NCBI GenBank assembly: GCA_023246095.1
Contig: JAHFJA010000005.1
Coordinates: 1-59,172 of the forward strand
Direction of reading: 5' to 3'
Length of the DNA: 59,172 nt
Source of the DNA: a bacterium
GTDB taxonomy: Bacteria; Patescibacteriota; Patescibacteriia; JACQRZ01
This document shows, piece after piece, positions 1 through 59,172 of the stretch; the stretch's first letter is position 1, and every line of letters begins with the position of its first letter. The notes beneath the pieces are model-generated. The model did not search any database and had not been told where the DNA came from. It saw only the letters and a list, made by a program, of their open reading frames with translations. The position numbers were made by a program, and so were the translations under genes.

Positions 1-395
1 TTGCGTTGCTTCTGAAACACCTTCGTAACATATTTTGACATCATCATAACTGAAACAAGGTTTTGTTGTAAGGACTGTATCCATAGTGCGGAATCACCAT
101 CCCATTCGTCGCCTTCGATATACCCACCCGCATTATTTACCAGCACGTCGATCCTGCCAAACATGTCCATTGTTTCATCCACCACTTTCTTTGCGTCAGA
201 CTCGTTCATTAAATCTGCTTGAACCGTCAGTGCCTTCCTTCCCAAGTTGGTAATTTTATTTATTACACCTTCAGCGGCATGTTTATTGTTTCGATAGGTA
301 ATGACAATATCTGCGCCTTTTTCTGCAAATAACAATGCGGCGGTCATACCGATACCGCTTGAACCGCCGGTGATGAGGATTAGTTTATTGGCCAT
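1..395 (-). CDS. Short-chain dehydrogenase/reductase (SDR), truncated by window edge
   Basis: Manual translation from ATG at 395: MANKLILITGGSSGIGMTAALLFAEKGADIV...GRIDVLVNNAGG. Contains the TGxxxGIG and NNAG motifs. Runs off the left edge; absent from the ORF track. Confidence 0.9.
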   Translation of the reverse strand, partial: MANKLILITGGSSGIGMTAALLFAEKGADIVITYRNNKHAAEGVINKITNLGRKALTVQADLMNESDAKKVVDETMDMFGRIDVLVNNAGGYIEGDEWDGDSALWIQSLQQNLVSVMMMSKYVTKVFQKQR

Positions 396-513
396 AAAAA
401 TAAAACGCTTTGTGAAATCCCTGCTAAATATTTCGAGGGTGATCTGTACTGAGAATACTACTTCAAAATTCTCAAGATCGTCAATCATAGTCCTGCGATT
501 CATTCACCGAATC

Positions 514-538
514 AAAAAATACGCCCGAAGGGCGCATT
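514..538 (-). terminator. Intrinsic terminator after tRNA-Gln
   Basis: Minus strand AATGCGCCC-TTCG-GGCGTATTTTTT: stem with C(UUCG)G tetraloop followed by a U-tract. Confidence 0.8.
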
Positions 539-559
539 CCGACAGAATTGGTACTTAAG

Positions 560-630
560 CTGCGAGACATGGATTCGAACCATGATTCACGGCTTCAAAG
601 GCCGCTGTCCTACCATTAGACGATCTCGCA
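560..630 (-). tRNA. tRNA-Gln(UUG), CCA not encoded
   Basis: Cloverleaf TGCGAGA...TCTCGCA, anticodon arm GCGGC-CTTTGAA-GCCGT, T-loop TTCGAAT, U1-A72 pair typical of tRNA-Gln. Confidence 0.95.
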
Positions 631-641
631 TCAAGACATTC

Positions 642-1562
642 TTACACCTTCAAATACCGCCCTATCGCGAGAGCACTGCTTGCCATGTTTAATACAACAG
701 ACGCAAGTAGTTGATATCCAAAAATGGTAAAGAAATTGTTGCTGAAATACGCTAAAATGTCAAATGCCTGACCATCAAAATAGTTACTCGTGTAAGGCTG
801 CAAAACACCCAAAAGTGGATAAATAATGACAATAGTGAGGACAATGGCCACAAAACTATAAATCACACTCTCCAAGACCAATGGCGCACGTATATACCAA
901 TTACTTCCTCCGACCAACTTCATAATCCCAATCTCATCTTTACGAGTGTATATAGTGATACGAATAGTGTTGTATACGATTAATACCGCAATTGCACCAA
1001 AGAATAGGTTGATCACGAGCCCTACTTGTTTCACGCGTTCCTTCAGAGTATTGAGTTTACTAATTACAATACTTTTATCATTTAAATTAGTTTTCTCAAT
1101 AATATTTTCGTACTGACTTTGATTAAGCAGCTGCGTGATTGCAGGGTAATAGTGAATGTCCTTTGCTTTAATAAGCAAACTTGCAAACAAGGGATTTTCT
1201 TCAAATTGATCAAGGGATTCGGTAATTATCACATTACCCTCTTTTTCCTTTTTCGCACGAAAACGCTCAAACGCGCTTTGTTTTGAAATGTATTCTACAT
1301 TATCGACATATTCACTTTTTGCCACAACATCTCTTAACGCCAAAATACTTGGCTCTGGGGCTGAAGTTTTGAAGTTAACCGTAATGTTGACGCGCTGCTC
1401 AATCGCATGCATCGCGGTATCAACTAAAGCGTTTGTAAAGATAAAAAAATTCACCGACAAAAACGATAGCGTGATAATCGATATAGTAACAATTGAGAGC
1501 CAAAAATTTCGCCAAAAGTTTTGGAAAGCAAATTTTATGACGCGTATGATATTAACAAACAT
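642..1562 (-). CDS. ftsX: Cell division permease FtsX
   Basis: Four TM segments with a large extracellular loop; NTIRITIYTRKDEIGIMKLVGGSNWYIRAP motif; follows ftsE. Confidence 0.93.
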   Translation of the reverse strand: MFVNIIRVIKFAFQNFWRNFWLSIVTISIITLSFLSVNFFIFTNALVDTAMHAIEQRVNITVNFKTSAPEPSILALRDVVAKSEYVDNVEYISKQSAFERFRAKKEKEGNVIITESLDQFEENPLFASLLIKAKDIHYYPAITQLLNQSQYENIIEKTNLNDKSIVISKLNTLKERVKQVGLVINLFFGAIAVLIVYNTIRITIYTRKDEIGIMKLVGGSNWYIRAPLVLESVIYSFVAIVLTIVIIYPLLGVLQPYTSNYFDGQAFDILAYFSNNFFTIFGYQLLASVVLNMASSALAIGRYLKV

Positions 1563-1565
1563 AAT

Positions 1566-2246
1566 TTACAAAATGTATTTTCCTCCTTCTTTATCTGCAA
1601 CGATCGCCCCCCCCTCTACGGTGATCACTCGTTTTTTCAACATATTTACTATATCACGATTATGCGTGACAAATAAGAGCGTAGTTCCAAATTCATTGAT
1701 CTTGGTCAGTAGATCGACAATACTTTTTGCAGTAATAGCATCCAAATCGCCCGTTGGTTCATCGGCTATCAAAATTTTTGGACGATGGACTAAAGCTCTT
1801 GCAATCGCAACACGCTGTTGCTCTCCTCCCGAAAGTTGACGCGGGTAACGATGATTTTTTTCCTCAAGACCAACGATCTTCAGAACTTGTGGGACAACCG
1901 TCTTGATACGCGACATCGGTGCTCCACAAACTTCCAATGCAAACGCTACGTTTTCAAATACTGTTTTCTTAGGAAGAAGTTTAAAATCCTGAAAAATAAC
2001 ACCGATTTGACGACGCAAAAGAGGAATGTCTCTTCGATGTATTTTTGTAATATCCCAATCACCAATAATAATTCTCCCTTTAGTAGGACGTTCTTCGGCA
2101 GTGAGCATTTTTGCAAGAGTGGTCTTCCCTGCCCCACTTTGTCCGACAATGAAAACAAATTCCCCTTGACTAATATTAATATCTATCTCTTTCAGAGCAG
2201 GAGCATTTGGGGGATAGATTTTTGTTACATTTTCGAAACGAATCAT
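1566..2246 (-). CDS. ftsE: Cell division ATP-binding protein FtsE
   Basis: Walker A GQSGAGKT, LSGGEQQRV signature, ILIADEPTG; IGVIFQDFKLL; adjacent to ftsX. Confidence 0.95.
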   Translation of the reverse strand: MIRFENVTKIYPPNAPALKEIDINISQGEFVFIVGQSGAGKTTLAKMLTAEERPTKGRIIIGDWDITKIHRRDIPLLRRQIGVIFQDFKLLPKKTVFENVAFALEVCGAPMSRIKTVVPQVLKIVGLEEKNHRYPRQLSGGEQQRVAIARALVHRPKILIADEPTGDLDAITAKSIVDLLTKINEFGTTLLFVTHNRDIVNMLKKRVITVEGGAIVADKEGGKYIL

Positions 2247-2258
2247 AGGAATATCGAT

Positions 2259-2984
2259 TTAAAAAAGTTTTTCAATACGTACATTTGCAAGACCATCCTC
2301 GAGCTTTGCAATCTTCAAAAATGAATTTTTTACCAGGTCGATCACTCGCTTTTTGTTTGGGTTCACCCATGTGGATGTCGTAACAACAACAGTAGATGTG
2401 TCATTTAAGGTGTTGGTAACTTTCAGACGCGTACCGACAGGATATAAATCCGTTGCAGCACCCTCAGGAAATCGTTTATCAGCATACCAACTAGCTACCC
2501 CCTCGTGCATCGCGTTCTCTTCAACAAATACCCCAATGCGTGCGTACGCGAGATGGATATCGGTTTCAACTGTCTTGCTAATCCTATTCATAGTACCTGG
2601 TAATGCAGTCCACTTCTCCTGTTTCCCATTCCAAAAATAGAGCCGCGGGCGATATCCCCTATCATCAGAATAATGCGCCAAAATATGAATGGGGACACTA
2701 GAATCATACAAAGCATCATCATCAATATCGAATTGACATATAGGACTGACTAGTGTCAGTTCAGAAAAATTATTCAAGATCCCTTCATTAACAGTGGATA
2801 TGACGCTGACATGTACACGATCGGACAGCGAGGTAGGCAGTGAAATATCTAATCCGCAATCTGAGCTCTTTACTGCGGAGTAAGTAGGCTTTTCAGGAAT
2901 CTTCTGCTCTTTTGCATGGACTGCAGGCGCAAGAAAAAATAGCACCCCTACAATTAATCCTAAGTTCCAGCGACTGTTGATCAT
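2259..2984 (-). CDS. Secreted protein with C-terminal RlpA-like double-psi beta-barrel (putative lytic transglycosylase)
   Basis: Signal peptide ending AVHA; C-terminal GVASWY...PVGTRLKVTN...RVIDL pattern of the RlpA family. Confidence 0.75.
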   Translation of the reverse strand: MINSRWNLGLIVGVLFFLAPAVHAKEQKIPEKPTYSAVKSSDCGLDISLPTSLSDRVHVSVISTVNEGILNNFSELTLVSPICQFDIDDDALYDSSVPIHILAHYSDDRGYRPRLYFWNGKQEKWTALPGTMNRISKTVETDIHLAYARIGVFVEENAMHEGVASWYADKRFPEGAATDLYPVGTRLKVTNTLNDTSTVVVTTSTWVNPNKKRVIDLVKNSFLKIAKLEDGLANVRIEKLF

Positions 2985-3029
2985 TTTGTTGCTTTGAGCT
3001 AATATAATGCGTGTTACCGTTCGTTCCGT

Positions 3030-3103
3030 GCGGGATTAGTTGAATGGTACAACGCGACCTTCCCAAGGTTGAGGCACGGGTCCGATTCCCGTATCCCGCT
3101 CCA
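3030..3103 (+). tRNA. tRNA-Gly(CCC), CCA encoded
   Basis: Acceptor stem GCGGGAT/ATCCCGC followed by TCCA; anticodon loop TTCCCAA; T-loop TCCGATT. Confidence 0.93.
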
Positions 3104-3108
3104 TATAT

Positions 3109-3181
3109 GCCGATGTAGCTCAGTTGGTAGAGCAGTGCTTTCGTAAAGCAAAGGTCGTGGGTTCGACTCCCACCATCGGCT
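3109..3181 (+). tRNA. tRNA-Thr(CGU), CCA not encoded
   Basis: Acceptor stem GCCGATG/CATCGGC, D-arm GCTC/GAGC, anticodon loop TTCGTAA, T-loop TTCGACT. Confidence 0.95.
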
Positions 3182-3199
3182 TATCCGATAATCAGCATA

Positions 3200-3712
3200 T
3201 CATTTTTTTGAGTCTGTCACAAAAAAGTAATCCCACCACTTTTCGGGATTACTTTTTTCTTTTGATTTTTCCGCGGGTGTACCTAAAGACGAGCCATTTG
3301 ATGCAACAGTATTCGAAGATGTCTTGGTAGATGGTTGATTTTCACTGTTTACATCGCCCGAACCCACAGGCTGACCTTCCGCATCCTTTCCTGTCAAAAC
3401 GACAACTTCTTCCCCTGGACGTTGCATGCCCAATTTTAGGCGAGCTTCTTTTTCAGCGAAAAAATCCGTTTCCAAAAACTGATTTAATTCTTGTAAACTG
3501 CCTTGAGTATGTTGCAAATCCGCAACTTGTTTTTCGAATGTCTGGATATCCTGTTCAGTTTGATGTCGTTTTATGGCCACTTGCGCTGTTTGATATGCAA
3601 AAAAGAGCACAAGTACACCAATACTATACATTGCAATTTTTGAAGATATCAAATTTCGCGGATGTTTTACGTATTGTATTACACGACCGATTATGGAGGG
3701 AATATATTTCAT
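3200..3712 (-). CDS. ftsB: Septum formation initiator FtsB/DivIC family protein
   Basis: Single TM segment, coiled coil, then EKEARLKLGMQRPGEEVVV (E..AR..LG...PGE motif). Confidence 0.8.
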   Translation of the reverse strand: MKYIPSIIGRVIQYVKHPRNLISSKIAMYSIGVLVLFFAYQTAQVAIKRHQTEQDIQTFEKQVADLQHTQGSLQELNQFLETDFFAEKEARLKLGMQRPGEEVVVLTGKDAEGQPVGSGDVNSENQPSTKTSSNTVASNGSSLGTPAEKSKEKSNPEKWWDYFFVTDSKK

Positions 3713-3715
3713 ACA

Positions 3716-4345
3716 TTATGATCGCATACGATCCCAATATTCATCCAAGGACGGTGGTGACTCTTTCGGTTTCGCCTGATCAGGAATTGGGATTTGTTGC
3801 CGCGTAAATGACGTATTACTCTCTCGCTGAGATATGCCAGAAGTTGGTTCAGAAGATGCAAACGTTGTCCGAGATGCAATGACTTCTAACAAATGCTGGG
3901 GATGAATTATATGCTCAATTACAAACGGACTCACTGAAGATTTTAGCATACATTCGACACTTCCGATATCCCGGGCGGTGTTCATTAATCCCTTTTTTTG
4001 ATATTGACCATGAAGGATCTCCTTATAAGCAATTTCTCGCACTTTTTTTGTCCAGAAACCGGTACGTTCAATAATTATAATACGGGCAGTGCTTGCAACA
4101 CAGATACTGCCCATCCATTTAATAACTGCTCGCCAGCCCAAAATGACACAAAAAATAAAAAATAAAAAAAACACCCCGACTCCCCATGGTCCAGCCCTAA
4201 ATAACGGTGTAATGAAAAAAAAGAGTACCAGTATTCCCGGCACAGCAATGAATAACGTACGAACCATCGGGCTATTGCTCATTCGAAAGATTTCCACAAC
4301 ATCCTCGTGGTCGTCAAACGTCAGATTTTCCAACAATGAAGGCAT
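3716..4345 (-). CDS. Membrane protein with bacterial PH-like domain
   Basis: Two TM helices followed by TARIIIIERTGFWTKKVREIAYKEI...GSV, the bPH_2-type pattern. Confidence 0.65.
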   Translation of the reverse strand: MPSLLENLTFDDHEDVVEIFRMSNSPMVRTLFIAVPGILVLFFFITPLFRAGPWGVGVFFLFFIFCVILGWRAVIKWMGSICVASTARIIIIERTGFWTKKVREIAYKEILHGQYQKKGLMNTARDIGSVECMLKSSVSPFVIEHIIHPQHLLEVIASRTTFASSEPTSGISQRESNTSFTRQQIPIPDQAKPKESPPSLDEYWDRMRS

Positions 4346-4352
4346 ATACCAT

Positions 4353-4361
4353 AGTATAGCA
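4353..4361 (-). promoter_or_regulatory. Extended -10 promoter (TGcTATACT) directly before the 4345 start
   Basis: Minus strand GTGCTATACT-atggtat-ATG. Confidence 0.55.
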
Positions 4362-4380
4362 CGCCAAAATCCCTATTTCC

Positions 4381-5058
4381 TTATATGCCGTTGAGTTTGT
4401 TTATCAACACTTTTTTCGGTCCTTCAAGGACAGTAAACAAGAAACGATCTGTCACGCTTTTGCGTAATTTGAACTCTTCGATTGTCATTGATGTATATTT
4501 CAATTCTCGCTCGAGTTCGTTTTCCACTCTCTTGAGAGTAGTCTCCCATAGTGCTTTATCGACCTGACCAATAAGAAGAATGTCAATAGGCGAATCAGTG
4601 ACGCCAACAAAAAAACCTGATAAAAGTGCGTATTCGATGGTTCCCATTTGGTGAATAACCCGAGAAAGGTCCCTCTCTACGATCAATGGACTTTTATCAA
4701 ACAATGATTTGAGTTCTTTAAAAAGCACAAAATCAGAGTCCGCACGATAATACTTTTTTATCTGCTTATCACTTTTATCTTCTACTACGTCTTCAATGGG
4801 TTCTTTTCCGCCAAACAACATTCTCGACGTACGCGCCGGATCATCTTGTTCTTTGGTCTTTTTCGCCTCCTCTTCCGTAACAGTCACAATTAGTCCACAA
4901 TCTTCCAGATTGGTAAGTTCGCGTCGCACCGAGTTAATCTGAGTATCTATCACGCGGGTCAACTCGCGGATATAAAATGCTTGGCGCGGATTAGTCAAAA
5001 AAAGCTTTAAAAGCTTTGTTCTCGTACGTGATCCAAATATTTGTTCAAGCATGTTCAT
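4381..5058 (-). CDS. Winged-HTH plus minimal nucleotidyltransferase-like domain protein
   Basis: N-terminal FGSRTRTKLLKLF...YIRELTR...NSVRRELTNLE (ArsR-like wHTH); C-terminal LSGFFVG..DSPIDILLIG (polymerase-beta-like). Confidence 0.7.
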   Translation of the reverse strand: MNMLEQIFGSRTRTKLLKLFLTNPRQAFYIRELTRVIDTQINSVRRELTNLEDCGLIVTVTEEEAKKTKEQDDPARTSRMLFGGKEPIEDVVEDKSDKQIKKYYRADSDFVLFKELKSLFDKSPLIVERDLSRVIHQMGTIEYALLSGFFVGVTDSPIDILLIGQVDKALWETTLKRVENELERELKYTSMTIEEFKLRKSVTDRFLFTVLEGPKKVLINKLNGI

Positions 5059-5169
5059 ATGTCTTTAGGGTCAATCATCTCTTGAGTAAATGTATGAAGC
5101 GGGTCTTTATTGCAATTAATCGTTCCTATAGTATACTGATTCTTGAAATCCGTAAATAGTACCCGCGGT

Positions 5170-7500
5170 ATGACTAAGAAAACCAGACCTTCGATCGCGA
5201 AAATATCGATACCAGGAACACAAAGCGATGAACTCTGCTACGTATTTGCAGAGCGGCTCGACGAACGTAATCCGCAGTCGGATACAGTGTTCGGTATTTT
5301 TCAAATCCGCTCATCAAGCGAAGCATACCAAACGATAATAGAACGTATCGTCAAACATATTCTTGACTTCTATTATCGTGCGCAAGAAAATAATTCGAAT
5401 GCTAACTCGGAGAATGCCGTTGGTGCCTCAGAATTTCTTTTTGAAAATGCTCTGCAATACGCGAACGACCATGTTGTAAGCATGATTGAAGAAATGCAAG
5501 ACGCACTTACAGGTCGTACGCTCATCGATCGTACACGCATTTCCTTGTTGATTGGTGTAATTTCAGGAGAAGATCTCTTCCTAACAAGCACCGGCAACGC
5601 TGTGAAGGCCTATATGCTGTATCCTGTTTCACGTAACGGAACATTTTCCCACTACTCGGCTATATCAGTGACCGATGAACAAAACCAAGAACGATCACCC
5701 GATGCAAAAAAGTTATTTACTAACGTTATCGCAGGAACATTTTCTATTCCTGGAAGCACATTAGTAGTATGCAATGCACGATTCAATGACTATATTCCTA
5801 TTGACCAGATAAAGCAGATCATATCAAGTTACCCTTTCGATCATGTCACTAAATACCTGTATAACTTATTAGGAAAGGCAAATGAAAACACTGACTTCAA
5901 TGCCTTATTTCTTTCTCTTCAAGAGTCAGATTTTTCGGAACTTAAAGGATCCCATCGTCAAACCCGTTCCGATGATTCAATCAATGAATTAGTTGAGCAA
6001 CAAAAAAATACTCAGAGTATTTTATCCCCTGCAGTTGTCAGTCACATGAAAGAACAGGTGGAGCACTTTGTTGTACACAGCATTATAAAACCAGCTCAAT
6101 CACTTCGAAACAGCCTAAAAAAAGTTGATTATCAAAAACATGCCAAGACATTAAAAGGTTGGAGTAAACACATGTCGATAACAGCGAAAAAGAGCGTCGG
6201 CGTTGTCAAAAAAAACTATAAAAATCCACTCCCAGCGGTTAAGCGAATCAACATCCCAAAACGATTTGACGTATCTAGCATCAAAAAAATAATTTTACCC
6301 TCAATCAAAAAAATTACACACTTCTATGCAAAACTACGCGAACAAGGGCCCACATATTTTATAGATTGGTTTAAAGGACTTTCAATGTTATCGAAGGGTC
6401 TCTTTGCTCTCGCTGTTATATTTATCTTCTTATTTGCAAGCAGTATCATTACTCTCAACAAAAAACACGGTCAACAGACAGAGGATCAAGTATATACAGC
6501 ACAATTCAACGCGGTGGAACAAAAAATCAACCAAGCTGAATCTAGTATGATTTTTGAAGACGAGGCACGCGCCATAGCATTATTATCTGAGGCCCAAACA
6601 TCATTGTCATCGCTTCCTCGTGATTCAGCTGACCATATTGCTGCTTCAGATGCGTTAAGCCTGCGTATCAACCAATCAAACCAAAAGATACATAAAGTAT
6701 ATCCTGTCACACAGACGGAGATTACTAATTTGAGCAACCAGATTCCAACACTCGACTCAATCAACTTTGTGGCATCCCCAAACACTGTGCTTGTTTACAA
6801 CAACGAGAGCATTTATGTGCTATCTCGCCAAAATGGGACAGTGACCCAATTAAATACTCAAGCAAAAATTCCTAGCATTGGATGCTCAGCCGCTCTCTCC
6901 GATGATTTATTTTACTTTTGCAGTAAGGAAGGTGATCGGTTATATGAAGTCAACATAAAGACCAAAGAAACCAAACAGATTTCAATAAAACTTTTCCCAA
7001 AGGAAACCTTAAAGGCTATCACTTTCTTTAATAACAGACTCTATGTTCTTGACACGACAACAAATACTATATTCCGTCACAGTAAATCAAAAGACGGATT
7101 TGGGACTCCCATTCAGTGGTTCGCTGGAACATCGACTGCGTCCTTAACGGATGGTCGACAAATAATTATCGATGGGACTGCCTTCGTTTTGAAAAATGGA
7201 GCAGAATTGATGCGAATAGCTTCAAATAGAACGTCTACACTGTCGTTTGCAAAAATTGAGCCAAAAATTGACACAGCTCAATCATTCTGGGTGGCGGAAG
7301 AATCAAATTATCTTTACCTTCTCGACACACCAAACAAACGTATCCTCGTCGTGGACAAATCAACAACTAAACTAGTGGCGCAATTAACTTCTGACATTTT
7401 TGCACAGGCACGATCTTTCAGTGTCATTGAGAAAAAGAAAGAGATCCTTGTACTCACCCCTACCGCTATCGTAAGCATTCCACTCCCGTTTCTTAAATAG
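5170..7500 (+). CDS. Large bitopic hypothetical protein (cytoplasmic N-domain, one TM, helical region, C-terminal beta-propeller-like region)
   Basis: Long ORF; TM segment GLFALAVIFIFLFASSIITL; beta-rich repeats near the C-terminus. ATG at 5170 preferred over the TTG at 5143. Confidence 0.6.
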   Translation: MTKKTRPSIAKISIPGTQSDELCYVFAERLDERNPQSDTVFGIFQIRSSSEAYQTIIERIVKHILDFYYRAQENNSNANSENAVGASEFLFENALQYANDHVVSMIEEMQDALTGRTLIDRTRISLLIGVISGEDLFLTSTGNAVKAYMLYPVSRNGTFSHYSAISVTDEQNQERSPDAKKLFTNVIAGTFSIPGSTLVVCNARFNDYIPIDQIKQIISSYPFDHVTKYLYNLLGKANENTDFNALFLSLQESDFSELKGSHRQTRSDDSINELVEQQKNTQSILSPAVVSHMKEQVEHFVVHSIIKPAQSLRNSLKKVDYQKHAKTLKGWSKHMSITAKKSVGVVKKNYKNPLPAVKRINIPKRFDVSSIKKIILPSIKKITHFYAKLREQGPTYFIDWFKGLSMLSKGLFALAVIFIFLFASSIITLNKKHGQQTEDQVYTAQFNAVEQKINQAESSMIFEDEARAIALLSEAQTSLSSLPRDSADHIAASDALSLRINQSNQKIHKVYPVTQTEITNLSNQIPTLDSINFVASPNTVLVYNNESIYVLSRQNGTVTQLNTQAKIPSIGCSAALSDDLFYFCSKEGDRLYEVNIKTKETKQISIKLFPKETLKAITFFNNRLYVLDTTTNTIFRHSKSKDGFGTPIQWFAGTSTASLTDGRQIIIDGTAFVLKNGAELMRIASNRTSTLSFAKIEPKIDTAQSFWVAEESNYLYLLDTPNKRILVVDKSTTKLVAQLTSDIFAQARSFSVIEKKKEILVLTPTAIVSIPLPFLK

Positions 7501-7592
7501 TGTTATGCACAGTGTACGAATTATTATTCATAGATGCTTATGGTATACTATATTGTAATTATGCTTGTCTAATTATTTAAGTTCACAAAACC

Positions 7593-7919
7593 ATGCTTAG
7601 TCGAAAATCGAAACAACAGCCGATTACATCGCTGTTCAATGCTGTTTTGCTCCTTTATCTAGTCGTCCGCGGTACTCTATCAATGCTCTCTCAGCCAGCT
7701 ACAGACATAACCAATACGTACCTCAACTTATTACTCTCAAGCTATCCTACCATTGGATTCCTTGCAATGATCGTAGTTGCGCTCGCAATTGTGTTGTGGG
7801 GTGCGGAATTACTTAGAATGTTTTGGAATTTCTTCATGGTAAGTATGTTCAAATTGCGACAACTTACATTTCAAGAGGCGCTTGCTATCATTTTAATGAT
7901 TACCGTGATTCTCAAATAG
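7593..7919 (+). CDS. Small hypothetical membrane protein (about 3 TM)
   Basis: Hydrophobic ORF preceded by a TGgTATACT extended -10 and followed by a bidirectional terminator. Confidence 0.6.
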   Translation: MLSRKSKQQPITSLFNAVLLLYLVVRGTLSMLSQPATDITNTYLNLLLSSYPTIGFLAMIVVALAIVLWGAELLRMFWNFFMVSMFKLRQLTFQEALAIILMITVILK

Positions 7920-7941
7920 TAAGTAAAAACATTGTCATAAT

Positions 7942-7975
7942 AAAAAAGCCTCCGCTTAACCGAGAAGGCTTTTTT
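7942..7975. terminator. Bidirectional intrinsic terminator between 7593 ORF and rplL
   Basis: AAAAAAGCCT...AGGCTTTTTT inverted repeat between convergent genes. Confidence 0.85.
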
Positions 7976-7987
7976 ATTATAGTAACT

Positions 7988-8395
7988 TTACTTGATTGTT
8001 ACCTTTGCACCTGCTTCTTCAAGCTTTTTCTTGATTTCTTCACTTTCTGCTTTAGATACACCTTCCTTCACTACCTTTGGAGCAGCGTCAACAAGATCTT
8101 TTGCTTCCTTAAGTCCAAGTGCGGTAATTTCACGTACCACCTTAATAACAGCAATTTTCGTTGCACCTGAATCAGTAATCTCAACATCAAATGCTGTTTT
8201 CTCTTCTGCTGCCTCTGCTGGTCCTGCTGCTGGTCCTGCCATCATCATTCCCATAGGAGCTGAAGCTGATACGCCAAACTTTTCTTCAAGAACTTTAACG
8301 AGTTCAGCCAAATCAAGAACAGAAAGTTGTTCGATTTTAGAAACAAGATCTTTGAACTTCTCTGGAACTTCAACTGCTTTTTTTTCTTCGTCCAT
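7988..8395 (-). CDS. rplL: 50S ribosomal protein L7/L12
   Basis: [11 protein letters not shown]...[24 protein letters not shown]...KLEEAGAKV. Confidence 0.99.
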
Positions 8396-8426
8396 ACTAT
8401 GTTTGATTAATTTAAATTAAAATCCT

Positions 8427-8966
8427 CTATGCTCCCTTTTCACTCATTGCTTTAAATACGGTCACCAGGCCACGCAGATTACCCGCGAGAACAGTAACCA
8501 TACCAGAAATGGGTCGTTGTATTGTTCCCACCAACTTGGCACGAAGCTCATCTTTTGATGGCAATAGTGACAGCTGTGTAAGTGCGGCAGCGTCCATATA
8601 TCGTGAACCTGCTTTCTCTGACATAAGCAACCCTGCCTTCATACTAAATCCGTCATGTTCTTTGCCAAACTTTGCAAAGAGTCGAGCAGGCGCTACTTCG
8701 TCAGTCATACTGAATGCCGCTGCAAGCTCCCCCTCAAGAGTTCGGGGGGTCAGTTCAGTAATACCGGCATTCTCAAAGGCTTTTGCAAACAATGTTTTTT
8801 TTGCCACAAGACAGTGAATCTGGGCTGCATCACATTGCACGCGCAAGTCGTCGGCATCTTTGACCGTCAATCCCTTCATGTCGATAAACACAATCGACTT
8901 GCTGTTAGGAATGTACTCTCCGACGCGAGTCAGGACGGCCTCCTTTTTTGCTCGAGTTGTTGCCAT
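8427..8966 (-). CDS. rplJ: 50S ribosomal protein L10
   Basis: GLTV...LR...VAKKTL...LSLLPSKDELRAKLVG; lies directly upstream of rplL. Confidence 0.97.
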   Translation of the reverse strand: MATTRAKKEAVLTRVGEYIPNSKSIVFIDMKGLTVKDADDLRVQCDAAQIHCLVAKKTLFAKAFENAGITELTPRTLEGELAAAFSMTDEVAPARLFAKFGKEHDGFSMKAGLLMSEKAGSRYMDAAALTQLSLLPSKDELRAKLVGTIQRPISGMVTVLAGNLRGLVTVFKAMSEKGA

Positions 8967-8976
8967 AAAAAATAAT

Positions 8977-9090
8977 TAAAAAAACTGTGGTACGATCCAC
9001 AGGAATATCTCCTAAAATAGAGAAAGTAGTACCCTGCTACAGACAAGATAATCTTGCTTCGGACAAGACGTCTATAGGTCTTTGGATCGT
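8977..9090 (-). ncRNA. L10 leader (rplJL autoregulatory RNA) with attenuator
   Basis: Transcript AAGAC-C-UAUAGAC...GUCUGUAG-C-AGGGU resembles the L10-leader core. It is followed by terminator CUGUGG-AUCGUA-CCACAG-U8 just before the ATG. The 5' ACGAUCCA is complementary to UGGAUCGU inside the terminator. Confidence 0.75.
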
Positions 9091-9096
9091 TTGAAT

Positions 9097-9125
9097 ACTA
9101 TATACTAGATTAAAAAAAGTGTCAA
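9097..9125 (-). promoter_or_regulatory. Sigma70-type promoter of rplJL
   Basis: TTGACA (9125-9120), 17 nt spacer, TATAGT (9102-9097). Confidence 0.9.
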
Positions 9126-9135
9126 ACGATCAACC

Positions 9136-10158
9136 TCAGGGCATTGGATTAGATAAGTATTTACGCTTATTCGCTAAATGTTCTTCATACGTCTTACTAA
9201 ATATTGCCTGACCATCTTTTGTCGTGAGAAAATAGAGATATGGTGTTTTTTTATAGTAAATAACAGCCCTTATTGCTGAAAGCCCAGGATTACCAATGGG
9301 GCCTGGAGGAAGACCGTTGTGTTGATACGTATTATATAAAGATTCTACACCGGTGTCGTCAAGTGTCGGCTGGGTTAGTCCTTTGCCCGTAACATAGTTA
9401 ACTGTCGCATCCGATTGGAGGCGCATTCCTTCGGAAATTCGTTTATAAAATATTCCTGCAACAATAGCTCGGTCATCGTCATTAGGTACTTCTTTTTCGA
9501 CGATACTTGCAAGAGTAATAACATCGAAGACAGTTCGCTTCTGATGAACAATAATTTCATCTCTCATTTCTTGAGTTAATTTGTGATCAAAATTTTCAAG
9601 CATCGCCTTTATAATGTCAGAAGCAGATGCGTTGGGGAAAACACGATATGTGTCTGGAAACAGGAAACCCTCAAGGCTTGCTCCTTTGGGTATATCTGAA
9701 AGAAACGAATACTGCCCTTCAGGAATCACTCGGCTTGCAGATACAAACGATGAGGCTGCAGGGTGACCTTGATCATACAAATATCGAGCCATCTCCTCTC
9801 TGGTAATTCCTTCACGGAATGTCAGTGCCACATCGGGTGCGTATTGTCGTGTTTTTGTAAGAATCCCCATGACTGAAGACAAGGTTACCGTCCCTTCAAA
9901 CGCATAATCACCAGATTGTATTAACCCCTCTTTCCCGGTGATAGATAAATACACGCCTGCTAAAAATGAATTATGAATGATCTTTTTCTGAGCAAGCATT
10001 TCCAATGTCTGGAATCCTCTCTGGCCAGCCGGAATTTCTACTTTTACCTTTTCAGTAAGGGTGATTGGGGCAAACCATACATATAGTGTGTAAACAAAAT
10101 AAAACAAGAGAGCAACACCAAGGAATACAGCAATTCTTCGGGCAATAAAACGAAACAT
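9136..10158 (-). CDS. mltG: Endolytic transglycosylase MltG
   Basis: LEGFLFPDTY, LASIVEKE, LQSDATVNY, YNTYQHNGLPPGPIGNPG, YLYF motifs. Confidence 0.96.
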   Translation of the reverse strand: MFRFIARRIAVFLGVALLFYFVYTLYVWFAPITLTEKVKVEIPAGQRGFQTLEMLAQKKIIHNSFLAGVYLSITGKEGLIQSGDYAFEGTVTLSSVMGILTKTRQYAPDVALTFREGITREEMARYLYDQGHPAASSFVSASRVIPEGQYSFLSDIPKGASLEGFLFPDTYRVFPNASASDIIKAMLENFDHKLTQEMRDEIIVHQKRTVFDVITLASIVEKEVPNDDDRAIVAGIFYKRISEGMRLQSDATVNYVTGKGLTQPTLDDTGVESLYNTYQHNGLPPGPIGNPGLSAIRAVIYYKKTPYLYFLTTKDGQAIFSKTYEEHLANKRKYLSNPMP

Positions 10159-10187
10159 GACGAGAAAATAATTACTAGCACTAAAAA

Positions 10188-10697
10188 TTATCTATGATGC
10201 GAAATCAAGCGCCTACCAGCCCCCCAAACCAATATCCCCGCAAGAGTACCCACTACTATACCACCCAATATATCAGTAGGATAGTGTACACCGACATACA
10301 CCCTGCCGATTCCAATAAACAAAGCAAGAACATATGCTACAATTCCCCAACGTCTATTATTCATGTACAAGATTGTTGCCAAAGCAAAAGCAATAGCAGT
10401 ATGATCCGAAGGGAATGACTTATCAAGACCTGATTTTTCTATAAGAAGATGTACTTGTTCATGGGCGACGAAGGGACGATATCGAAACCAGGCCAATCCT
10501 ATAATCTTATTCACCGACAATGCTAATATTGCTGCACAAGCACCTTCTAAAATTCCTCGAATACGATGTCCATGTGCCAACAATACCATTAATGCAAGAA
10601 CAAATATACCCATTACTGCAAGGAATTCACCCACAACATCCAAAAAAGGTGAAATACCTGCAAGGTCATTGATAGCCCGAAATATAATGTAATCCAT
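10188..10697 (-). CDS. PAP2-family phosphatase (undecaprenyl-pyrophosphate phosphatase-like)
   Basis: RYRPF, SFPSDH and GRVYVGVHYPTDI motifs; multiple TM segments. Confidence 0.92.
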   Translation of the reverse strand: MDYIIFRAINDLAGISPFLDVVGEFLAVMGIFVLALMVLLAHGHRIRGILEGACAAILALSVNKIIGLAWFRYRPFVAHEQVHLLIEKSGLDKSFPSDHTAIAFALATILYMNNRRWGIVAYVLALFIGIGRVYVGVHYPTDILGGIVVGTLAGILVWGAGRRLISHHR

Positions 10698-10702
10698 AGA
10701 TA

Positions 10703-11800
10703 TTAAAATAATGCGCGAACGTCTTTAATAGTTGCTAGTAACGCTACAATCATCAACGCCGCAAAACCGATAATATGTGCAATATTCTCAGCATTTCTAG
10801 GTAGTGGCTTACCTCGGAATTTTTCAATGATTGCAAATAGCGCACGTCCACCATCCAGAGCTGGTAATGGTAGTATGTTAAGGATAGCAAGGCTTAAAGA
10901 AAGTTGAATCATCAATAGCAGTACATGAGAAAACCCTTCTTGAATCGCGACACCCGTATATGCTGCAATACCCACGGGACCCGAAAAATCACTAAATACC
11001 AATGTCTGAAATGCATGCAGCAAGAAGGCAACGATAGTATATATCATGATTCCCGTAGCAGAGAAGGCAACAAGGATTGATTCAAAAAAAGGATATGAAA
11101 CAATACCGCTATCCGTTAGGGCGACTCCAAGACCTGGCTTTTGTACGGTGATTTCTTTACCCGATTCGTCTCTAGAAGTAAATGTTATTGTTTGTATTGT
11201 AGGAGAAAGAGTAATGTCTCTTCCACCTCTGTGAACAACTATCGAGATCGTTTTTCCCGATTGTGACTCAAGGTACGGGGTAACCTCCTTATATGTTGAA
11301 AAATTCTTTCCATCAATGCTGGTAATGCGATCTCCTGGTTTCACTTCTGCCTTTGAGGCGGGGGTGTCTTTCATGACTTGGGTGATAATCACTCCACGAT
11401 CACGGATCATACCATCTCCTGTATAATCTGACAGATCAACTGGCATACCGACATTAAATCCTATACAAAACAATACTACCGCTAATATAAAGTTCATTCC
11501 TACTCCTGCAGCCAAAATGATCAATCGCTGCCAAATGGGTTTTGCGGCAAAACTGTCAGCGTCCTTTGCATCTTCTCCCTGCTCACCTTTTAAGCGCACA
11601 AACCCACCCAACGGAAGCCAATTGATGGTAAGTATCATTTTTTTCAGCTGTATCTTGAATGCCCGAGGAGGAAACCCAATAGCAAACTCATCAACGTGTA
11701 CCCCGAAAAGTCGCGCAGTAATAAAATGACCCCACTCGTGCGCCACCACCAGGATGGTCAAAATGAGGAGAAAAACAACAATGGTAACAATAATCATCAT
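10703..11800 (-). CDS. rseP: Site-2 metalloprotease RseP (M50, one PDZ)
   Basis: HEWGH, NILPLPALDGG and a central PDZ domain. Confidence 0.95.
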   Translation of the reverse strand: MMIIVTIVVFLLILTILVVAHEWGHFITARLFGVHVDEFAIGFPPRAFKIQLKKMILTINWLPLGGFVRLKGEQGEDAKDADSFAAKPIWQRLIILAAGVGMNFILAVVLFCIGFNVGMPVDLSDYTGDGMIRDRGVIITQVMKDTPASKAEVKPGDRITSIDGKNFSTYKEVTPYLESQSGKTISIVVHRGGRDITLSPTIQTITFTSRDESGKEITVQKPGLGVALTDSGIVSYPFFESILVAFSATGIMIYTIVAFLLHAFQTLVFSDFSGPVGIAAYTGVAIQEGFSHVLLLMIQLSLSLAILNILPLPALDGGRALFAIIEKFRGKPLPRNAENIAHIIGFAALMIVALLATIKDVRALF

Positions 11801-11807
11801 AGGCGAT

Positions 11808-12362
11808 TTATATAGTCAAAATTTCAGCTTCTTTTGTATCCCCCATTTCCTGAATAGTGCGTGTGTAATCTTTTGTTAATTGGTCTGTTTTCTCGAGTAA
11901 ATCATATCGATCATCTTCCGTAATATCCTTGCTTTTCTCAGCTTTTTGTATTCCATCTCTGATTGTGTCACGGACAGAGCGGAGACTCACGCGAGCTGCT
12001 TCAATTTTTGTATTGAGCACTTTTGCCATTGCTTTGCGATTTTCTTCTGTCATCTCCGGTAAAACGATACGGATCGTGGTTCCTTCATTAACTGGATTTA
12101 CCCCAAGGTTTGCATTGGTAATTGCCGTTTCGATATTTTTAGAAATAGATGTATCCCAAGGCGAAATAAGCAAAGAACGCGCATCCGGCACACTGACCGA
12201 TGCTACCCCCTTCAATGGGGTCATTGTGCCATACACATCAACCATTATGTGATCAACGAGTGCTGCGTGAGCACGACCTGTCCGAAGACCCGTCAATTCC
12301 TGTTTGAGATGGTCAATAATACCAACAAATTCCTGCTCGTGTTCTGAAATTAATGGATGCAT
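11808..12362 (-). CDS. frr: Ribosome recycling factor
   Basis: LRTGRAH...LGVNP...PEMTEENRK...ARVSLRSVR. Confidence 0.96.
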   Translation of the reverse strand: MHPLISEHEQEFVGIIDHLKQELTGLRTGRAHAALVDHIMVDVYGTMTPLKGVASVSVPDARSLLISPWDTSISKNIETAITNANLGVNPVNEGTTIRIVLPEMTEENRKAMAKVLNTKIEAARVSLRSVRDTIRDGIQKAEKSKDITEDDRYDLLEKTDQLTKDYTRTIQEMGDTKEAEILTI

Positions 12363-12396
12363 ATCATTAATGCCCTTTAGGGTAAAGTTAATATTA

Positions 12397-13485
12397 TTAT
12401 CTAAAAAAAGGTGAGGCCGCTTTATAAACCGAAGTTCCTAAATATACTGTTGCGATATTATAAGGATCAATCAACATTACTTCGGCCGCACGATCGCTTG
12501 GCAAATGTCGTGAAACCCAGTGCGCTCCCCCATCAGTCGTCCGATAAAACGTCGATTGCGTTGCGTAAAATATTTCATCATCATCTTGTGGATTAACCGC
12601 GACCGCCAATATCACTGCCTCACCTTCGGGAGTTAGTAGAGGCACGCTTTCCCATGAGGATCCCATTGACTGTGACTTGTACATTCCTTGCGAATTCACA
12701 TAGAGCAGGCCCCCTTTCTGCGATAATGGACCGATCCATCGAAACGGATAATGCGAGAACCATTCCGTATTTTTTATCGATACATCTTCCCATGACACCC
12801 CCTTATTCATACTGCGAAATACTCCGTTATCTTTGGTCGCGACGTAAATGAGATTCGAGTCCCAACGATCAATAACCAGATCAGAAATTGACGTGTTAGA
12901 CAGACGATAAATGGCCGTCCATGTAGTTCCTCGATCGAGACTTTTTAAAACATCCCCATCAGATGACGTGAGATATACGATTTCAGGTTGAAGTGGGTCA
13001 GACTCCACACTCGTCAAAGCAGTGTTGGGTCGAGTTTCATTATATGTCACCGTCCAGCTTTTTGCACAATCGGTGGTCTTGAGTAACTGACCTTGTGTAA
13101 GCACATACACGACGCAGCGTGAAACGGAATCGAGCGCAACATCTTGTACATACACTTTAGTCAAAACATTATTCCATGTTTCTCCTGCGTCTTCGGTGAC
13201 GTATAGGCCATTTGAAACAGTGCCAGCGAATACTCTCTTACCATTGCGCGCGTCGATTTTAAGTTTAGTAATCTGGTCATTTCCCATGCTTTTTTTCTTA
13301 CCTTCTACCATGATAACCTGTTTTGGTACCCAATTTTCACCACTATCAAGTGTTTTAAAAATACCCCCCTGAGATGCCCCACCAAGCTTTAACGTACACC
13401 CCGCGCCGAGGAGTAGTAAAGCAGAAAGTGCAAAAAGTGACAAGAAAATACGATGCATAATAAGCTTAGAAAAAAAGATGTTCAA
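12397..13485 (-). CDS. Lipoprotein with seven BNR/Asp-box repeats (beta-propeller)
   Basis: Lipobox-like LLLLGAGC; repeats KTLDSGENW, VTEDAGETW, KTTDCAKSW, KSLDRGTTW, RSMNKGVSW, KSQSMGSSW, RTTDGGAHW. Confidence 0.8.
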   Translation of the reverse strand: MNIFFSKLIMHRIFLSLFALSALLLLGAGCTLKLGGASQGGIFKTLDSGENWVPKQVIMVEGKKKSMGNDQITKLKIDARNGKRVFAGTVSNGLYVTEDAGETWNNVLTKVYVQDVALDSVSRCVVYVLTQGQLLKTTDCAKSWTVTYNETRPNTALTSVESDPLQPEIVYLTSSDGDVLKSLDRGTTWTAIYRLSNTSISDLVIDRWDSNLIYVATKDNGVFRSMNKGVSWEDVSIKNTEWFSHYPFRWIGPLSQKGGLLYVNSQGMYKSQSMGSSWESVPLLTPEGEAVILAVAVNPQDDDEIFYATQSTFYRTTDGGAHWVSRHLPSDRAAEVMLIDPYNIATVYLGTSVYKAASPFFR

Positions 13486-14227
13486 ATGCGTTAGAAAGGG
13501 TACCGATACGATTCATAGTATGTACTTGCACATAACGAGTACTTGAGTGGACAAACGCTGATTGAACGGCCACGTCAGACGAGTGCGCCATTTGTTCTAA
13601 CGCCATTTCTACTGAAATAAAATCTTGAGAATTGATAGTCGAAACAACAAGGAGCTGTTCATGTATTGGTGCGGTGAATATATGCGGGTCGAATTTGGGT
13701 AACTTCTTATGTTCCGACGATGTAAGTCCAGGAAGTCCCGATGCAGTTCTCAACACTGAGGGCACCAGTCTGAATCGAACAAGTGATGCGCGTGAACGTA
13801 TGGTTGGTAATATTCTCTGAATCCTGTGTGCAAGCAACAGAAATAGAACGCGTTCTGACGGCTCTTCCATTGCTTTCAAAAGGGCATTTGACGCTTGCTC
13901 GGATAAATAGTCCGCCCCATCAATCAGTATGATATTCCAGACATTGGATTGCTGCGTATACAGCGAACTAGAAACACTGGATCGTATTTCATCGATACTG
14001 ATAATTCCGTATTCATTCTTTTCAGGATTCCAGGCATCAATATGATGTACCTCTGATGAAGGGAATCTCTGTTTCATGTCATGAATAAACACATCCGCAA
14101 CCGTTCGCTTCCCCACATGCTCGGGACCTGAAAATATCATGCATTGCGGCACAATATCGTTAGTCAAAACATGCTGCAAATACGTTATAGCGTCAGTATG
14201 CCCAATGATGGAATTCCAGTCTTTCAT
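13466..14227 (-). CDS. holB: DNA polymerase III subunit delta-prime (short form)
   Basis: IIGH...FSGPEHVGK, ISIDEIR, ASNALLKAMEEP, ILPTIRSR. Confidence 0.85.
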   Translation of the reverse strand: MKDWNSIIGHTDAITYLQHVLTNDIVPQCMIFSGPEHVGKRTVADVFIHDMKQRFPSSEVHHIDAWNPEKNEYGIISIDEIRSSVSSSLYTQQSNVWNIILIDGADYLSEQASNALLKAMEEPSERVLFLLLAHRIQRILPTIRSRASLVRFRLVPSVLRTASGLPGLTSSEHKKLPKFDPHIFTAPIHEQLLVVSTINSQDFISVEMALEQMAHSSDVAVQSAFVHSSTRYVQVHTMNRIGTLSNAFEHLFF

Positions 14228-14315
14228 ATCGTAGATATCGTAGGGGGTAAACCCGTAGATGCCCTCTGGGTACCCTTTAGGATATGAGAATAGTGTAGCA
14301 GGTTTTTGAGCAAAT

Positions 14316-14348
14316 AAAAAACCACATATCCTTTCATATGCGGTTTTT
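14316..14348 (-). terminator. Intrinsic terminator after 14356 gene
   Basis: Minus strand AAAAACCGCATAT-GAAAGG-ATATGTGGTTTTTT. Confidence 0.8.
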
Positions 14349-14355
14349 AATAATA

Positions 14356-15336
14356 TTATTTTTTAAGATTTGCGACTTCAACCTTGACGTGCCAGTCCTT
14401 ATAGTAGTGTGGCAGCGTTCCTGCATGCATCTCTCCTATCGCTATGTACGCTTTTGTGGCTTTGATCGATCTCATTTTCAGGACGATATTAGCCAGAATG
14501 AGCGGTTCCCGAAAATCGAAATTCAACCATTGTGAAGTATTCTCATACGCCTCCATTGGTACAAGTGAATCATCAAGGGAAAAAAGGATTAATACCACTC
14601 GGTTAATCAACGTTCTGTCAAAACCAAAAAGTTTTAGTGCCGGTTGATCAAGAAATGGTTGCCACCAGGCTAAGTCACTTGCTTGAGTTCTGACGTATGT
14701 CTTGAACTCATCAATCGAAGCAGGAGGATCAGTACCGAGCTTTCCTGCCTCTTTAACGAGATCGGAATAGGTGGTTTGCCAGTTTATCTCACCTTCCACA
14801 CCCTCAATAAAGACGAGTGCTGGTTTGACCCTTTTTACATATTTTTCAATCTGGGCCTGTCGTTGCTTTGACTCTTCTGCTTGAGACATCACATCGCTAT
14901 GAATATCCGGAATCAGAATCAATGAAATTGGTGGACCTACCAACGCAGCTTTTTGACCTTTGTGGATGACATCGACTGCTCGATCAAGCTCTTTAGAAGC
15001 CAAAAAGTCCTTTAGATATTCTTTTGTTGAGAGTTTCCCTGTCAAAATACTCCCGGATGGGCCTAAATTATCGGCAATATAGCTAAGCCGCGCTTCGACA
15101 AAGCATTTTATATTTTCAATTGATTTCGTTATTTTCTCACTAGGCCACAATAATGGCGAACTGGAAGGTATTATTGTCGGCGTAGCTACAGGTTCCGGCT
15201 GCACTTCGACGTACTTTGCCTGAGGCTGTTTACTGTAAACTAAAATGATTATTACTGCTATAGCGCACAGTGTTATCACTATCTTATTACCTACGCTTTT
15301 ATTCACCCTTTTTTCAACTCTTTTGTTTTCGTTCAT
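14356..15336 (-). CDS. Membrane-anchored protein with TraB/Tiki/ChaN-like motif set
   Basis: N-terminal TM; PDIH, FIEG, FREPLILAN and IGEMH in the order typical of that superfamily (pattern inference). Confidence 0.45.
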   Translation of the reverse strand: MNENKRVEKRVNKSVGNKIVITLCAIAVIIILVYSKQPQAKYVEVQPEPVATPTIIPSSSPLLWPSEKITKSIENIKCFVEARLSYIADNLGPSGSILTGKLSTKEYLKDFLASKELDRAVDVIHKGQKAALVGPPISLILIPDIHSDVMSQAEESKQRQAQIEKYVKRVKPALVFIEGVEGEINWQTTYSDLVKEAGKLGTDPPASIDEFKTYVRTQASDLAWWQPFLDQPALKLFGFDRTLINRVVLILFSLDDSLVPMEAYENTSQWLNFDFREPLILANIVLKMRSIKATKAYIAIGEMHAGTLPHYYKDWHVKVEVANLKK

Positions 15337-15382
15337 TTAGTGGCTCCTTTCAAGAGATACACATTGTAAAAATACTGATCGC

Positions 15383-15411
15383 AAACTAGCATGGGTGCTC
15401 AGGATTGTCAA
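15383..15411 (-). promoter_or_regulatory. Sigma70-type promoter of 14356 gene
   Basis: TTGACA, 17 nt spacer, TAGTTT with a TG extension. Confidence 0.7.
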
Positions 15412-15482
15412 TGGGACATTTCCATTTTATCCCGATATAATCGGGAAATCATGCAAAAATTCTAAAACAAAACAAGGACAGC

Positions 15483-16601
15483 CTATTGAGACAACACTCC
15501 CAAAGTCTTACGAGCACACTCTTCCCAGCTAAACCTTTTGATATTTTCAAGACCTTTTGTTATCAACTCTCGTTCGAGATTATAATCGCTTAATACTTGT
15601 GCAATTTTAGTTGCCAAATCCTCCGGAGACGCGGCTTCGTGATAAAGAGCTCCTTCGCCGCCTACTTCAGGTAAACTCGCCGCCTGCGAAGCTACAACCG
15701 GTATGTGACAGCTTTGTGCCTCGATGACGGGTATCCCAAACCCCTCATAAAAACTAGGGAACGCAAATAATCGCGCATTTCGTAATAACGCCACCTTTTG
15801 TTCTTCATGAATCCATCCTAGATATTTTATATCATCTTTATATTTACTCTCCCCTATTTTTCCCAACACTTCCTGCTCCGCCAATCGAGCTTTACCCGCG
15901 ATAACGAGTTGGAGATCAGGAAATGATTGCTTCACAATCGCAAATGCGTCAATAAGCGTCGGAAGATTTTTCTTTTTTTCTAACGGCGCAATAGTAAACA
16001 AATAATTCGTTGGCATCAAATCCCATTGTTTCAAAATCAGCGCATCAGGAATGGTCGTTGCCATGGATGCTGGAACATACGTTTCTTTGTCATAACCCAA
16101 ATGAGTTACAACGATTCGTGCAGGATCGACATTGTAATATTTCACAATTTCTTGTTTAGTAAACTCTGATACCGTCAAAATCGTATGAGCTCGTTTTGTT
16201 GCATGCCAGGTCGTCCAATATAAGTACTGCTGGCGTTTCCACTCATAAATATCTTTATAGGGAATAAACGCAATGTCGTGGATCGTTGTTATGATTCGTT
16301 TCGATTGAACCAACGGCAGCGCATCAGCAGGTATAAATAACGTATCGGGTTTCTTTTTTAACAACTCCATCGTCAATCTTGTCTGTGGCCAAAACCACTT
16401 TGTCGGCGATTTTAAAACTTTTTCTGTAAAATGCGGTGGCCACGTTGCTTTTTCTTCATCAGAAAATGGTTGTGAGGTATATAAAATATATTCATTGCTC
16501 GTATCCTGCTTCATGAACTCATGCAAAAGGTGATAGGTATACCATTCCACCCCCGTTTTTTCCCGTCGTGCTGCCGGTGACGCGTCAATGCCAATAATCA
16601 T
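15483..16601 (-). CDS. Glycosyltransferase family 4
   Basis: MIIGIDAS...TGVEWY, TIHDIAF, FPSFYEGFGIPVIEAQ. Confidence 0.93.
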   Translation of the reverse strand: MIIGIDASPAARREKTGVEWYTYHLLHEFMKQDTSNEYILYTSQPFSDEEKATWPPHFTEKVLKSPTKWFWPQTRLTMELLKKKPDTLFIPADALPLVQSKRIITTIHDIAFIPYKDIYEWKRQQYLYWTTWHATKRAHTILTVSEFTKQEIVKYYNVDPARIVVTHLGYDKETYVPASMATTIPDALILKQWDLMPTNYLFTIAPLEKKKNLPTLIDAFAIVKQSFPDLQLVIAGKARLAEQEVLGKIGESKYKDDIKYLGWIHEEQKVALLRNARLFAFPSFYEGFGIPVIEAQSCHIPVVASQAASLPEVGGEGALYHEAASPEDLATKIAQVLSDYNLERELITKGLENIKRFSWEECARKTLGVLSQ

Positions 16602-16603
16602 AG

Positions 16604-17611
16604 TTACTTTGTCGCTAAAATACTGCGCTTGTACGCATCAAGATTTTCCAAAACAATTCCCGTACCTTTTGCCACGCACAACAACGCTTCATCAGCAATA
16701 TAGGCAGTTATACCAGTCGCGCGAGTGATAAGTTGGTCAAAATTACGCAAAAGAGACGTCCCCCCTGACATGATAATACCCCGGTCAATAACATCAGCCG
16801 CCAACTCTGGTGGTGTGTCCTGTAATACAGATTTAACCGCTGAAACGATTCCGTCCAATTCGTGAGAAATCGCATTGGTCACATCATCAGAAGTAACCGT
16901 GATCGTTTTCGGAAGACCAGAGATAATATCACGACCGCGCACCTGCATGATCAATTTTTCTTCCAAATACAATGCAGAACCGATCGTAATCTTGATTTCT
17001 TCCGCTGTACGTTCCCCTATCGCAAGTCCGTATTTTTTTCGAATATCCTCCATAATCGCTGCATCAAATTTATTGCCTCCTATACGTACCGAGTTGCATG
17101 CAACCACGCCTCCCAAGGAAATAACTGCGATTTCAGAGGTACCTCCACCGATGTCGATAATCATGTGACCGGATGCGTTGCCAATAGGAATATTTGCACC
17201 AATCGCTGCAGCAACAGGTTCTTTAATGATGTACGCCGCCCGTGCTCCTGCAGCCAACGTAGCATCGATCACCGCGCGTCGCTCAGTAGAAGTAATTCCT
17301 GCTGGCACTGCCACCATCACTTCAGGGCGAAAAATGCGTACACCCCCAAGAGCTTTATTAATAAAATAGCGAAGCATAGCTTCTGTTGTGCGATAGTCAG
17401 CGATCACGCCGTCCTTGAGAGGACGAGAAGCAATGATGGTATCTGGCGTGCGCCCCAACATTTCTTTTGCTTCATTCCCTACCGCTAAAACTTTTTTATC
17501 GGCGACAGAAATAGCAACAACAGAGGGTTCGTTGATAACAATACCTTTTTTGGGAGTATGGACGAGGACATTGGTTGTCCCTAGATCAATGCCTATTTTT
17601 TTGTGAAACAT
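16604..17611 (-). CDS. mreB: Rod shape-determining protein MreB
   Basis: IGIDLGTTN, EPSVVA, RPLKDGVIAD, DIGGGTSE, SGGTSLL. Confidence 0.98.
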   Translation of the reverse strand: MFHKKIGIDLGTTNVLVHTPKKGIVINEPSVVAISVADKKVLAVGNEAKEMLGRTPDTIIASRPLKDGVIADYRTTEAMLRYFINKALGGVRIFRPEVMVAVPAGITSTERRAVIDATLAAGARAAYIIKEPVAAAIGANIPIGNASGHMIIDIGGGTSEIAVISLGGVVACNSVRIGGNKFDAAIMEDIRKKYGLAIGERTAEEIKITIGSALYLEEKLIMQVRGRDIISGLPKTITVTSDDVTNAISHELDGIVSAVKSVLQDTPPELAADVIDRGIIMSGGTSLLRNFDQLITRATGITAYIADEALLCVAKGTGIVLENLDAYKRSILATK

Positions 17612-17615
17612 AAGA

Positions 17616-19547
17616 TCAGAACGTCACGGAGAAAAAGCGATCGACTCGAAGGTCAGATTGAAACTGTATACTATTGGCGTCAATCTTAGTGTTAAAAAAC
17701 CCTGATGGTTCGTATGAGACAACAGGACGGGGGAACCTCAATGTTCCCTTGAACCTCTGACTCGACACGCCTGATTGTTTTTGTGCGGTAAGTTCATAGC
17801 GTCCTGCACGGATTTGCTCAGCAATACGAGATGGCAATTTATACTCTATACTAAAGTGTTTCGTTGATTTGGGGTCAACGACAATGTACGCACCAAAGTA
17901 CGTTTTGTCAAGTTCAGTACCCGCCTCCACTTGTCCCACTTTGTCAGTAAAATCATTTTCCAATGCACCCTCAGAATGTACCAACGTACTCCCAGCAGGA
18001 ACATATATTCTTACCCAGTCCTTATACCGAGTCGTAAACCAAGTAAATGAACCGTTGTTAGTATAATAGAGATCTACTTTTCCATAGAGATCTCCATCAG
18101 CACCTTGACGTATTGAATAATCAATGGACTTATCCATAACCAAATCAGTCTTAAGTGCCCCCATGTTACTGTCCACCACCATAACAAAATCACTGTTCGT
18201 TTTACGAAATTCACCCGTCCAATTTTGATTACGTGCATACGATTGCAGAGCCGGATCGTCAAAATACATCAACAATTGACGCTCTTGTACTAACCTCTGA
18301 ACAGTCGAAAAAACATCGGAAAATCGTGAAGGAGGAAGTTTATAGAGTCGCTCAAGGATCTTATCGGACAGTTCCCCAATAATTTCTTTGCGAGCAGATT
18401 CAGCAATCCCCTTTTGATAGTAGCCTTTTTCAACTTGATACTGTAATTCCTCTTCAAAGTTATCGGCTGTAAATACGATTCCTTCTACATCAATGGGGCC
18501 CGTAAAACGCAATAACGGAACAATAAATTCCTGAGTAATGGCAATAACTCCATCTATATGTTCCTGACCTCCTTCTTGATGATAAAACCAAATTGCTTTT
18601 TTGGCGCTTTCACTAAAATCAGGCGACCAGTTTGAGTCACGTAAAAACCACCATCGATTAGTAGTGAAAAATTGGTAAAATGGTGCAGGTGGATCTACGT
18701 GAAGATAACGGGATGCTGGATCATCTAGATTATATATATTGTCAGTATGGAATTCATTTATCTCACCATTATGCAATTTCAAGATGCCGTAATTTCCAAT
18801 AAATCCCCCTGTTGCACGTACCTCAGCATTATTTTGCAACAAAAATAAATATGTTTTTTGACCAGGATAGCCAAGAATCGAGGGACCTTTTTGCAGAAAA
18901 GGAGTAAACGCGCTGAGAAAATCCGAGAATTTCCCAGTTGGCTCTTTTATTTTAATAACTGCGTCTGCTAATACCGGACTGAGAGCGGTTGTGTCAAAAG
19001 AGTCGAGAGCCTTAGTCTGAGTAAGAAGATCCTTTTCGATATCGGTGATTGTAGTATTATTTTTTTGTAAAATTTCAAACATGAGACCTTTTTGAGCTTC
19101 AGAAACATCCTTAAACGACTCCATTTTATTAGTACCCAATACCTGGGAAACCGACTGGACGATGGCCATCCCTTTCTGTGCATCGTTGACAAGTACCCCA
19201 GAAATATCCAATAATTGATTTGCCGCGTTAAATTGTGTGCCAACGTATGGTACATGTGAAAAAACAGTAAGATGACCTAACGCCCACTGAAGATTAAAAA
19301 CACCTTTTTGAGTATATTCCAACTCCTTTGCAAGATTATTCACATCAGCATCACGAGCATATATTTGAACACGATCAACAGAAGCCTTCAATGCTCGTGC
19401 GGCCTGGTATGCCCGATAGCCATACAACCCCAAATATCCTATATAAAACAAACAGACAGCCAAAACCACAGACGCAATCATAACAATAATCCGTTTTGGC
19501 GACCATCTGATACGGCGGGGTTTTTTATGTAAATGAAGTAGGTTCAT
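17616..19547 (-). CDS. DUF4012 domain-containing membrane-anchored protein
   Basis: YLFLLQNNAEVRATGGFIG, RDSNWSPDF, IDGVIAI and GALKTD motifs; one N-terminal TM. Confidence 0.85.
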   Translation of the reverse strand: MNLLHLHKKPRRIRWSPKRIIVMIASVVLAVCLFYIGYLGLYGYRAYQAARALKASVDRVQIYARDADVNNLAKELEYTQKGVFNLQWALGHLTVFSHVPYVGTQFNAANQLLDISGVLVNDAQKGMAIVQSVSQVLGTNKMESFKDVSEAQKGLMFEILQKNNTTITDIEKDLLTQTKALDSFDTTALSPVLADAVIKIKEPTGKFSDFLSAFTPFLQKGPSILGYPGQKTYLFLLQNNAEVRATGGFIGNYGILKLHNGEINEFHTDNIYNLDDPASRYLHVDPPAPFYQFFTTNRWWFLRDSNWSPDFSESAKKAIWFYHQEGGQEHIDGVIAITQEFIVPLLRFTGPIDVEGIVFTADNFEEELQYQVEKGYYQKGIAESARKEIIGELSDKILERLYKLPPSRFSDVFSTVQRLVQERQLLMYFDDPALQSYARNQNWTGEFRKTNSDFVMVVDSNMGALKTDLVMDKSIDYSIRQGADGDLYGKVDLYYTNNGSFTWFTTRYKDWVRIYVPAGSTLVHSEGALENDFTDKVGQVEAGTELDKTYFGAYIVVDPKSTKHFSIEYKLPSRIAEQIRAGRYELTAQKQSGVSSQRFKGTLRFPRPVVSYEPSGFFNTKIDANSIQFQSDLRVDRFFSVTF

Positions 19548-20334
19548 AATGAGAAACGCCGTGTTTAACAAAATATTTTACACAGCTCGCGATATGGACT
19601 CGAGTAATATTTTTAAATATATCAGCAGCACCCAAGCCCGCGGACTCACGACGATGCAGATGCACCATCTTCGCATCGGGAACATAATGAACCGCTTTGC
19701 CCGCCTTCCAAAATGACCGGCACAAATCAACGTCCTCGAAATAAAGAAAAAAAGATTCATCCATCATGCCAACCGCTTCATAATCGACTTTCCTCATACA
19801 CAGAGATGCACCCAAAAGCCAGTCAACGGGCATTGGTCCTTTCCCTTGTATATCACGCATAAGATAGTGTTGAAGGTGACGTTTTCCCATCCATGTGCGC
19901 GAAAATATCGTGCGACGGTATAGTGGCGTAAGTGGTCTTAAAAAACGATAATAAGATTGCTGTACGCTTCCATCCGGGTTGTGTAATTGTGGACCCACAA
20001 GACCCACCTCGGGATGATCCTCCAGGTATTGTACCATTGTTTGCAGTGAACCTGCACGCGGAGTCACATCAGGATTACAAATAAGAATATATTTACCAGT
20101 CGCGTTGCGTGCGCCTACGTTATTCGCTTTTGATAAGCCCTTGTTTCCCCCCATTGATATATATTGGACATGAGGGAAACGTTCTGCAAGTACCGTCTCC
20201 ATTCCACGACCAGGGGAACTATCGACGACAATGATTTCTTTAGAAAGATGTGTATCAAGATGGGTAAATTCTTTGACACATTCACGAGTAAGGCCTTCAG
20301 ATCGAAAATTTACGATTATGATTGATATATCCAT
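19525..20334 (-). CDS. Glycosyltransferase family 2 (WbbL/rhamnosyltransferase-like)
   Basis: DISIIIVNF, ILICNPD, YFEDVDLC. Confidence 0.92.
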   Translation of the reverse strand: MDISIIIVNFRSEGLTRECVKEFTHLDTHLSKEIIVVDSSPGRGMETVLAERFPHVQYISMGGNKGLSKANNVGARNATGKYILICNPDVTPRAGSLQTMVQYLEDHPEVGLVGPQLHNPDGSVQQSYYRFLRPLTPLYRRTIFSRTWMGKRHLQHYLMRDIQGKGPMPVDWLLGASLCMRKVDYEAVGMMDESFFLYFEDVDLCRSFWKAGKAVHYVPDAKMVHLHRRESAGLGAADIFKNITRVHIASCVKYFVKHGVSHYEPTSFT

Positions 20335-20337
20335 ATA

Positions 20338-21309
20338 TTATTGTAACAGAGAGCACATCTTCGCATCCGTGATGCGCCGAGTTGTCATAATTGCTTCTCG
20401 TTTACACAGCATGCGGGAACGTATGTTCCAAGCGTGTTTGACACCCTTTATAGTCGACCATTCTGCTAAAAAAATATAGCCCGCCTTCGCAATTTCATAC
20501 CCCATCATTTTCGGAAAACAGGATGACAACATACCATTACTAACATTTTTTGTAAGTAAAAAAAGATGATTACGATAAGACCAGTAATTTACTTGTGGAC
20601 TTTTGCGTACTAATTTTTCACCCTTGGTCCGAAAATGATACGCACGTGCTGTAGGTATGGCGTAGGACGACCATCCCCGCCAACGCAAACGATAGGCAAG
20701 ATCGACGTCCTCCTTATACATAAAAAAATCTTCATCAAAGTATTCAATTTTGCCCCCTTCATGAAATGCTACATCCTCAAGTGCGCTACGCCGATATAAG
20801 GCACAGGCACCGGAAGGACCAAAAATTTCAAATGGTGTATGTTCAAAAGGAACAACAGTGATATCTTTTACATTGTGGCTTTTCTTTATACGAATACCAC
20901 ATGTGTCAATTGCCTCTGTTTTTTCGAGCTCTCCTTGTTCATCCCATCGAGCACGCTGTAAGACACCCGTCACCGATCCTACTTCCGGATGAGCATCCAT
21001 AAACGACACACACTCCTTAACATAATCAGGTTCAATAACCATGTCCTGATTAAATACAAGGACATATTCAGACGATGTATTTCGAATCACTTCATTATGG
21101 CCTCCGCCAAATCCCTTATTGGCCCCTGACTCAATTAATTGCACTTGAGGAGTTAATTCTTTAACAAATTCGCGAGAGCTGTCTGTAGACGCATTATCAA
21201 GGACAACAAGTTCCCCGTCATAATTGTGTAATGCAACAAGCGACGGTAAAGCAAACGGCAAGTAGCCAGTCGCATTATAGGTGACCATGCTTATGATAAC
21301 TTTTGACAT
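20338..21309 (-). CDS. Glycosyltransferase family 2
   Basis: DNASTD, NKGFGGGHN, FNQD, FFMYKEDVDLAYR. Confidence 0.92.
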   Translation of the reverse strand: MSKVIISMVTYNATGYLPFALPSLVALHNYDGELVVLDNASTDSSREFVKELTPQVQLIESGANKGFGGGHNEVIRNTSSEYVLVFNQDMVIEPDYVKECVSFMDAHPEVGSVTGVLQRARWDEQGELEKTEAIDTCGIRIKKSHNVKDITVVPFEHTPFEIFGPSGACALYRRSALEDVAFHEGGKIEYFDEDFFMYKEDVDLAYRLRWRGWSSYAIPTARAYHFRTKGEKLVRKSPQVNYWSYRNHLFLLTKNVSNGMLSSCFPKMMGYEIAKAGYIFLAEWSTIKGVKHAWNIRSRMLCKREAIMTTRRITDAKMCSLLQ

Positions 21310-21316
21310 AATGATA

Positions 21317-22801
21317 TTATTTTCGAGTCTTTTCTGTCACCCAAAACCCTAAATATCGTCCTAGCATAAGACGTATCTGGGCGTCAATAGCAGGGATAGA
21401 GCTTAACACAATAAGCGTAATTGGCAATAGTATCCACTGCATTAACATATAAATCATTTTATATGCCCGTTGAGTGGAAGGACGGGGTGGCAATGCAATG
21501 AGCGCCAATATCGCCGTTACTATGATGCCGACCAATGTAAAGTTCAATAACGTTTCTAAAATGTAAGGCGCATTTTGAGCTAATACCGTACGAGATACAT
21601 CCCCTTGTGCAAAATACAGCGGCAGACGACCAAGAAGAAATATAAGAATCGGTGCGGTCGCCCACGTATACATACCCTCTGCCTGGATCCATGAATATTT
21701 AAGTTTTTTCCAACGAGGAATCAGTGGGTCCTTAGCAAATGATGTCAACATAAAGGGAAAATGCTCCACACCCCATGCCCAACGACGCTGTTGTTTATAT
21801 AAATTGACGAGACTTATCCATTGAGTTCGTGCCTGCACAGTATCCATATTTACCGGCACATAGATCGGTGTAACTGAGTAATCGCCATGATAGTGGAGAA
21901 AACACTGCAAAAATATTCTTGAATCTTCACTGACGATGTCGTTCTGCCAGAATCCTACATCCACCAAAGCCCGAAAACTCATACTATGAGAAGAAAATGT
22001 AAACAATCGATCTGGCCGTGAAAGCTCTGACAATAACCAAAACGTAGTTCCAAACGCGGCAAGACGCATCGGTGCAGATGATTCCCATATGTTGTTATTG
22101 TACAAAACGACAGGCTGGTAGCTGGCATGAGTAGGATTCGGATGGCTAAGATATTCTTGTGTCAAAGCCGCAAAATAGTCTGGGTGAGGATTCGTATCAA
22201 TATCAAACGTCGATACAATGATGCGCTCATACGGTATCTGAAGAGCGTCAATCACTTTCTGAACTTGTTTTCCTGCATAATTAATGTTTGCACCCTTAGA
22301 CTTCATTTCACCCGGTACATTATCTGGATGCAAGGTTGTAATGAATTTAAAAAACGTCTTCCCATATTTTTTTTTCATAGCAGCCGCTATGGGTTCAAAA
22401 CTTTCTTTTGCTCGCTCCTCTCCCGCCAATACAACAATAAACCGATCCATCGGGTAATGACTTTTGACAATAGACTGAAGTGTCTGTTCAACAATCTCCT
22501 CCCCTTCTTTATACATTGGTAAAAAGAGAAGATGATACATCTGCTTCCAATTTTTGTGTTGATGAGTGAGGCGATCAAACCAATCAACACGCAAAGCGGC
22601 CATGAATTTTCGCCATCCGTATAACAAAAAAATTATGAAATATACTACACGATACAACCACAAAAGATCAAACAAGATAATAAAATATATCACCCATAAA
22701 GGCTTGAAGTATGACAAAACAAGTGCAAGCACAAACGTGATACACAAAAGAAAGCCCGGAATTATCTCAAGAAGACGGTATACGCGCGTACGTTTTTTCA
22801 T
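21317..22801 (-). CDS. Multi-TM processive-type GT2 glycosyltransferase
   Basis: LPMYKE, SKGANIN, FDID, SEDSRI, QQRRW (QxxRW) motifs. ATG at 22801 overlaps the archease stop (ATGA). Confidence 0.88.
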   Translation of the reverse strand: MKKRTRVYRLLEIIPGFLLCITFVLALVLSYFKPLWVIYFIILFDLLWLYRVVYFIIFLLYGWRKFMAALRVDWFDRLTHQHKNWKQMYHLLFLPMYKEGEEIVEQTLQSIVKSHYPMDRFIVVLAGEERAKESFEPIAAAMKKKYGKTFFKFITTLHPDNVPGEMKSKGANINYAGKQVQKVIDALQIPYERIIVSTFDIDTNPHPDYFAALTQEYLSHPNPTHASYQPVVLYNNNIWESSAPMRLAAFGTTFWLLSELSRPDRLFTFSSHSMSFRALVDVGFWQNDIVSEDSRIFLQCFLHYHGDYSVTPIYVPVNMDTVQARTQWISLVNLYKQQRRWAWGVEHFPFMLTSFAKDPLIPRWKKLKYSWIQAEGMYTWATAPILIFLLGRLPLYFAQGDVSRTVLAQNAPYILETLLNFTLVGIIVTAILALIALPPRPSTQRAYKMIYMLMQWILLPITLIVLSSIPAIDAQIRLMLGRYLGFWVTEKTRK

Positions 22802-23235
22802 GCTGTTGTGTTCACGATTACTTCGCACTGCCACAGACCACTCTTTTCTTTACAGAGAGCACTTCCCTTACGAACATCGCGAAATTCAATCCCTGTGGCG
22901 TTTTTTTTAGCATCCTTTAGTGAAGTAGTCCATACTGTTGCCGTCAAAAGCATATCTGTATTGTTTATCTGTTGAATCGAATGAACTTCTACTTCGACGA
23001 CAGCGACCTCGCGCAAAGTTGCAAAAGCAAACAATTCCTTAATCCAATCTTGGAATAAAGCGTTAGCACCTGATGCGTGAACGGTAATTGGGGCCGTATC
23101 AACCCCCGATATGTGTTCAATATCATAAGGAATACTCAAAACACCACGTGCTCCATCATTAAACACTTCTTTAATATCACGCCCGAAGGCTATCACGGTA
23201 GATATATTCTTATCGTTTTTAACCGTGTACGGCAT
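22798..23235 (-). CDS. Divergent archease-like protein
   Basis: Overall pattern AFGRDIKEVF...LFQDWIKELF...WQCEVIVN matches the archease fold; the conserved HTAD and KAVTYH motifs are absent. Confidence 0.6.
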   Translation of the reverse strand: MPYTVKNDKNISTVIAFGRDIKEVFNDGARGVLSIPYDIEHISGVDTAPITVHASGANALFQDWIKELFAFATLREVAVVEVEVHSIQQINNTDMLLTATVWTTSLKDAKKNATGIEFRDVRKGSALCKEKSGLWQCEVIVNTTA

Positions 23236-23238
23236 ACA

Positions 23239-23703
23239 TTAGACTTTAATGGTTTTTTTGTTTACCTTCTTAGTGTTCGTAGTCTTTTTAATTGTCTTAG
23301 TTGCCGGAGTAGCAGGTTTTTTTTCAACAATTTCTTCCAACTCTAAATCCTGTCTGAAATCATCCCATCTATCTTTCAACGCAAGCGCGACATCATCTAA
23401 ATACTCCTTTCCAACTTTTGAACTCTTTGAAAAATTCTTCACTGCTGATACCACCATTTCTTCATAACCACTGCGAGACATTTTCTTTAGATTCTTTGTT
23501 CGTTTGAGCATCTCATCAGAAAGCGAATCAACCAACTTTTTGACAGACGCCTGTGTTTTCTTCCCCGTCTGTGGTGCCAAAAACAATGTAGCCACAGAGG
23601 CAATTAGTGCTCCAAATGCCGCACCTTTCAAAAATGGTTTGCTCATAGCAATTATATTATGATTTATGATGACATCATAACACTCAAAACGTCCCCACCG
23701 CAA
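23239..23703 (-). CDS. YtxH domain-containing protein
   Basis: FLKGAAFGALIASVATLFLAPQTGKKT motif; the true start may be the internal MSKPF. Confidence 0.85.
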   Translation of the reverse strand: MRWGRFECYDVIINHNIIAMSKPFLKGAAFGALIASVATLFLAPQTGKKTQASVKKLVDSLSDEMLKRTKNLKKMSRSGYEEMVVSAVKNFSKSSKVGKEYLDDVALALKDRWDDFRQDLELEEIVEKKPATPATKTIKKTTNTKKVNKKTIKV

Positions 23704-25885
23704 TAAACGTCAAGGTATTACCATAGTCACTTGCCGCAGGAGTCGTGGTAGCAACCGAGGCTTTGAGGAGAAGAGCAGCTCTTCCGGCACTGACGGGTGC
23801 TCCACTGGTCGTGAAGAGAGGTGATGCGGATGTTTGTATCTTACCGACCGTAGGAGTACCGGTGTTAGTGGAGGTACAGTTTGAGGTACCATCTGCATCG
23901 TAGTTGGCATTAGCAAGAAGAGTACCAGTGGTGGCGGTAAGGGATGACAAACAGGCGCCTATGCGCTGCTGACCCGCCGTGATGGTAGCTTCGTCAGTAG
24001 GAAGAGTAATCGTGGTACTAGTAGCAACCGAGGAAAGACCGGTGTTTGCTCCTTGCATGCTGACGGTCGCTCCGGCGATGGCGTTAGTGGTGACATCAAA
24101 GAAGATGGCATTGATGGTACCGGCGTTGTCGGTACGGGAGGTTGAAAGAATTGAAGGAGACAGCGTTCCTAACGTGACACTGTGGGGAGCACCGGTTTCA
24201 CTATCGGTGATAGCGGTGTCGATATCAAAGGTGATGGAAGGACTGACGGTGGCATTGATGGTTGCTTGGTCATCTTGGGTGATCCCCAGAGCAATGTCTC
24301 CGTTTTCATTGAAGGTGCCTCCGATACTCATGATGTAGGTACTCACACTAGAAGGATTGGTGATCTGCTGATCACCCGTGGTACCAACACTTGCGTTGGT
24401 ACCTACTTTGATGACCACCCGAGAAGATGGAGAGATAGTACCACTTCCTGAGGTGATGGTAAGGACTTGTCCTGAAACAGAAGCACCCCAGGTGGCACCA
24501 GAGGCACTCGCACCAAGAGTAAGGTCATTCTCTGAGCCTAGTGTAGGACCATAAGAAAGATCAATGTCTGTGTAATCAAGAGGGTTAGGAGCACCAGGGA
24601 TAGAGAAACCTGCAGGGAAGGTAACGGTCATTGTTTCGCCTGCGGCGACACCACCTCCGGTGGTGAACTCTATGGTGTGGTTAGAGAGAGTACTGATTTG
24701 AGCACGGGAGAGAGTGTCTTTGCGGAGAGTGGAGGGGGTGGAGGGAGGAGGAGGGGTGCTTGAACATGAAACATCACTGCATTCAGTATATTTAAGGTCA
24801 GTGTTGGTTACATCGTAATAAGCGACTTTTGGTATATTACTGCTATCCAATGCAAGGGAAGTGTATTTACCGACATTACCAGTGGAGTCAAGAGTTGAGG
24901 TGACCCACGATCCGGATTGATTGGTGGCATATTTCAGATCACCATTGGTTACGTCGTAGTAGCTGATGTATGCTTTACCAGAAGAATCGGTTTTCAGTGA
25001 GGTGTATTGTCCTACGTTGCCGGTTGAGTCAATTGCGGACATATTTCCGGCAAGCCACACACTTCCCACTGACTGTTGGGCATATTTCAAATTACCATTT
25101 GTTACGTCATAGTAGCTGATCACCGAATAGCCTCCTGACCCGACAGCAACAGAAGTGTGTTGTCCTACGTCGCCCGTCGAGTCAACCGTAGTGACCGACC
25201 AAATACCCGAAGAAGTATTGTCCGCATATTTCAAATTACCATTAGTGGCATCATAATAACTAATACGCACCCTATCCCGCGAATCTATTGCTATAGAAGA
25301 ATACTGTCCGACATCCCCACTCGAGTCAAGAGTAATTGCCACCCATGATCCTGAAGCGTTTGTTGCGTATTTCAGATCTTGACTCCCGGCATCATAATAA
25401 CTTACATGTACTTTTCCTGCAGAATCGAGAGCTATTGAAGTTGCGTGATCAAAGTATCCAGAGTCTGCTGTACTTACTACCCAAGATCCGGAAGCATTTG
25501 TTGCATATCGAAGTTCCAAAGGAGACTGATCTGTGTAAGTTATATGAGCTTTGCCACTTGCATCAATCGCAATAGAACTGCCACCGATGATCCAATCATC
25601 GGTACCAACATTAGTGGTAACCCAGGATCCGGAAGCATTTGTAGTATATACAGGGCGAAGGGGTAAAGAAAAATCACCTTCACTGACTATGTGCGCCTTA
25701 TTTGATGAATCCAAGGCAAGAGATATATTATTTTCGAACGATGTGGTGTAAATAGTAGAAACAGTCAGTGCAGCAAACGCAGGAGTGAGGATGTTATTCC
25801 CAAAAATAATCACCAACAAAAGAAACCAAACAAGGAACGATGGTCGCTGTTTTTTTGACTGCATCATAATAAATTGATTGTTCAT
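23684..25885 (-). CDS. Secreted surface protein: seven-repeat beta-propeller, Pro linker, Ser/Thr/Gly-rich beta domains
   Basis: Signal peptide ending PAFA; seven repeats of SIALDSxG..HISYYD.TN.DLKYA.N.SGSW; PPPPSTP linker; WxL-like C-terminus. Confidence 0.75.
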   Translation of the reverse strand: MNNQFIMMQSKKQRPSFLVWFLLLVIIFGNNILTPAFAALTVSTIYTTSFENNISLALDSSNKAHIVSEGDFSLPLRPVYTTNASGSWVTTNVGTDDWIIGGSSIAIDASGKAHITYTDQSPLELRYATNASGSWVVSTADSGYFDHATSIALDSAGKVHVSYYDAGSQDLKYATNASGSWVAITLDSSGDVGQYSSIAIDSRDRVRISYYDATNGNLKYADNTSSGIWSVTTVDSTGDVGQHTSVAVGSGGYSVISYYDVTNGNLKYAQQSVGSVWLAGNMSAIDSTGNVGQYTSLKTDSSGKAYISYYDVTNGDLKYATNQSGSWVTSTLDSTGNVGKYTSLALDSSNIPKVAYYDVTNTDLKYTECSDVSCSSTPPPPSTPSTLRKDTLSRAQISTLSNHTIEFTTGGGVAAGETMTVTFPAGFSIPGAPNPLDYTDIDLSYGPTLGSENDLTLGASASGATWGASVSGQVLTITSGSGTISPSSRVVIKVGTNASVGTTGDQQITNPSSVSTYIMSIGGTFNENGDIALGITQDDQATINATVSPSITFDIDTAITDSETGAPHSVTLGTLSPSILSTSRTDNAGTINAIFFDVTTNAIAGATVSMQGANTGLSSVATSTTITLPTDEATITAGQQRIGACLSSLTATTGTLLANANYDADGTSNCTSTNTGTPTVGKIQTSASPLFTTSGAPVSAGRAALLLKASVATTTPAASDYGNTLTFIAVGTF
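24780..25730 (-). repeat. Seven tandem intragenic repeats of about 47-50 aa
   Basis: DNA-level recurrences such as GGATCCGGAAGCATTTGT and ATATTTCAAATTACCATT; protein repeats visible in translation. Confidence 0.85.
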
Positions 25886-25916
25886 TTGCCTTAAAAACAA
25901 ATATATAGCAATTATA

Positions 25917-26882
25917 TCATTTTTTATGCTCCTGTATGTACCCCCAATCGGCTTTCGTTCCTTTAACACCCTTTTTATTCATAATGTAAAAATAGGCACT
26001 CAACGCTGCTTTCGCGCCATCTCCTGCTGATATAACAATCTGCTGGAAATCGACATTTGTTATATCTCCTGCGGCAAATAAACCTTCAACAACCGTATGT
26101 GCGTTGTGATCTATTGGGATTCTTCCTTGACTATCGGTCTGCAGTAATGACTGGAAAAGACTTATATCTGAATCATAACCGATCTTGATACATACTACGT
26201 CAACAAACAACACGTGAAATGAGGCGTCTTTGGTATACGTTATAGATTCTATTTTGTCATGACCGCTAATTGACGAAACTTCTGCATGATATATATATTC
26301 TATATTTTGAATTTCTTTTGTTCGCTGTATTAAAATATCCTCTGCCCGAAAACTCCCACGCCGATGCACAATAAATACTTTCCCTGCGGTACGGCTATGC
26401 AAAATCGCTTCCTCTAGAGCCGCACTCCCCCCACCCACAACAACAACATTTTTATCATTTATTTGTTCCTGTGGAATATCAATACTGCTGTAATATAGCC
26501 CTTTTCCTAACCATTCATTTTCATTAGGCAAACCTAATAATCGAGGTCTTTTACCACATGCTGCAATCAAAGTTTCCGCTTGAAATATCTGCTCGTTTGC
26601 TGATATGACGAACTGATCACCTATTTTTTGTATCGAATCAATGTTACCATATGCAAAATTACAACCAAATCTTGTAGCTTGTTCTTTCATGTTAGTCATT
26701 AATGTGGGTCCTTCAATCTGTACAACCCCGGGATAATTTTCAATTTCAAGTGTCGAGGCGGTTTGTCCACCGACTTCTTTGGTAATAATAAGCGTTTTTA
26801 GACCGCGCCTCCCCGCAAATATGCCCGCTGAGAGTCCCGCTGCTCCGCCACCTAAAATAACGACATCGAATAGTTCATTCAT
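25917..26882 (-). CDS. TrxB-fold FAD/NAD(P)H oxidoreductase lacking the CxxC motif
   Basis: GGGAAG, IENYPG, VVGGGSAA, HRR and GLFAAGD motifs present. GLYYSSID replaces the canonical GVSYCATCD. Start re-placed to ATG 26882. Confidence 0.85.
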   Translation of the reverse strand: MNELFDVVILGGGAAGLSAGIFAGRRGLKTLIITKEVGGQTASTLEIENYPGVVQIEGPTLMTNMKEQATRFGCNFAYGNIDSIQKIGDQFVISANEQIFQAETLIAACGKRPRLLGLPNENEWLGKGLYYSSIDIPQEQINDKNVVVVGGGSAALEEAILHSRTAGKVFIVHRRGSFRAEDILIQRTKEIQNIEYIYHAEVSSISGHDKIESITYTKDASFHVLFVDVVCIKIGYDSDISLFQSLLQTDSQGRIPIDHNAHTVVEGLFAAGDITNVDFQQIVISAGDGAKAALSAYFYIMNKKGVKGTKADWGYIQEHKK

Positions 26883-26887
26883 AACGT

Positions 26888-26911
26888 AAAACCCCGCCAA
26901 GGGGGCGGGGT
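26888..26911 (-). terminator. GC-rich hairpin with short U-tract between the small Cys-rich ORF and the TrxB-like gene
   Basis: Minus strand ACCCCGCC-CCCTT-GGCGGGGT-TTT. Confidence 0.6.
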
Positions 26912-26918
26912 AATTCAT

Positions 26919-27059
26919 TTAATTATATTCTTCATCACCGAACATTTCCTGATCTTCTTTTTCCCCCTCCTCCATTTTTACAAATGGTTGACCACACAAT
27001 TCACACACCCCAGGCGCGAGATAATCATCGCAGCACTGTTCGCACATGTATCTTGGCAT
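26919..27059 (-). CDS. 46-aa CxxC-x9-CxxC zinc-ribbon/rubredoxin-like protein (not in ORF track)
   Basis: Manual translation MPRYMCEQCCDDYLAPGVCELCGQPFVKMEEGEKEDQEMFGDEEYN*; fills the gap between pepA and the TrxB-like gene. Confidence 0.8.
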   Translation of the reverse strand: MPRYMCEQCCDDYLAPGVCELCGQPFVKMEEGEKEDQEMFGDEEYN

Positions 27060-27080
27060 ACTCTCGATAACTCTTAATAA

Positions 27081-28583
27081 TTATAATGACATTGATCGTG
27101 CAAGCTCTACTAGAAAACGTACCCCCGTACCACTTGCCCCTTTGCTGAGGAACTGGCCATCGGTCGTTGTCATAGTAGGGGCAATATCAATGTGTGCCCA
27201 TTTTGTAAATGATTTGGCAAACTGATAAAGAAACATACCGCCGTTGATAGTCCCTGCTTGCCTTCGCTGACGTTCCGCATTCGCAACGTCTCCAAACACT
27301 CCTTTTACGTCTCCTTCATATTCCTCCCACATTGGAAGAGGCCACATGTAATCACCACTTTTTTCTCCAATACTACACACTTCCTTTGAAAACTCTTCAT
27401 TGGGTGAAAGGACAGCCGATGCATTAGTCCCTAACGCGACAATTGATGCCCCTGTGAGAGTAGCCAAATCAACTACCAACGCTGGATCATAATGCTTTTC
27501 AGTATAGGTTAATGCGTCTGCTAATACAACTCTTCCTTCCGCATCCGGCGATACAACTTCGATCGTTTTACCTGACATTGATTTCAACAGATCACCAGGG
27601 CGATAGCTTTGTCCTGAAGGCATGTTTTCAACAGCAGGACACACACCAACCACATTGACCTTCAATCCCAGCTTTGCGATAGCACATATGGCAGATATGA
27701 CTGACGCAGCACCTGCCATATCCATATGCATCTCATTCATAGCACCTGAGGGTTTTAAGTCAAGCCCCCCACTATCAAAGGTGATTCCTTTTCCTAGGAA
27801 TACTAAGGGTTTTTCAGACTTTTCAGCCCCATTATATTCAAGAACAATCAACTGAGCATCTTCAACGCTACCCTTTGATACACCCAAAATACCTCCCATA
27901 CCCATCGTTGCCATTTCTTTCTCGTCAATAATGAGACAAGAAATTCCTACGTCTTTCGCCATACGCCGTGCACTATCTGCAAGCACGGTAGGGGTCATAT
28001 CTCCACCTGGCATATTTGAAAGTTCACGAGCATGGGTCATATATTCTCCTACAACCATACCCTCTCCAAGGGATGTTACTACCAAATCTTTCTGTGATTG
28101 GTCAGTATAGTATGCGAGTTCCTGTACAAAATACCATCCCTCTTTTGGGGTTTCTTTATGAGCAACAAATTCATAATTTGCCATCTCAGCATTGGTTGCA
28201 AACATATTTACCGACTCTACAAACGCAGTACCTGATGGAATAAACAAAGAAGGCTCCAAGACTGCAGACACGATATGCATATTACGCATACCTTGAATGA
28301 GAGCTCTTACTACCTTAACATATTTTCTACGATTATATTTTTCACGTTCCCCCATTCCAAGTAGGATTACAACGCCAATTTCATCACCAGGAAGAATAAT
28401 TTTCTCAATACTACCCACCGCCACAATCGCATCTTTTGCAACTTTTTGAATAAAATCTTTAATGCTCTGAGAAAATGTATCAACTAATACACTATCTTTT
28501 ACTGCTCGTTCATCGGTAAATAGCGGCAATACATATGTCGTAATCTGTGTCTTGGAAAGATTTGTAATTACACTGTGCTTCAT
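27081..28583 (-). CDS. pepA: Leucyl aminopeptidase (M17)
   Basis: GKGITFDSGG, DMAGAA, NMPSG, DAEGRVVLAD, WAHIDIA. Confidence 0.96.
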   Translation of the reverse strand: MKHSVITNLSKTQITTYVLPLFTDERAVKDSVLVDTFSQSIKDFIQKVAKDAIVAVGSIEKIILPGDEIGVVILLGMGEREKYNRRKYVKVVRALIQGMRNMHIVSAVLEPSLFIPSGTAFVESVNMFATNAEMANYEFVAHKETPKEGWYFVQELAYYTDQSQKDLVVTSLGEGMVVGEYMTHARELSNMPGGDMTPTVLADSARRMAKDVGISCLIIDEKEMATMGMGGILGVSKGSVEDAQLIVLEYNGAEKSEKPLVFLGKGITFDSGGLDLKPSGAMNEMHMDMAGAASVISAICAIAKLGLKVNVVGVCPAVENMPSGQSYRPGDLLKSMSGKTIEVVSPDAEGRVVLADALTYTEKHYDPALVVDLATLTGASIVALGTNASAVLSPNEEFSKEVCSIGEKSGDYMWPLPMWEEYEGDVKGVFGDVANAERQRRQAGTINGGMFLYQFAKSFTKWAHIDIAPTMTTTDGQFLSKGASGTGVRFLVELARSMSL

Positions 28584-28627
28584 AACAAGTCCAGAAAAAA
28601 ATAATACCTACGAGTATAACAGAAAAT

Positions 28628-28657
28628 AAAAAAGGATACCAGTATATGGAGTATCCT
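28628..28657 (-). terminator. Intrinsic terminator after the guanylate-kinase-like gene
   Basis: Minus strand AGGATAC...GTATCCT-TTTTT. Confidence 0.7.
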
Positions 28658-28696
28658 GCATTTTTTGTCGGTAAAATTCTCCCTTGTATAGGGCAT

Positions 28697-29290
28697 CTAT
28701 TCTATGAGAGTAAACTGGCGAATATATTCGACCAATGTTTTTACAGCCTGCTCTGCGCCGCCTATTCTAAAATGATTTTCAACAATTAGATCGTACGGAA
28801 CGTGTATCTCTCTGCGTGCATCGTCATCACGAGCACGCGCAGGTTCGATGTCTCTGGCAAGTACTGTATCCTTTGGAACTATGAGAATTGATCTTACCTC
28901 ATAGCCAGCATCTTTGAAAGTTTGATGCGCATGTTCCGACACATCATTGATTGCATGCGTCATTCTCAATGTCTCATTTAGCTGTGATTTTGTATGGCCA
29001 TAAAAATTATCACCGAGCTGATTCATCTCAAAGATATTGTCAGCTTCTTTTTGTGCGATCAACCATCCGATTGACTGGAAGTCGTACGCATCGTCCGTCT
29101 CGCCAATCCTTTTATTTCTGGTTGTAAATGACCGGACTCGCTGAATAATCGTTTTTTCTGCATTCAATTCCTGCACAGCACAAGTCACGAGATGCGTCTT
29201 TCCTGCACCGCTTGGTGCTGTTACTAAAAAAATAATGTTCTTTCCATCTCTCCTTTCCATAAAGGTACTCTCCTTTCTCTTAACAAGCAT
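28697..29290 (-). CDS. Guanylate kinase-like protein
   Basis: P-loop APSGAGKT; FTTRNKRIGE..D.YDF; NFYGH. Confidence 0.8.
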   Translation of the reverse strand: MLVKRKESTFMERRDGKNIIFLVTAPSGAGKTHLVTCAVQELNAEKTIIQRVRSFTTRNKRIGETDDAYDFQSIGWLIAQKEADNIFEMNQLGDNFYGHTKSQLNETLRMTHAINDVSEHAHQTFKDAGYEVRSILIVPKDTVLARDIEPARARDDDARREIHVPYDLIVENHFRIGGAEQAVKTLVEYIRQFTLIE

Positions 29291-29435
29291 TGTAGGCCAT
29301 CAACGTACCATACAAAATGGGAGCTGTAAAGGGGTGACCATAGTAAATATCGGCCTCTGTCCTTTTAATTTCAACCATCCATCTCTCCCGCCCGACTTCC
29401 ATCATTGTTTCAAGAAGAGTATGATATTAAGCAAT

Positions 29436-29470
29436 ACTTCACACTTTCTTCATCATCTTTTCCTTATTGT
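29436..29470 (+). promoter_or_regulatory. OmpR-type tandem box plus -10 (autoregulatory promoter of the response regulator)
   Basis: ACTTCAC-actt-TCTTCAT, 11 nt, TATTGT, 6 nt, ATG. Confidence 0.7.
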
Positions 29471-29476
29471 AGTCAC

Positions 29477-30139
29477 ATGAAAATCCTTGTCGTCGAAGAC
29501 GAACCTAAGATAAACAAAGGAATCACCAAAAGCCTTCAAGACCGTGGATATGCAGTAGATCAAGCTTTTGACGGTGAATCGGGGCAGAATTTGGCGCTAC
29601 TCAACAACTATGATCTTGTTGTGCTTGATATTATGATGCCCAAACGCGATGGGCTTGAAGTTTGTCGAAATTTACGTCGCGAAGGAAATACTACGCCTAT
29701 CTTGATGTTAACCGCTAAAGATACGATACGCGACAAAATCACAGGTCTTGATATCGGCGCAGATGATTATCTCATTAAACCATTTTCCCTTGATGAGCTT
29801 GCCGCAAGAATACGAACCTTGCTGCGACGCCCTCCACTTCAAAGCGCTGATCTATTGCGTCTTGACGAAATGGTACTTGACACCCGCTCTCAAATACTCA
29901 GTATAGAAGGCAAGACAATTGACCTTACCTTGCGCGAATATGGCCTCCTTGAATATCTACTAAGAAACAAAGGCGCGGTGCTGACAAGAGACGATCTCCT
30001 TGAACATGTATGGGACCGCAACTACGACTCTTTTAGCAATGTAGTGGACGTCCACCTCAAAAATCTACGAAAAAAATTACCTACAAAATATGCAAAACGT
30101 ATTAAAACGGTTTGGGGTAAAGGATACCGGCTCTTTTGA
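29477..30139 (+). CDS. OmpR-family response regulator
   Basis: MKILVVEDE, LDIMMP, LTAK, GADDYLIKPF; C-terminal wHTH ending IKTVWGKGY. Confidence 0.96.
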   Translation: MKILVVEDEPKINKGITKSLQDRGYAVDQAFDGESGQNLALLNNYDLVVLDIMMPKRDGLEVCRNLRREGNTTPILMLTAKDTIRDKITGLDIGADDYLIKPFSLDELAARIRTLLRRPPLQSADLLRLDEMVLDTRSQILSIEGKTIDLTLREYGLLEYLLRNKGAVLTRDDLLEHVWDRNYDSFSNVVDVHLKNLRKKLPTKYAKRIKTVWGKGYRLF

Positions 30140-31136
30140 TGAGCATTTCCACAATTCCCTCTGGAAACTAACTCTCTTATATACCGTGGTTTTGGCCACG
30201 ATTCTTTTAATATCCAGCGGAGTCATCTACGGTGCATTTTCCCAAAAACTGGGGCGACGATATGGTGACTTTCGCATTATTCCTACTGATCGACCGGGAG
30301 TAGCGCTTATACAGACTCCCCCCATTTCCCAACAAGAAGTTCAAGAAGAATTGATATATTCATTAATCTTGGTAAATGGTGTATTGCTTCTCGTTGCGGG
30401 TGCGGCAAGTTACGGCCTCGCTCATATTACTCTCAAGCCAATCAAGGACTCATACGATCGCCAACGGCGTTTTTTTGCTGACGCATCACACGAACTCCGA
30501 ACTCCGCTCAGTATTCTAAAAATTGACCTGGAAAATGAAATTGCCGATACTGAGATTTCATCCGCTGCCAGGACAGTAGCAAGAGGATATCTCGAAGAAG
30601 TAGACAGAATGAGCACACTTGTATCAAATCTTTTAACACTATCCCGTATACACGACGAACGTACCATCACCCATAGTGACTTCAAGTCCACCAACCTATC
30701 CGCTGTAGTACGCGAGGTTTCCGAGCGTCTTCAACCCCTGGCAAAAGAGCATAACGTTGTTATGAGTTTAACCGAGGAGAAGAATGATATTATGCTCTTC
30801 TCGGACGAACAGCTGCTTTCAAGCAGCCTAGAGAACGTCATAAAGAATGCAATTTTATACAACAAACCCCACGGTACAGTACAAATCAATACCTCTCTTG
30901 ATATTAACAAAGCAACAATAGAAATAATTGACAGTGGAATCGGCATCGCTCCAAAAGATTTTTCTCATATCTTCGAAAGATTTTATCGAACGGACAAAAG
31001 CAGATCACGATCAACTGGAGGAAGTGGCCTTGGCCTACCAATCGTTCGTTCATCTCTCGAGCAACTAGGCGGTGAAGTATACATAAAAAGTACATTAGAA
31101 AAGGGTACTACTGTAACGTTAGAATTACCTCTCTAA
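30090..31136 (+). CDS. Sensor histidine kinase with two TM segments and a short loop
   Basis: H-box FFADASHELRTPL, N-box NAILYN, DSGIGI, FERFYR, GSGLGL. Confidence 0.95.
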   Translation: MQNVLKRFGVKDTGSFDEHFHNSLWKLTLLYTVVLATILLISSGVIYGAFSQKLGRRYGDFRIIPTDRPGVALIQTPPISQQEVQEELIYSLILVNGVLLLVAGAASYGLAHITLKPIKDSYDRQRRFFADASHELRTPLSILKIDLENEIADTEISSAARTVARGYLEEVDRMSTLVSNLLTLSRIHDERTITHSDFKSTNLSAVVREVSERLQPLAKEHNVVMSLTEEKNDIMLFSDEQLLSSSLENVIKNAILYNKPHGTVQINTSLDINKATIEIIDSGIGIAPKDFSHIFERFYRTDKSRSRSTGGSGLGLPIVRSSLEQLGGEVYIKSTLEKGTTVTLELPL

Positions 31137-31139
31137 CAC

Positions 31140-31174
31140 TCTTCATATTTTCTTCATGGGGGTACTGATATAGT
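31140..31174 (+). promoter_or_regulatory. OmpR-type tandem box plus extended -10
   Basis: TCTTCAT-attt-TCTTCAT, 11 nt, TATAGT (TGaTATAGT). Confidence 0.75.
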
Positions 31175-31293
31175 ACATGCATGATCGAGGGAAATGTCCT
31201 GAGATCTGGTGAACGAACGATATGCTGGATCTATACGTACGGAGATCTGGAATACACGCAAAGTCACCGTTCTTACTCTTAACACGGGGAACT

Positions 31294-31848
31294 ATGAAAA
31301 ATTCGAAGTTCGCCACATCAGCAGCAGTCACCGCAGCGGTGATAGTAGGTATTGCGGGTCCAGGTATTGCCGCGAGTACTTATGCAGCCAGCACGCCTGG
31401 AAGTGCCAATCCAGGAAGTAAACTGATTACCGCTATCGCCCAACGCTTTAACCTAAAAGAGAGCGACGTGCAACAGGTCTTTAATGACCAGCATACACAG
31501 ATGCAAGCAGCGCGAGAGCAACAAGAAGCAGACAGACTCACACAGGCAGTAAAAGACGGTAAGCTCACACAAGCTCAAGCAGATGCAATAACCGCAAAAC
31601 AGGCGGAAATGAAGGCGGCGATGGAAAGTCTTAAGGGGAAAACCCCGGCAGAACGCCAGGTCGCCATGAAGACACAAATAGAATCGCTCAAAAAATGGGC
31701 AACGGATAATAAAATCCCTCAAAAGTTCTTTCCTTTATCAGGTGGCCCACGCATGGGACATGGTCACCAAGGATTTGAAAAGAACGCATTTGGAGAGCGA
31801 GAGGGATTACCTAAAGGTGCCCCAAGAGCCCCTACGGCGATTCGTTAA
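31294..31848 (+). CDS. Secreted alpha-helical protein with LTxxQ-like motif (Spy/CpxP-like)
   Basis: Signal peptide; QAVKDGKLTQAQADAI; Gln/Met/Lys-rich helices. Confidence 0.6.
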   Translation: MKNSKFATSAAVTAAVIVGIAGPGIAASTYAASTPGSANPGSKLITAIAQRFNLKESDVQQVFNDQHTQMQAAREQQEADRLTQAVKDGKLTQAQADAITAKQAEMKAAMESLKGKTPAERQVAMKTQIESLKKWATDNKIPQKFFPLSGGPRMGHGHQGFEKNAFGEREGLPKGAPRAPTAIR

Positions 31849-31879
31849 ACTGCCGTAGCGCCGACAAGCATGGGATTTT

Positions 31880-31911
31880 AAAACCGAGAGCATATCAGCT
31901 CTCGGTTTTTT
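31880..31911. terminator. Bidirectional intrinsic terminator
   Basis: AAAACCGAGAGC-atatca-GCTCTCGGTTTTTT between convergent genes. Confidence 0.9.
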
Positions 31912-31942
31912 AGTGAGAAAGTTATAACTACTAATACAGCTT

Positions 31943-32569
31943 TTAATTGCGTACAATAAAGGCTTCCATCATAGGCCTCACTTTCTTCACAACAACATCG
32001 TCTTCCGCGCGAAACCCTAGAGTCACCATTACACACGACTCAAGCCCTTTTTCATTAAGCTCGAGAATCTCATCAAATTTTATTGAATCAAAGCCTTCCA
32101 TAGGACAGGTATCAATTTCTTCACACGCTGCAGCAGCCAACAAAACACCCAAACCGATATATGCTTGTTTTTTTGCCCACTCTTTGCGAGCTTCCTGGTT
32201 TTTCCCCGCGATGGATCCTTTCATCATGTTAGCATACCCGGCCAGTTGTTCTGCGGGGACTCCGCGAGTTTCAGAGACGTTCACAATATATTGATCAACA
32301 AGCGCTTCATCAATATTTTTTTCAATTGCAAAAACAAGAACGTTTGATGCATCCACCACTTGTGTCTGTCCATACGCAGCACTTTGTAAAGCCATACGTG
32401 TTTCAGGATTCTCTACGACAACGATCTTCCACGTTGGTAGACCAAAAGATGAAGGAGATAACCGAGTTGCGTCCAATAGATCAGCAAGTTGTTCTTTACT
32501 TAATTTTTTTGTGACATCGAATTTTTTTGTTGCATAGCGCCAATTCATTGCCTCTACAATATTTTTCAT
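31943..32569 (-). CDS. NAD(P)H nitroreductase (NfsB-like)
   Basis: MNWRYATKKFD, RLSPSSFGLPTW, IDTCPMEGFD. Confidence 0.93.
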   Translation of the reverse strand: MKNIVEAMNWRYATKKFDVTKKLSKEQLADLLDATRLSPSSFGLPTWKIVVVENPETRMALQSAAYGQTQVVDASNVLVFAIEKNIDEALVDQYIVNVSETRGVPAEQLAGYANMMKGSIAGKNQEARKEWAKKQAYIGLGVLLAAAACEEIDTCPMEGFDSIKFDEILELNEKGLESCVMVTLGFRAEDDVVVKKVRPMMEAFIVRN

Positions 32570-32619
32570 ACTGTTCAAAATTATAAGTAAGGATAAAACC
32601 CATTGTAGTCTATCTAGAC

Positions 32620-32656
32620 AAAAAGAAAAGGGGCTCAAATCTAGAAACCCCTTTTC
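32620..32656 (-). terminator. Terminator of the MacAB-like operon
   Basis: Minus strand GAAAAGGGG...CCCCTTTTC-TTTTT. Confidence 0.8.
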
Positions 32657-32662
32657 AAGTAT

Positions 32663-33127
32663 CTACTTTTGAGTATTATCTGATGCATTGGTTGCAGGAC
32701 TTACGAGACGAATCTGGACCGTATCAGCATTTAAGCTCCCATCTGAATTTGGCTTTCCACTTACTGTCACTTGACTTCCCACCGTAAGATCTGATGATGC
32801 ACCATTCACCGATTTTAACACCTCGGTCTTATCACCTAGAAATACAATCTTTGATCCACCATCACGAAGCTTTACGGTAATGCTCTTCCCATCATTAGAA
32901 ATGATATCACCAGCAGTAAAGCTGCCCGCTCCACCACTACGAGCACCTCCTGCGCCCCCAAATCGTGCCTGTCGCTGTCCTGGCGTCATATTCGAAATGC
33001 CCAATCCGCCCGATTTTTTTTGAGCGTTTGCATACTGCATACCTCCATAAAACGTACCTCCACCCACTATAATAAAAGCAATGACAACCCCGATAATCTT
33101 AGAAAGATTGTTTTTCTTTGTATCCAT
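32663..33127 (-). CDS. Membrane-anchored small OB-fold-like protein (DUF5666-like)
   Basis: N-terminal TM, Gly-rich linker, GDIIS.DG.SITV...LTVGSQVTVSG...G.L.A..VQI. Confidence 0.6.
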   Translation of the reverse strand: MDTKKNNLSKIIGVVIAFIIVGGGTFYGGMQYANAQKKSGGLGISNMTPGQRQARFGGAGGARSGGAGSFTAGDIISNDGKSITVKLRDGGSKIVFLGDKTEVLKSVNGASSDLTVGSQVTVSGKPNSDGSLNADTVQIRLVSPATNASDNTQK

Positions 33128-33153
33128 ATAATAATAGATTTTAGATTAAATAA

Positions 33154-34380
33154 TTATTCATATCTCAATGCGACGATGGGGTTTAATTTCGACGCTCGTC
33201 GAGCTGGGTAGTATCCGAATATAATTCCTATCACTGTTGAGACCCCAAAAGCAATAAGAATTGATGAGACAGAAACCTTCGTCTGAATTAAACCAAATTG
33301 ATTGATCCCCACTGAGATTCCCCAACCCAGAACTACTCCAATAGCACCACCCAAAAATGTTAGCATGACGGCTTCAAGCAGAAACTGAAGATTGATATCC
33401 CGCCGTTTAGCTCCAATAGCTTTTCTTAACCCAATCTCCCGTGTTCTCTCGGTTACGTTAGTTAACATCATGTTCATGATACCGATTCCGCCAACTAGCA
33501 GTGAAATACCAGCGACTGCAGCAAGGAGAATGGTAAGTGTATTAGTAACCGTTGACGCGGTCGCAACAATATCTGCTTGATTAAGCGTACTAAAATCGGC
33601 TAGCTGCGGATCAGAAATATGATGCCGTTCGAGCAACAAGGTCGTAAGGTCCTGCTGTACGGTAGACATCGACGATGAGTCACGTGCTTGAACACTAATG
33701 GTCGTTACATAATTATCCCCCGCCAAAAACCTCTCTGCGCTAGTTAATGGTACAAAAATCATGTCATCTTGACTACCAAATCCCGACCCCCCTTTTGCCT
33801 TGGTCACACCGATAATCTTAAATTCCACATTTTTAATACGGATAGTCTGACCTATCGCATTTCCTCCATCACCAAACAAATCAGTAACTACTGTTGGCCC
33901 CACGACCGCAACCTTCGATAAAGAACGAAGATGTTGATCTGTAATGAATAGACCTTGATCAAGTTGAATATTTCGAACTCCCAGGTAGGTATCGGTGACC
34001 CCGACTACTGACGTATTAGTATTTGTTCCTTTACTGGTAACTTGATATCGCCCTGATAACTCGGGGGCTACCGAGGTTATTTCTGTGTTTCCTGACAAAG
34101 TAATCGCATCAGCGTCGGCCTGTGTCAAAGTTCGAGCAGATCCCCTGCCCGCGCTTATTTGAACCCCCGCCCCTCTCTGTGCCCCAGGCATAACGAGTAT
34201 AAGATTCGAACCAATTGATTGAATACTAGACTGAATCGATCCTTGCGCACCCTGACCGATGGAAACCATAGCAATTACCGAACTAATGCCAATAACAATA
34301 CCCAAAATTGTAAGACCTGAACGCGCCTTATTGGATGAAAGACTTGAATATGTTTCATGAAGAAGGTCAGATATTCTCAT
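33154..34380 (-). CDS. MacB-like ABC transporter permease
   Basis: RSGLTILGIVIGISSV, GGIGIMNMML.NVTERTREIGLRKAIGA, GYYPARRAS.LNPI.ALRYE. Confidence 0.95.
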   Translation of the reverse strand: MRISDLLHETYSSLSSNKARSGLTILGIVIGISSVIAMVSIGQGAQGSIQSSIQSIGSNLILVMPGAQRGAGVQISAGRGSARTLTQADADAITLSGNTEITSVAPELSGRYQVTSKGTNTNTSVVGVTDTYLGVRNIQLDQGLFITDQHLRSLSKVAVVGPTVVTDLFGDGGNAIGQTIRIKNVEFKIIGVTKAKGGSGFGSQDDMIFVPLTSAERFLAGDNYVTTISVQARDSSSMSTVQQDLTTLLLERHHISDPQLADFSTLNQADIVATASTVTNTLTILLAAVAGISLLVGGIGIMNMMLTNVTERTREIGLRKAIGAKRRDINLQFLLEAVMLTFLGGAIGVVLGWGISVGINQFGLIQTKVSVSSILIAFGVSTVIGIIFGYYPARRASKLNPIVALRYE

Positions 34381-35102
34381 ATTGTAGATGCTCCGTGAGG
34401 TAGGATATGTTTCTTTCCTGAACGAGTAGGAATATCTTCAACAATACTCCCGTCTTTAATGACAATAATCCGATCAGCATGTTGCGCAACATCCGGCTCA
34501 TGGGTAATAAGTACGATTGTCCTACCCTCTTCTTTGTTCAACTTTCCAAAGGTAGCAAGAACGATCTCACCTGTTTTAGAGTCCAAATTTCCCGTCGGTT
34601 CGTCAGCGAGAATGAGTGCCGGGTTATTTACTAAAGATCGCGCGATCGCAACACGCTGAACTTGACCGCCGGAAAGTTGATTTGATCGATGAGAAAAATG
34701 CTGCTCCTCCAATCCAGCCGCAAATAATGCTTTACGTGCACGCTGCAAACGTTCTTCTCCCACAACCCCTGCATATGTCAAAGGTAACATGACGTTACTT
34801 AACACTGTCGCACGGGGCAAAATATTGAATGATTGGAATACAAACCCTATCTTTTCTCGACGAATATCAGCGAGTTCGTCATCATTGAGGGTAGATACAT
34901 CCTTGCCGTCGAGGACATATGTACCGCTTGTTGGTGTGTCCAAGGCTCCCAAGATATACATCAATGTAGATTTCCCTGACCCCGAAGGACCCATAATCGC
35001 AACAAATTCTCCGTCTTGAATAGTAAAGGTAACCCCTTTAAGTGCTTGAAAATCACTATCACCAATCCTATATGTTTTCTTAATGTTATTTACCTCGATC
35101 AT
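34377..35102 (-). CDS. MacB/LolD-type ABC ATP-binding protein
   Basis: GPSGSGKST, LSGGQVQRV, ILADEPTGNLD. Start re-placed to ATG 35102. Confidence 0.95.
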   Translation of the reverse strand: MIEVNNIKKTYRIGDSDFQALKGVTFTIQDGEFVAIMGPSGSGKSTLMYILGALDTPTSGTYVLDGKDVSTLNDDELADIRREKIGFVFQSFNILPRATVLSNVMLPLTYAGVVGEERLQRARKALFAAGLEEQHFSHRSNQLSGGQVQRVAIARSLVNNPALILADEPTGNLDSKTGEIVLATFGKLNKEEGRTIVLITHEPDVAQHADRIIVIKDGSIVEDIPTRSGKKHILPHGASTI

Positions 35103-35103
35103 A

Positions 35104-37188
35104 TTATCGTCCAGTAGCACCGGACGCTCCCCGGAATGTACCCCCCGCTCCACCCCCCCTGTTCCCCGTATTTGGCGTCCCCAACAAACTAGGTGCCTGT
35201 GTTGTGATGGTTGTTGTCGTCGTTGGACGAATCGTACGAGTAATAACCTGATCTCCTTCTTTGAGACCGTCGACAATTTCTGTTGATGTATCATTAGAAA
35301 TCCCAACAGTAACCATTCGTTGTTCAGGGGATGTATTAAGTGTCACCCCTTGATTGTTGGTCTCTTTAATCATTGTTGGTGTTACCAATTCAACATACGT
35401 AGTGCCGTCTCCTTGTGTTTTTATGGCACCATTGTCGACTGTGATAACATCTTGTTTCGCCTGAGTAATAATGGCGGCACTCGTACTCATACCCGGCTTT
35501 ACTCGACCATCTTGAGTATCAAACACAATCTTTGCTGTATAACTGACCACACCTTGAGTAACGGTTCCGATCGACTGAATTTCAACCACCTCTCCTGTCA
35601 CCTGTAATCCATCTATTGCGTCAAACGTTAATGTCGCCTTATCACCAACTTGTATTTTTGCAGCATCGACTTCATTGAGAGAAATTTCAGCAATACGTTG
35701 TTTTGTAATAAGCGTCACAATGACAGTACTTGGGGAAACTGCATCTCCTTTTTTTACAGGAACACTAGCGACGACACCATCGAATGGCGCAACAATAGAA
35801 TAGTCAGCGAGAGCTGTCTTGGCATCAGTAAGAGCATTTGCTTTTTGTTCAACCATCAATTGTTGGGTTTGCACATCGAGCGGATCTGCGCCTGCTTTGA
35901 GTTTAGCAAGCGCTGATTCTTTTTCAGCGATCAATGCCTTAGCATTAGCAATATCGATCGGATCAGCACCTGCGGTAAGTTTAGCAAGAGTCGATTCTTT
36001 TTCCTGCACCGAAGACTTGGCAGCTGCTAAATCAAGTGGTTGATTTTGCTGGAGTTGAGACAGGTTACTCGTTGCGGTTATAACTGCTTGATTATTATCT
36101 TTTACTGTCTGCTGACTCGACAATAACGCCGACAAATGGCCATTTACCTTACCAATATCAGTAGATGCTTTCGTTTGATTTGTTTTTATTTGTAAATAAA
36201 TAAGATAGTGTTTTTGAGTGCGATAATCAACCCATGCATCCATATAGTTGCTTTCGCTTTTTGTAGCCTGAGCAATTTGTTTTGTTGTGTCTATTGTTTG
36301 TTGCAATAATGACTCAACGGTGATGCGATCGGAGTATCGTGTGGACGCTTTAAATGCAGTGAAGGTCTTATCATATAAAGCACGTGCTGTCTGCTCATCA
36401 TTTTCAGCAACAGTCTGTAGTGTTTGCATATACGGCCGATCAGCAACATCAACGTCATTAATCATAACCATGGAATTACTTTCATTATTTATGATATCAG
36501 TATTATGAAGTATCCCATCCACATCGGTCATAATTGTGGGGAGATCTAAAAATGTATTTGCAATTTCATTGAACGCATCTTCGTACGCTTTCGCAGTATT
36601 GTCAGTGGCTTTCTGAGAAGCTGCTTGGGCATTACTGAGGTCAGTAGGCTGAGATAGAACCAACTTTGAAAGAACATCTTGAGCATTTTTTAATGTATTC
36701 TGTGCCTGCAGAACCGATGAAGCGTCCGCCGATTGTTGTAATTTACTCAAAGCATTACGAGCACTATCTACGGCATTTTGTGCTTGAAGTATTGAATATG
36801 AATCTGCTGGTTTCTTTAATTTTTCTAACGCTAATACGGACGATTCCCAATTTGATTGTGCATCCCGGACCGTCTTTTGTGCATCACGATCATCAATCAT
36901 AGCCAAAACAGTACCTGATTTTACATCAATACTATCTGTCAACACATTCAACACATCTCCCGATACCTTTGACTTAACATCGACTTGATTAAGTGCGGCC
37001 ACCTGCCCGCTGCCTGACACCGTGCTAATTAACGCACCTTTTTGGGCAGTACCCAGGACATACCGAACTTCCGTAGCTGGTTTATTCAGTGCAGTTAGCG
37101 CCCAATAAGTGCCTCCTATCAAAACAACAACACTGACCCCAACAAAGATACGATGGCGTCCGAATAACGTAACAATTTTCTTCAACAT
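35104..37188 (-). CDS. Efflux periplasmic adaptor (MacA/HlyD family) with very long coiled coil
   Basis: VSGSGQV...VKSKVSG.V; IVAPFDGVV...V..GD; LNEVDAAKIQVG; PGMST; GL.EGD.V. Confidence 0.9.
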   Translation of the reverse strand: MLKKIVTLFGRHRIFVGVSVVVLIGGTYWALTALNKPATEVRYVLGTAQKGALISTVSGSGQVAALNQVDVKSKVSGDVLNVLTDSIDVKSGTVLAMIDDRDAQKTVRDAQSNWESSVLALEKLKKPADSYSILQAQNAVDSARNALSKLQQSADASSVLQAQNTLKNAQDVLSKLVLSQPTDLSNAQAASQKATDNTAKAYEDAFNEIANTFLDLPTIMTDVDGILHNTDIINNESNSMVMINDVDVADRPYMQTLQTVAENDEQTARALYDKTFTAFKASTRYSDRITVESLLQQTIDTTKQIAQATKSESNYMDAWVDYRTQKHYLIYLQIKTNQTKASTDIGKVNGHLSALLSSQQTVKDNNQAVITATSNLSQLQQNQPLDLAAAKSSVQEKESTLAKLTAGADPIDIANAKALIAEKESALAKLKAGADPLDVQTQQLMVEQKANALTDAKTALADYSIVAPFDGVVASVPVKKGDAVSPSTVIVTLITKQRIAEISLNEVDAAKIQVGDKATLTFDAIDGLQVTGEVVEIQSIGTVTQGVVSYTAKIVFDTQDGRVKPGMSTSAAIITQAKQDVITVDNGAIKTQGDGTTYVELVTPTMIKETNNQGVTLNTSPEQRMVTVGISNDTSTEIVDGLKEGDQVITRTIRPTTTTTITTQAPSLLGTPNTGNRGGGAGGTFRGASGATGR

Positions 37189-37230
37189 AGAAAAATAAGG
37201 AATTATGCCCAATTAACGCAATCCGATGGA

Positions 37231-37265
37231 ACTTTAGCACGAATTATATGAAGGAATCATGAAGA
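37231..37265 (-). promoter_or_regulatory. OmpR-type tandem box plus extended -10 for the MacAB-like operon
   Basis: Minus strand TCTTCAT-gatt-CCTTCAT, 11 nt, TAAAGT (TGcTAAAGT). Confidence 0.75.
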
Positions 37266-37295
37266 GTATAACTCCTTACTTTTCACATTATATTT

Positions 37296-40007
37296 CTAAT
37301 TTTGGGTCCCCCAACGCTGGTCTGCTGCCACTAAAATCTCCGCAACGTCCTTCATTGTTGCTTGTTTCTTGAAATTGGATGCACTGACCTCTGCACCAAT
37401 TTGACCTAGATATTGTGTCGTTTTCGCTGCATTATTCAAGTCAACTGAAGGCTTTACTTTGTAAGCTCCCATAATCACCTTCGTAGCATCCTGAATAGTA
37501 ACTGTCCCCTTCCCTCCTGTCACAGAGTTTTTGTCGATCGTCTTGTTAATAAGACTCGCAAGTGCATTTTTATCAATCTTTTGATCGAGATTAATATTGC
37601 CATTCTTGTCAGGCGTTACTGCACCACCCTGTCGAAGGTACTGCATTTCTTGAAATAACGGATTATTGTCATCAATGTTTTTAGCTGGAATAAGCTTATC
37701 CTTAAACTTTTCGGTATTTGATGAACCAATACTCTTGGAAACCTGATCCTTTAATGCTTGGACATACCCGTTAACCGCTTGCTGATCCTTTAACTCTCCC
37801 GACTGAACTTTATCATTGAAATCTGCTAATTTCTGTTCGAGACCAGGAGCAATGTCAGCAGCGAATGTATAGTTCTTTATTTGCCCCGAAAGAGTCTGCA
37901 TTGTTTGTATAGTATCTTTATTCACCCCCTTAAGCGACTTCATGGTAGCGATACTCTTGTCAGCGTTCTTTGATTCATCCAAAAGACCTATTTTCCCCTC
38001 GAGAATCGCTGTTCTATCTTCTTCTGGAACGAGAGGTACAATGTCATTTATTATCCCGTCAATAAGTTTTTTATCACTCGTCCTATAAGCGAGTACCTTG
38101 TCCATAAGATCGGGGCTCAATGAGCCTAATGTAGCATTGATATCAAAGCCATTTTCGTTACTATTCACGATACCTTTTGTCTTTGCAGCTGAATCAGTAC
38201 TCAAATTAGGAAGATCTGTTGAGTTATTGGCCATCTGCACTATTTTCAAAACCGCATTATTTTGATCATTTGTTATTTTAACTCCTGAATCTTTCAATAC
38301 ATTGACCAGCTTGGACAGCGCCAATACTGCGTCATCAAGAACATAACCACCCTTAAACGGATCGCCCCCATCGTAGAGAGCTTGCGATTCTTTTAATTTT
38401 TGATTCGCCTGTGCTAACAAATCTTTTGCCCCGCCGACATTTCCTCCGCGCTTGGAAAGCTCTGGAATAGCACTTTCCAGACTTGCAATCGCCGCCCGAA
38501 CAGCGCCAAGCCCTTGTGCAAGCAGCTCACCACGCGTCTTCATAGCTACCGATCGAATAGCCGCATCTACTTTTTCACGAGTGTTAAGACTTTTGGCTTG
38601 ACTCATGTAAGTAAGAAACGTATCCGTGTCACCCGCATTCAATGCCACTTCCGCTTTGTTCACCAATCCATCCAATTGCACCGCTAGAGCTTCCAAATCG
38701 GTCGTATTAACCCCATACTCGAGCGCTCTTCCAATACTCAAATGCAATGCTTTAGCACCATCCTTGCCTTGCTGTAAAATCTCTTGTAGACGAGCTGTTG
38801 GATATGCCTGATCTCGAAATGCTAAAAAGGTTTGTTCTGGATTTAAATTACGAATTTCTTGTATTTTCTGCGTTGCAGTAACATTATCACCATCATCAAA
38901 CGCTTTTTTAGCTGTTGTGTATAATGTCTTCAGCTTCCCATCCAAATCCAAAATATTTTGCGGTATATCGGTACCTGCACTTTTTGCTTTCTCAAGACCA
39001 CTTCCCGCACGGTCTATACCGGCCGAAATCTGATCCAATATTGTTGAAATTTTAGACGTTGGGATTGATTTACCACTGACAAGATCCGCCTGTGCAGTAC
39101 CATCGCCATAATCTTTTCTCATTTTTTTTAATAACGCCGCAGCCTCCTTTTTTTTTCCTGCTTTTACCAACCCTTCTGCGTCGTCCAAAAACTTCTGTTG
39201 CGTCAAAATATCACCTTGAATCTGCATTACCTCGTCAGCCGGTGCATTTTTTAACGCTGAATTCAATGCACTGGTTAATTTACCTCGAATATCCTTTATG
39301 AGATCCAATGAAATGCCTTGCGAATCAGCAAATGCGGCATATTTTTGATCGAAACCAACCGCCTGAAGTTCTTGCAATTTTGTCCCTGCACCGGCATAAT
39401 CCTTTGCTTCAAATAAATGTACTGCTGCATCATAAATAGGACGAGCCGCCTTTACGCTCTTTTCCATTGCAGGATCAACAGTAATCATCCCATCTTTCAT
39501 CTCTGTAATACCCTCTTCAGCCTGAGAAAGTCCCTGTTTAATTTGTTCTAGCGCATTTGCCAACTTACCAATTCCCGGATCAGCACCTGCTCCCCCCACA
39601 GGAACCCCCATAAATTCTGGCATCGCCCCACCAGAAACACCCTGGGGAACAGCACCATATTTGCTAAAATCCATTTTTGAAGCGTCAAAGCCGGTGGGTA
39701 CTCCTGCGGGGATCTCACCTGAAAATCCAGTAGGGGCAGTATTCGTTGGAATACTTCCATTTGGATAACTGCCCAAAGTCTCAGGTGGAACTGTAGTTCC
39801 TACAGGAGCTGCGACTGCACCTCCCATCGCACCCGCTGCAGAGGCGGCTGCGGCGGCTTGAGCCGCTTGGCATTTTGCCAACATAGCGTCCGTTGGTTGC
39901 GAGGTAAATTGGCACTCTGGAACGTCAGCATGGGCAAAACCACCCTGCATCACAATCATTGTGATTGCCATAAACACCGCCACACTCTTTGGGATTCTTT
40001 TATTCAT
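37296..40007 (-). CDS. Large secreted helical-repeat surface protein with SLH-like C-terminus
   Basis: Signal peptide ending FAHA; repeated helical units; C-terminal IDDNNPLFQEMQYLRQGGAVTPDKNGNINLDQKIDKNALASLI resembles S-layer homology. Confidence 0.55.
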   Translation of the reverse strand: MNKRIPKSVAVFMAITMIVMQGGFAHADVPECQFTSQPTDAMLAKCQAAQAAAAASAAGAMGGAVAAPVGTTVPPETLGSYPNGSIPTNTAPTGFSGEIPAGVPTGFDASKMDFSKYGAVPQGVSGGAMPEFMGVPVGGAGADPGIGKLANALEQIKQGLSQAEEGITEMKDGMITVDPAMEKSVKAARPIYDAAVHLFEAKDYAGAGTKLQELQAVGFDQKYAAFADSQGISLDLIKDIRGKLTSALNSALKNAPADEVMQIQGDILTQQKFLDDAEGLVKAGKKKEAAALLKKMRKDYGDGTAQADLVSGKSIPTSKISTILDQISAGIDRAGSGLEKAKSAGTDIPQNILDLDGKLKTLYTTAKKAFDDGDNVTATQKIQEIRNLNPEQTFLAFRDQAYPTARLQEILQQGKDGAKALHLSIGRALEYGVNTTDLEALAVQLDGLVNKAEVALNAGDTDTFLTYMSQAKSLNTREKVDAAIRSVAMKTRGELLAQGLGAVRAAIASLESAIPELSKRGGNVGGAKDLLAQANQKLKESQALYDGGDPFKGGYVLDDAVLALSKLVNVLKDSGVKITNDQNNAVLKIVQMANNSTDLPNLSTDSAAKTKGIVNSNENGFDINATLGSLSPDLMDKVLAYRTSDKKLIDGIINDIVPLVPEEDRTAILEGKIGLLDESKNADKSIATMKSLKGVNKDTIQTMQTLSGQIKNYTFAADIAPGLEQKLADFNDKVQSGELKDQQAVNGYVQALKDQVSKSIGSSNTEKFKDKLIPAKNIDDNNPLFQEMQYLRQGGAVTPDKNGNINLDQKIDKNALASLINKTIDKNSVTGGKGTVTIQDATKVIMGAYKVKPSVDLNNAAKTTQYLGQIGAEVSASNFKKQATMKDVAEILVAADQRWGTQN

Positions 40008-40065
40008 ACTACATGAAGAGGTATGAGTTAATATAAATACACGTAAACTATCTAATATCAGTGTA

Positions 40066-40620
40066 TCACAAAATCTCCTCTTTTTTTAAAAGCGCCACTC
40101 CCCCGGCTAACCGATATAACCTATTCACAGATATCCTTCTCACGACCTCAAACACCCCAAACAGCGAAGCTGCATAAACGACATCCCCCACTACCATATT
40201 ACGAAAAAATGGTAATCCAAGCTCATATGCATACAAAAGTCCTCCGATATTTTTCGCATACCACGGCGAACATAACCAAACAGTAAAGTTAGTAACAATA
40301 AAAAAAATAACGGAGGAACCCACAAGTACAAAACTTGTAGGAACCAGCCCTGGGTACTTTTTTGTAAAAGCACTCAACAAACCGATCAAGACGAAAGAAA
40401 TATACACACTGACTAATATCTTCCAATTATAAAAACCAATAATTGCGTCCGAGAAAATCATTGCAATTATGGGTATCGCAACCGCCCACATGCGTCCGAT
40501 ATGCTTGCTACCCATGAGCGAAATAGCGCTGATGGGAGTTGCATTGGGGACGTGAGGAACCAAACGCCCAACAATACCAATTCCCACTAGACTGATAGTG
40601 GCGAAAATCTTTTTATACAT
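40066..40620 (-). CDS. DUF6580/BtuM-like ECF-type S-component (putative cobalamin transporter)
   Basis: RLVPHVPNATPI, SDAIIGFY, SSVIFFIVTNF.VW, PFFRN..GD..Y motifs; about 6 TM; B12 gene context. Confidence 0.75.
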   Translation of the reverse strand: MYKKIFATISLVGIGIVGRLVPHVPNATPISAISLMGSKHIGRMWAVAIPIIAMIFSDAIIGFYNWKILVSVYISFVLIGLLSAFTKKYPGLVPTSFVLVGSSVIFFIVTNFTVWLCSPWYAKNIGGLLYAYELGLPFFRNMVVGDVVYAASLFGVFEVVRRISVNRLYRLAGGVALLKKEEIL

Positions 40621-40624
40621 AGAT

Positions 40625-41110
40625 CTACTGCTGTGAAGCTCCAAACAACCACTCGATTCTATCGCCCGATTTTAATTTATATGCATCGGCTCCCACTTGT
40701 GGCATCACCCCATTAACTTTGTACTGCCAATATTTTTGATCAGTTCCATTTTTCTTTCCATACATGCCGTCAACTAACGTGCCCAACCCTGCATATTCTT
40801 TCGTTGAAAGTGCAAGTTGAGGATCTTGTACATTGAGTGTTTGCAATACTTGTAGTCCTGTTTCGTCCAAAGAAATCGTTATCTGTTTGTTTTGGTACAA
40901 CCCTTCAATGGTGAGGGTGACTTCGTTTGTTTTCACTGGTTCCACAACAGGCTGAGGAGCCTGATTATTCCCCTGTATAACGACCTGATTGGCGGGAATC
41001 GACGGCGATTGCCTATTAATGTAATAATAACCTCCCACAACCACAATAATAACAAATAGGGCTATACCGACTACCGGGTTCTGATTGTGTCGTTTAAATT
41101 TTATCTCCAT
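40625..41110 (-). CDS. DUF4430 protein (transcobalamin beta-domain-like B12 binder), membrane-anchored
   Basis: N-terminal TM; GLGTLVDGMYG...YWQYKVNGVMPQVGADAYKLKSGDRIEW. Confidence 0.85.
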   Translation of the reverse strand: MEIKFKRHNQNPVVGIALFVIIVVVGGYYYINRQSPSIPANQVVIQGNNQAPQPVVEPVKTNEVTLTIEGLYQNKQITISLDETGLQVLQTLNVQDPQLALSTKEYAGLGTLVDGMYGKKNGTDQKYWQYKVNGVMPQVGADAYKLKSGDRIEWLFGASQQ

Positions 41111-41122
41111 ATCATAATGAAA

Positions 41123-41659
41123 TTAATAAAGGGGCGACAATTCTTTAGTCTCTTGTTGTGTGGCAGTATATCTGGCGAGTACGTACAGTAAGCTTGAAAG
41201 ACGATTGATGTAAGCACGCATACTACCAGAAATCTCCACATTATTTTGCGATCCCACAAGCACACGCTCTACCCGACGACACACAGCCCGTGCAAAATCA
41301 AACAAGCCCGAAAGTTCTGTCGCCCCGGGAATAATGAATGCCTTCGGGTCTTCTATCAATGCTTCGATTGTCGATATAGCGTGTTCCAATTCTTCAATGT
41401 GATTCTGGGTAATCGTTTTTTTGGCACCGGCAATTTCAGCTTGCATGATAAACAAACACTGTTGAACATTCACTAACTCAACAGCAATATCGACATCTTT
41501 ATATATTGTTTTCAAAGCACAGCCACGACAGTAGCCAAGAAGAGAGTTTATTTCATCAAGGGCTCCCAAAACATCGTAGACGGGGCTATCTTTCGATAGC
41601 CGTTCTGCGGTTCCAAAGAGCCCTGACGTACCGTTGTCTCCCGTACGTGTATATAGCAT
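41123..41659 (-). CDS. pduO: ATP:cob(I)alamin adenosyltransferase, PduO type
   Basis: LYTRTGDNGTSGL, GALDEINS, ARAVCRRVER, YINRLSSLLYVLAR. Confidence 0.95.
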   Translation of the reverse strand: MLYTRTGDNGTSGLFGTAERLSKDSPVYDVLGALDEINSLLGYCRGCALKTIYKDVDIAVELVNVQQCLFIMQAEIAGAKKTITQNHIEELEHAISTIEALIEDPKAFIIPGATELSGLFDFARAVCRRVERVLVGSQNNVEISGSMRAYINRLSSLLYVLARYTATQQETKELSPLY

Positions 41660-41669
41660 CACGACGTCA

Positions 41670-43997
41670 TTAGATTGATTTAACTTGTTCCTGTGGCGCT
41701 ACCATGTCGATATCACAAAGGCCTCCAACACAGGCAAGTTCTTTCTTCTGTTCTGTTTCATCGGTACGCTCGTAAGTCAAAAGCTTTGAGTAATCAACAT
41801 CAGGGAATGCAACCAGCATCTCTTCATATTTCTTCTTATCAATTGTTTCATAAGGGGCAAGCTGGTAGACGTGATCGAAACGTGGCAAAAATGATAGCCC
41901 GCCAACGATATCCCAATTCTTTTGTACCCAATCAACGACGCTGATCCATTCATCTTCACTTACTGAGATGGTCGCTGATGGATTATGTTCTGTGAAATTC
42001 AATTTTATCACTTTCCAATATTCGAGTTGTTCGAGAGCCGAAAAATCGTCTTTAAATGCGGAACTATCAGGAGATTCGACAGGAAATTCAAGTACGTACG
42101 TACTCGCCGTTTCAACATTTTGACCAACTTCTGGATAACAAGGCACCCCTTGACTACGGAGCATTTTAAATAACGAGTCAGTAGCTGAAATGCGGACGCG
42201 GCGGATATAGTATTTGGAGTGACGGGGATGAATACCTGACGAACAATTAAACGTCTGTGAAACGGTACCAGACGGTTTTACCGCAGTGACTGCCATTGAG
42301 GCTTGAATACCAAAGCGCTGTGAGAAATCGGCATTTGTTTTAACTGCGACATCGCGCATTTCACGTAGTGTCTCCGGCTGGCGTGATGCTTTGCTGTCCC
42401 ACTGACCAGTAATAGACACCCCCAACAATGACTCCTCAAGACAATGTTTCGTCCAATCCTTTGATATATAGTTAAACTTGGTCAAAGTGGCCTGGTATGT
42501 ACCCAAGATACTCGCCAAATGTGCTTTGCGAACTAATGTTTCATGGGTATCATGTGCGCGTGCGATAACCTCTGAAAGGTTACAAAACTGCTTTGACTGC
42601 AAGATAATCTCCCCGCAAGGATTAGTCCCGACGGGACCTTGAACGACACCGTCTTCACCAATAAAACCGACAGTTTTGAAGTAATCAACGCGACGCTTTG
42701 GAATAGTGTTAGCCAACGCACCGCGATTGAATATACCGCGTTCACCTGAACCGCTTCTCATGAGCGCAACCCACTCTTCCATCAATTCCACGTTGGAAGG
42801 TCTCGTTTCATATACCGCAGAGTTGTTTGCAACCGCTCGATACGGTTCGGTCAGATAAAACTGACCTTTCTTCGCATCTCTCAAATCCACGTCATCAAGA
42901 TCAGATAAGCTGATCATTGCAGTACGACGAACACCGCCAGCGACAACACATTCACCGATTTTACAAATGACGTCATGTGCATCAATGGGGCGCAAACGGC
43001 GGCCTTGGCGATGCAATATCTTTTCACGTGCAAATCCTAAAAGCGAACGCAGTGGCTCTGGTCCCGATGCCTTACCCCCCATCACCTTAAGTCGTGCTCC
43101 TGCTGGACGAATCAACGAATAATCAAAGTCAATGTCTTTCCCGTCATACCACGTCTTTATTCCCAAAGTGAGGGCATCACACCAACCTTCTTTTGAATCT
43201 GCGATGACGTGGGTCGCCAATTTCATTTTTGTTTGCTTCTTGATTTGAGGTAGTTCCTCAATGTTTCTGCTTTCAACTGAAAAACCAACACCGCATCCCT
43301 GCATTGAGAGATACATTATTTCGGCAAAGTCCTCTAAACTACTCGGTGCGATGAAAGTACAGTTATACGCGCAGGTGTTACACCGACGCGCCGCTTCACC
43401 GGCGAATTGCATAAGCCGCATCGAAGGCATGATGTCCTGGCGGAGTATGGCCTCTCTCAACTCATAGTATTCCTCGTCTGTGACCTTATTTCCGAGGTTT
43501 TCTTGCATAAACGACATATACCGATCTACGGTCTCAATCCATGTTTCACGCCTGTTTTCTGACGCTATCCAGTGTGCGTAGGTACGTAAATATACAAACT
43601 CACCCAGTTGATTATTTTTAAAATATTTTTTGCTTTCCTGTGCAAGTGTGCGCACATGTTCAGGCACCTCACCTTGCGTTTGGCGCATACGTGTACGTTC
43701 AGCTCGGTAGAGAATATATTCTTTCGCTGTATTAGGAAAATCCTGAAGCATTAATTCCTTCTCCACTTCATCCTGTACACCTTCAACTGTCGGCCTAAAT
43801 GTTGGGTCCACCGTGACCTCAGCAGCTAATGTTTTCATTACTGCTTCGGCAATCGCGTCACCTGCATTTTCACGAAATTCTCCCGATGCTTTCAGCGCTT
43901 TACTTACCGCCAGAGAAATTTTATTAGCGTCAAACGGTGCCATCGAACCATCCCTTTTTATTATTATCTTAAGCGCTGAAACGTTTGCATGGGACAT
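41670..43997 (-). CDS. nrdJ: Class II (AdoCbl-dependent) ribonucleotide reductase with N-terminal ATP cone
   Basis: IIKRDG...FDANKI ATP cone; YNCTF; GGVRRTAMI; TNPCGEI; VKPSGTVS; C-terminal CVGGLC. Confidence 0.95.
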   Translation of the reverse strand: MSHANVSALKIIIKRDGSMAPFDANKISLAVSKALKASGEFRENAGDAIAEAVMKTLAAEVTVDPTFRPTVEGVQDEVEKELMLQDFPNTAKEYILYRAERTRMRQTQGEVPEHVRTLAQESKKYFKNNQLGEFVYLRTYAHWIASENRRETWIETVDRYMSFMQENLGNKVTDEEYYELREAILRQDIMPSMRLMQFAGEAARRCNTCAYNCTFIAPSSLEDFAEIMYLSMQGCGVGFSVESRNIEELPQIKKQTKMKLATHVIADSKEGWCDALTLGIKTWYDGKDIDFDYSLIRPAGARLKVMGGKASGPEPLRSLLGFAREKILHRQGRRLRPIDAHDVICKIGECVVAGGVRRTAMISLSDLDDVDLRDAKKGQFYLTEPYRAVANNSAVYETRPSNVELMEEWVALMRSGSGERGIFNRGALANTIPKRRVDYFKTVGFIGEDGVVQGPVGTNPCGEIILQSKQFCNLSEVIARAHDTHETLVRKAHLASILGTYQATLTKFNYISKDWTKHCLEESLLGVSITGQWDSKASRQPETLREMRDVAVKTNADFSQRFGIQASMAVTAVKPSGTVSQTFNCSSGIHPRHSKYYIRRVRISATDSLFKMLRSQGVPCYPEVGQNVETASTYVLEFPVESPDSSAFKDDFSALEQLEYWKVIKLNFTEHNPSATISVSEDEWISVVDWVQKNWDIVGGLSFLPRFDHVYQLAPYETIDKKKYEEMLVAFPDVDYSKLLTYERTDETEQKKELACVGGLCDIDMVAPQEQVKSI

Positions 43998-44204
43998 ACG
44001 CTAAAAGTAGTTTAATTGCTTAGCACTCTGTCAGGGTATCAGTTTTTTATATGCGTGTCACGACAGGTACTTTCATCATAAATATGAAGTATAATCACAG
44101 AAAAATTACATGTTCGTCATGACATTTTTTTCTACTGTGGATATCTAATTATCCATCAGCCTATTTTAGTTTTACTCTCCCATCAGCCTCATCCCTTAAA
44201 ACGT

Positions 44205-44474
44205 TTATTTACTATGTGCTGTTTTATGTGCCCAATTCAAAAGCGTTACAAAAAGATACCCGGCAATATACCCAACCAATGAAGTAAAAATGATAAGTCC
44301 TATTGTTGATAGCACATTAAACGGACCGACAACGTACGGCGGATTGATCATGTGGAGCATAAATACAAAATCTAACAGTGGCTGTGCAAGACCAAATGCG
44401 ACCAAAAGAGCCCAAAAAAGGTGAAATGCACCCAAAAAAAGACCAAACGCGATACCCACTCGAGTTGGTTTCAT
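44205..44474 (-). CDS. Small two-TM hypothetical protein
   Basis: Hydrophobic 89-aa ORF (HLFWALLV...WAH). Confidence 0.7.
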   Translation of the reverse strand: MKPTRVGIAFGLFLGAFHLFWALLVAFGLAQPLLDFVFMLHMINPPYVVGPFNVLSTIGLIIFTSLVGYIAGYLFVTLLNWAHKTAHSK

Positions 44475-44556
44475 ACAATATCATTTAGCAAATTAGCGAA
44501 ATAATGATGCCAGGCAAAAAAGTTACCTCCCTGAAAAAACAATGTTTCAACTTCTA

Positions 44557-46482
44557 CTAAACGGCTAATGCGGCTAATGCGCCCTCAGCAACCGCTTCGG
44601 TGACTCTTCGCACTTCGCGCGCGTCGCCGACAATCACTACGTTTTTCGTAATGCTCTTAAGCTCTTTTGTAAGCCCATCGGCTGGATATGACCCTAAACA
44701 CAACACAACCGTATCGGCGGGTACAACATGAACACCATGATGACCTTCAACGCTCACTGAGCGTTGGTCAATACTCATAACTTTACTCTCGGTGAGTAAC
44801 GCAACCTTTTTCCTTGAAAGTCGTTCCAAAAGCAAAGCACGATCGTCACTGGGTGCATCAGTAGCAATAGACCCGGTTGCTTCCACGATAGTCACCTTAT
44901 GTCCCTTTTCCACCAGAAATTCGGCCGTTTGAGCCCCCATACATCCTCCTCCGGCAATCACCACCGTTCCTTTTGCTTTTGACCGTCCTGTCAACAAGTC
45001 GCGTGCAACAACAACATTGGTATTTGCAACACCGGGTATATTTGGCCGAGCCACATCAGAACCAACCGCTACAATTACCGTGTGGGGTCGATCCTTTTTG
45101 ATCAGTGCACTTGTCGCTTCCACACCAAGATGAATATCAATATTCAATTTCTGTGCTTCTTGGATAAGATATTTTTTGAATCCGCGCCAATCTTCCCTAT
45201 GGGGTGCTGCGGCAGCGGCATCAAGCTGACCACCAAGTTTTTTTGTTTTCTCATATAATATCACTGAATGTCCTCGGCTTGCCGCCACAATAGCTGCTTG
45301 AAGCCCTGCAGGACCACCCCCAATAACAACAACTCGACGCTTCACGCCTTTCTTTTTTGCAAATAGACGCTCACGACCTGTCTCTGGGTTGACTGTGCAC
45401 CATACATCTTGTTGAGCAAACAAGCGACTAATACAACCTTGATTGCACGCAATACATTTATTTATGGTCTCCAGTGTTCCTTTTTTTACTTTATTCGGCC
45501 AATCAGGATCAGCAAGTAATGTACGCCCGATACCAATATAGTCGGCATCTCCTTTTTTTAAAATACTTTCAGCCATTTGAGGGGTTCGAATTTTTGCAAC
45601 GGTGATGACAGGAATATGCACTGCCTTCTTTATCGCCTTTGCGAATTGAACTATCGGACCATCCGGCATTGCCATAGGTGGAATCATGAAACCCCTCGCA
45701 TAAGAGGCGTAATTCCCCACAGAAATGTGAAGGGCATCTACACCCAACGCTTCAGCAACACGAGCAATCTCTGTTGTATCTGTTATGGAAAGTCCTCCTT
45801 CAACCATTTCATCCCCTGACAACCGCAAGACAACAGGAAAATCTTCACCGACGGCTCTACGGACAGTACTGTATACCTCCTTCATAAATCGCATGCGTTT
45901 TTCAGGGGTTCCACCATACTCATCAGTACGGCGGTTCGAAAATGGCGAGAGGAACTGCGTAATCAAATATCCATGAGCACCATGTACCTCAACAAAATCA
46001 AACCCCGCTTTTTTCGCACGCAAAGCCGCGCGACCGTATGCGTTCACAAGACGTTTAATCTCCGGAATGGTCAGTTCGTGTGGAATTTCATTGACAGTAG
46101 GATCAGGAATTTCAGACGGTGCTACCGGCTGTTTGCCGGTAATCTTTGACGATGTTTGCCGCCCCGCATGATAAAGTTGTATACCTATTTTCGCCCCTTG
46201 AACATGAGCAACCTTGACCAATTTTTTTAGACCCGGAATCACAACGTCACTGTGAATGCCCAATTCATTGACAAAACCCTTTCCTTCCGGAGCAATATAA
46301 CTTGCTTCAAGGATCATCATTCCCACCCCGCCACGGGCCACGCGGTCAATATGATCAACATACCGCTGTGTTACCAAACCTTTCTTATCGGCATAATTAC
46401 GCACCATCGGCGGCATAACCAGTCGATTTTTAAGACGCATCGTCCCTATGCGCCCCCGCTTGAACATATGAGGAAACATCAT
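44557..46482 (-). CDS. NADH:flavin oxidoreductase, OYE/FadH-BaiCD type (FMN, 4Fe-4S, FAD)
   Basis: NRLVMPPM, HGAHGYLITQFLSP, CIACNQGC...C, GGGPAG. Start re-placed to ATG 46482. Confidence 0.92.
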   Translation of the reverse strand: MMFPHMFKRGRIGTMRLKNRLVMPPMVRNYADKKGLVTQRYVDHIDRVARGGVGMMILEASYIAPEGKGFVNELGIHSDVVIPGLKKLVKVAHVQGAKIGIQLYHAGRQTSSKITGKQPVAPSEIPDPTVNEIPHELTIPEIKRLVNAYGRAALRAKKAGFDFVEVHGAHGYLITQFLSPFSNRRTDEYGGTPEKRMRFMKEVYSTVRRAVGEDFPVVLRLSGDEMVEGGLSITDTTEIARVAEALGVDALHISVGNYASYARGFMIPPMAMPDGPIVQFAKAIKKAVHIPVITVAKIRTPQMAESILKKGDADYIGIGRTLLADPDWPNKVKKGTLETINKCIACNQGCISRLFAQQDVWCTVNPETGRERLFAKKKGVKRRVVVIGGGPAGLQAAIVAASRGHSVILYEKTKKLGGQLDAAAAAPHREDWRGFKKYLIQEAQKLNIDIHLGVEATSALIKKDRPHTVIVAVGSDVARPNIPGVANTNVVVARDLLTGRSKAKGTVVIAGGGCMGAQTAEFLVEKGHKVTIVEATGSIATDAPSDDRALLLERLSRKKVALLTESKVMSIDQRSVSVEGHHGVHVVPADTVVLCLGSYPADGLTKELKSITKNVVIVGDAREVRRVTEAVAEGALAALAV

Positions 46483-46567
46483 ATGAATATATATTATGTA
46501 CCCGAAGAGGGTGTAATAAATATCAAAAATTGCAACAAGTAATAAAACAACAACGCCTTCACACCTT

Positions 46568-47308
46568 TTATTTCTTCTCAACAACAATGGTACAATGGGT
46601 AACCAGCGCAGCAATAGCCCCGACTGCAGCAAGCGCAGGCACCAAGACGGCACCAATCGCGCCAATAGTTAAAGGGATTTCTATAAGCGTCTCACCATTC
46701 TCATTTTTAATGATAATACGTCGAATATTCCCTTCGTGAATAAGCGATTTTACTTTTGACAAAAGCTGTTCTCCGTCAATTTTGAACTCTGTCTTGGGCA
46801 TATGGGTATATTTCCTTGCCTTTGCAAGATGTTTATTAATAAATGCATCTTTCAAACTTCTGTAAATTTTTCCATCATTGTTGCAATCAATTACAGCCTT
46901 TTTCTTTAATTCAGCATATTCATTAGCTATACTTGGATTTTTTATCAAATAATTCCGAAAGCTAAGCGCATCATGCCACAACAAATTGTCAGTTGAAATG
47001 ACGTGGACATGAAATCTCCTCACTACCCCCTTCGCTCTCGCATCCCGTCTCAAGAAAAGCCTATTTTCATCAAAGGAACCCTCTTCATACCCCAACGTTT
47101 CAAGTGCTTTTTTGATTTTCTTAAATCCTGTTTTGGGACAAGAAACCATGAGATCGATAATACCCTTACCTGGTAATCCCGGGACTGCAGTGCTCCCTAT
47201 GTGCTCAATGATAGAATTTTTTGGAATGACTTTCTTGACCCTTCGTTCTTCATTCTTATATAGAGCAGGGAATATTTCTTCATATTTTCTGAATTCGTAG
47301 GGGTTCAT
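46568..47308 (-). CDS. GrpB-like nucleotidyltransferase domain fused in frame to DUF4342
   Basis: EHIGSTAVPGL.GK.IID, HVHV, FRNYL, Y..LK (GrpB); from internal Met 46801 GEQLLSKVKSLIHEGNIRRIIIK...EIPLTIG (DUF4342). Confidence 0.8.
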   Translation of the reverse strand: MNPYEFRKYEEIFPALYKNEERRVKKVIPKNSIIEHIGSTAVPGLPGKGIIDLMVSCPKTGFKKIKKALETLGYEEGSFDENRLFLRRDARAKGVVRRFHVHVISTDNLLWHDALSFRNYLIKNPSIANEYAELKKKAVIDCNNDGKIYRSLKDAFINKHLAKARKYTHMPKTEFKIDGEQLLSKVKSLIHEGNIRRIIIKNENGETLIEIPLTIGAIGAVLVPALAAVGAIAALVTHCTIVVEKK

Positions 47309-47322
47309 GGGAAACTGTGTAC

Positions 47323-49200
47323 TTATAGATTGTTAAAGTCGTCATTTGTGATGCCAAGACCTAGCGTTTTCATTATAGTAAAGGCATCAGTAGGTCGACC
47401 AAGAAAATATCTTTTTCCGTCAGTGGGATTTATGTACCAAGCCTCACCCATGTGCTCAACCTGCAGTAGTATCTTCCCTTTTTGGTGAGTGCTAAAATCG
47501 CTATTAACACCCAACTTGCCACTACCATTAGGATCAAAACCGTTCTCTATTTCTATTTTGTCATTATAACCATCATTATCGCTGTCAGATTTATTTTTAT
47601 CGGTACCAATAGCATCCTCAAAAATATTAGAGAGGCCATCACCATCTACATCAGCCCCTGACGTGCCAGCGATCCCAATCTGAATTTTTGACAAATCATT
47701 GTTCGTTACTCCAATACCCTGCTCTCTCATGACATTAAATGCATCGTTCGGTCGCCCCAAATAATGAGAATATTTGGTTATTGGATTAATGTAATATGCC
47801 TTTCCTCCATCATCAACTTTAATGACAATTTTACCTTTTAACCGGTCCGCCATTGCACTCCCATGAACGGTATTTTTTACTTTTGCATAGTCCGTATGAT
47901 TCTTATAAAAAGATGCCAATGACATAGTAGCCTCGTCTACGAGCGGATCATATGTCGTGCCATCAACAAAATACACATCGTCATTCATTTCTGCTTTTGA
48001 AAAATCACGGCGAAGCTTAGTCAAAAAGTAAGTTTGATCTCCCACTATTTGTTTTAAAACAAGGAGACTAGCAGGGTTGCTATCAACTTTCCCTAGTTCT
48101 AGAGTATTTATATTTCCTGCATACTCATTGCTGAAATTCGGCGCGGTTACTTGCTTGTCCGATAAAATATATAGTAGTACTTCGTTCGTTTTGACAGAAT
48201 CGGTTGTATTTGCCGGCACCTTCGTAGAAATTTCCGAAATTTTCATCGGATATACCATGGTATTAGCAATGAAGCTGATCTTGAGGGGTTCAAGATAATC
48301 GCTGTACTGACCCACAGTACTCGGAGTTTGACTCTTAAAATAATCTTCCAAGGCTGATCGAATACTTGTTTTGAGTTCCGTCCATTTTTCACTAGTGTAG
48401 GTGTCTACTTGTTGATCTTTGATTATTTTTTCAAAATCTTCTTGGGTTGTGACACTATCCAAACCATTTAGATCTCCTCCCGGCACACTCGTTTCGAGAA
48501 CGTTTACAAAATTCTGAAATTTTTTATAATCATTATTTTTTAATAATTGCACATAATAATCGGCAAATTTATCGAGAAAATTATCATCATTAACAGAACT
48601 ATCAAACTTTTTGAACGCTTCTACTCCCATTGCAAGTTTATCTTCCGGTTGTATTTTGACCGCGGTGAAATACCACTCTTTTTGCACATACCAATCAAGC
48701 GTCTTTTTTGTCGCTTCATTGACTTTGTATCCGTTCTTATTCAACCAATCAAATAAACCATTCGTCCCCGATGCGGACAAAACGGTGATTTGATAAATAC
48801 CGACCTGTTCTTGGCTATGGACAATAACACCCGTACCTTGCGGACTGCCCAGTGTCGCAGTCGGGGCACTCCCCGATTCCGGGATTTGTTTTAGTTGTGT
48901 ATTTGTCACTCTAGATAACTCCTCAAAAACATCTTTTGGCGCCTTGCTCGCCTTTGGCAAACTTGGAGTGGGCACAATCCACACAAAATCATTTGTATCC
49001 CCTTCATAGTTTACTTTTAAATACATATCTTCCTTTCCATTTTGATAAACCAACAGTGATGTCTGTGACGGTTCATAGATATCCTTATATTCACCATGAT
49101 ACACAGGAATCATTCCACCGTCAGCGAAAACTGCATTCATTGGCAAGAAACTTATAGATAACAGCATTAATAAATATATACATTGTTTCATATAAAACAT
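47323..49200 (-). CDS. Secreted DUF2330 protein with two CPR-type repeats and Ca-binding (TSP3-like) repeats
   Basis: EPSQTSL...DFVWIVPTPS.P; two G.I...V...G.A.Y.NP....LGRP.DAF repeats; DVDGDGL and DSDNDGY. Confidence 0.75.
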   Translation of the reverse strand: MFYMKQCIYLLMLLSISFLPMNAVFADGGMIPVYHGEYKDIYEPSQTSLLVYQNGKEDMYLKVNYEGDTNDFVWIVPTPSLPKASKAPKDVFEELSRVTNTQLKQIPESGSAPTATLGSPQGTGVIVHSQEQVGIYQITVLSASGTNGLFDWLNKNGYKVNEATKKTLDWYVQKEWYFTAVKIQPEDKLAMGVEAFKKFDSSVNDDNFLDKFADYYVQLLKNNDYKKFQNFVNVLETSVPGGDLNGLDSVTTQEDFEKIIKDQQVDTYTSEKWTELKTSIRSALEDYFKSQTPSTVGQYSDYLEPLKISFIANTMVYPMKISEISTKVPANTTDSVKTNEVLLYILSDKQVTAPNFSNEYAGNINTLELGKVDSNPASLLVLKQIVGDQTYFLTKLRRDFSKAEMNDDVYFVDGTTYDPLVDEATMSLASFYKNHTDYAKVKNTVHGSAMADRLKGKIVIKVDDGGKAYYINPITKYSHYLGRPNDAFNVMREQGIGVTNNDLSKIQIGIAGTSGADVDGDGLSNIFEDAIGTDKNKSDSDNDGYNDKIEIENGFDPNGSGKLGVNSDFSTHQKGKILLQVEHMGEAWYINPTDGKRYFLGRPTDAFTIMKTLGLGITNDDFNNL

Positions 49201-49297
49201 CGTTCATTTTAAAAACTTCAAGACATCTCTATTTCTTTGTCTGTAATTAGCAGTATATCACAAATACACTTCAATATGAGCAGGAGTACTGCTAAAT

Positions 49298-49326
49298 AAA
49301 AACACCCCAGTATAACACTAGGGTGT
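49298..49326 (-). terminator. Terminator after the cupredoxin gene
   Basis: Minus strand ACACCCTAGT-GTTAT-ACTGGGGTGT-TTTT. Confidence 0.75.
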
Positions 49327-49349
49327 AGAAAGTTAGTTATACAGTACAT

Positions 49350-49913
49350 CTATTCAACCAGCAAAACGCCAACCTGACCCTTTTGTCGATGATAACCGTT
49401 GCCGACACCACAATAAAACTCAAATGTTCCTTTTTTATCAGCTGTAAATTCAACCGTTTCGCTTGCGCCGGTCTGAATCGTCTGTGTCTTAACATTATAT
49501 GCATCCAGTATGAAATTATGCATACCACCCGCATTGGTAAATATAATTTTGACCTTATCACCCTGTTTCACCCTGATTTCATTTGGGGTAAAGTAGAAGC
49601 TTCCCCCTGTGACATTAAACGTCAACTCGCCTGGCGTATGATCGGCAATTCCCGCTTTAAGTTGTGCTGTTTGATCGACAGTTAAATCCGCTGGTACTTG
49701 AGCTTGCATCATATTACCTTTCGCTGGCACTCCCGTTTTCTCCTGATTCACCTCCGTTTTCATCATACCTTGACGCGGTTGATTATCCGCATACTTAAAT
49801 TGCTCTACACGAGGGCGGTCATCACCACGACGTGTCACCAATAAACCAACCACCGCAATTGCTAGAATCGCGATAATACCGATAAGCACTGCCTGTGTTT
49901 TTTTAATATCCAT
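49350..49913 (-). CDS. Membrane-anchored cupredoxin-domain protein
   Basis: FTPNEIRVKQGDKV, GMHNF, GTFEFYCGVGNGYHRQKGQVG. Confidence 0.88.
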   Translation of the reverse strand: MDIKKTQAVLIGIIAILAIAVVGLLVTRRGDDRPRVEQFKYADNQPRQGMMKTEVNQEKTGVPAKGNMMQAQVPADLTVDQTAQLKAGIADHTPGELTFNVTGGSFYFTPNEIRVKQGDKVKIIFTNAGGMHNFILDAYNVKTQTIQTGASETVEFTADKKGTFEFYCGVGNGYHRQKGQVGVLLVE

Positions 49914-49954
49914 ATAGTATGGAGTGAAATGAAAAAATATTTAATGTGTTGATC

Positions 49955-49983
49955 AGTATAGGTGAAATAGATAACCTAGTCAA
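49955..49983 (-). promoter_or_regulatory. Sigma70-type promoter of the cupredoxin gene
   Basis: TTGACT, 17 nt spacer, TATACT. Confidence 0.85.
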
Positions 49984-50035
49984 AGAACTTTCAACACACT
50001 CTCTCTATGTAAACATATACGAAATATCCCTGTTT

Positions 50036-50044
50036 TGATATAAT
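50036..50044 (+). promoter_or_regulatory. Extended -10 promoter of the GH130 operon
   Basis: TGaTATAAT, about 60 nt before ATG 50108. Confidence 0.6.
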
Positions 50045-50107
50045 TGGTTAGACAATGAAAATAATACATCAATCAGCCAGAGCTTTTTTGTCTTGCCATT
50101 TTTGAAT

Positions 50108-51340
50108 ATGAAGAATGATAAAAAACAAAAAAAATCTTTCTCCAACACAACACCCACCAAGATCGAAAAAGTAATCAAAAAGCAACGTCAAAAAAAGAAA
50201 ACTTTGCAAAAAAAAATAGTGAAACCCGTCCCAGACAGCAACAAGAAACTTCATACAAGAAAACACACTTCAGAACCTATCGTAAAAAAATTAACATCCA
50301 ATCCTATTCTACGACCGTACACACGTAATTCCTGGGAAGCTCAGGCGACATTTAATCCGGCTGCCGTATATGTCGATGGTAAAGTCCATCTCATCTACCG
50401 AGCAGTCGGTAATGACGACGTTTCAGTTCTTGGGTACGCGTCGAGTCACGATGGACTACATATTCACGAGCGCCTGGCCAATCCTACTTACTCCGTTAGG
50501 AAGAATTCTTTAACTCGTCGATCAGGTTACCGTATCGCCTACTCATCAGGGGGTGGTGGTGACGGAGGTTGTGAGGATCCACGACTAACCGTCATAGATG
50601 ATGTCGTCTATTTATTATACACAGCCTTTGATGGGTGGGGTTCTATTCGCATCGCTATGACCCGTGTTTCTTTAGATGACTTCCTCTCCAAACGCTGGAA
50701 TTGGGAAAAACCAATCCTCATTTCACCTCCTGGGGTCATAAATAAAAACTGGGTTATTTTTCCGGAAAAAATAAAGGGGAAATTCGCGATACTCCACAGC
50801 ATCACCCCTAAGATAGATATTGATTATTATGACACGCTGGACCACTTTGATGGCAAAGAAACCTATATACAAAGCAAATTCATCAAAGTACCCCGACAAA
50901 AGTCATGGGATAGCTGGGTACGGGGCGCAGGTCCGCCGCCCATTAAAACTGATTACGGATGGCTGCTTCTTTATCACGCAATGGACCATCGTGATCCAGA
51001 CCGATACAAACTGGGGGCAATGTTACTCGATCTGCGCGATCCAACAAAGATACTCTACCGATCTGCAGGCCCCATTCTTGAACCTGATGAATGTTACGAA
51101 AATGATGGTTTAAAATCAGGTGTCGTCTACTCATGCGGGGCGGTCGTCATCGAAGATCAACTTTTCATCTACTACGGGGGTGCGGATACCGTCACGTGCG
51201 TGGCAGTAGCAAACCTAGAGCATTTTCTTAAACAACTCATGTCGCCGAATATACCCAAACTTAAGGGAATATCCGGATCTAAATTACAAACCTATGCCGT
51301 CAATAAAAAGATCGCAAAAAAACCCAATATTGTGGCCTAA
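50108..51340 (+). CDS. GH130 family glycoside phosphorylase/hydrolase with Lys-rich N-terminal extension
   Basis: FNPAA, YRAVG, GCEDPR, NKNW.IFP, LLYH, VVYSCG, YYGGAD. Confidence 0.9.
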   Translation: MKNDKKQKKSFSNTTPTKIEKVIKKQRQKKKTLQKKIVKPVPDSNKKLHTRKHTSEPIVKKLTSNPILRPYTRNSWEAQATFNPAAVYVDGKVHLIYRAVGNDDVSVLGYASSHDGLHIHERLANPTYSVRKNSLTRRSGYRIAYSSGGGGDGGCEDPRLTVIDDVVYLLYTAFDGWGSIRIAMTRVSLDDFLSKRWNWEKPILISPPGVINKNWVIFPEKIKGKFAILHSITPKIDIDYYDTLDHFDGKETYIQSKFIKVPRQKSWDSWVRGAGPPPIKTDYGWLLLYHAMDHRDPDRYKLGAMLLDLRDPTKILYRSAGPILEPDECYENDGLKSGVVYSCGAVVIEDQLFIYYGGADTVTCVAVANLEHFLKQLMSPNIPKLKGISGSKLQTYAVNKKIAKKPNIVA

Positions 51341-53252
51341 CAGAGAAAATGATTGGGAAGCTGAAGCCACATTCAACGGTTGCGTACTCAATGACACGGA
51401 CAAAGTTCACATGGTGTATCGCGCAGAATCTGTCGTTCAACGGATTGAAGACATTGAGAGAAGCGTGTCGATCATTGGTTATTCGGTGAGCAGTGATGGT
51501 ACTCGTTTTACAAAGCGACGACCACTGATTACACCCGAGGAAGATTGGGAGCGTTTTGGTTGTGAAGACCCTCGTATCACCAAATTCGAAGGAAAATATT
51601 ACATTTTCTATACCGCACTTTCGACCTATCCGTTTGGCCCAAATGGAATACGTACCGGCGTCGCCATCACGCGTGATTTCAAAAAACTAGAAAAACATCC
51701 AGTTACGACATTTAACGCGAAAGCCATGGCGCTGTTTCCTGGAAGAGTCAATGGAAAAATAGCCGCCATTCTTACCGCTAATACCGATCAACCACCGTCA
51801 AAAATCGGCATCGCTCTGTTTGATAAAGAAGAGGATATGTGGTCTGCAAATTATTGGGACAGCTGGTATAGCAACCTTGATGAACACACCATCCCGTTAC
51901 AACGAAACGACAATGACCACGTGGAACTGGGAGCTCCCCCTATCTTGACCAAGCGTGGATGGCTTGTGATCTATTCGTACATTCGTAACTACCGGCATGG
52001 TCAAAAACTATTCGGTGTTGAGGCGGTTTTACTTGATAAAGACGATCCAAGAAAAATTATCTCACGGACCGAACGACCTTTCCTGATTCCTGAAGAGGAG
52101 TATGAGCTCTATGGACGAGTACCAAATATAGTGTTCCCTTCCGGCGCATTTATCAAAAAAGATCTTCTCCATATTTATTACGGAGCAGCAGATATGACGT
52201 GCTGCCTTGCCACATGCAATCTCAATGAGTTACTGGATGAGATGACCGCATCATCGGTAAAACTCGTACGTTTTAACGGTAACCCAATCATTGAACCCAA
52301 CCGTGATCATGCTTGGGAGGCCAAGGCGACTTTTAATCCAGCAGCTATCGAAGTAAATGGTACCTTCCATATATTTTATAGAACATTGTCAGATGATGAC
52401 ACCTCAATGATAGGATATGCTTCGAGCACCGATGGGTTGCATATTGAAAAACGACTTTCAGATCCTGTTTATGTCCCTCGCGAAGACTTTGAAAAGAAAG
52501 CAAGAGAGAACGTGGGTTCAGGATGTGAAGATCCTCGGTTAACGATCATCGGAGATACGGTGTATATGTGTTATACCGCCTACAATGGAGTTGACTTGCC
52601 CCGCATCGCCTTGACGTCAATACTACTCAAAGATCTGGTTGCAAACCGTTGGAAATGGTCAAAACCTACACTCATTTCTCCTCCCCATGTTGACGATAAA
52701 GATGCCGCAATTTTTCCTAAAAAAATCCATGGGAAATACGCTATCCTCCACCGTATCGGCATGAGCGTATGGATCGATTTTGTAAAAGATCTGAAGAAAT
52801 TTCAAAGTGAAAAATGGGTTGAAGGACGAGTCCTCATGAAACCACGTGCAGGCACATGGGATAGTCGAAAAATTGGTATTGGTGCTCCTCCGATCGAGAC
52901 TAAAGATGGATGGCTCCTCTTATATCACGGAATTTCAAAAAGTGATGTTGGTCAATACGATGTTCGCGTCGCTTTGCTCGACAAAAAAGATCCGACGCGC
53001 GTTCTGGCGCGGACGAAGTACCCTATTTTTGAGCCTGAAATGGCCTACGAACGTGATGGTATCGTACCCAATGTCGTTTTTCCTTGTGGCGCCGTGCTCA
53101 AACACGATGAATTATATGTGTATTATGGTGGTGCAGACAAAGTAGTAGGAGTTGCAACAATAAAGGTCTCAAAGCTCCTTGAATTGCTGAAACCAAAAAA
53201 AGTGTCTAAGATAACCCCAAAGAAAACAGTAAAAAAATATGCCCGTAAATAA
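51294..53252 (+). CDS. Tandem two-domain GH130 protein
   Basis: Two complete sets of FN.., GCEDPR, K..A.FP, PN.VFP.G and YYG.AD motifs. Confidence 0.9.
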   Translation: MPSIKRSQKNPILWPNRENDWEAEATFNGCVLNDTDKVHMVYRAESVVQRIEDIERSVSIIGYSVSSDGTRFTKRRPLITPEEDWERFGCEDPRITKFEGKYYIFYTALSTYPFGPNGIRTGVAITRDFKKLEKHPVTTFNAKAMALFPGRVNGKIAAILTANTDQPPSKIGIALFDKEEDMWSANYWDSWYSNLDEHTIPLQRNDNDHVELGAPPILTKRGWLVIYSYIRNYRHGQKLFGVEAVLLDKDDPRKIISRTERPFLIPEEEYELYGRVPNIVFPSGAFIKKDLLHIYYGAADMTCCLATCNLNELLDEMTASSVKLVRFNGNPIIEPNRDHAWEAKATFNPAAIEVNGTFHIFYRTLSDDDTSMIGYASSTDGLHIEKRLSDPVYVPREDFEKKARENVGSGCEDPRLTIIGDTVYMCYTAYNGVDLPRIALTSILLKDLVANRWKWSKPTLISPPHVDDKDAAIFPKKIHGKYAILHRIGMSVWIDFVKDLKKFQSEKWVEGRVLMKPRAGTWDSRKIGIGAPPIETKDGWLLLYHGISKSDVGQYDVRVALLDKKDPTRVLARTKYPIFEPEMAYERDGIVPNVVFPCGAVLKHDELYVYYGGADKVVGVATIKVSKLLELLKPKKVSKITPKKTVKKYARK

Positions 53253-53601
53253 TGAAGGAACATCGGAAAACATCCGACCTTGGGGACGATACGATATCCT
53301 TGATGAAGGCGACGGTTTCAAAGTTAAACGAATTACCGTACAACCATCAAAACGATTATCGTATCAAAACCACAAACAACGATCAGAATTTTGGATCATG
53401 ACATCAGGACAGGCCCGCATTACTTTGGATGATGTCCCTCGTGATATCACACAAGGTGACACGGTCAATATTCCTATCGGAATGAAACACCGCGTAGAGA
53501 ACACAGGTGATGTCCCAACAATCTTCATTGAGGTACAGATGGGTTCATATCTTGGAGAGGATGATATCATCCGCTACGACGATGATTACGGTCGGGTGTG
53601 A
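53239..53601 (+). CDS. Standalone mannose-6-phosphate isomerase cupin (ManC C-terminal domain)
   Basis: RPWG.Y...FKVKRI.V.P..RLS.Q.H..RSE.W...HR.EN...IEVQ.GSYLGEDDIIR..DDYGR. Confidence 0.93.
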   Translation: MPVNNEGTSENIRPWGRYDILDEGDGFKVKRITVQPSKRLSYQNHKQRSEFWIMTSGQARITLDDVPRDITQGDTVNIPIGMKHRVENTGDVPTIFIEVQMGSYLGEDDIIRYDDDYGRV

Positions 53602-53715
53602 GGGAAAAATAATTCATCTAGACTTGAGTTTCTCTCTATTTAGGCTACTATTAGCGTTGTTAAGTATTTAATTTCACCAGCATCAGCCAATAACTATAAC
53701 ATACAGACGATCATT

Positions 53716-55539
53716 ATGTGTGGAATACTAGGAGTTATTAATTCAGAACTCGCAAAGGACAGAGAGAAATTCTTGCGTGCCCTAAAAAAACAACACTACC
53801 GTGGACCTGACAGCGAGAAAATCACACCAGTAGCATCCAATTGTCTCTTTGGTTTCAATCGTTTAACTATTCAGGATCTCGATTCCCGCTCAATGCAGCC
53901 TTTTGAATATGAAGGAAATTTTCTTGTATTTAATGGCGAAATCTACAACTGGAAAGAACTTTGTAAAGACCTAGAGTCAAAAGGTGAAAAATTTTATACT
54001 GAGGGGGATACTGAGGTTCTATGTCGCGGGATGTCACTTGAGGGTAAAGATTTTTTAAAAAAACTGAATGGCATATTCGCTTTTTGCTATTTCGACGCAA
54101 AAAATAAAACCTATCTCATTGCACGTGATCTCATGGGAGTAAAGCCGTTATTTTATTCTGAAGCTAACGGATTGTTATTTGCCTCAGATATTGCAGCACT
54201 TCTTGAATATATTAAGCCTCAAATTGACGAAGTTACGTTAGCCCGCCATACGTTTCTTGATTGGTTCAGCGCACATGATAATACGCGCACTTTTTTGAAA
54301 GGTATATCCGGGCTTGATCGAGGAAGTTATCGTATCTACGACTACGACGCCAATTTGATTGAAACAGCAAAGTTTTCAGAACTAGACTTTACAACTAGAG
54401 TATCTGACGTACATGTTGCTGAACATGAATTCTCAGCACTGATGGACGAAACAATGAAAATTGAAACGAGAAGTGATACCGATGTCGGTATTTTCTTATC
54501 AGGGGGCATCGATAGTACAACTATTGTGGCCCATGCAACGAAACATCTTCTCGAGCGCCAGAAAAGCGTACCGATATTTACAAAATATTATGATAAAAAG
54601 GGTGAAATCGATGACTATATTTTTGCTACGCGTGTAATGAAAGAACTTAAGGAAAAATTTGGTTACTCTTTTGACCATATTGCGATCAATATGGATCCTG
54701 CTCTGACGGAAGAAGATATCCGAGACGCAGTGCGTGCGCGGCATGCGCCAGTTACCGACATCCGACAAGTCAGTATGTGCAAATTATATAAACACGTACT
54801 CAAAGAGCGCGGTCTTAAAGTAATATTGAATGGACAAGGTTCTGATGAACTATATTATGGTTACTATCCGCTTGATTATTGGCTGTGCAAATATTACCGC
54901 TCGGGGGACTTCACTCCTTCTGAAATTATCCATTATTTCGACGATGAGTTAAACGTACTGAAACATAAAACAATGGACGGAAGATATCTGGGTAATGCTC
55001 GAAAAATGTCATCAGACTATCTTGAAACAACGCTTTCTCGTTATAACCATATTCCCGAAAAAGAAAAGCGGATGACTGCATTTTTTGCAGACTCTATACT
55101 CCAAGCACTTTTATTGTATGAAGATAAGCTCGGTATGTACTCAAGCATCGAGGTACGAGTACCGCTCATTAACCCTTTGCTCAGTAAATATGCCGCCATC
55201 TGTGATTGGCGAATACATATTCAATCAACAGACTCCGGGCGTCATTTGCTGCGACACACATTAAAAGGAATGCTGAGCGAAGATCTTATCATGCGCCCAA
55301 AGAGTCCTACACCGAAAAGAAAAAAATATGCTGATGAGCTTCTTCAGATTTTGCGACCATATAAAACTGAGATTTTAACATCGACGCTACTGTCATCGAT
55401 TTATAAGCCCGAGATATTGTGTAATCTAGACAGTTTGACTGAAAACAATGGTGATTATGCCTATTATGGCAATACAGACGACGTATTGCTTGAAATAGCG
55501 GGGTTATTCTTTTTTGAACAGGAAATTTTAAACAAGTAA
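53716..55539 (+). CDS. asnB: Glutamine-dependent amidotransferase, asparagine synthase (AsnB) family
   Basis: N-terminal MCGI, RGPD, FNGEIYN, GVKPLFY, LSGGIDS, GQGSDE, EVRVP. Confidence 0.9.
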   Translation: MCGILGVINSELAKDREKFLRALKKQHYRGPDSEKITPVASNCLFGFNRLTIQDLDSRSMQPFEYEGNFLVFNGEIYNWKELCKDLESKGEKFYTEGDTEVLCRGMSLEGKDFLKKLNGIFAFCYFDAKNKTYLIARDLMGVKPLFYSEANGLLFASDIAALLEYIKPQIDEVTLARHTFLDWFSAHDNTRTFLKGISGLDRGSYRIYDYDANLIETAKFSELDFTTRVSDVHVAEHEFSALMDETMKIETRSDTDVGIFLSGGIDSTTIVAHATKHLLERQKSVPIFTKYYDKKGEIDDYIFATRVMKELKEKFGYSFDHIAINMDPALTEEDIRDAVRARHAPVTDIRQVSMCKLYKHVLKERGLKVILNGQGSDELYYGYYPLDYWLCKYYRSGDFTPSEIIHYFDDELNVLKHKTMDGRYLGNARKMSSDYLETTLSRYNHIPEKEKRMTAFFADSILQALLLYEDKLGMYSSIEVRVPLINPLLSKYAAICDWRIHIQSTDSGRHLLRHTLKGMLSEDLIMRPKSPTPKRKKYADELLQILRPYKTEILTSTLLSSIYKPEILCNLDSLTENNGDYAYYGNTDDVLLEIAGLFFFEQEILNK

Positions 55540-55542
55540 ACT

Positions 55543-56337
55543 TTACTTAATTCCAATAATAAGATTGTCTCGTGTACCGTCAGGGATTAAGAGATGTACC
55601 TGAGAAAAGCCAACCTCCTTCATGAGCATCATGAGTTCATCTTTGGTGATGAGGTAAGCGATACGAAGAATATCGCCACTGAAATCCTCTGCTTCTACCA
55701 CCGCCCTGCTATCGTGATGTCGTTTGTTCCAATCTCGATGAATATGCCATGTCATTTTGACAGGTTCTCCATCGCGAACAAGGTCAAAGGGTACAACTTT
55801 ATTATCTTTACTTCCACCACCCTCCGGTATCCCTTGATGGGTGGGTTCGTAATGTTTTCCAAGCCCAAGAATTACCCTTCCACCTGGTTTGACCACAGCA
55901 AGAAATTCCCTTAAGACAATACGGAAACGTCCAAACACGGCTTCTGTTCCTTCTGTCATTGATCCCGCACCTGACCATCCATCCATATATACCAATGAAT
56001 TATCGAGGTTAACCAGTACATCATAAGTATCATGTACATTTTGCGATAACGCCTGCCATTTACCGACAGCGACAGAAATAGGTATATTTTTTTCAGCAAA
56101 AATCCTTATACTATAAGCTGCCGACTCAGAATCACCATCAAGTGAAGTGATATTGTGATAACCACTTACATATAGATCTTCCGTTGGGAAACCAACGCCA
56201 GCTGCCGTATCGAGGATTTTTGCATCATGACTCGGAAGAACCAATTGTAGCGCATTCATATAGTCCTTTACGTAATCCTTCGTATGAATTGCCTGAGCTT
56301 CAAATGACCATATTTCACTATCACTAAGGTGTTTCAT
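55543..56337 (-). CDS. Class I SAM-dependent methyltransferase (glycine/sarcosine N-methyltransferase-like), paralog 1
   Basis: ILDTAAGVG, SLDGD, GKWQAL...YDVLVNLDNSLVYM. Confidence 0.8.
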   Translation of the reverse strand: MKHLSDSEIWSFEAQAIHTKDYVKDYMNALQLVLPSHDAKILDTAAGVGFPTEDLYVSGYHNITSLDGDSESAAYSIRIFAEKNIPISVAVGKWQALSQNVHDTYDVLVNLDNSLVYMDGWSGAGSMTEGTEAVFGRFRIVLREFLAVVKPGGRVILGLGKHYEPTHQGIPEGGGSKDNKVVPFDLVRDGEPVKMTWHIHRDWNKRHHDSRAVVEAEDFSGDILRIAYLITKDELMMLMKEVGFSQVHLLIPDGTRDNLIIGIK

Positions 56338-56350
56338 ATTTATGCATTGT

Positions 56351-57154
56351 TTAATTAATTTTGCTGCCAACTATACCACTCTTTAAACCAACAATGAAAT
56401 TATCCTTAGGGCCATCTGGCTCAATTATGTGAACCTTTGCGAAGCCGGCTTTTTTTAGTAATTCTGCGATTTCTTCTTTTGTAATAGTATAACTTCTTTT
56501 CAAAAATTCTCCTTCAAAATCTTCCCCTTTCACTTTGACTGTCCATCGATTTTCCCTTTTTTCCCAATCCATACTTCCAAACCATTCAATACCCACCCCT
56601 TTCCCGTCTGCACTATATTGCAGTGGTAACCTATATTCTAATGTCCCAGGATGATAGTGTTTTCCAAGCCCGATAACAACAAAACCATCTTGTTTTAAGA
56701 GATCATAGAAATTCTTAAGCACTATAGATACGCGCTGAAACACATCTTCACTACCTTCTGCAAAGGTACCCGTCTCAAACCATCCGTCCATGTACACCAA
56801 GGAATTGTCGCAATTAATAACGACATCAAATTTTTTATCAATCTTCTCTGCCAATTCCTGCCATGTGCCAGCCGACACAGGGATGGATATCTTCAAATTA
56901 CTAAACAATGATTGCAATATTTCGGCTGATTTTTTATCGGCATCGCTTGCTTCTAGATTTGTAAAGCCGTCTTTATATAAATCCGTTGACGGGAAGCCAC
57001 TTCCACATGCGGTATCCAAAACTGATAATTTCTTATCTCTAATTACGAACTCGAGAGCATCTCTGTAGTTTGCTCTATATTCGGACGAGTGCATCGCATC
57101 AGCTGCAATATGCCAAACCTCAGTTGCATCAAGAATTTTTTTGTGACTTGCCAT
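56351..57154 (-). CDS. Class I SAM-dependent methyltransferase, paralog 2
   Basis: VLDTACGSG, ASDAD, GTWQEL...FDVVINCDNSLVYMDGW; collinear with paralog 1. Confidence 0.8.
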   Translation of the reverse strand: MASHKKILDATEVWHIAADAMHSSEYRANYRDALEFVIRDKKLSVLDTACGSGFPSTDLYKDGFTNLEASDADKKSAEILQSLFSNLKISIPVSAGTWQELAEKIDKKFDVVINCDNSLVYMDGWFETGTFAEGSEDVFQRVSIVLKNFYDLLKQDGFVVIGLGKHYHPGTLEYRLPLQYSADGKGVGIEWFGSMDWEKRENRWTVKVKGEDFEGEFLKRSYTITKEEIAELLKKAGFAKVHIIEPDGPKDNFIVGLKSGIVGSKIN

Positions 57155-57168
57155 ATACTAATCAATAA

Positions 57169-57723
57169 TTATTTTTCTTGGGCCTTACTTTTCCGATACA
57201 CCAACGTATCATAACCATTTATAACACGATCTTCGGGACGTATTCCTAAACTTTTTAGGAATTCAAAAAGTTCATTCTGAATCGCTTCGGCGTTGGAATC
57301 ATCCGCTATCCTTTCAACTTCAATAAATGTACCAAGACCTTCAACTTCGTCAATGCAAATCTCCCAATCATTATACTGAGACTTACTTCGTGTCTTATGT
57401 ACTTGAACCACCTCATGAAAGCCCATATAGTGTAAAATTTCCTCCATCTCACCAGCGTCTTGGACTTCTGTTTCGTGTTCAATAACGTCTAATTCATTAC
57501 TTTTTGGCTGTTTTAATGTCAAAAGGAACCTTTCACCCGTCTCACGTATCCGAAGAATGTTGACATCCGTATGAAACTCATCAAAGACACCAAAATTGCT
57601 ATCCACAAAAATCGTATCATGTTGAACTATAGGAACAGACAAAATACAGCCCAATTCCTTGAGCTTATCGACAACCTCTTCTGGGTTGATCAGTTTTGCT
57701 TTAACTTCAATCTCTTTACGCAT
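57169..57723 (-). CDS. CYTH-family protein (class IV adenylate cyclase-like/triphosphate tunnel enzyme)
   Basis: EIEVK, LRIR, EHETEV, VHKTR, DEVEGLGTFIEVE. Confidence 0.9.
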   Translation of the reverse strand: MRKEIEVKAKLINPEEVVDKLKELGCILSVPIVQHDTIFVDSNFGVFDEFHTDVNILRIRETGERFLLTLKQPKSNELDVIEHETEVQDAGEMEEILHYMGFHEVVQVHKTRSKSQYNDWEICIDEVEGLGTFIEVERIADDSNAEAIQNELFEFLKSLGIRPEDRVINGYDTLVYRKSKAQEK

Positions 57724-57771
57724 TCTGTTCTTTTTTTTATATATATCACCCTTTCACTAGCTTCTCCTGTT

Positions 57772-58302
57772 TTACCATGTTTCAACATTTCCACTCGTCG
57801 TGTCATATCCCAATTCCTTTGCGCGATCGACTGCTTTTTTGAAAAAGTATATCCAATGATCGCAATCATGATTTTGGTTGCTCGCCTCCCAATTTTCCAT
57901 GATTTCTTGAGCGCTTGCCCAATGCAAGCTGAATGTTTCATGCTCTTCATGCTGCACATCTACGAGATGTACACTTTTTAATATCACCAAAAAGCACGTC
58001 GCGTGTGCCACTCGATTCACATTGCGTAATGTATTGCGATAGTGAGTAAATGCCTCCGCGATCTTTTCTACATGCAAAAAATCATGCAAGCCGCCTTCCT
58101 CGACTACCTCTCTCAATATCCCCTCTTGAATGTCTTCATTTTCATCCACACCACCAGAAAATAACCTGAAAAAGCCATTTGTCTGCTTGCCAACCGCATA
58201 TTTTTGCGTCGCGGGATCAAAAACGACAGCACAGCCACCATCGCGCCGTTCTTCATCTTCTCTTTTGATCCCAAATTCGGGGATATCAGTTGGTAGAATC
58301 AT
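57772..58302 (-). CDS. NUDIX hydrolase
   Basis: GGVDENEDIQEGILREVVEEGGL fits GX5EX7REUXEEXGU. Confidence 0.9.
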   Translation of the reverse strand: MILPTDIPEFGIKREDEERRDGGCAVVFDPATQKYAVGKQTNGFFRLFSGGVDENEDIQEGILREVVEEGGLHDFLHVEKIAEAFTHYRNTLRNVNRVAHATCFLVILKSVHLVDVQHEEHETFSLHWASAQEIMENWEASNQNHDCDHWIYFFKKAVDRAKELGYDTTSGNVETW

Positions 58303-58343
58303 ATAATTTTCAGCTTAATTTTCTCAGATGTCTAACAAATAGT

Positions 58344-59051
58344 CTATTCCCTCATCCCCAACACTGTCAAAAAACGAGCTTCTACTTGTCCTTCCCAGGT
58401 CGCGCAGTAGTGAGAGAAAAAATCAGGAGACTTTGCGGTATTGATATCCATAATTTCAATATTTCCTTCCGCGATTCCTTCGTCCTGTAGTTGCTGCTTG
58501 TTATATTCCACAATATCAACAGCAGTCTTTCCGTTTGGAAGGTCGGTAAGAAACGGTTTCCACGAAGGCATGGTTTTTTGTACGCAATTTTCAAAAATGT
58601 ATGATTCTTTATGTATGCCCGGACCGATACCGACAATGATATTTGCCGGATCGCACCCGTATACTTTTCCCATTTCCCGAACCACTTTACTAGCCAAGTG
58701 CTGGTCAGTGCTTTTCCAGCCACAATGAGCAAGACTAATGACTGATTGCATCGGATCGTAAAAGAGTATCGGCAAACAATCCGCTGTCAACATAAGGAAA
58801 TAGATCCCTTTTTCTGCCGTCATCATCGCGTCGGCATTGGCAATCGTTTTTCGTTCTAACGAAGAATGGGTATCTTTTTTTGATACATAGACAATATCGG
58901 CGCCATGCACCAGTGAAAGCATTGCACAATTATCTGTTGGAACATACAACGATTCTAAAAACTTCTTTCGATTCTGTGTGACTTCACCCTCGTCTCCCCA
59001 CATATATGACATATTTCCGTCTTTCGCTGTCGAAAAACCGTGAGTGAGGTT
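58344..59051 (-). pseudogene. pgeF: PgeF/YfiH-family purine nucleoside phosphorylase (laccase domain), 5' end interrupted by an IS
   Basis: LVHG, TADCLP and AHCGWK triad motifs intact. The first 34 codons of the tracked ORF (59153-59052) are IS-end sequence; native homology starts at NLTHGFST. Confidence 0.65.
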
Positions 59052-59172
59052 TGATCTGTACCCCAAAAAGTGGACACGCAAGTGTCCTCTTTTTGTATCT
59101 GCTAGAATATAACTACTAACAAACAGACATATGAGCAAACGGGTCTTCACCACAGAACAGGTTGAGGAGTTG
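59052..59172 (+). mobile_element. Left end of a putative IS3-family insertion sequence (partial)
   Basis: TGATCTGTACCCCAAAAAGTGGACA resembles IS3/IS150-group left inverted repeats; followed by a hairpin and an ORF starting at 59131. Confidence 0.65.
59131..59172 (+). CDS. Start of putative IS3-family transposase OrfA (partial)
   Basis: MSKRVFTTEQVEEL, resembling N-termini of IS3 HTH OrfA proteins; only 14 codons visible. Confidence 0.5.
   Translation, partial: MSKRVFTTEQVEEL

Follow-up and report, generated by a model that had tools for sequence, protein, structure and literature searches.

What does a thioredoxin reductase (TrxR) homolog do once its redox-active CxxC motif is gone and its FAD and NADPH motifs remain, and to which acceptor does it pass its electrons? 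This question is raised by one gene on the minus strand of the 59,172-nucleotide stretch of DNA analyzed here (the window), which belongs to an ultra-small groundwater bacterium represented by a Patescibacteria MAG of ~0.99 Mb, 94.8% complete and in 40 contigs. Enzymes with the TrxR fold and without CxxC are known, and have been described as distinct clusters of ferredoxin/flavodoxin-NADP+ reductases (FNRs), mostly from Firmicutes, Chlorobi and Proteobacteria. Knowing the acceptor of the protein studied here would show how NADPH-derived electrons are used in these minimal fermenters.

A TrxR homolog with intact cofactor motifs and no redox dithiol

The gene under study, which we refer to by its product P0002, and the motifs that it encodes are located in the window as follows:

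25917..26882, minus strand: gene for the CxxC-less TrxR-like flavoprotein P0002, 321 aa, Pyr_redox_2 at 5e-37
26835..26852, minus strand: FAD-binding GGGAAG motif, residues 11-16; G11, G13 and A19 invariant, and G16 nearly so, across the aligned TrxB homologs
26418..26435, minus strand: second Rossmann motif GGGSAA, residues 150-155, in the NADPH domain; G150-G152 and A155 invariant
26346..26366, minus strand: H173-R174-R175-x3-R179, matching the E. coli TrxB NADPH 2'-phosphate motif HRRxxxR; H173 and R174 clade-invariant
26478..26489, minus strand: codons for S132-S133-I134-D135, where TrxRs have their redox motif C-A-T-C
26040..26045, minus strand: Q280-Q281, a subclade signature; CxxC-bearing relatives have K/R-Q
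25938..25949, minus strand: C-terminal tail D312-W313-G314-Y315; D312, W313 and G314 clade-invariant

A longer reading frame starting at 26918 is improbable, since a terminator-like hairpin with a T-run (26891-26911) falls inside it, just before the ATG at 26882. P0002 matched the Pfam domains Pyr_redox_2, Pyr_redox_3 and Pyr_redox, and its best NCBIfam model was the TrxR equivalog TIGR01292, with 267 bits over model positions 2-300 of 300. This score lies below the curated cut-off of 343 bits, and is not diagnostic, because the genuine CxxC TrxB of the same genome (264 bits) falls below the cut-off too, i.e., lineage divergence is responsible. The AF2 model of P0002 had a pLDDT of 93, with low confidence (pLDDT 50-59) in the C-terminal tail, part of an extension of ~17 residues that carries the invariant D-W-G.

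The TrxB cofactor motifs GxGxxG, GGGxxA, HRRxxxR and GD are all found in P0002 (the ORF translation has LGGGAAG at residues 10-16 and HRRGSFR at 173-179), confirming a preliminary description of this gene, made from the DNA letters, which had reported GGGAAG, GGGSAA and HRR to be intact. From these motifs we infer that P0002 binds FAD and accepts hydride from NADPH. At the redox site, residues 126-137 read GKGLYYSSIDIP, and HMMER placed "yySSiDip" opposite "syCavC-dg" of the Staphylococcus aureus TrxB 4gcm, so that SSID stands where TrxB has CxxC, as that description had also recognized. An assembly error as the origin of SSID is excluded: for the probable source sample there is a separate Logan assembly, in which positions 25800-27200 lie in a single contig with 0 differences at a depth of ~9. 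SSTD occupies this position in three relatives that come from other samples and are 64-74% identical to P0002. The only cysteines in P0002 are C74, C109 and C231.

The CxxC-less proteins form a clade inside the TrxRs

P0002 aligns with low-Mr TrxRs from end to end, with S. aureus TrxB (4gcm) as the top PDB match (E 1.4e-52, residues 5-301, HMMER), and its best PDB-sequence and Foldseek matches are all genuine TrxRs; the only FNR in the Foldseek list was that of Thermus thermophilus (2zbw). The gene had been labeled "YumC type", a label that does not hold by descent: TrxRs reached 182 bits at 37% identity, whereas YumC (3lzw) scored 102 bits and 2zbw was 26% identical, and among the PDB sequences as a whole the TrxR-like FNR chains scored 48-102 bits and the TrxRs 146-182 bits. 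Compared with low-Mr TrxB (S. aureus 4gcm and Lactococcus lactis 5mh4, 31-37% identity), P0002 has the same fold and length, and the FAD motifs, GGGxxA and HRRxxxR in common, but it differs in having SSID for CxxC, an unconstrained adjacent loop and Q-Q for K/R-Q. Judged by these residues, P0002 cannot carry out dithiol-disulfide exchange as TrxB does.

In the set of 120 database proteins closest to P0002, the most similar ones lack CxxC and have very varied residues at that site, and the more distant ones, with 40-45% identity, are canonical CATC enzymes. Our maximum likelihood tree of 107 sequences, which was built without TrxR-like FNR sequences, grouped 44 of the 45 CxxC-less proteins in a single clade (SH-aLRT 98) that lies among TrxRs from Patescibacteria and DPANN with both CxxC and HRR, and joined P0002 and three close relatives in a subgroup with 100% support. 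The far better TrxR scores and the nesting of this clade within canonical Patescibacteria TrxRs together place P0002 outside the YumC lineage. The clade spans several GTDB families. Bit scores of an HMM of the clade ran continuously from 470 to 286 and did not separate CxxC-less from canonical proteins, and we therefore assigned proteins as CxxC-less from the sequences themselves, with 20 further genomes checked.

The nearest kin of the clade, at 40-45% identity, are CxxC TrxRs of Patescibacteria and DPANN with a tryptophan in the C-terminal tail (for example, P0062 and P0074). These have the D-W tail, GKxPR and HRR in common with P0002; they differ from it in keeping CATC and the aromatic pair that follows, and none of them adjoins the two genes found upstream of P0002, those for the aminopeptidase PepA and for a small protein with four cysteines (0/132 loci). 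D312 and W313 are at least 90% conserved in a mixed alignment that includes canonical CPR TrxBs; since the CxxC-bearing sisters have the Asp-Trp tail too, it is older than the loss of the cysteines. Many CxxC TrxRs of Patescibacteria and DPANN archaea, at >80 of about 135 loci, end in a D-W-(G/T/K/E...) tail. The D-W tail may stack on the flavin.

The TrxR-like FNRs (YumC/FNR2, FNR1/IruO and the Ct/Rp enzymes) resemble P0002 in having a TrxR fold without CxxC and a preserved NAD(P)H site, but their origin is separate, and the sequence of P0002 clusters with TrxRs instead. In these FNRs, a C-terminal subdomain extends across the FAD of the partner subunit and supplies a His, Val, Tyr or Phe stacking residue (PMC10294844), whereas P0002 appears to have no long subdomain of this kind, and instead a short Asp-Trp tail, modeled with low confidence, that it inherited from CxxC TrxRs. 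By analogy, the two groups probably have the same general mode of action, direct transfer from flavin to acceptor, and in this respect P0002 may work in a YumC-like manner.

These comparisons are best read to mean that P0002 is a paralog, both lineage-specific and optional, of the low-Mr TrxRs with a Trp tail in Patescibacteria, and that it represents a separate loss of the dithiol. What is new is this separately arisen CxxC-less TrxR-fold flavoprotein in Patescibacteria, as read from the sequences; TrxR-fold NADPH flavoproteins without CxxC are a known class. No description of this CPR clade was found in the literature. Some of its members carry the automated NCBI name "FAD-dependent oxidoreductase" and nothing more specific, and in other pipelines they may appear as thioredoxin reductase; as a consequence of such naming, reconstructions of CPR redox metabolism can miscount thiol-reducing capacity.

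Constraint after the loss of the dithiol

Across the CxxC-less clade, the loop equivalent to CATC is hypervariable and no cysteine column is universal. Within it, a subclade of 36 members with 41-74% identity, including P0002, has Q-Q in 36/36 members, a pair found in none of the CxxC-bearing sequences (the QQ subclade). Its alignment contains 45 invariant columns, among them GxGxxG, GGQT, EIENYPG, GGG..A, H-R, G-D, Q-Q-I and D-W-G, and this invariance, which includes the cofactor motifs, speaks for an enzyme that binds its cofactors and is under purifying selection. The alignment shows that the putative thioredoxin-facing loop, by comparison, is no longer under constraint. With no redox dithiol and no conserved cysteine in the clade, the earlier proposal that the standard TrxR route to thioredoxin is barred was borne out.

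In most members of the main QQ subclade, semi-conserved cysteines (47-78%) occur near the GD flavin motif (C-D..G, C-x-T, G-D-C-T-T). Their alignment columns, 297, 309 and 322, correspond to T249, A261 and I274 in P0002, and the cysteines are absent from the subgroup of P0002. Part of the QQ subclade could thereby have evolved a thiol pair anew.

A conserved locus with a Cys4 mini-protein

The genes and elements around the reductase gene that recur in its relatives are:

27081..28583, minus strand: M17 leucyl aminopeptidase (PepA), conserved upstream neighbor
26919..27059, minus strand: P0003, a 46-aa zinc-ribbon protein with four cysteines (Cys4, CxxC-x9-CxxC) and an acidic tail, conserved neighbor directly upstream of the reductase
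26891..26911, minus strand: GC-rich hairpin and T-run, terminator/attenuator-like, 8 pairs of which 7 are GC, between the stop of the mini-ORF and the reductase ATG
23239..23703, minus strand: YtxH-like gene, directly after the reductase in relatives; here a 2.2-kb surface-protein gene intervenes

The order PepA, Cys4 protein, reductase, YtxH was present at all 14 of the QQ-subclade loci, from eight distinct genomes including that of the window and down to 41% identity, and beside 0 of 132 CxxC-bearing TrxB genes. The Cys4 gene and the reductase gene are on the same strand and 34-220 nt apart (34-78 nt at all loci but one, L094). All genomes with this block belong to one GTDB family, and the adjacency may thus be inherited gene order.

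The Cys4 proteins share Y-x-C-x2-C-G-x7-G-x-C-x2-C, an acidic tail of varying length and an aromatic/acidic C-terminal tip. In architecture, with a disordered acidic tail attached to a zinc ribbon, they match Ruc-type Zn-binding proteins and not rubredoxin; Ruc itself has a disordered tail joined to its Zn(Cys)4 ribbon, and turns into a chaperone upon oxidation (PMC7448276). In the window and seven related loci the acidic tails range from ~18 to 75 residues, and their tip, mostly [FY]-[DE]-D-E-[DE]-(x)-Y/N, resembles a C-terminal docking motif. A complex prediction with two copies of P0002, two FAD and the Cys4 protein gave a score of 0.00, which counts neither way on binding.

An equivalent of the hairpin occurs in the same intergenic gap of 7/7 relatives, and suggests that transcription is terminated or attenuated after the Cys4 gene. 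In the window and several relatives the hairpin lies only about 10-15 nt before the reductase ATG; this leaves no room for a promoter between the two, which suggests that the reductase is expressed by (attenuated) read-through. A metatranscriptome of the same sample gave no match on this stretch, and is uninformative on expression.

Neither the reductase nor the Cys4 protein requires the other

Within the GTDB family, the Cys4 protein is present in 15 of 16 genomes and the CxxC-less paralog in at least 8 of 16. In four genomes from two genera of this family (G061, G310, G308 and G309), the locus consists of PepA, Cys4 protein and YtxH, with no reductase gene. These four and a fifth family genome, one of them 100% complete, contain only a CxxC TrxR without HRR, next to a glutaredoxin (Grx)-like gene. 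The CxxC TrxR thus works without P0002, and the CxxC-less paralog is optional, since these five genomes carry the CxxC enzyme alone. Conversely, CxxC-less relatives in four other families have no Cys4 neighbor. As the Cys4 protein and this type of reductase each occur without the other, neither requires the other, and we did not find the obligatory co-occurrence with a Cys4 Fe carrier that would mark a pair of the NAD(P)H:rubredoxin oxidoreductase type.

Thiol and electron-carrier genes of the source genome

A canonical trxB was sought elsewhere in the source genome, and a second homolog, this one with CxxC, was found:

Contig C25 of the source genome, 9849-10751 (1447-2406 in locus L002), minus strand: TrxB homolog with CITC, directly downstream of the genome's only glutaredoxin-family gene

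This protein has IRGDRIK instead of HRRxxxR, and is closest to the Sulfolobus solfataricus TrxR-B3 type. Together with its Grx-like neighbor, it is predicted to cover thiol reduction. The genome also encodes one peroxiredoxin, and contained no classical thioredoxin above cut-off. The corresponding housekeeping TrxR of the family (loci L156-L161 and L193-L198) has its CxxC in GVHYCxTCD and always lies beside a Grx-like gene (TPTCGYC); in this TrxR, HRRxxxR is replaced by [IV]RGxxx[RKN]AEP and GGGNSA by GGGD[AGS][AS], and in most cases there is a conserved C-terminal G-D-x-C-x-x-H. This enzyme probably uses NADH or both nucleotides.

The Pfam models Fer4, Fer4_7, Fer2, Flavodoxin_1, Flavodoxin_NdrI, Rubredoxin and Rubrerythrin, each of which recovered its family in control genomes, gave zero matches in this ~95% complete genome, a result compatible with a divergent or novel carrier and with a gene in the ~5% that is missing. 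With these models empty, the usual FNR substrates appear to be missing. The loss of the dithiol with retention of the NADPH site has happened separately inside the TrxR lineage of Patescibacteria, organisms for which the searches gave neither ferredoxin nor flavodoxin. Two specific partners were tried and rejected. A rubrerythrin or rubredoxin was found by neither Pfam model, and a conserved role as cobalamin reductase for the adenosyltransferase PduO encoded in the window does not fit the distribution, as PduO (PF01923) is present in 2 of 16 family genomes and the paralog in at least 8 of 16.

Proposed role and alternative explanations

We tentatively propose that P0002 is an optional NADPH flavoprotein paralog that donates electrons directly from its flavin to a small-molecule acceptor, in an oxidase/diaphorase role. 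NADPH would reduce the FAD of P0002, and since the dithiol is lost and the clade has no conserved cysteine, the reduced flavin would have to pass its electrons straight to a non-disulfide acceptor, as in TrxR-like FNRs. The acceptor, the weakest step of this proposal, would be a small molecule, i.e., O2, a flavin, a metal chelate or a quinone-like dye substrate; a small molecule appears most likely, as the genome search turned up no classical protein carrier and some members of the family do without the gene. The resulting enzyme would be of the NADPH oxidase/diaphorase type, and would serve NADP(H) balance or tolerance of oxygen and oxidants. S. solfataricus TrxR-B3 is a two-domain flavoprotein with a role as NAD(P)H oxidase/diaphorase. 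In addition, HvFdR of Haloferax volcanii is described as a flavoprotein with two dinucleotide domains and an NAD(P)H oxidase/diaphorase role in NADP(H) homeostasis (PMC13640641), and offers a functional analogy to P0002, although it belongs to another family (IPR050260). Two observations speak against our proposal: the invariance of QQ and DWG is not readily accounted for by a nonspecific oxidase, and the Cys4 gene is strictly adjacent wherever the QQ subclade occurs (14/14 loci). The functional class that the preliminary description had assigned, an NADPH flavoprotein without a dithiol route, is plausible from the sequence, whereas the family that it named and its type of acceptor, a metal-centre carrier, are unsupported: the carrier models were empty, and the only candidate, the Cys4 mini-protein, persists in sister genomes without a reductase at the locus. 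The finding is modest, in that the mechanism class is familiar and the gene optional.

In the only form available to it, the idea of a metal-centre acceptor involves the adjacent Cys4 protein. P0002 could be the NADPH reductase of a protein metal centre, with the Cys4 protein as a rubredoxin-like Fe(Cys)4 carrier, and the same-strand adjacency in every QQ-subclade locus but at none of the 132 CxxC-bearing TrxB loci, the conservation of the Cys4 knuckles, acidic tail and aromatic C-terminal tip, and the lack of any other carrier found in the genome would all be in line with this. We nevertheless consider it unlikely, given that the whole block from PepA to YtxH is syntenic in one GTDB family and may be inherited order, that four family genomes keep the Cys4 gene with no reductase gene at the locus, that CxxC-less relatives of other families have no Cys4 neighbor, and that a conserved terminator-like hairpin divides the two genes; moreover, the architecture is that of Ruc-type Zn-binding proteins (PMC7448276), and the Pfam Rubredoxin model was empty. 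It is rather improbable, too, that in bacteria devoid of all classical soluble electron carriers P0002 is an NADPH-driven reductase dedicated to the Cys4 mini-protein, which would act as a minimal rubredoxin-like carrier or be reset as a Ruc-like chaperone, with the hairpin setting the stoichiometry of the two; if true, the pair would be a two-gene redox module without a described counterpart. Alternatively, P0002 could be a disulfide or persulfide reductase that employs a thiol provided in trans, for example, one that resets an oxidized Cys4 Ruc-like switch or reduces a low-molecular-weight disulfide. P0002 does descend from a disulfide reductase, its neighbor has four conserved cysteines and a Ruc-like architecture, and semi-conserved cysteines lie near GD in the main QQ subclade, though not in P0002. 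The flavin face of TrxR is covered by a loop of the NADPH domain or by the nicotinamide. Access of an external protein disulfide to the flavin is accordingly doubtful, P0002 and its closest relatives are without those cysteines, the clade as a whole has no conserved cysteine, and the Cys4 mini-protein exists without the reductase, all of which make such a role improbable.

The remaining explanations look away from the Cys4 protein. As in TrxR-like FNRs, P0002 lacks CxxC and keeps its NADPH site, and the invariant Trp313 of its C-terminal extension could stack on FAD like the His, Val, Tyr or Phe of FNRs (PMC10294844), as would suit a classical enzyme of the YumC/FNR2/IruO type for a ferredoxin, flavodoxin, NrdI or heme-degrading partner that our search missed. 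There is little likelihood of this, however, because P0002 is much closer to TrxRs, inside which it nests, than to any solved FNR, the Trp tail is also present in CxxC TrxRs and is thus not an adaptation to FNR function, and the Fer4, Fer4_7, Fer2, flavodoxin and NrdI models matched nothing in the genome. That P0002 is an idle pseudoenzyme, such as an NADPH-binding regulator or a structural partner, or a gene in the course of being lost, would agree with its dispensability in the family and the free drift of the old active-site loop; against this, every member seen has an uninterrupted frame, neither the cofactor motifs nor QQ and DWG vary over deep divergence, and the clade persists across several GTDB families, and we regard idleness as improbable as well. 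Finally, the losses in the two homologs are complementary in 6/6 genomes examined (HRR without CxxC, CxxC without HRR), which could point to a split NADPH-thioredoxin reductase in which P0002 relays NADPH electrons to the HRR-less CxxC TrxR. An obligate relay of this kind is contradicted by the five family genomes with an identical HRR-less CxxC TrxR and Grx-like gene and no CxxC-less paralog, and a split reductase is highly improbable.

Additional features of the locus and a second pairing

Only in the window is a 2.2-kb propeller/surface-protein gene (23684-25885, minus strand) located between the reductase and YtxH genes; it is absent there in the relatives. Positions 24001-26000 have a GC content of 0.455, the highest in the window, and a skew of +0.089, one of only two positive values. 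This gene looks like a recent insertion into the conserved block.

In another Patescibacteria genome (G036), a 64-aa Cys-rich protein of the FmdB/Zn_ribbon_8 type, similar to the Ruc family, ends 4-10 nt before a canonical TrxB (loci L015 and L173), another case, unrelated to the first, in which a zinc-ribbon gene is paired with a TrxB gene.

Follow-up and report, generated by a model that had tools for sequence, protein, structure and literature searches.

Boxes for the response regulator PhoB of E. coli precede a TAN3T -10 element by 10 bp (PMC1906773), and comparable direct repeats have been described for other regulators. The CopR operator of Corynebacterium glutamicum, TGAAGATTTnnTGAAGATTT, reads CTTCA-N6-CTTCA on its reverse complement (PMC3140484), and the PmrA box, CTTAAT-N5-CCTAAG, is made up of hexamer direct repeats 5 bp apart that are bound head-to-tail (PMC3973317). 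In the envelope-stress circuits CpxAR–CpxP and BaeSR–Spy/MdtABC, a self-inducing OmpR-type system is accompanied by a neighbouring small secreted helical protein and an efflux system.

Gene regulation in the Patescibacteria (CPR) is almost unstudied, and our literature search found no paper describing a two-component regulon in this group. Here we analyse a locus from the genome of an uncultured groundwater member of the Patescibacteria, within a window of 59 kb (the whole stretch of DNA that was examined). Three CTTCAY-N5-CTTCAY repeats in this window are probably operators of the adjacent OmpR/PhoB-family regulator (29477–30139), together forming an activator-dependent, pho-box-like local regulon, where "local" refers to the window plus the related loci. 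The mechanism itself is conventional, even textbook; the group in which it is found is poorly known.

Promoter architecture

The pattern NCTTCAY-N4-YCTTCAT-N11-TAnnGT was claimed in the first-pass annotation as a geometry shared by three sites at 29436–29470 (+), 31140–31174 (+) and 37265–37231 (-), and all three read exactly as described, with no further copy in the 59 kb (Table 1). All are intergenic and correctly oriented for the downstream genes: the first ends 6 nt before the regulator ATG, the second begins 4 nt past the end of the kinase gene's stop codon, and the third lies within a 108-nt gap between the stop of a 903-aa gene (37296) and the start of the HlyD adaptor gene. The spacer from box to -10 is 11 nt at each site, and the flanking DNA is dissimilar among them.

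No -35-like hexamer is present 17 bp upstream of the three -10 boxes (0–1 of 6 matches), and a sigma-70 scan did not list these three promoters. The direct repeats abut the -10 (~10 bp) and stand in for the -35, as in promoters of the pho-box type, in agreement with the earlier proposal that an 11-bp repeat replaces the -35. Because the -10 lies only 6 nt before the regulator ATG, the mRNA of the regulator and kinase is apparently leaderless; the same gap measures 6–8 nt in 14 of 20 relatives, which adds to the sequence evidence for a leaderless regulator mRNA. In the single metatranscriptome of the source sample, no reads mapped to the locus.

Table 1. Features of the proposed regulon locus, in window coordinates.
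Feature	Position	Strand	Details
Box 1, direct repeat ACTTCAC-ACTT-TCTTCAT	29436..29453	+	Putative autoregulatory operator; matrix score 20.7; orthologous box in 20 relatives
-10 box TATTGT, regulator/kinase promoter	29465..29470	+	11 nt past box 1, 6 nt 5' of ATG
OmpR/PhoB-family response regulator, 220 aa	29477..30139	+	Pfam Response_reg 7.5e-31, Trans_reg_C 1.8e-26
Histidine kinase, 348 aa	30090..31136	+	Pfam HisKA, HATPase_c; 50-nt overlap with regulator gene
Box 2, direct repeat TCTTCAT-ATTT-TCTTCAT	31140..31157	+	Matrix score 25.5; orthologous box between kinase and secreted-protein gene in 23 relatives
-10 box TATAGT, secreted-protein promoter	31169..31174	+	Predicted start near 31181, leader ~113 nt
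Secreted or membrane-anchored helical protein, 184 aa	31294..31848	+	Unannotated Patescibacteria family; Gly/His/Met/Arg-rich tail
Intrinsic terminator, 12-bp stem then T-run	32625..32656	-	Ends export operon
Membrane-anchored DUF5666 protein, cassette gene 4	32663..33127	-	Pfam DUF5666
MacB-type permease, MacB_PCD + FtsX	33154..34380	-	Pfam 2e-48, 4.6e-24
ABC ATPase, MacB/LolD type	34377..35102	-	Pfam ABC_tran 3.8e-34; NCBIfam
HlyD/YknX-type membrane-fusion adaptor, 694 aa	35104..37188	-	Pfam HlyD_3, HlyD_D23; NCBIfam RND_mfp; Beta-barrel_YknX
-10 box TAAAGT with extended TG, export operon	37231..37236	-	Predicted start near 37224
Box 3, direct repeat TCTTCAT-GATT-CCTTCAT	37248..37265	-	Matrix score 25.5; equivalents 5' of HlyD in L247, L230

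Frequency of the motif

With up to two mismatches allowed, the full pattern matches just the three sites in the window, against an expectation of 0.03 from shuffled sequence, and none of 100 shuffles reached three matches. This pattern was derived from the three sites themselves, and an independent weight-matrix test was therefore run with a 21-nt matrix trained on 41 sites from relatives, the window being left out. A matrix scan of the genome and relatives had been suggested in the first-pass annotation; over the window, the relatives-only matrix gave scores of 20.7, 25.5 and 25.5 for sites 1, 2 and 3, clearly separated from the next best match in the 59 kb (12.3). One of 100 Markov-simulated windows had a maximum of at least 20, and only four matches at or above this score were found in 2.33 Mb of unrelated loci. 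By shuffles, simulated windows and unrelated loci alike, the motif is rare at random positions; frequent chance occurrence had been named beforehand as grounds for abandoning the regulon. The loose 12-base core alone, with one mismatch allowed, is expected ~0.5 times per window.

Conservation in related genomes

In ~27 related genomes the same box was found 10–11 nt before a TAnnnT -10, at the promoter of the regulator gene, of the secreted-protein gene or of both. Absence from orthologous promoters would likewise have counted against the regulon, and the relatives provide 20 sites at the regulator gene and 23 at the secreted-protein gene. Every locus with an orthologous regulator (63–75% identical) followed by kinase and secreted protein carries a zero-mismatch CTTCA-N6-CTTCA box at the regulator gene, the secreted-protein gene, or both, within flanking DNA that has diverged. 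Of the 23 secreted-protein sites, 22 have an 11-nt spacer between box and -10, and of the 20 regulator sites, 19 have one of 10–11 nt (41/43 sites at 10–11 nt overall); an extended TG is present at 18 of the 23 secreted-protein promoters. Together these sites give an operator consensus of CTTCAY-N5-CTTCAY, 10–11 nt before TAnnnT. The number of phased repeats ranges from 2 to 4, with four phased half-sites 5' of the secreted-protein gene at locus L001. Exceptions are L245 and L082, orthologous regulator genes without a strong box or with the box further upstream.

Of the three-promoter regulon proposed initially, the regulator and secreted-protein promoters are conserved, whereas the promoter of the HlyD/ABC operon is lineage-variable. 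It is boxed in two other genomes, in which the cassette adjoins the two-component system. At L247, whose regulator is 75% identical, all three promoters are boxed (scores 25.6, 25.3 and 26.8), the third box being preceded by a terminator and separated by 56 nt from the HlyD ATG; at L230 the order is regulator–kinase–terminator–box–HlyD, and the HlyD box scores 15.0. No box was detected at ~85 HlyD-cassette loci elsewhere in the Patescibacteria, counted irrespective of a two-component system in those genomes, and some of these boxless loci come after an ECF sigma factor or an Nramp gene. The cassette illustrates the rewiring of a single export system, with a two-component system in some lineages and an ECF sigma factor in others as the apparent controller.

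Regulator and kinase

The regulator belongs to the OmpR/PhoB family by its domains, both of which are intact: the receiver spans the Response_reg model end to end, with the phospho-acceptor Asp motif DLVVLDIMMPKRDG in the translation, and the winged helix covers positions 1–77/77 of the Trans_reg_C model. Its best solved relatives are DrrD, BasR/PmrA and RegX3, with full-length matches to DrrD, BasR, RegX3 and PhoP. Direct repeats of 11 bp are what the closest of these solved relatives recognise, the PmrA box being one instance (PMC3973317). Searches of NCBIfam with the regulator reached no equivalog cut-off, the best match being the heavy-metal regulator subfamily, below its cut-off. In an N-terminal alignment of 23 orthologues, the kinase displays two transmembrane helices and a ~35-aa loop, with no HAMP or PAS domain, and the loop conserves no His, Met or Cys.

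Across the clade of regulators using CTTCA, the recognition helix SNVVDVHLKNLRKKL hardly varies, the exceptions being N-for-D and V-for-L in two members and I-for-L in one. A sister clade has the helix PNTVE(A/V)YIGYLRNK, and its promoters carry (C/T)TCAG-N6 repeats in the equivalent places; between the two regulator clades, the half-site covaries with the recognition helix. The MAG from which both L103 and L230 derive encodes two paralogous systems with recognition helices that differ at only two positions.

Probable target genes

The secreted protein appears from the conserved boxes to be the evolutionarily conserved core target of the local regulon, and it represents an unannotated family of ~150 members (149 homologues were collected, none with a Pfam domain). 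An AlphaFold2 model has four helices at a mean pLDDT of 75, and the protein carries LTQ(A/T)Q motifs. Against the PDB, a profile search gave 0 matches and the best Foldseek E-value was 4.1. Identity with CpxP/Spy (LTXXQ) was considered and rejected, as neither the window protein nor 37 family members had a Pfam match at E<=10, and there was no PDB sequence or fold match; simple helical folds being hard to match, a distant relationship may exist.

The export operon combines a membrane-fusion adaptor, an ABC ATPase and a MacB_PCD/FtsX permease, as expected of an exporter of the MacAB/YknXYZ type. The order of the four-gene cassette is kept in ~80 loci, with the DUF5666 gene placed after MacB in most of 80 related loci, and orthologues of the MacB permease across the Patescibacteria are 59–75% identical. 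The adaptor has an alternative TTG start at 37212 besides the ATG at 37188.

Proposed mechanism and alternative explanations

Since the same boxes recur at the same promoters in ~27 genomes, they are very probably docking sites of the adjacent two-component regulator. The inference made initially, that the motif marks the local regulon of this system, appears well founded in light of conservation, geometry and helix covariation. The 11-bp period at ~50 conserved sites is consistent with binding of the regulator to tandem direct repeats one helical turn apart. We propose that the regulator receives its phosphate from the small two-transmembrane kinase; a dimer of the regulator would then bind head-to-tail on two 11-bp-phased half-sites (about -41 to -24) and recruit RNA polymerase to promoters that lack a -35 and have a good -10 (TAnnnT, often with extended TG), a class II activation of the pho-box type. 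Three units would be switched on in this way: the regulator and kinase operon, from a leaderless mRNA and with positive autoregulation as the consequence; the secreted helical protein with its Gly/His/Met-rich tail; and, in this lineage, the HlyD–ABC ATPase–MacB–DUF5666 export cassette.

Repression from positions overlapping the -35 region is known for some members of the OmpR family, and the repeats considered here do overlap the expected seat of sigma region 4. The adjacent regulator could then act as a repressor that occludes the -35 region, the regulon being read otherwise by the housekeeping sigma factor and turned off either when the signal arrives or by the regulator in its unphosphorylated form. 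We regard this as unlikely: with no usable -35 (0–1/6 matches), the three promoters should be weak without an activator, the fixed gap of 10–11 nt to the -10 in ~45 sites is the geometry of PhoB-type activation (PMC1906773), and a box at the gene of the regulator itself commonly goes with positive feedback. There is a similarly small chance that another factor reads the repeats, either an OmpR-type paralogue whose gene lies elsewhere or a sigma factor of an alternative type with CTTCAT as its -35. The two near-identical systems in the source genome of L103 and L230 make cross-talk possible, and the HlyD cassette comes after an ECF sigma factor in other lineages; yet box and regulator gene co-occur in ~27 genomes, with the box directly 5' of the regulator's gene, and half-site and recognition helix differ in step between the two clades. 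A sigma factor is further opposed by the gaps from half-site to -10, which are 11 and 22 nt and neither of which is 16–18 nt, by phased repeats that vary from 2 to 4, and by a -10 that is sigma-70-like with extended TG.

The similarity of the three sites might also reflect no more than common ancestry, or the copying of a promoter cassette, without regulatory meaning. AT-rich intergenic DNA abounds in short T/C-rich words, and ~0.5 loose cores are expected per window, but the flanks of the three sites are dissimilar, the box has been kept across regulators 63–75% identical while the surrounding DNA diverged, and the independent weight-matrix statistics speak against chance, so that this explanation is very improbable.

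For activation by the adjacent regulator, our best guess at the signal is a stress outside the cytoplasm or at the envelope, caused by compounds that act on membrane or wall, or by metal cations. A more speculative picture, which we offer tentatively and whose parts taken together may well not all hold, is that the regulator–kinase–secreted-protein triad is a Patescibacteria-wide circuit for extracytoplasmic stress, functionally analogous to Cpx/Bae though its hosts have no outer membrane, the helical protein being both main output and feedback modulator of the kinase, and that the widespread HlyD–MacB–DUF5666 cassette is a plug-in module wired, depending on the lineage, either to the two-component system via a portable CTTCAY-N5-CTTCAY box or to an ECF sigma factor. 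If so, the clades with CTTCA and (C/T)TCAG half-sites would give a readable helix-to-DNA recognition code.

Comparison with described systems

The locus shares with the pho box of E. coli, the archetype of class II activation in the OmpR/PhoB family, the tandem repeats of 11-bp period (a conserved 7–8 bp and an A/T-rich linker) set 10–11 bp before a TAN3T -10 where a -35 would otherwise be (PMC1906773), the possibility of extra phased repeats, seen here at L001, and, in all likelihood, autoregulation of the regulator's operon. It differs in the half-site (CTTCAY here, CTGTCAT in the pho box), in a kinase without PAS and in the apparently leaderless regulator mRNA. Assignment to the PhoBR phosphate regulon itself was rejected, with 196.3 bits against a cut-off of 296.2 for TIGR02154 and no pst/pho genes among the targets. 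The 11-bp period and A/T-rich linker are found in the CopR operator as well (PMC3140484); CopS too has a short extracytoplasmic loop, and one target here has a His/Met/Gly-rich tail, but the box in C. glutamicum is at a long distance upstream from its promoter whereas the boxes here abut the -10. Heavy-metal systems of the CopRS/CusRS type were likewise dismissed, given the scores for regulator (TIGR01387, 221.5 bits vs 279.2) and kinase (TIGR01386, 149.3 vs 292.55) and a kinase loop lacking conserved metal-binding-type residues (His, Met or Cys). Neither a copper ATPase nor a multicopper oxidase, nor any further gene linked to metals, was found among the targets in the window and related loci.

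Among solved relatives of the regulator, BasR ranks second (3e-45), and the half-sites of the PmrA box and the present one are a single base apart (CTTAAT, CTTCAT). Unlike PmrA/BasR, the regulator scores 202.6 against a PmrA equivalog cut-off of 330, the targets differ, and the locus has no lipopolysaccharide-modification genes. The locus follows the logic of the Cpx and Bae systems, except that the pump is a MacB-type ABC transporter and not RND, and that the host has no outer membrane. The kinase, with two transmembrane helices, a ~35-aa loop and no HAMP, is like those of Bce-type modules; such a module was nevertheless rejected, the permease being of the MacB type (MacB_PCD and one FtsX) with an HlyD adaptor and not a BceB-type permease with 10 transmembrane segments and an extensive domain outside the cell. 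The cassette itself resembles YknWXYZ of Bacillus subtilis and MacAB in its HlyD/YknX-type adaptor, ABC ATPase and MacB/FtsX permease. The yknWXYZ operon is under sigma-W control, and some of the Patescibacteria cassettes similarly come after an ECF sigma factor, whereas the cassette described here is wired to a two-component system and has a DUF5666 protein instead of YknW.

A predicted pho-box-like regulon of an OmpR-type regulator

On sequence grounds, the system is a pho-box-like OmpR-family regulon, of which we found no published account for Patescibacteria in the literature. Re-reading of the window returned exactly the three site sequences and coordinates of the first-pass annotation. 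The 59-kb window has the full pattern at these three sites only, also when two mismatches are allowed (shuffled-sequence expectation 0.03; three matches in 0/100 shuffles). As this pattern was derived from the three sites themselves, an independent test was made with a 21-nt weight matrix trained solely on sites of related genomes: the window sites score 25.5, 25.5 and 20.7, the next best position in the window scores 12.3, a maximum of at least 20 occurred in one of 100 windows simulated with a Markov model, and only four positions in 2.33 Mb of unrelated loci scored at least 20. Frequent occurrence at random positions, which the first-pass annotation had named among the findings that would speak against its motif, was thus not seen in shuffles, simulated windows or unrelated loci. 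No -35-like hexamer lies 17 bp upstream of the -10 at the three promoters (0–1/6 matches) and a sigma-70 scan does not list them, which bears out the proposal that the repeat stands in place of the -35.

Coordinates of the boxes and neighbouring features in the window
Feature	Position	Strand	Basis
Site 1, ACTTCAC-ACTT-TCTTCAT-N11-TATTGT	29436-29470	+	Sequence reading
OmpR/PhoB-type response regulator	29477-30139	+	Pfam, NCBIfam
Histidine kinase	30090-31136	+	Pfam, NCBIfam
Site 2, TCTTCAT-ATTT-TCTTCAT-N11-TATAGT	31140-31174	+	Sequence reading
Helical protein, 184 aa, secreted or anchored, Gly/His/Met/Arg-rich tail	31294-31848	+	
Strong terminator, end of export operon	32656-32625	-	
DUF5666 protein	33127-32663	-	Pfam, NCBIfam
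MacB-type permease	34380-33154	-	Pfam, NCBIfam
ABC ATPase	35102-34377	-	Pfam, NCBIfam
HlyD/YknX adaptor	37188-35104	-	Pfam, NCBIfam
Site 3, TCTTCAT-GATT-CCTTCAT-N11-TAAAGT	37265-37231	-	Sequence reading

Genes in the window were named using Pfam and NCBIfam. The regulator mRNA is probably leaderless, since the ATG follows the -10 by only 6 nt. The kinase and regulator genes share 50 nt; the kinase has two transmembrane helices and a ~35-aa loop, with no HAMP or PAS domain. Box 2 starts 4 nt past the kinase stop codon, and box 3 lies within a 108-nt gap after the gene for a 903-aa secreted protein. This helix-rich protein (37296-40007, minus strand), encoded directly upstream of box 3, is without a Pfam domain and without a tblastn match in any related locus; no terminator was detected between its gene and the HlyD promoter. 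The window stems from a groundwater metagenome, and its nearest relatives are Patescibacteria/CPR genomes, assigned by their labels to Saccharibacteria, Uhrbacteria and related groups. A Logan contig of the source DNA run matches window positions 29300-34308 perfectly and continues with unlike sequence; the divergence at 34308, the ATPase/MacB junction, is an assembly branch or a strain variant. The single metatranscriptome of this groundwater sample gave no reads on 29300-37400.

Regulator and secreted-protein promoters in related genomes

The first search, with the regulator as query, returned mostly 40–50% identical paralogues from many phyla and a single orthologue (locus L001), and the N-terminal parts of the kinase aligned too variably to serve as a query. 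Anchoring on the secreted protein was far more productive and gave 70 Patescibacteria loci, ~22 of which have the order regulator (63–72% identical), kinase, secreted protein; a later search anchored on the recognition helix added five further genomes with this order, including L247. Within these triad loci, a zero-mismatch CTTCA-N6-CTTCA was found at 20 sites ~40 nt upstream of the regulator ATG and at 23 sites downstream of the kinase stop, ahead of the secreted-protein gene. The DNA flanking both sets of boxes has diverged among the relatives, so that the expected conservation at orthologous promoters holds for the motif itself. The gap between box and TAnnnT -10 is equally constant: 11 nt at 22 of the 23 secreted-protein sites and 10–11 nt at 19 of the 20 regulator sites. 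An extended TG is present at 18 of the 23 secreted-protein sites, and the regulator start codon lies 6–8 nt past the -10 in 14/20 relatives.

Variations on this arrangement were also observed. Before the secreted-protein gene of L001 (L001:8826-8882) there are four 11-bp-phased half-sites (ACTTCAT, TCTTCAG, TCTTTAG and CCTTCAT) versus two in the window. Another locus carries a strong box (L255:11216-12200, score 24.6) downstream of the kinase gene, followed by no secreted-protein homologue and no plus-strand ORF of at least 60 aa.

The third promoter and the export cassette

The HlyD–ATPase–MacB–DUF5666 cassette is very widespread in Patescibacteria: a MacB-anchored search found 80 loci with 59–75% identical MacB. 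Only one of these genomes (L230) has the two-component system near the cassette, so this search alone could not test the third promoter; almost none of the 80 loci has a box before HlyD. Identity to the closest HlyD homologues is no more than 49%. In two of their loci (L243:162-1768 and L244:2719-4291) an ECF sigma factor and two small unannotated genes, whose 139-aa and 163-aa products are possibly an anti-sigma pair, come directly before the HlyD–ABC–MacB cassette; another of the closest homologues has its cassette downstream of an Nramp gene. The box is absent from the ECF-linked and Nramp-linked loci. Given the position right after an ECF sigma factor in L243 and L244, other lineages seem to have placed the same cassette under a different regulator.

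Two loci do carry the third box. L247, with the closest regulator found (75% identical), encodes regulator, kinase, secreted protein, HlyD, ATPase, MacB and DUF5666 on one strand. Its three boxes score 25.6, 25.3 and 26.8; the last of them lies past a terminator and 56 nt upstream of the HlyD ATG, with TAGACT after 11 nt. The order in L230 is regulator, kinase, terminator, CTTTACACTTTCTTCAC-N11-TATAGT, HlyD. From the box before HlyD in these two loci and its absence elsewhere, we judge the export cassette to be a real member of the putative regulon, though one that varies among lineages, the predicted conserved core being the two-component system and the secreted protein. The local regulon of three promoters proposed in the first-pass annotation is thus supported, with the regulator and secreted-protein promoters as its conserved part and the HlyD promoter recurring, outside the window, in L247 and L230.

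Probable binder of the boxes and proposed mechanism

Within the OmpR/PhoB family the regulator is an ordinary member, with DrrD, BasR/PmrA, RegX3 and PhoP as its best solved relatives; its best NCBIfam matches (heavy-metal subfamily, RppA, PmrA and PhoB) each fall under their cut-off. Its orthologues, the CTTCA clade, share an essentially invariant recognition helix, SNVVDVHLKNLRKKL, in which three members carry conservative changes. A sister clade of 42–47% identical regulators (L105, L118, L121, L122, L125, L129, L141, L143 and L144), with the order secreted protein, regulator, kinase, has the helix PNTVE(A/V)YIGYLRNK and an 11-bp-phased repeat, (C/T)TCAG-N6-(C/T)TCA(G/A/T), upstream of both the secreted-protein and the regulator genes. 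The distance from repeat to -10 is ~10 nt at both promoters, the same as in the CTTCA clade, and the regulator start codon likewise lies 6–8 nt past the -10. This covariation of helix and half-site, and a box before the regulator's own gene in ~27 genomes, single out the adjacent regulator as much the likeliest protein to bind the boxes. Reading CTTCAT instead as the -35 of an alternative sigma factor was rejected, because the half-sites lie both 11 and 22 nt from the -10 and vary in number.

The boxes have the same geometry as the pho box, whose tandem direct repeats of 11-bp period replace the -35 and stand ~10 bp from a downstream TAN3T -10 (PMC1906773). The PmrA box half-site, CTTAAT (PMC3973317), differs from that of the window by one base, and the window box, read on the opposite strand, matches the proven C. 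glutamicum CopR operator, TGAAGATTTnnTGAAGATTT (PMC3140484), in core and phasing. Pho-box geometry and likeness to these operators led us to adopt an activation model: the kinase would phosphorylate the regulator, and a head-to-tail regulator dimer bound to the box at about -41 to -24 would recruit RNA polymerase and so activate the secreted-protein gene, the regulator's own, probably leaderless operon and, in the lineage of the window, also the export operon. Regulator binding and activation are predictions from sequence and analogy, as are the transcription starts, placed at about 29477 (on the ATG), 31181 and 37224.

A high-scoring box, TGCTTCAT(A/G)TTCACTTCATCT (scores 20.8–21.3), is common to three Paraburkholderia loci (L056:6252, L067:6300, L078:6671), with an OmpR-type regulator ~3.5 kb away; an unrelated CopR/PmrA-like regulator may use it as its operator.

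Possible signal

The MacB/YknX-type cassette and its alternative ECF wiring point to envelope or antimicrobial stress, and envelope-active compounds come close to an even chance of being the signal. The circuit, in which a two-component system is combined with an efflux system and a small helical secreted protein carrying LTQxQ motifs, resembles Cpx/Bae in its logic. The CopR-like operator, the sub-threshold heavy-metal best match and the secreted proteins, with their tails rich in His, Met and Gly, suggest a metal signal; against it, the sensor loop of the kinase lacks any conserved His, Met or Cys, and no metal-resistance genes are among the targets. A copper sensor was set aside on these two points and the sub-cut-off scores, and is kept as a minority guess. 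Metal cations are an unlikely signal, and a signal of some other kind is somewhat unlikely.

The secreted protein

The secreted-protein family comprises ~150 proteins, all from Patescibacteria and none with a Pfam domain; DUF2680 gave a weak sub-threshold match in 5/37 members. CpxP/Spy/LTXXQ membership was rejected, the window protein having no Pfam match, no PDB sequence match and no fold match, and so differing from CpxP/Spy in every test. The 5′ leader of its gene is ~113 nt in the window (31181-31293) and 70–340 nt in relatives; the 113-nt leader matches nothing in Rfam, and its fold is unremarkable (z = -1.4). The window and the L104 group (leaders L104, L108, L111 and L146) have the first leader bases, ATGATCGAGG(G)AAA, in common. 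Many family members of 260–270 aa (P0002-P0019 and others; L104, L108, L111, L128, L134, L146) have an internal duplication of DGKLTQAQAD...WAxxNNIP, a conserved module present in three copies in L146 by tblastn.

Follow-up and report, generated by a model that had tools for sequence, protein, structure and literature searches.

In Lactobacillus delbrueckii a four-part gene cluster, nrdJ-cbrS-cbrT-pduO, has been published (Rodionov et al. 2009, cited via Santos et al. 2018 in eLife, PMC5997447), and experiments established CbrT as a B12 S-component (PDB 6FNP; PMC5997447). Without its ECF module CbrT does not transport. BtuM of Thiobacillus denitrificans was first flagged by its TonB/BtuB-type receptor context, and an adenosyltransferase has been proposed to trap its substrate metabolically (Rempel et al. 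2018, PMC6072759). In the annotated record of L. intestinalis we confirmed the four-part cluster, in which the DUF4430 protein is CbrS, while its CbrT carries PF12822 and matches 6FNP_A at 6e-63. Here we analyzed a window of 59,172 nucleotides of DNA from an ultra-small groundwater bacterium of the Patescibacteria (Paceibacterota-like), in which the original prediction had recognized a self-contained and little-described B12 operon of four genes. For most cofactors, ultra-small Patescibacteria are believed to rely on other cells, and our literature search on cobalamin, RNR and ECF found nothing for this group. Because this set of four parts is already present in lactobacilli, the operon's logic is not new and the label little-described had to be dropped.

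Profile matches in Pfam and TIGRFAM established the identity of all four genes, nrdJ, pduO, a DUF4430 gene and a DUF6580 gene, as it had been predicted. They occupy positions 40066-43997 on the minus strand, their predicted open reading frames being confirmed, and the predicted gaps of about 10, 12 and 4 nt were found to be 7 nt (with a GTG start) or 10 nt (with an ATG start) between nrdJ and pduO, 12 nt between pduO and the DUF4430 gene, and 4 nt between the DUF4430 and DUF6580 genes. The nrdJ gene (41670..43997, minus strand) encodes a 775-aa adenosylcobalamin-dependent ribonucleoside-triphosphate reductase of RTPR type (TIGR02505, 1.8e-89; 1L1L, 4.5e-49), although its score of 300.8 bits against TIGR02505 lies under the NCBI equivalog cut-off of 340. 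The protein consists of an ATP-cone (PF03477), RNR_Alpha and an RNR-II insertion domain, and its Cys213, Asn459/Cys461/Glu463, Cys472 and C-terminal Cys756/Cys761 align to the catalytic residues of the L. leichmannii RTPR (1L1L), every one of which is matched. The ATP-cone spans residues 11-102 (43692..43967, minus strand; PF03477, 3.4e-16) and matches that of 5OLK. An automatic gene call in another assembly places the nrdJ start at Met19 (757 aa), but this would cut the ATP-cone, which Pfam traces from residue 11 and which carries KRDG at 14, and the 775-aa start is therefore the better one. Downstream of nrdJ, pduO (41123..41662, minus strand) encodes a PduO-type ATP:cob(I)alamin adenosyltransferase of 178-179 aa (PF01923, 1.4e-41), scoring 133.9 bits against TIGR00636, over the cut-off of 108.45.

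The third gene (40625..41110, minus strand) encodes a DUF4430 protein of 161 aa (PF14478, 3.4e-15), the equivalent of CbrS, in which an N-terminal membrane anchor is followed by a linker and then by a globular domain resembling the transcobalamin beta-domain. The signal-anchor helix comprises residues 13-31 (41018..41074, minus strand); it is a helix in the AF2 model and the single hydrophobic segment in a hydropathy scan, and contains no lipobox cysteine. The predicted B12-binding beta-domain, residues 60-160 (40631..40933, minus strand), was modelled with pLDDT >90, and the model folds like the beta-domain with which transcobalamin binds B12. Foldseek matched it to haptocorrin (4KKI, E 1e-6), to the isolated human TC beta-domain (5NO0, TMt 0.82, rmsd 2.1 A) and to 5NP4 (TMt 0.81), which is, by its entry title, the isolated human TC beta-domain crystallised with cyanocobalamin bound. 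Similar results were obtained with the family profile, which matches transcobalamin-1 residues 332-431 (7e-4) and the intrinsic factor beta-domain (0.01). The window protein and L. intestinalis CbrS both carry PF14478 and align to each other with an hhalign probability of 91% (E 9e-7). Together these matches suggest that the DUF4430 protein binds B12.

The last gene (40066..40620, minus strand, from the ATG of MYKK...) encodes a DUF6580 membrane protein of 184 aa (PF20221, 2e-37), a putative corrinoid carrier. Its AF2 model (pLDDT 92, pTM 0.83) has the six-helix architecture of S-components, and its top Foldseek matches are the ECF S-components FolT, RibU, ThiT and PanT (probability 0.9-1.0, TM 0.55-0.68). 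When the family profile was compared with the PDB at E<=10, the sole match was CbrT (6FNP_A, E 1.5e-4), the similarity being confined to about 80 residues of the N-terminal half (hhalign probability 76%). BtuM was neither among these profile matches nor within the top 50 Foldseek matches of the model, and the single window protein gave no match to the PDB by phmmer. Near-invariant in the family are His23, Asn26, Asp58, Asn111, Tyr121 and Arg140. We considered a cysteine chemistry of the BtuM type and rejected it, as the family has no conserved counterpart of the cobalt-ligating Cys80; the best cysteine column is filled in 18 of 34 sequences, the window protein not being one of them, and the single cysteine of the latter, Cys117, is not conserved. 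The family is large, its sequences falling into about 6,700 clusters at 50% identity, and a full-text literature search found neither a paper naming DUF6580 nor anything on "predicted cobalamin ECF transporter".

The 207 nt upstream of nrdJ (43998..44204, minus strand) are the presumed promoter/operator region. They hold no consensus sigma-70 promoter, and neither an NrdR box nor the ArsR-type operator of the relatives is present upstream of nrdJ. A local direct repeat, AGGCTGATGG, occurs at 44153-44162 and 44180-44189 and nowhere else. No cobalamin riboswitch was found with Rfam before nrdJ or elsewhere in the window, either at the gathering threshold or at E<=5, and the operon holds no other RNA element; matches to lysine, CopA and Yfr8 RNAs within the coding sequence of the operon were weak, below threshold, and were dismissed as chance. 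Since the genes on either side are not conserved along with the cluster, its true boundaries run from nrdJ to the DUF6580 gene. An 89-aa membrane ORF and an OYE/Fe-S flavoenzyme upstream, and a 903-aa secreted protein downstream, were thus rejected as members, none of them being conserved beside the cluster in relatives. Close relatives encode in addition a secreted protein that passes the Pfam threshold for PF01122, the alpha-domain of eukaryotic cobalamin binders; the 903-aa protein of the window shows no relation to it. In the metatranscriptome from this groundwater sample no contig covers the operon; the four genes are presumably co-transcribed.

We propose that the DUF4430 protein, anchored in the membrane, would bind a corrinoid outside the cell through its transcobalamin beta-domain-like domain and would probably hand it to the DUF6580 protein, whose gene begins 4 nt further on. 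The latter, with its S-component fold of six helices, would bring this corrinoid through the single membrane into the cell. A reductant from outside the cluster would reduce the corrinoid to cob(I)alamin, PduO would adenosylate it, and the resulting adenosylcobalamin would load the RTPR-type NrdJ, which would convert NTPs to dNTPs, its ATP-cone probably placing overall activity under ATP/dATP control. As in BtuM, import could proceed without an ECF module, with PduO and NrdJ trapping the substrate metabolically and so providing the pull. Taken as a whole, including the independence from ECF, the statement that this cluster is the Patescibacteria counterpart of the lactobacillus nrdJ-cbrS-cbrT-pduO salvage operon has in our estimate a probability of about 0.5, whereas a pipeline of capture, import, adenosylation and ribonucleotide reduction, whatever its energy coupling, appears very probable. 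This logic had already been put forward in the original prediction and is largely supported by fold, by remote homology and by riboswitches associated with the transporter family, while the binding of B12 and its transport are what we infer. The cluster is not, on the other hand, self-contained, as an energising ECF module, a cob(III)/cob(II)alamin reductase and a thioredoxin system are all missing from it.

We analyzed related loci in 80 species-representative genomes with a DUF6580 relative, using a search seeded with a 13-sequence alignment, and found the predicted linkage well beyond the window. Gene order and strand are identical in 13 other species-level Patescibacteria genomes, among which NrdJ identity is 57-80% and DUF6580 identity 48-58%; all four genes are present in about 16 of the 80 genomes, and a DUF4430 gene lies directly upstream of DUF6580 in half of the loci with enough flank (38/76). 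Recurrent neighbours over the 80 loci are a class II RNR (34), PduO (21), a CobA-type adenosyltransferase (7) and NrdR (9). No cobalamin riboswitch was found ahead of seven related nrdJ-led clusters, and cobalamin-class riboswitches stand in cis at 7 of 24 DUF6580 loci without nrdJ, two of which have the order riboswitch, TonB-dependent receptor, DUF6580. The linkage of the four genes is far beyond chance, and the original prediction withstands its own check, by which absence of the linkage from other genomes would have counted against it. One could argue that the DUF4430 and DUF6580 proteins are unrelated to B12 and follow nrdJ and pduO by genomic accident, since within 8 kb no B12-related neighbour is seen at about half of all DUF6580 loci, among them many from Bacteroidota; but the order kept across those 13 species at the identities given, the riboswitches in cis, and the fold and remote homology pointing to B12 binders and carriers make this very unlikely. 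It is also conceivable, though improbable, that the two membrane proteins handle another corrinoid, such as cobinamide, pseudo-B12 or some other cobamide, or that they serve to retain or sense corrinoids and not to import them. Cobinamide is also transported by ECF-CbrT (PMC5997447), and the DUF4430 domain may bind less specifically because it is only half of a transcobalamin. Against this, an ORF survey and Pfam on the neighbours revealed no CobS/CobT/CobU-type remodelling genes in the window, so an incomplete corrinoid would be useless to NrdJ, and genes linked to pduO and nrdJ are more likely to serve a usable cobamide.

A further reading concerns the energy coupling of import. DUF6580 may instead be a group II ECF S-component served by an EcfAA'T module encoded elsewhere, possibly of CbiQ/CbiO type, in which case the same pipeline would be fed by ATP-driven B12 import. 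CbrT, the nearest characterised relative of DUF6580 and the one solved structure reached by its profile, is strictly ECF-dependent, and L. plantarum has a dedicated EcfT-EcfAA'-S cobalamin system that is followed by a DUF4430 protein. Moreover, Patescibacteria are single-membraned like Firmicutes, in which ECF transporters are common. Neither EcfT nor an ECF-type ATPase was found in the 59-kb window or within 8 kb of DUF6580 in the 80 genomes, in a search with limited sensitivity that used one phmmer seed for EcfT over the window and the 80 loci. Such absence speaks against this reading but proves little, because the genes of a shared (group II) ECF module usually lie far from those of the S-components it serves. 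CbiMQO modules, for their part, usually serve only their own S unit, which argues against borrowing one. In diderm bacteria members of the DUF6580 family also occur directly behind riboswitch-controlled TonB-dependent receptors, a position for which the precedent is a solitary carrier like BtuM. Weighing these observations together, we consider the ECF-dependent reading possible but rather unlikely, and favour for DUF6580, by a modest margin, a BtuM-like carrier independent of ECF.

If so, DUF6580 together with the tethered DUF4430 protein might constitute a third kind of B12 importer built on an S-component, in addition to ECF-CbrT and BtuM, one that would be solitary and ECF-free, fed by a transcobalamin-like capture protein, driven by metabolic trapping, and provided with a cobalt ligand in the near-invariant loop-1 His23 (PHxPN) rather than in a cysteine. 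We offer this proposal tentatively, as it is somewhat less probable than not. Were it true, DUF6580 could supply the B12 importer that is missing in many bacteria without BtuCDF, most Patescibacteria among them. Five independent lines tie the family to B12, namely its remote homology to CbrT, the S-component fold, the transcobalamin-like partner, the linkage to NrdJ and adenosyltransferases, and the riboswitches in cis. The value of the locus thus lies in its transporter, a member of a large family found in no searchable paper, and the operon suggests that the supply of DNA precursors in Patescibacteria hangs on scavenged B12, for which it names the likely proteins.

Compared with the lactobacillus cluster, the locus shares an RTPR-type NrdJ, a small DUF4430 protein (CbrS), a membrane protein of about 180 aa with S-component fold and a PduO, encoded, as in the L. 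intestinalis record, by co-oriented and tightly packed genes, with no cobalamin riboswitch preceding nrdJ, and also the logic of a B12 auxotroph supplying its B12-dependent RNR. The gene order differs, pduO being second in the window and last in lactobacilli. What is new is the DUF6580 importer and the ATP-cone of NrdJ: the S-component of the window belongs to PF20221 only and that of lactobacilli to ECF_trnsprt (PF12822), so that DUF6580 is not a CbrT orthologue. The window NrdJ, about 26-36% identical to Firmicutes RTPRs, resembles the L. leichmannii enzyme (1L1L) in its catalytic residues, its B12-dependent class II architecture and its C-terminal CxxxxC for thioredoxin-type reduction; unlike that enzyme and lactobacillus RTPRs generally, it bears the additional N-terminal ATP-cone, which is absent from L. 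intestinalis NrdJ. The DUF4430 domain has in its model the same fold as the beta-domain of transcobalamin, haptocorrin and intrinsic factor (4KKI, 2BB5, 5NO0, 5NP4, 2PMV), with which it has in common the motif ...YWqY.VNG...GA..Y.L..GD.v.W...; in contrast to transcobalamin, the window protein is the beta-domain alone, tethered by an N-terminal membrane helix and lacking the alpha/alpha-barrel domain. With BtuM (Rempel et al. 2018, PMC6072759), DUF6580 shares the character of a small membrane protein of S-component fold, implicated in B12 uptake, without adjacent ECF genes, and some members of both families lie beside BtuB-type receptors, but where BtuM relies on the essential Cys80 of loop 3, DUF6580 carries its own set of six near-invariant residues headed by His23.

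The four open reading frames of the cluster (40066-43997) were recovered at exactly the positions first given for them, all in tandem on the minus strand, and the short gaps claimed between them measured 7-10, 12 and 4 nt, with no terminator-like site between any of the four genes. The first, nrdJ (41670-43997), encodes a protein of 775 aa with an ATP-cone at residues 11-102, in addition to the RNR alpha domain, the barrel and the insertion domain of class II enzymes. Its best NCBIfam model was TIGR02505, the adenosylcobalamin-dependent ribonucleoside-triphosphate reductase (1.8e-89; 300.8 bits, somewhat under the equivalog cut-off of 340), and among solved structures it matched L. leichmannii RTPR 1L1L at 4.5e-49. 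NrdJ looks catalytically competent, since in this alignment Cys213, Asn459-Pro-Cys461-Gly-Glu463, Cys472 and the C-terminal pair Cys756-x4-Cys761 were all paired with the catalytic and redox residues of RTPR. In another assembly of this sequence, automatic annotation places the nrdJ start at Met19 (757 aa; the alternative concerns 43943-43997), but the 775-aa start is better supported because the Met19 start cuts off the beginning of the ATP-cone (KRDG, residue 14). The second gene (41123-41662) encodes a PduO-type adenosyltransferase scoring over the cut-off of TIGR00636 (133.9 bits), and it is followed by genes for a 161-aa protein matching DUF4430 (40625-41110) and a 184-aa protein matching DUF6580 (40066-40620). 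For all four proteins the closest relatives among the matches listed were Parcubacteria/Paceibacterota MAGs. The sample is a groundwater metagenome, whose metatranscriptome yielded no contig on the four-gene operon. Short contigs of the same DNA run were 90-95% identical, over 40960-42000, to parts of pduO, the DUF4430 gene and the 3' end of nrdJ, so a closely related strain with the same operon co-occurs in the sample.

The predicted linkage of these genes in other genomes held. A pattern scan with one genome per species detected a DUF6580 relative in at least 580 genomes, and the best 80 of these loci were examined with 8-kb flanks. Within this set, tblastn with the window's proteins found all four genes in about 16 genomes and the same order and orientation of all four in 13. 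The latter share 57-80% identity with the window in NrdJ and 48-58% in DUF6580, so the gene order has persisted while the sequences diverged considerably. In the same best 80 loci, unsupervised clustering of every ORF neighbouring DUF6580 returned DUF4430 (56/80), class II RNR (34/80), PduO (21/80), NrdR and an ArsR-like regulator (9/80 each) and a CobA/BtuR-type adenosyltransferase (7/80). Of the 76 loci with enough upstream sequence, 38 have DUF4430 as the next gene upstream of DUF6580. Counterparts of the window's flanking genes were not found beside the cluster in relatives, and the unit thus runs from nrdJ to DUF6580.

The two remaining proteins resemble B12-handling proteins in fold or sequence, and all of their B12-related roles are inferred. 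A DUF4430 profile built from 33 homologues matched transcobalamin-1 across its beta-domain (residues 332-431, E 7e-4), and likewise the beta-domain of intrinsic factor. In the AlphaFold model an N-terminal helix (13-31) and a low-confidence linker precede a globular domain (60-160, pLDDT >90). This predicted domain aligns structurally with haptocorrin, transcobalamin and intrinsic factor (E ~1e-6), and it fits the isolated human transcobalamin beta-domain both in its apo form (5NO0; TMt 0.82, rmsd 2.1 Å) and with bound cyanocobalamin (5NP4). As the protein carries no lipobox cysteine, it is probably held at the membrane by a signal-anchor helix. The DUF6580 protein gave a confident model (pLDDT 92), whose best structural matches were the ECF S-components FolT, RibU, ThiT and PanT (TM 0.55-0.68). 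Searched against the whole PDB, a 34-member DUF6580 profile had a single match, 6FNP chain A (E 1.5e-4, over the N-terminal 80 residues), which is CbrT, the B12 S-component of lactobacilli; the alignment has in common the loop-1 motif PNxxP(I/V) and the motif S(D/N)xx(I/L)GF. By exhaustive profile search the family comprises 6,697 clusters at 50% identity, 4,998 of them at E<=1e-10, and a full-text literature search found no paper naming DUF6580.

Other loci tie DUF6580 to cobalamin through riboswitches. A Cobalamin or AdoCbl-II riboswitch lies just upstream on the same strand in 3 of 12 DUF6580 loci lacking nrdJ outside Patescibacteria and in 4 of 12 such loci within it. These cobalamin-class elements, all in operons without nrdJ, are cis-linked to DUF6580 (and DUF4430) genes at comparison loci L018 (6982-7176), L029 (7010-7188), L042 (889-1031), L020 (6160-6233), L078 (5616-5851), L026 (4506-4762) and L069 (643-790). 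In L078 and L026 the riboswitch is followed by a TonB-dependent receptor and then DUF6580; in L018 and L029 it is placed between DUF4430 and DUF6580. No cobalamin riboswitch was found at the window's cluster or at seven related nrdJ-led clusters, which makes sense, as a B12-OFF switch would silence the reductase when its cofactor is present. In four close relatives (L001-L004) the cluster gains an inserted secreted protein of 613-731 aa that is absent from the window (L001:5173-7014 and L004:5251-7446, likewise in L002 and L003). Its alpha/alpha-toroid scores above Pfam's cut-off for PF01122, to which the alpha-domains of cobalamin-binding proteins in eukaryotes belong, and a DUF4430-like motif was seen in its N-terminal region; taken together, these features mark the putative binder as a bacterial 'split or permuted transcobalamin'.

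In the proposed pathway the DUF4430 protein would capture corrinoid outside the cell, the DUF6580 protein would carry it in, PduO would adenosylate it and NrdJ would use the product. The gene arrangement behind this reading was confirmed and the reading itself supported in part; the operon is not 'self-contained', for the conserved unit includes neither a cobalamin reductase nor a thioredoxin system. For the energising of import there are two precedents: CbrT requires the EcfAA'T module (PMC5997447), whereas BtuM functions alone, with Cys80 as cobalt ligand (PMC6072759). Neither EcfT nor an ECF-type ATPase was found in the window or, among the best 80 of at least 580 loci, within 8 kb of DUF6580. 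The window's only ABC ATPases are FtsE (1566-2246) and a MacB-type exporter (FtsX/MacB_PCD permease and ATPase) encoded with a 702-aa YknX-like membrane-fusion protein (33154-37212, minus strand), neither being of ECF type. Shared ECF modules are usually encoded away from their S-components, so that the missing genes are weak evidence against ECF dependence. In diderm bacteria DUF6580 also occurs after TonB receptor genes, which by analogy suggests a solitary mode like that of BtuM. The protein is itself not a BtuM, having no sequence match to it and no conserved cysteine; instead His23, Asn26, Asp58, Asn111, Tyr121 and Arg140 are near-invariant. We moderately favour import independent of an ECF module, and regard ECF dependence as possible though less probable.

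Around the cluster, nine relatives with the same four genes carry a divergent gene for a 113-123-aa ArsR-family regulator (e.g. L001:2385-2750, L010:4071-4418) with the conserved Cys motifs EELCPDCFKVVG ... AHCFEECxIPY, and between it and nrdJ lie two tandem palindromic boxes, CATAGACnnnTATCTATAT ... CATAGACCnTTATCAATAT. The protein, of family PF01022, is not NrdR, and may be a regulator, so far undescribed, that controls class II RNR/B12 operons in Patescibacteria. The window lacks both this gene and its boxes. At 44153-44189, between nrdJ and an upstream same-strand ORF for an 89-aa hydrophobic protein of no family (44205-44474, minus strand), it has two copies of a direct repeat, AGGCTGATGG, with a 27-nt period, found nowhere else in the window; the palindromes GGATAattagaTATCC and TCATAttTATGA lie nearby. 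The repeat could be the operator of some regulator. Also upstream of nrdJ, 44557-46665 (minus strand) encodes an OYE/FadH-like Fe-S flavoenzyme resembling BaiCD and mycofactocin OYE (about 540 bits, under the equivalog cut-offs), which would qualify as a candidate cobalamin reductant, though not conserved with the cluster. Downstream, 58 nt after DUF6580 and with no terminator-like site between, starts the gene of a probably secreted, Ala-rich 903-aa protein of no Pfam family (37296-40007, minus strand); it is not kept beside the cluster in relatives and is unrelated to their transcobalamin-alpha-like protein.

The closest known system is the nrdJ-cbrS-cbrT-pduO cluster of lactobacilli, in which ECF-CbrT transports cobalamin and cobinamide and complementation fails with CbrT alone (Santos et al., PMC5997447). 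Using the window's NrdJ as query we located an annotated example in L. intestinalis DSM 6629, where nrdJ, a DUF4430 domain-containing protein, an ECF transporter S component (matching 6FNP chain A at 6e-63) and an adenosyltransferase lie back to back, a composition confirmed with Pfam. CbrS thus belongs to DUF4430, and each of the window's four parts has one counterpart in the published cluster. Profile comparison linked the window's DUF4430 family to CbrS (91%, E 9e-7) and its DUF6580 family to CbrT (76%, E 2e-5, in the N-terminal half only). A second arrangement, on L. plantarum pMF1298-5 (L085:26169-31276), has EcfT, a fused EcfAA', a 236-aa S-component, a protein annotated 'fucose-binding lectin II' that has no Pfam match, and a 244-aa DUF4430 protein; as this is a dedicated cobalamin ECF system, lactobacilli pair DUF4430 with cobalamin S-components of two different kinds. 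The window differs from the lactobacillus cluster in gene order, in the Pfam family of its S-component (PF20221 against PF12822) and in the ATP-cone of its NrdJ, which the lactobacillus enzyme lacks. The window's cluster is the counterpart in Patescibacteria of the lactobacillus B12-salvage/RNR operon, with a member of the S-component-like family DUF6580 at its centre.
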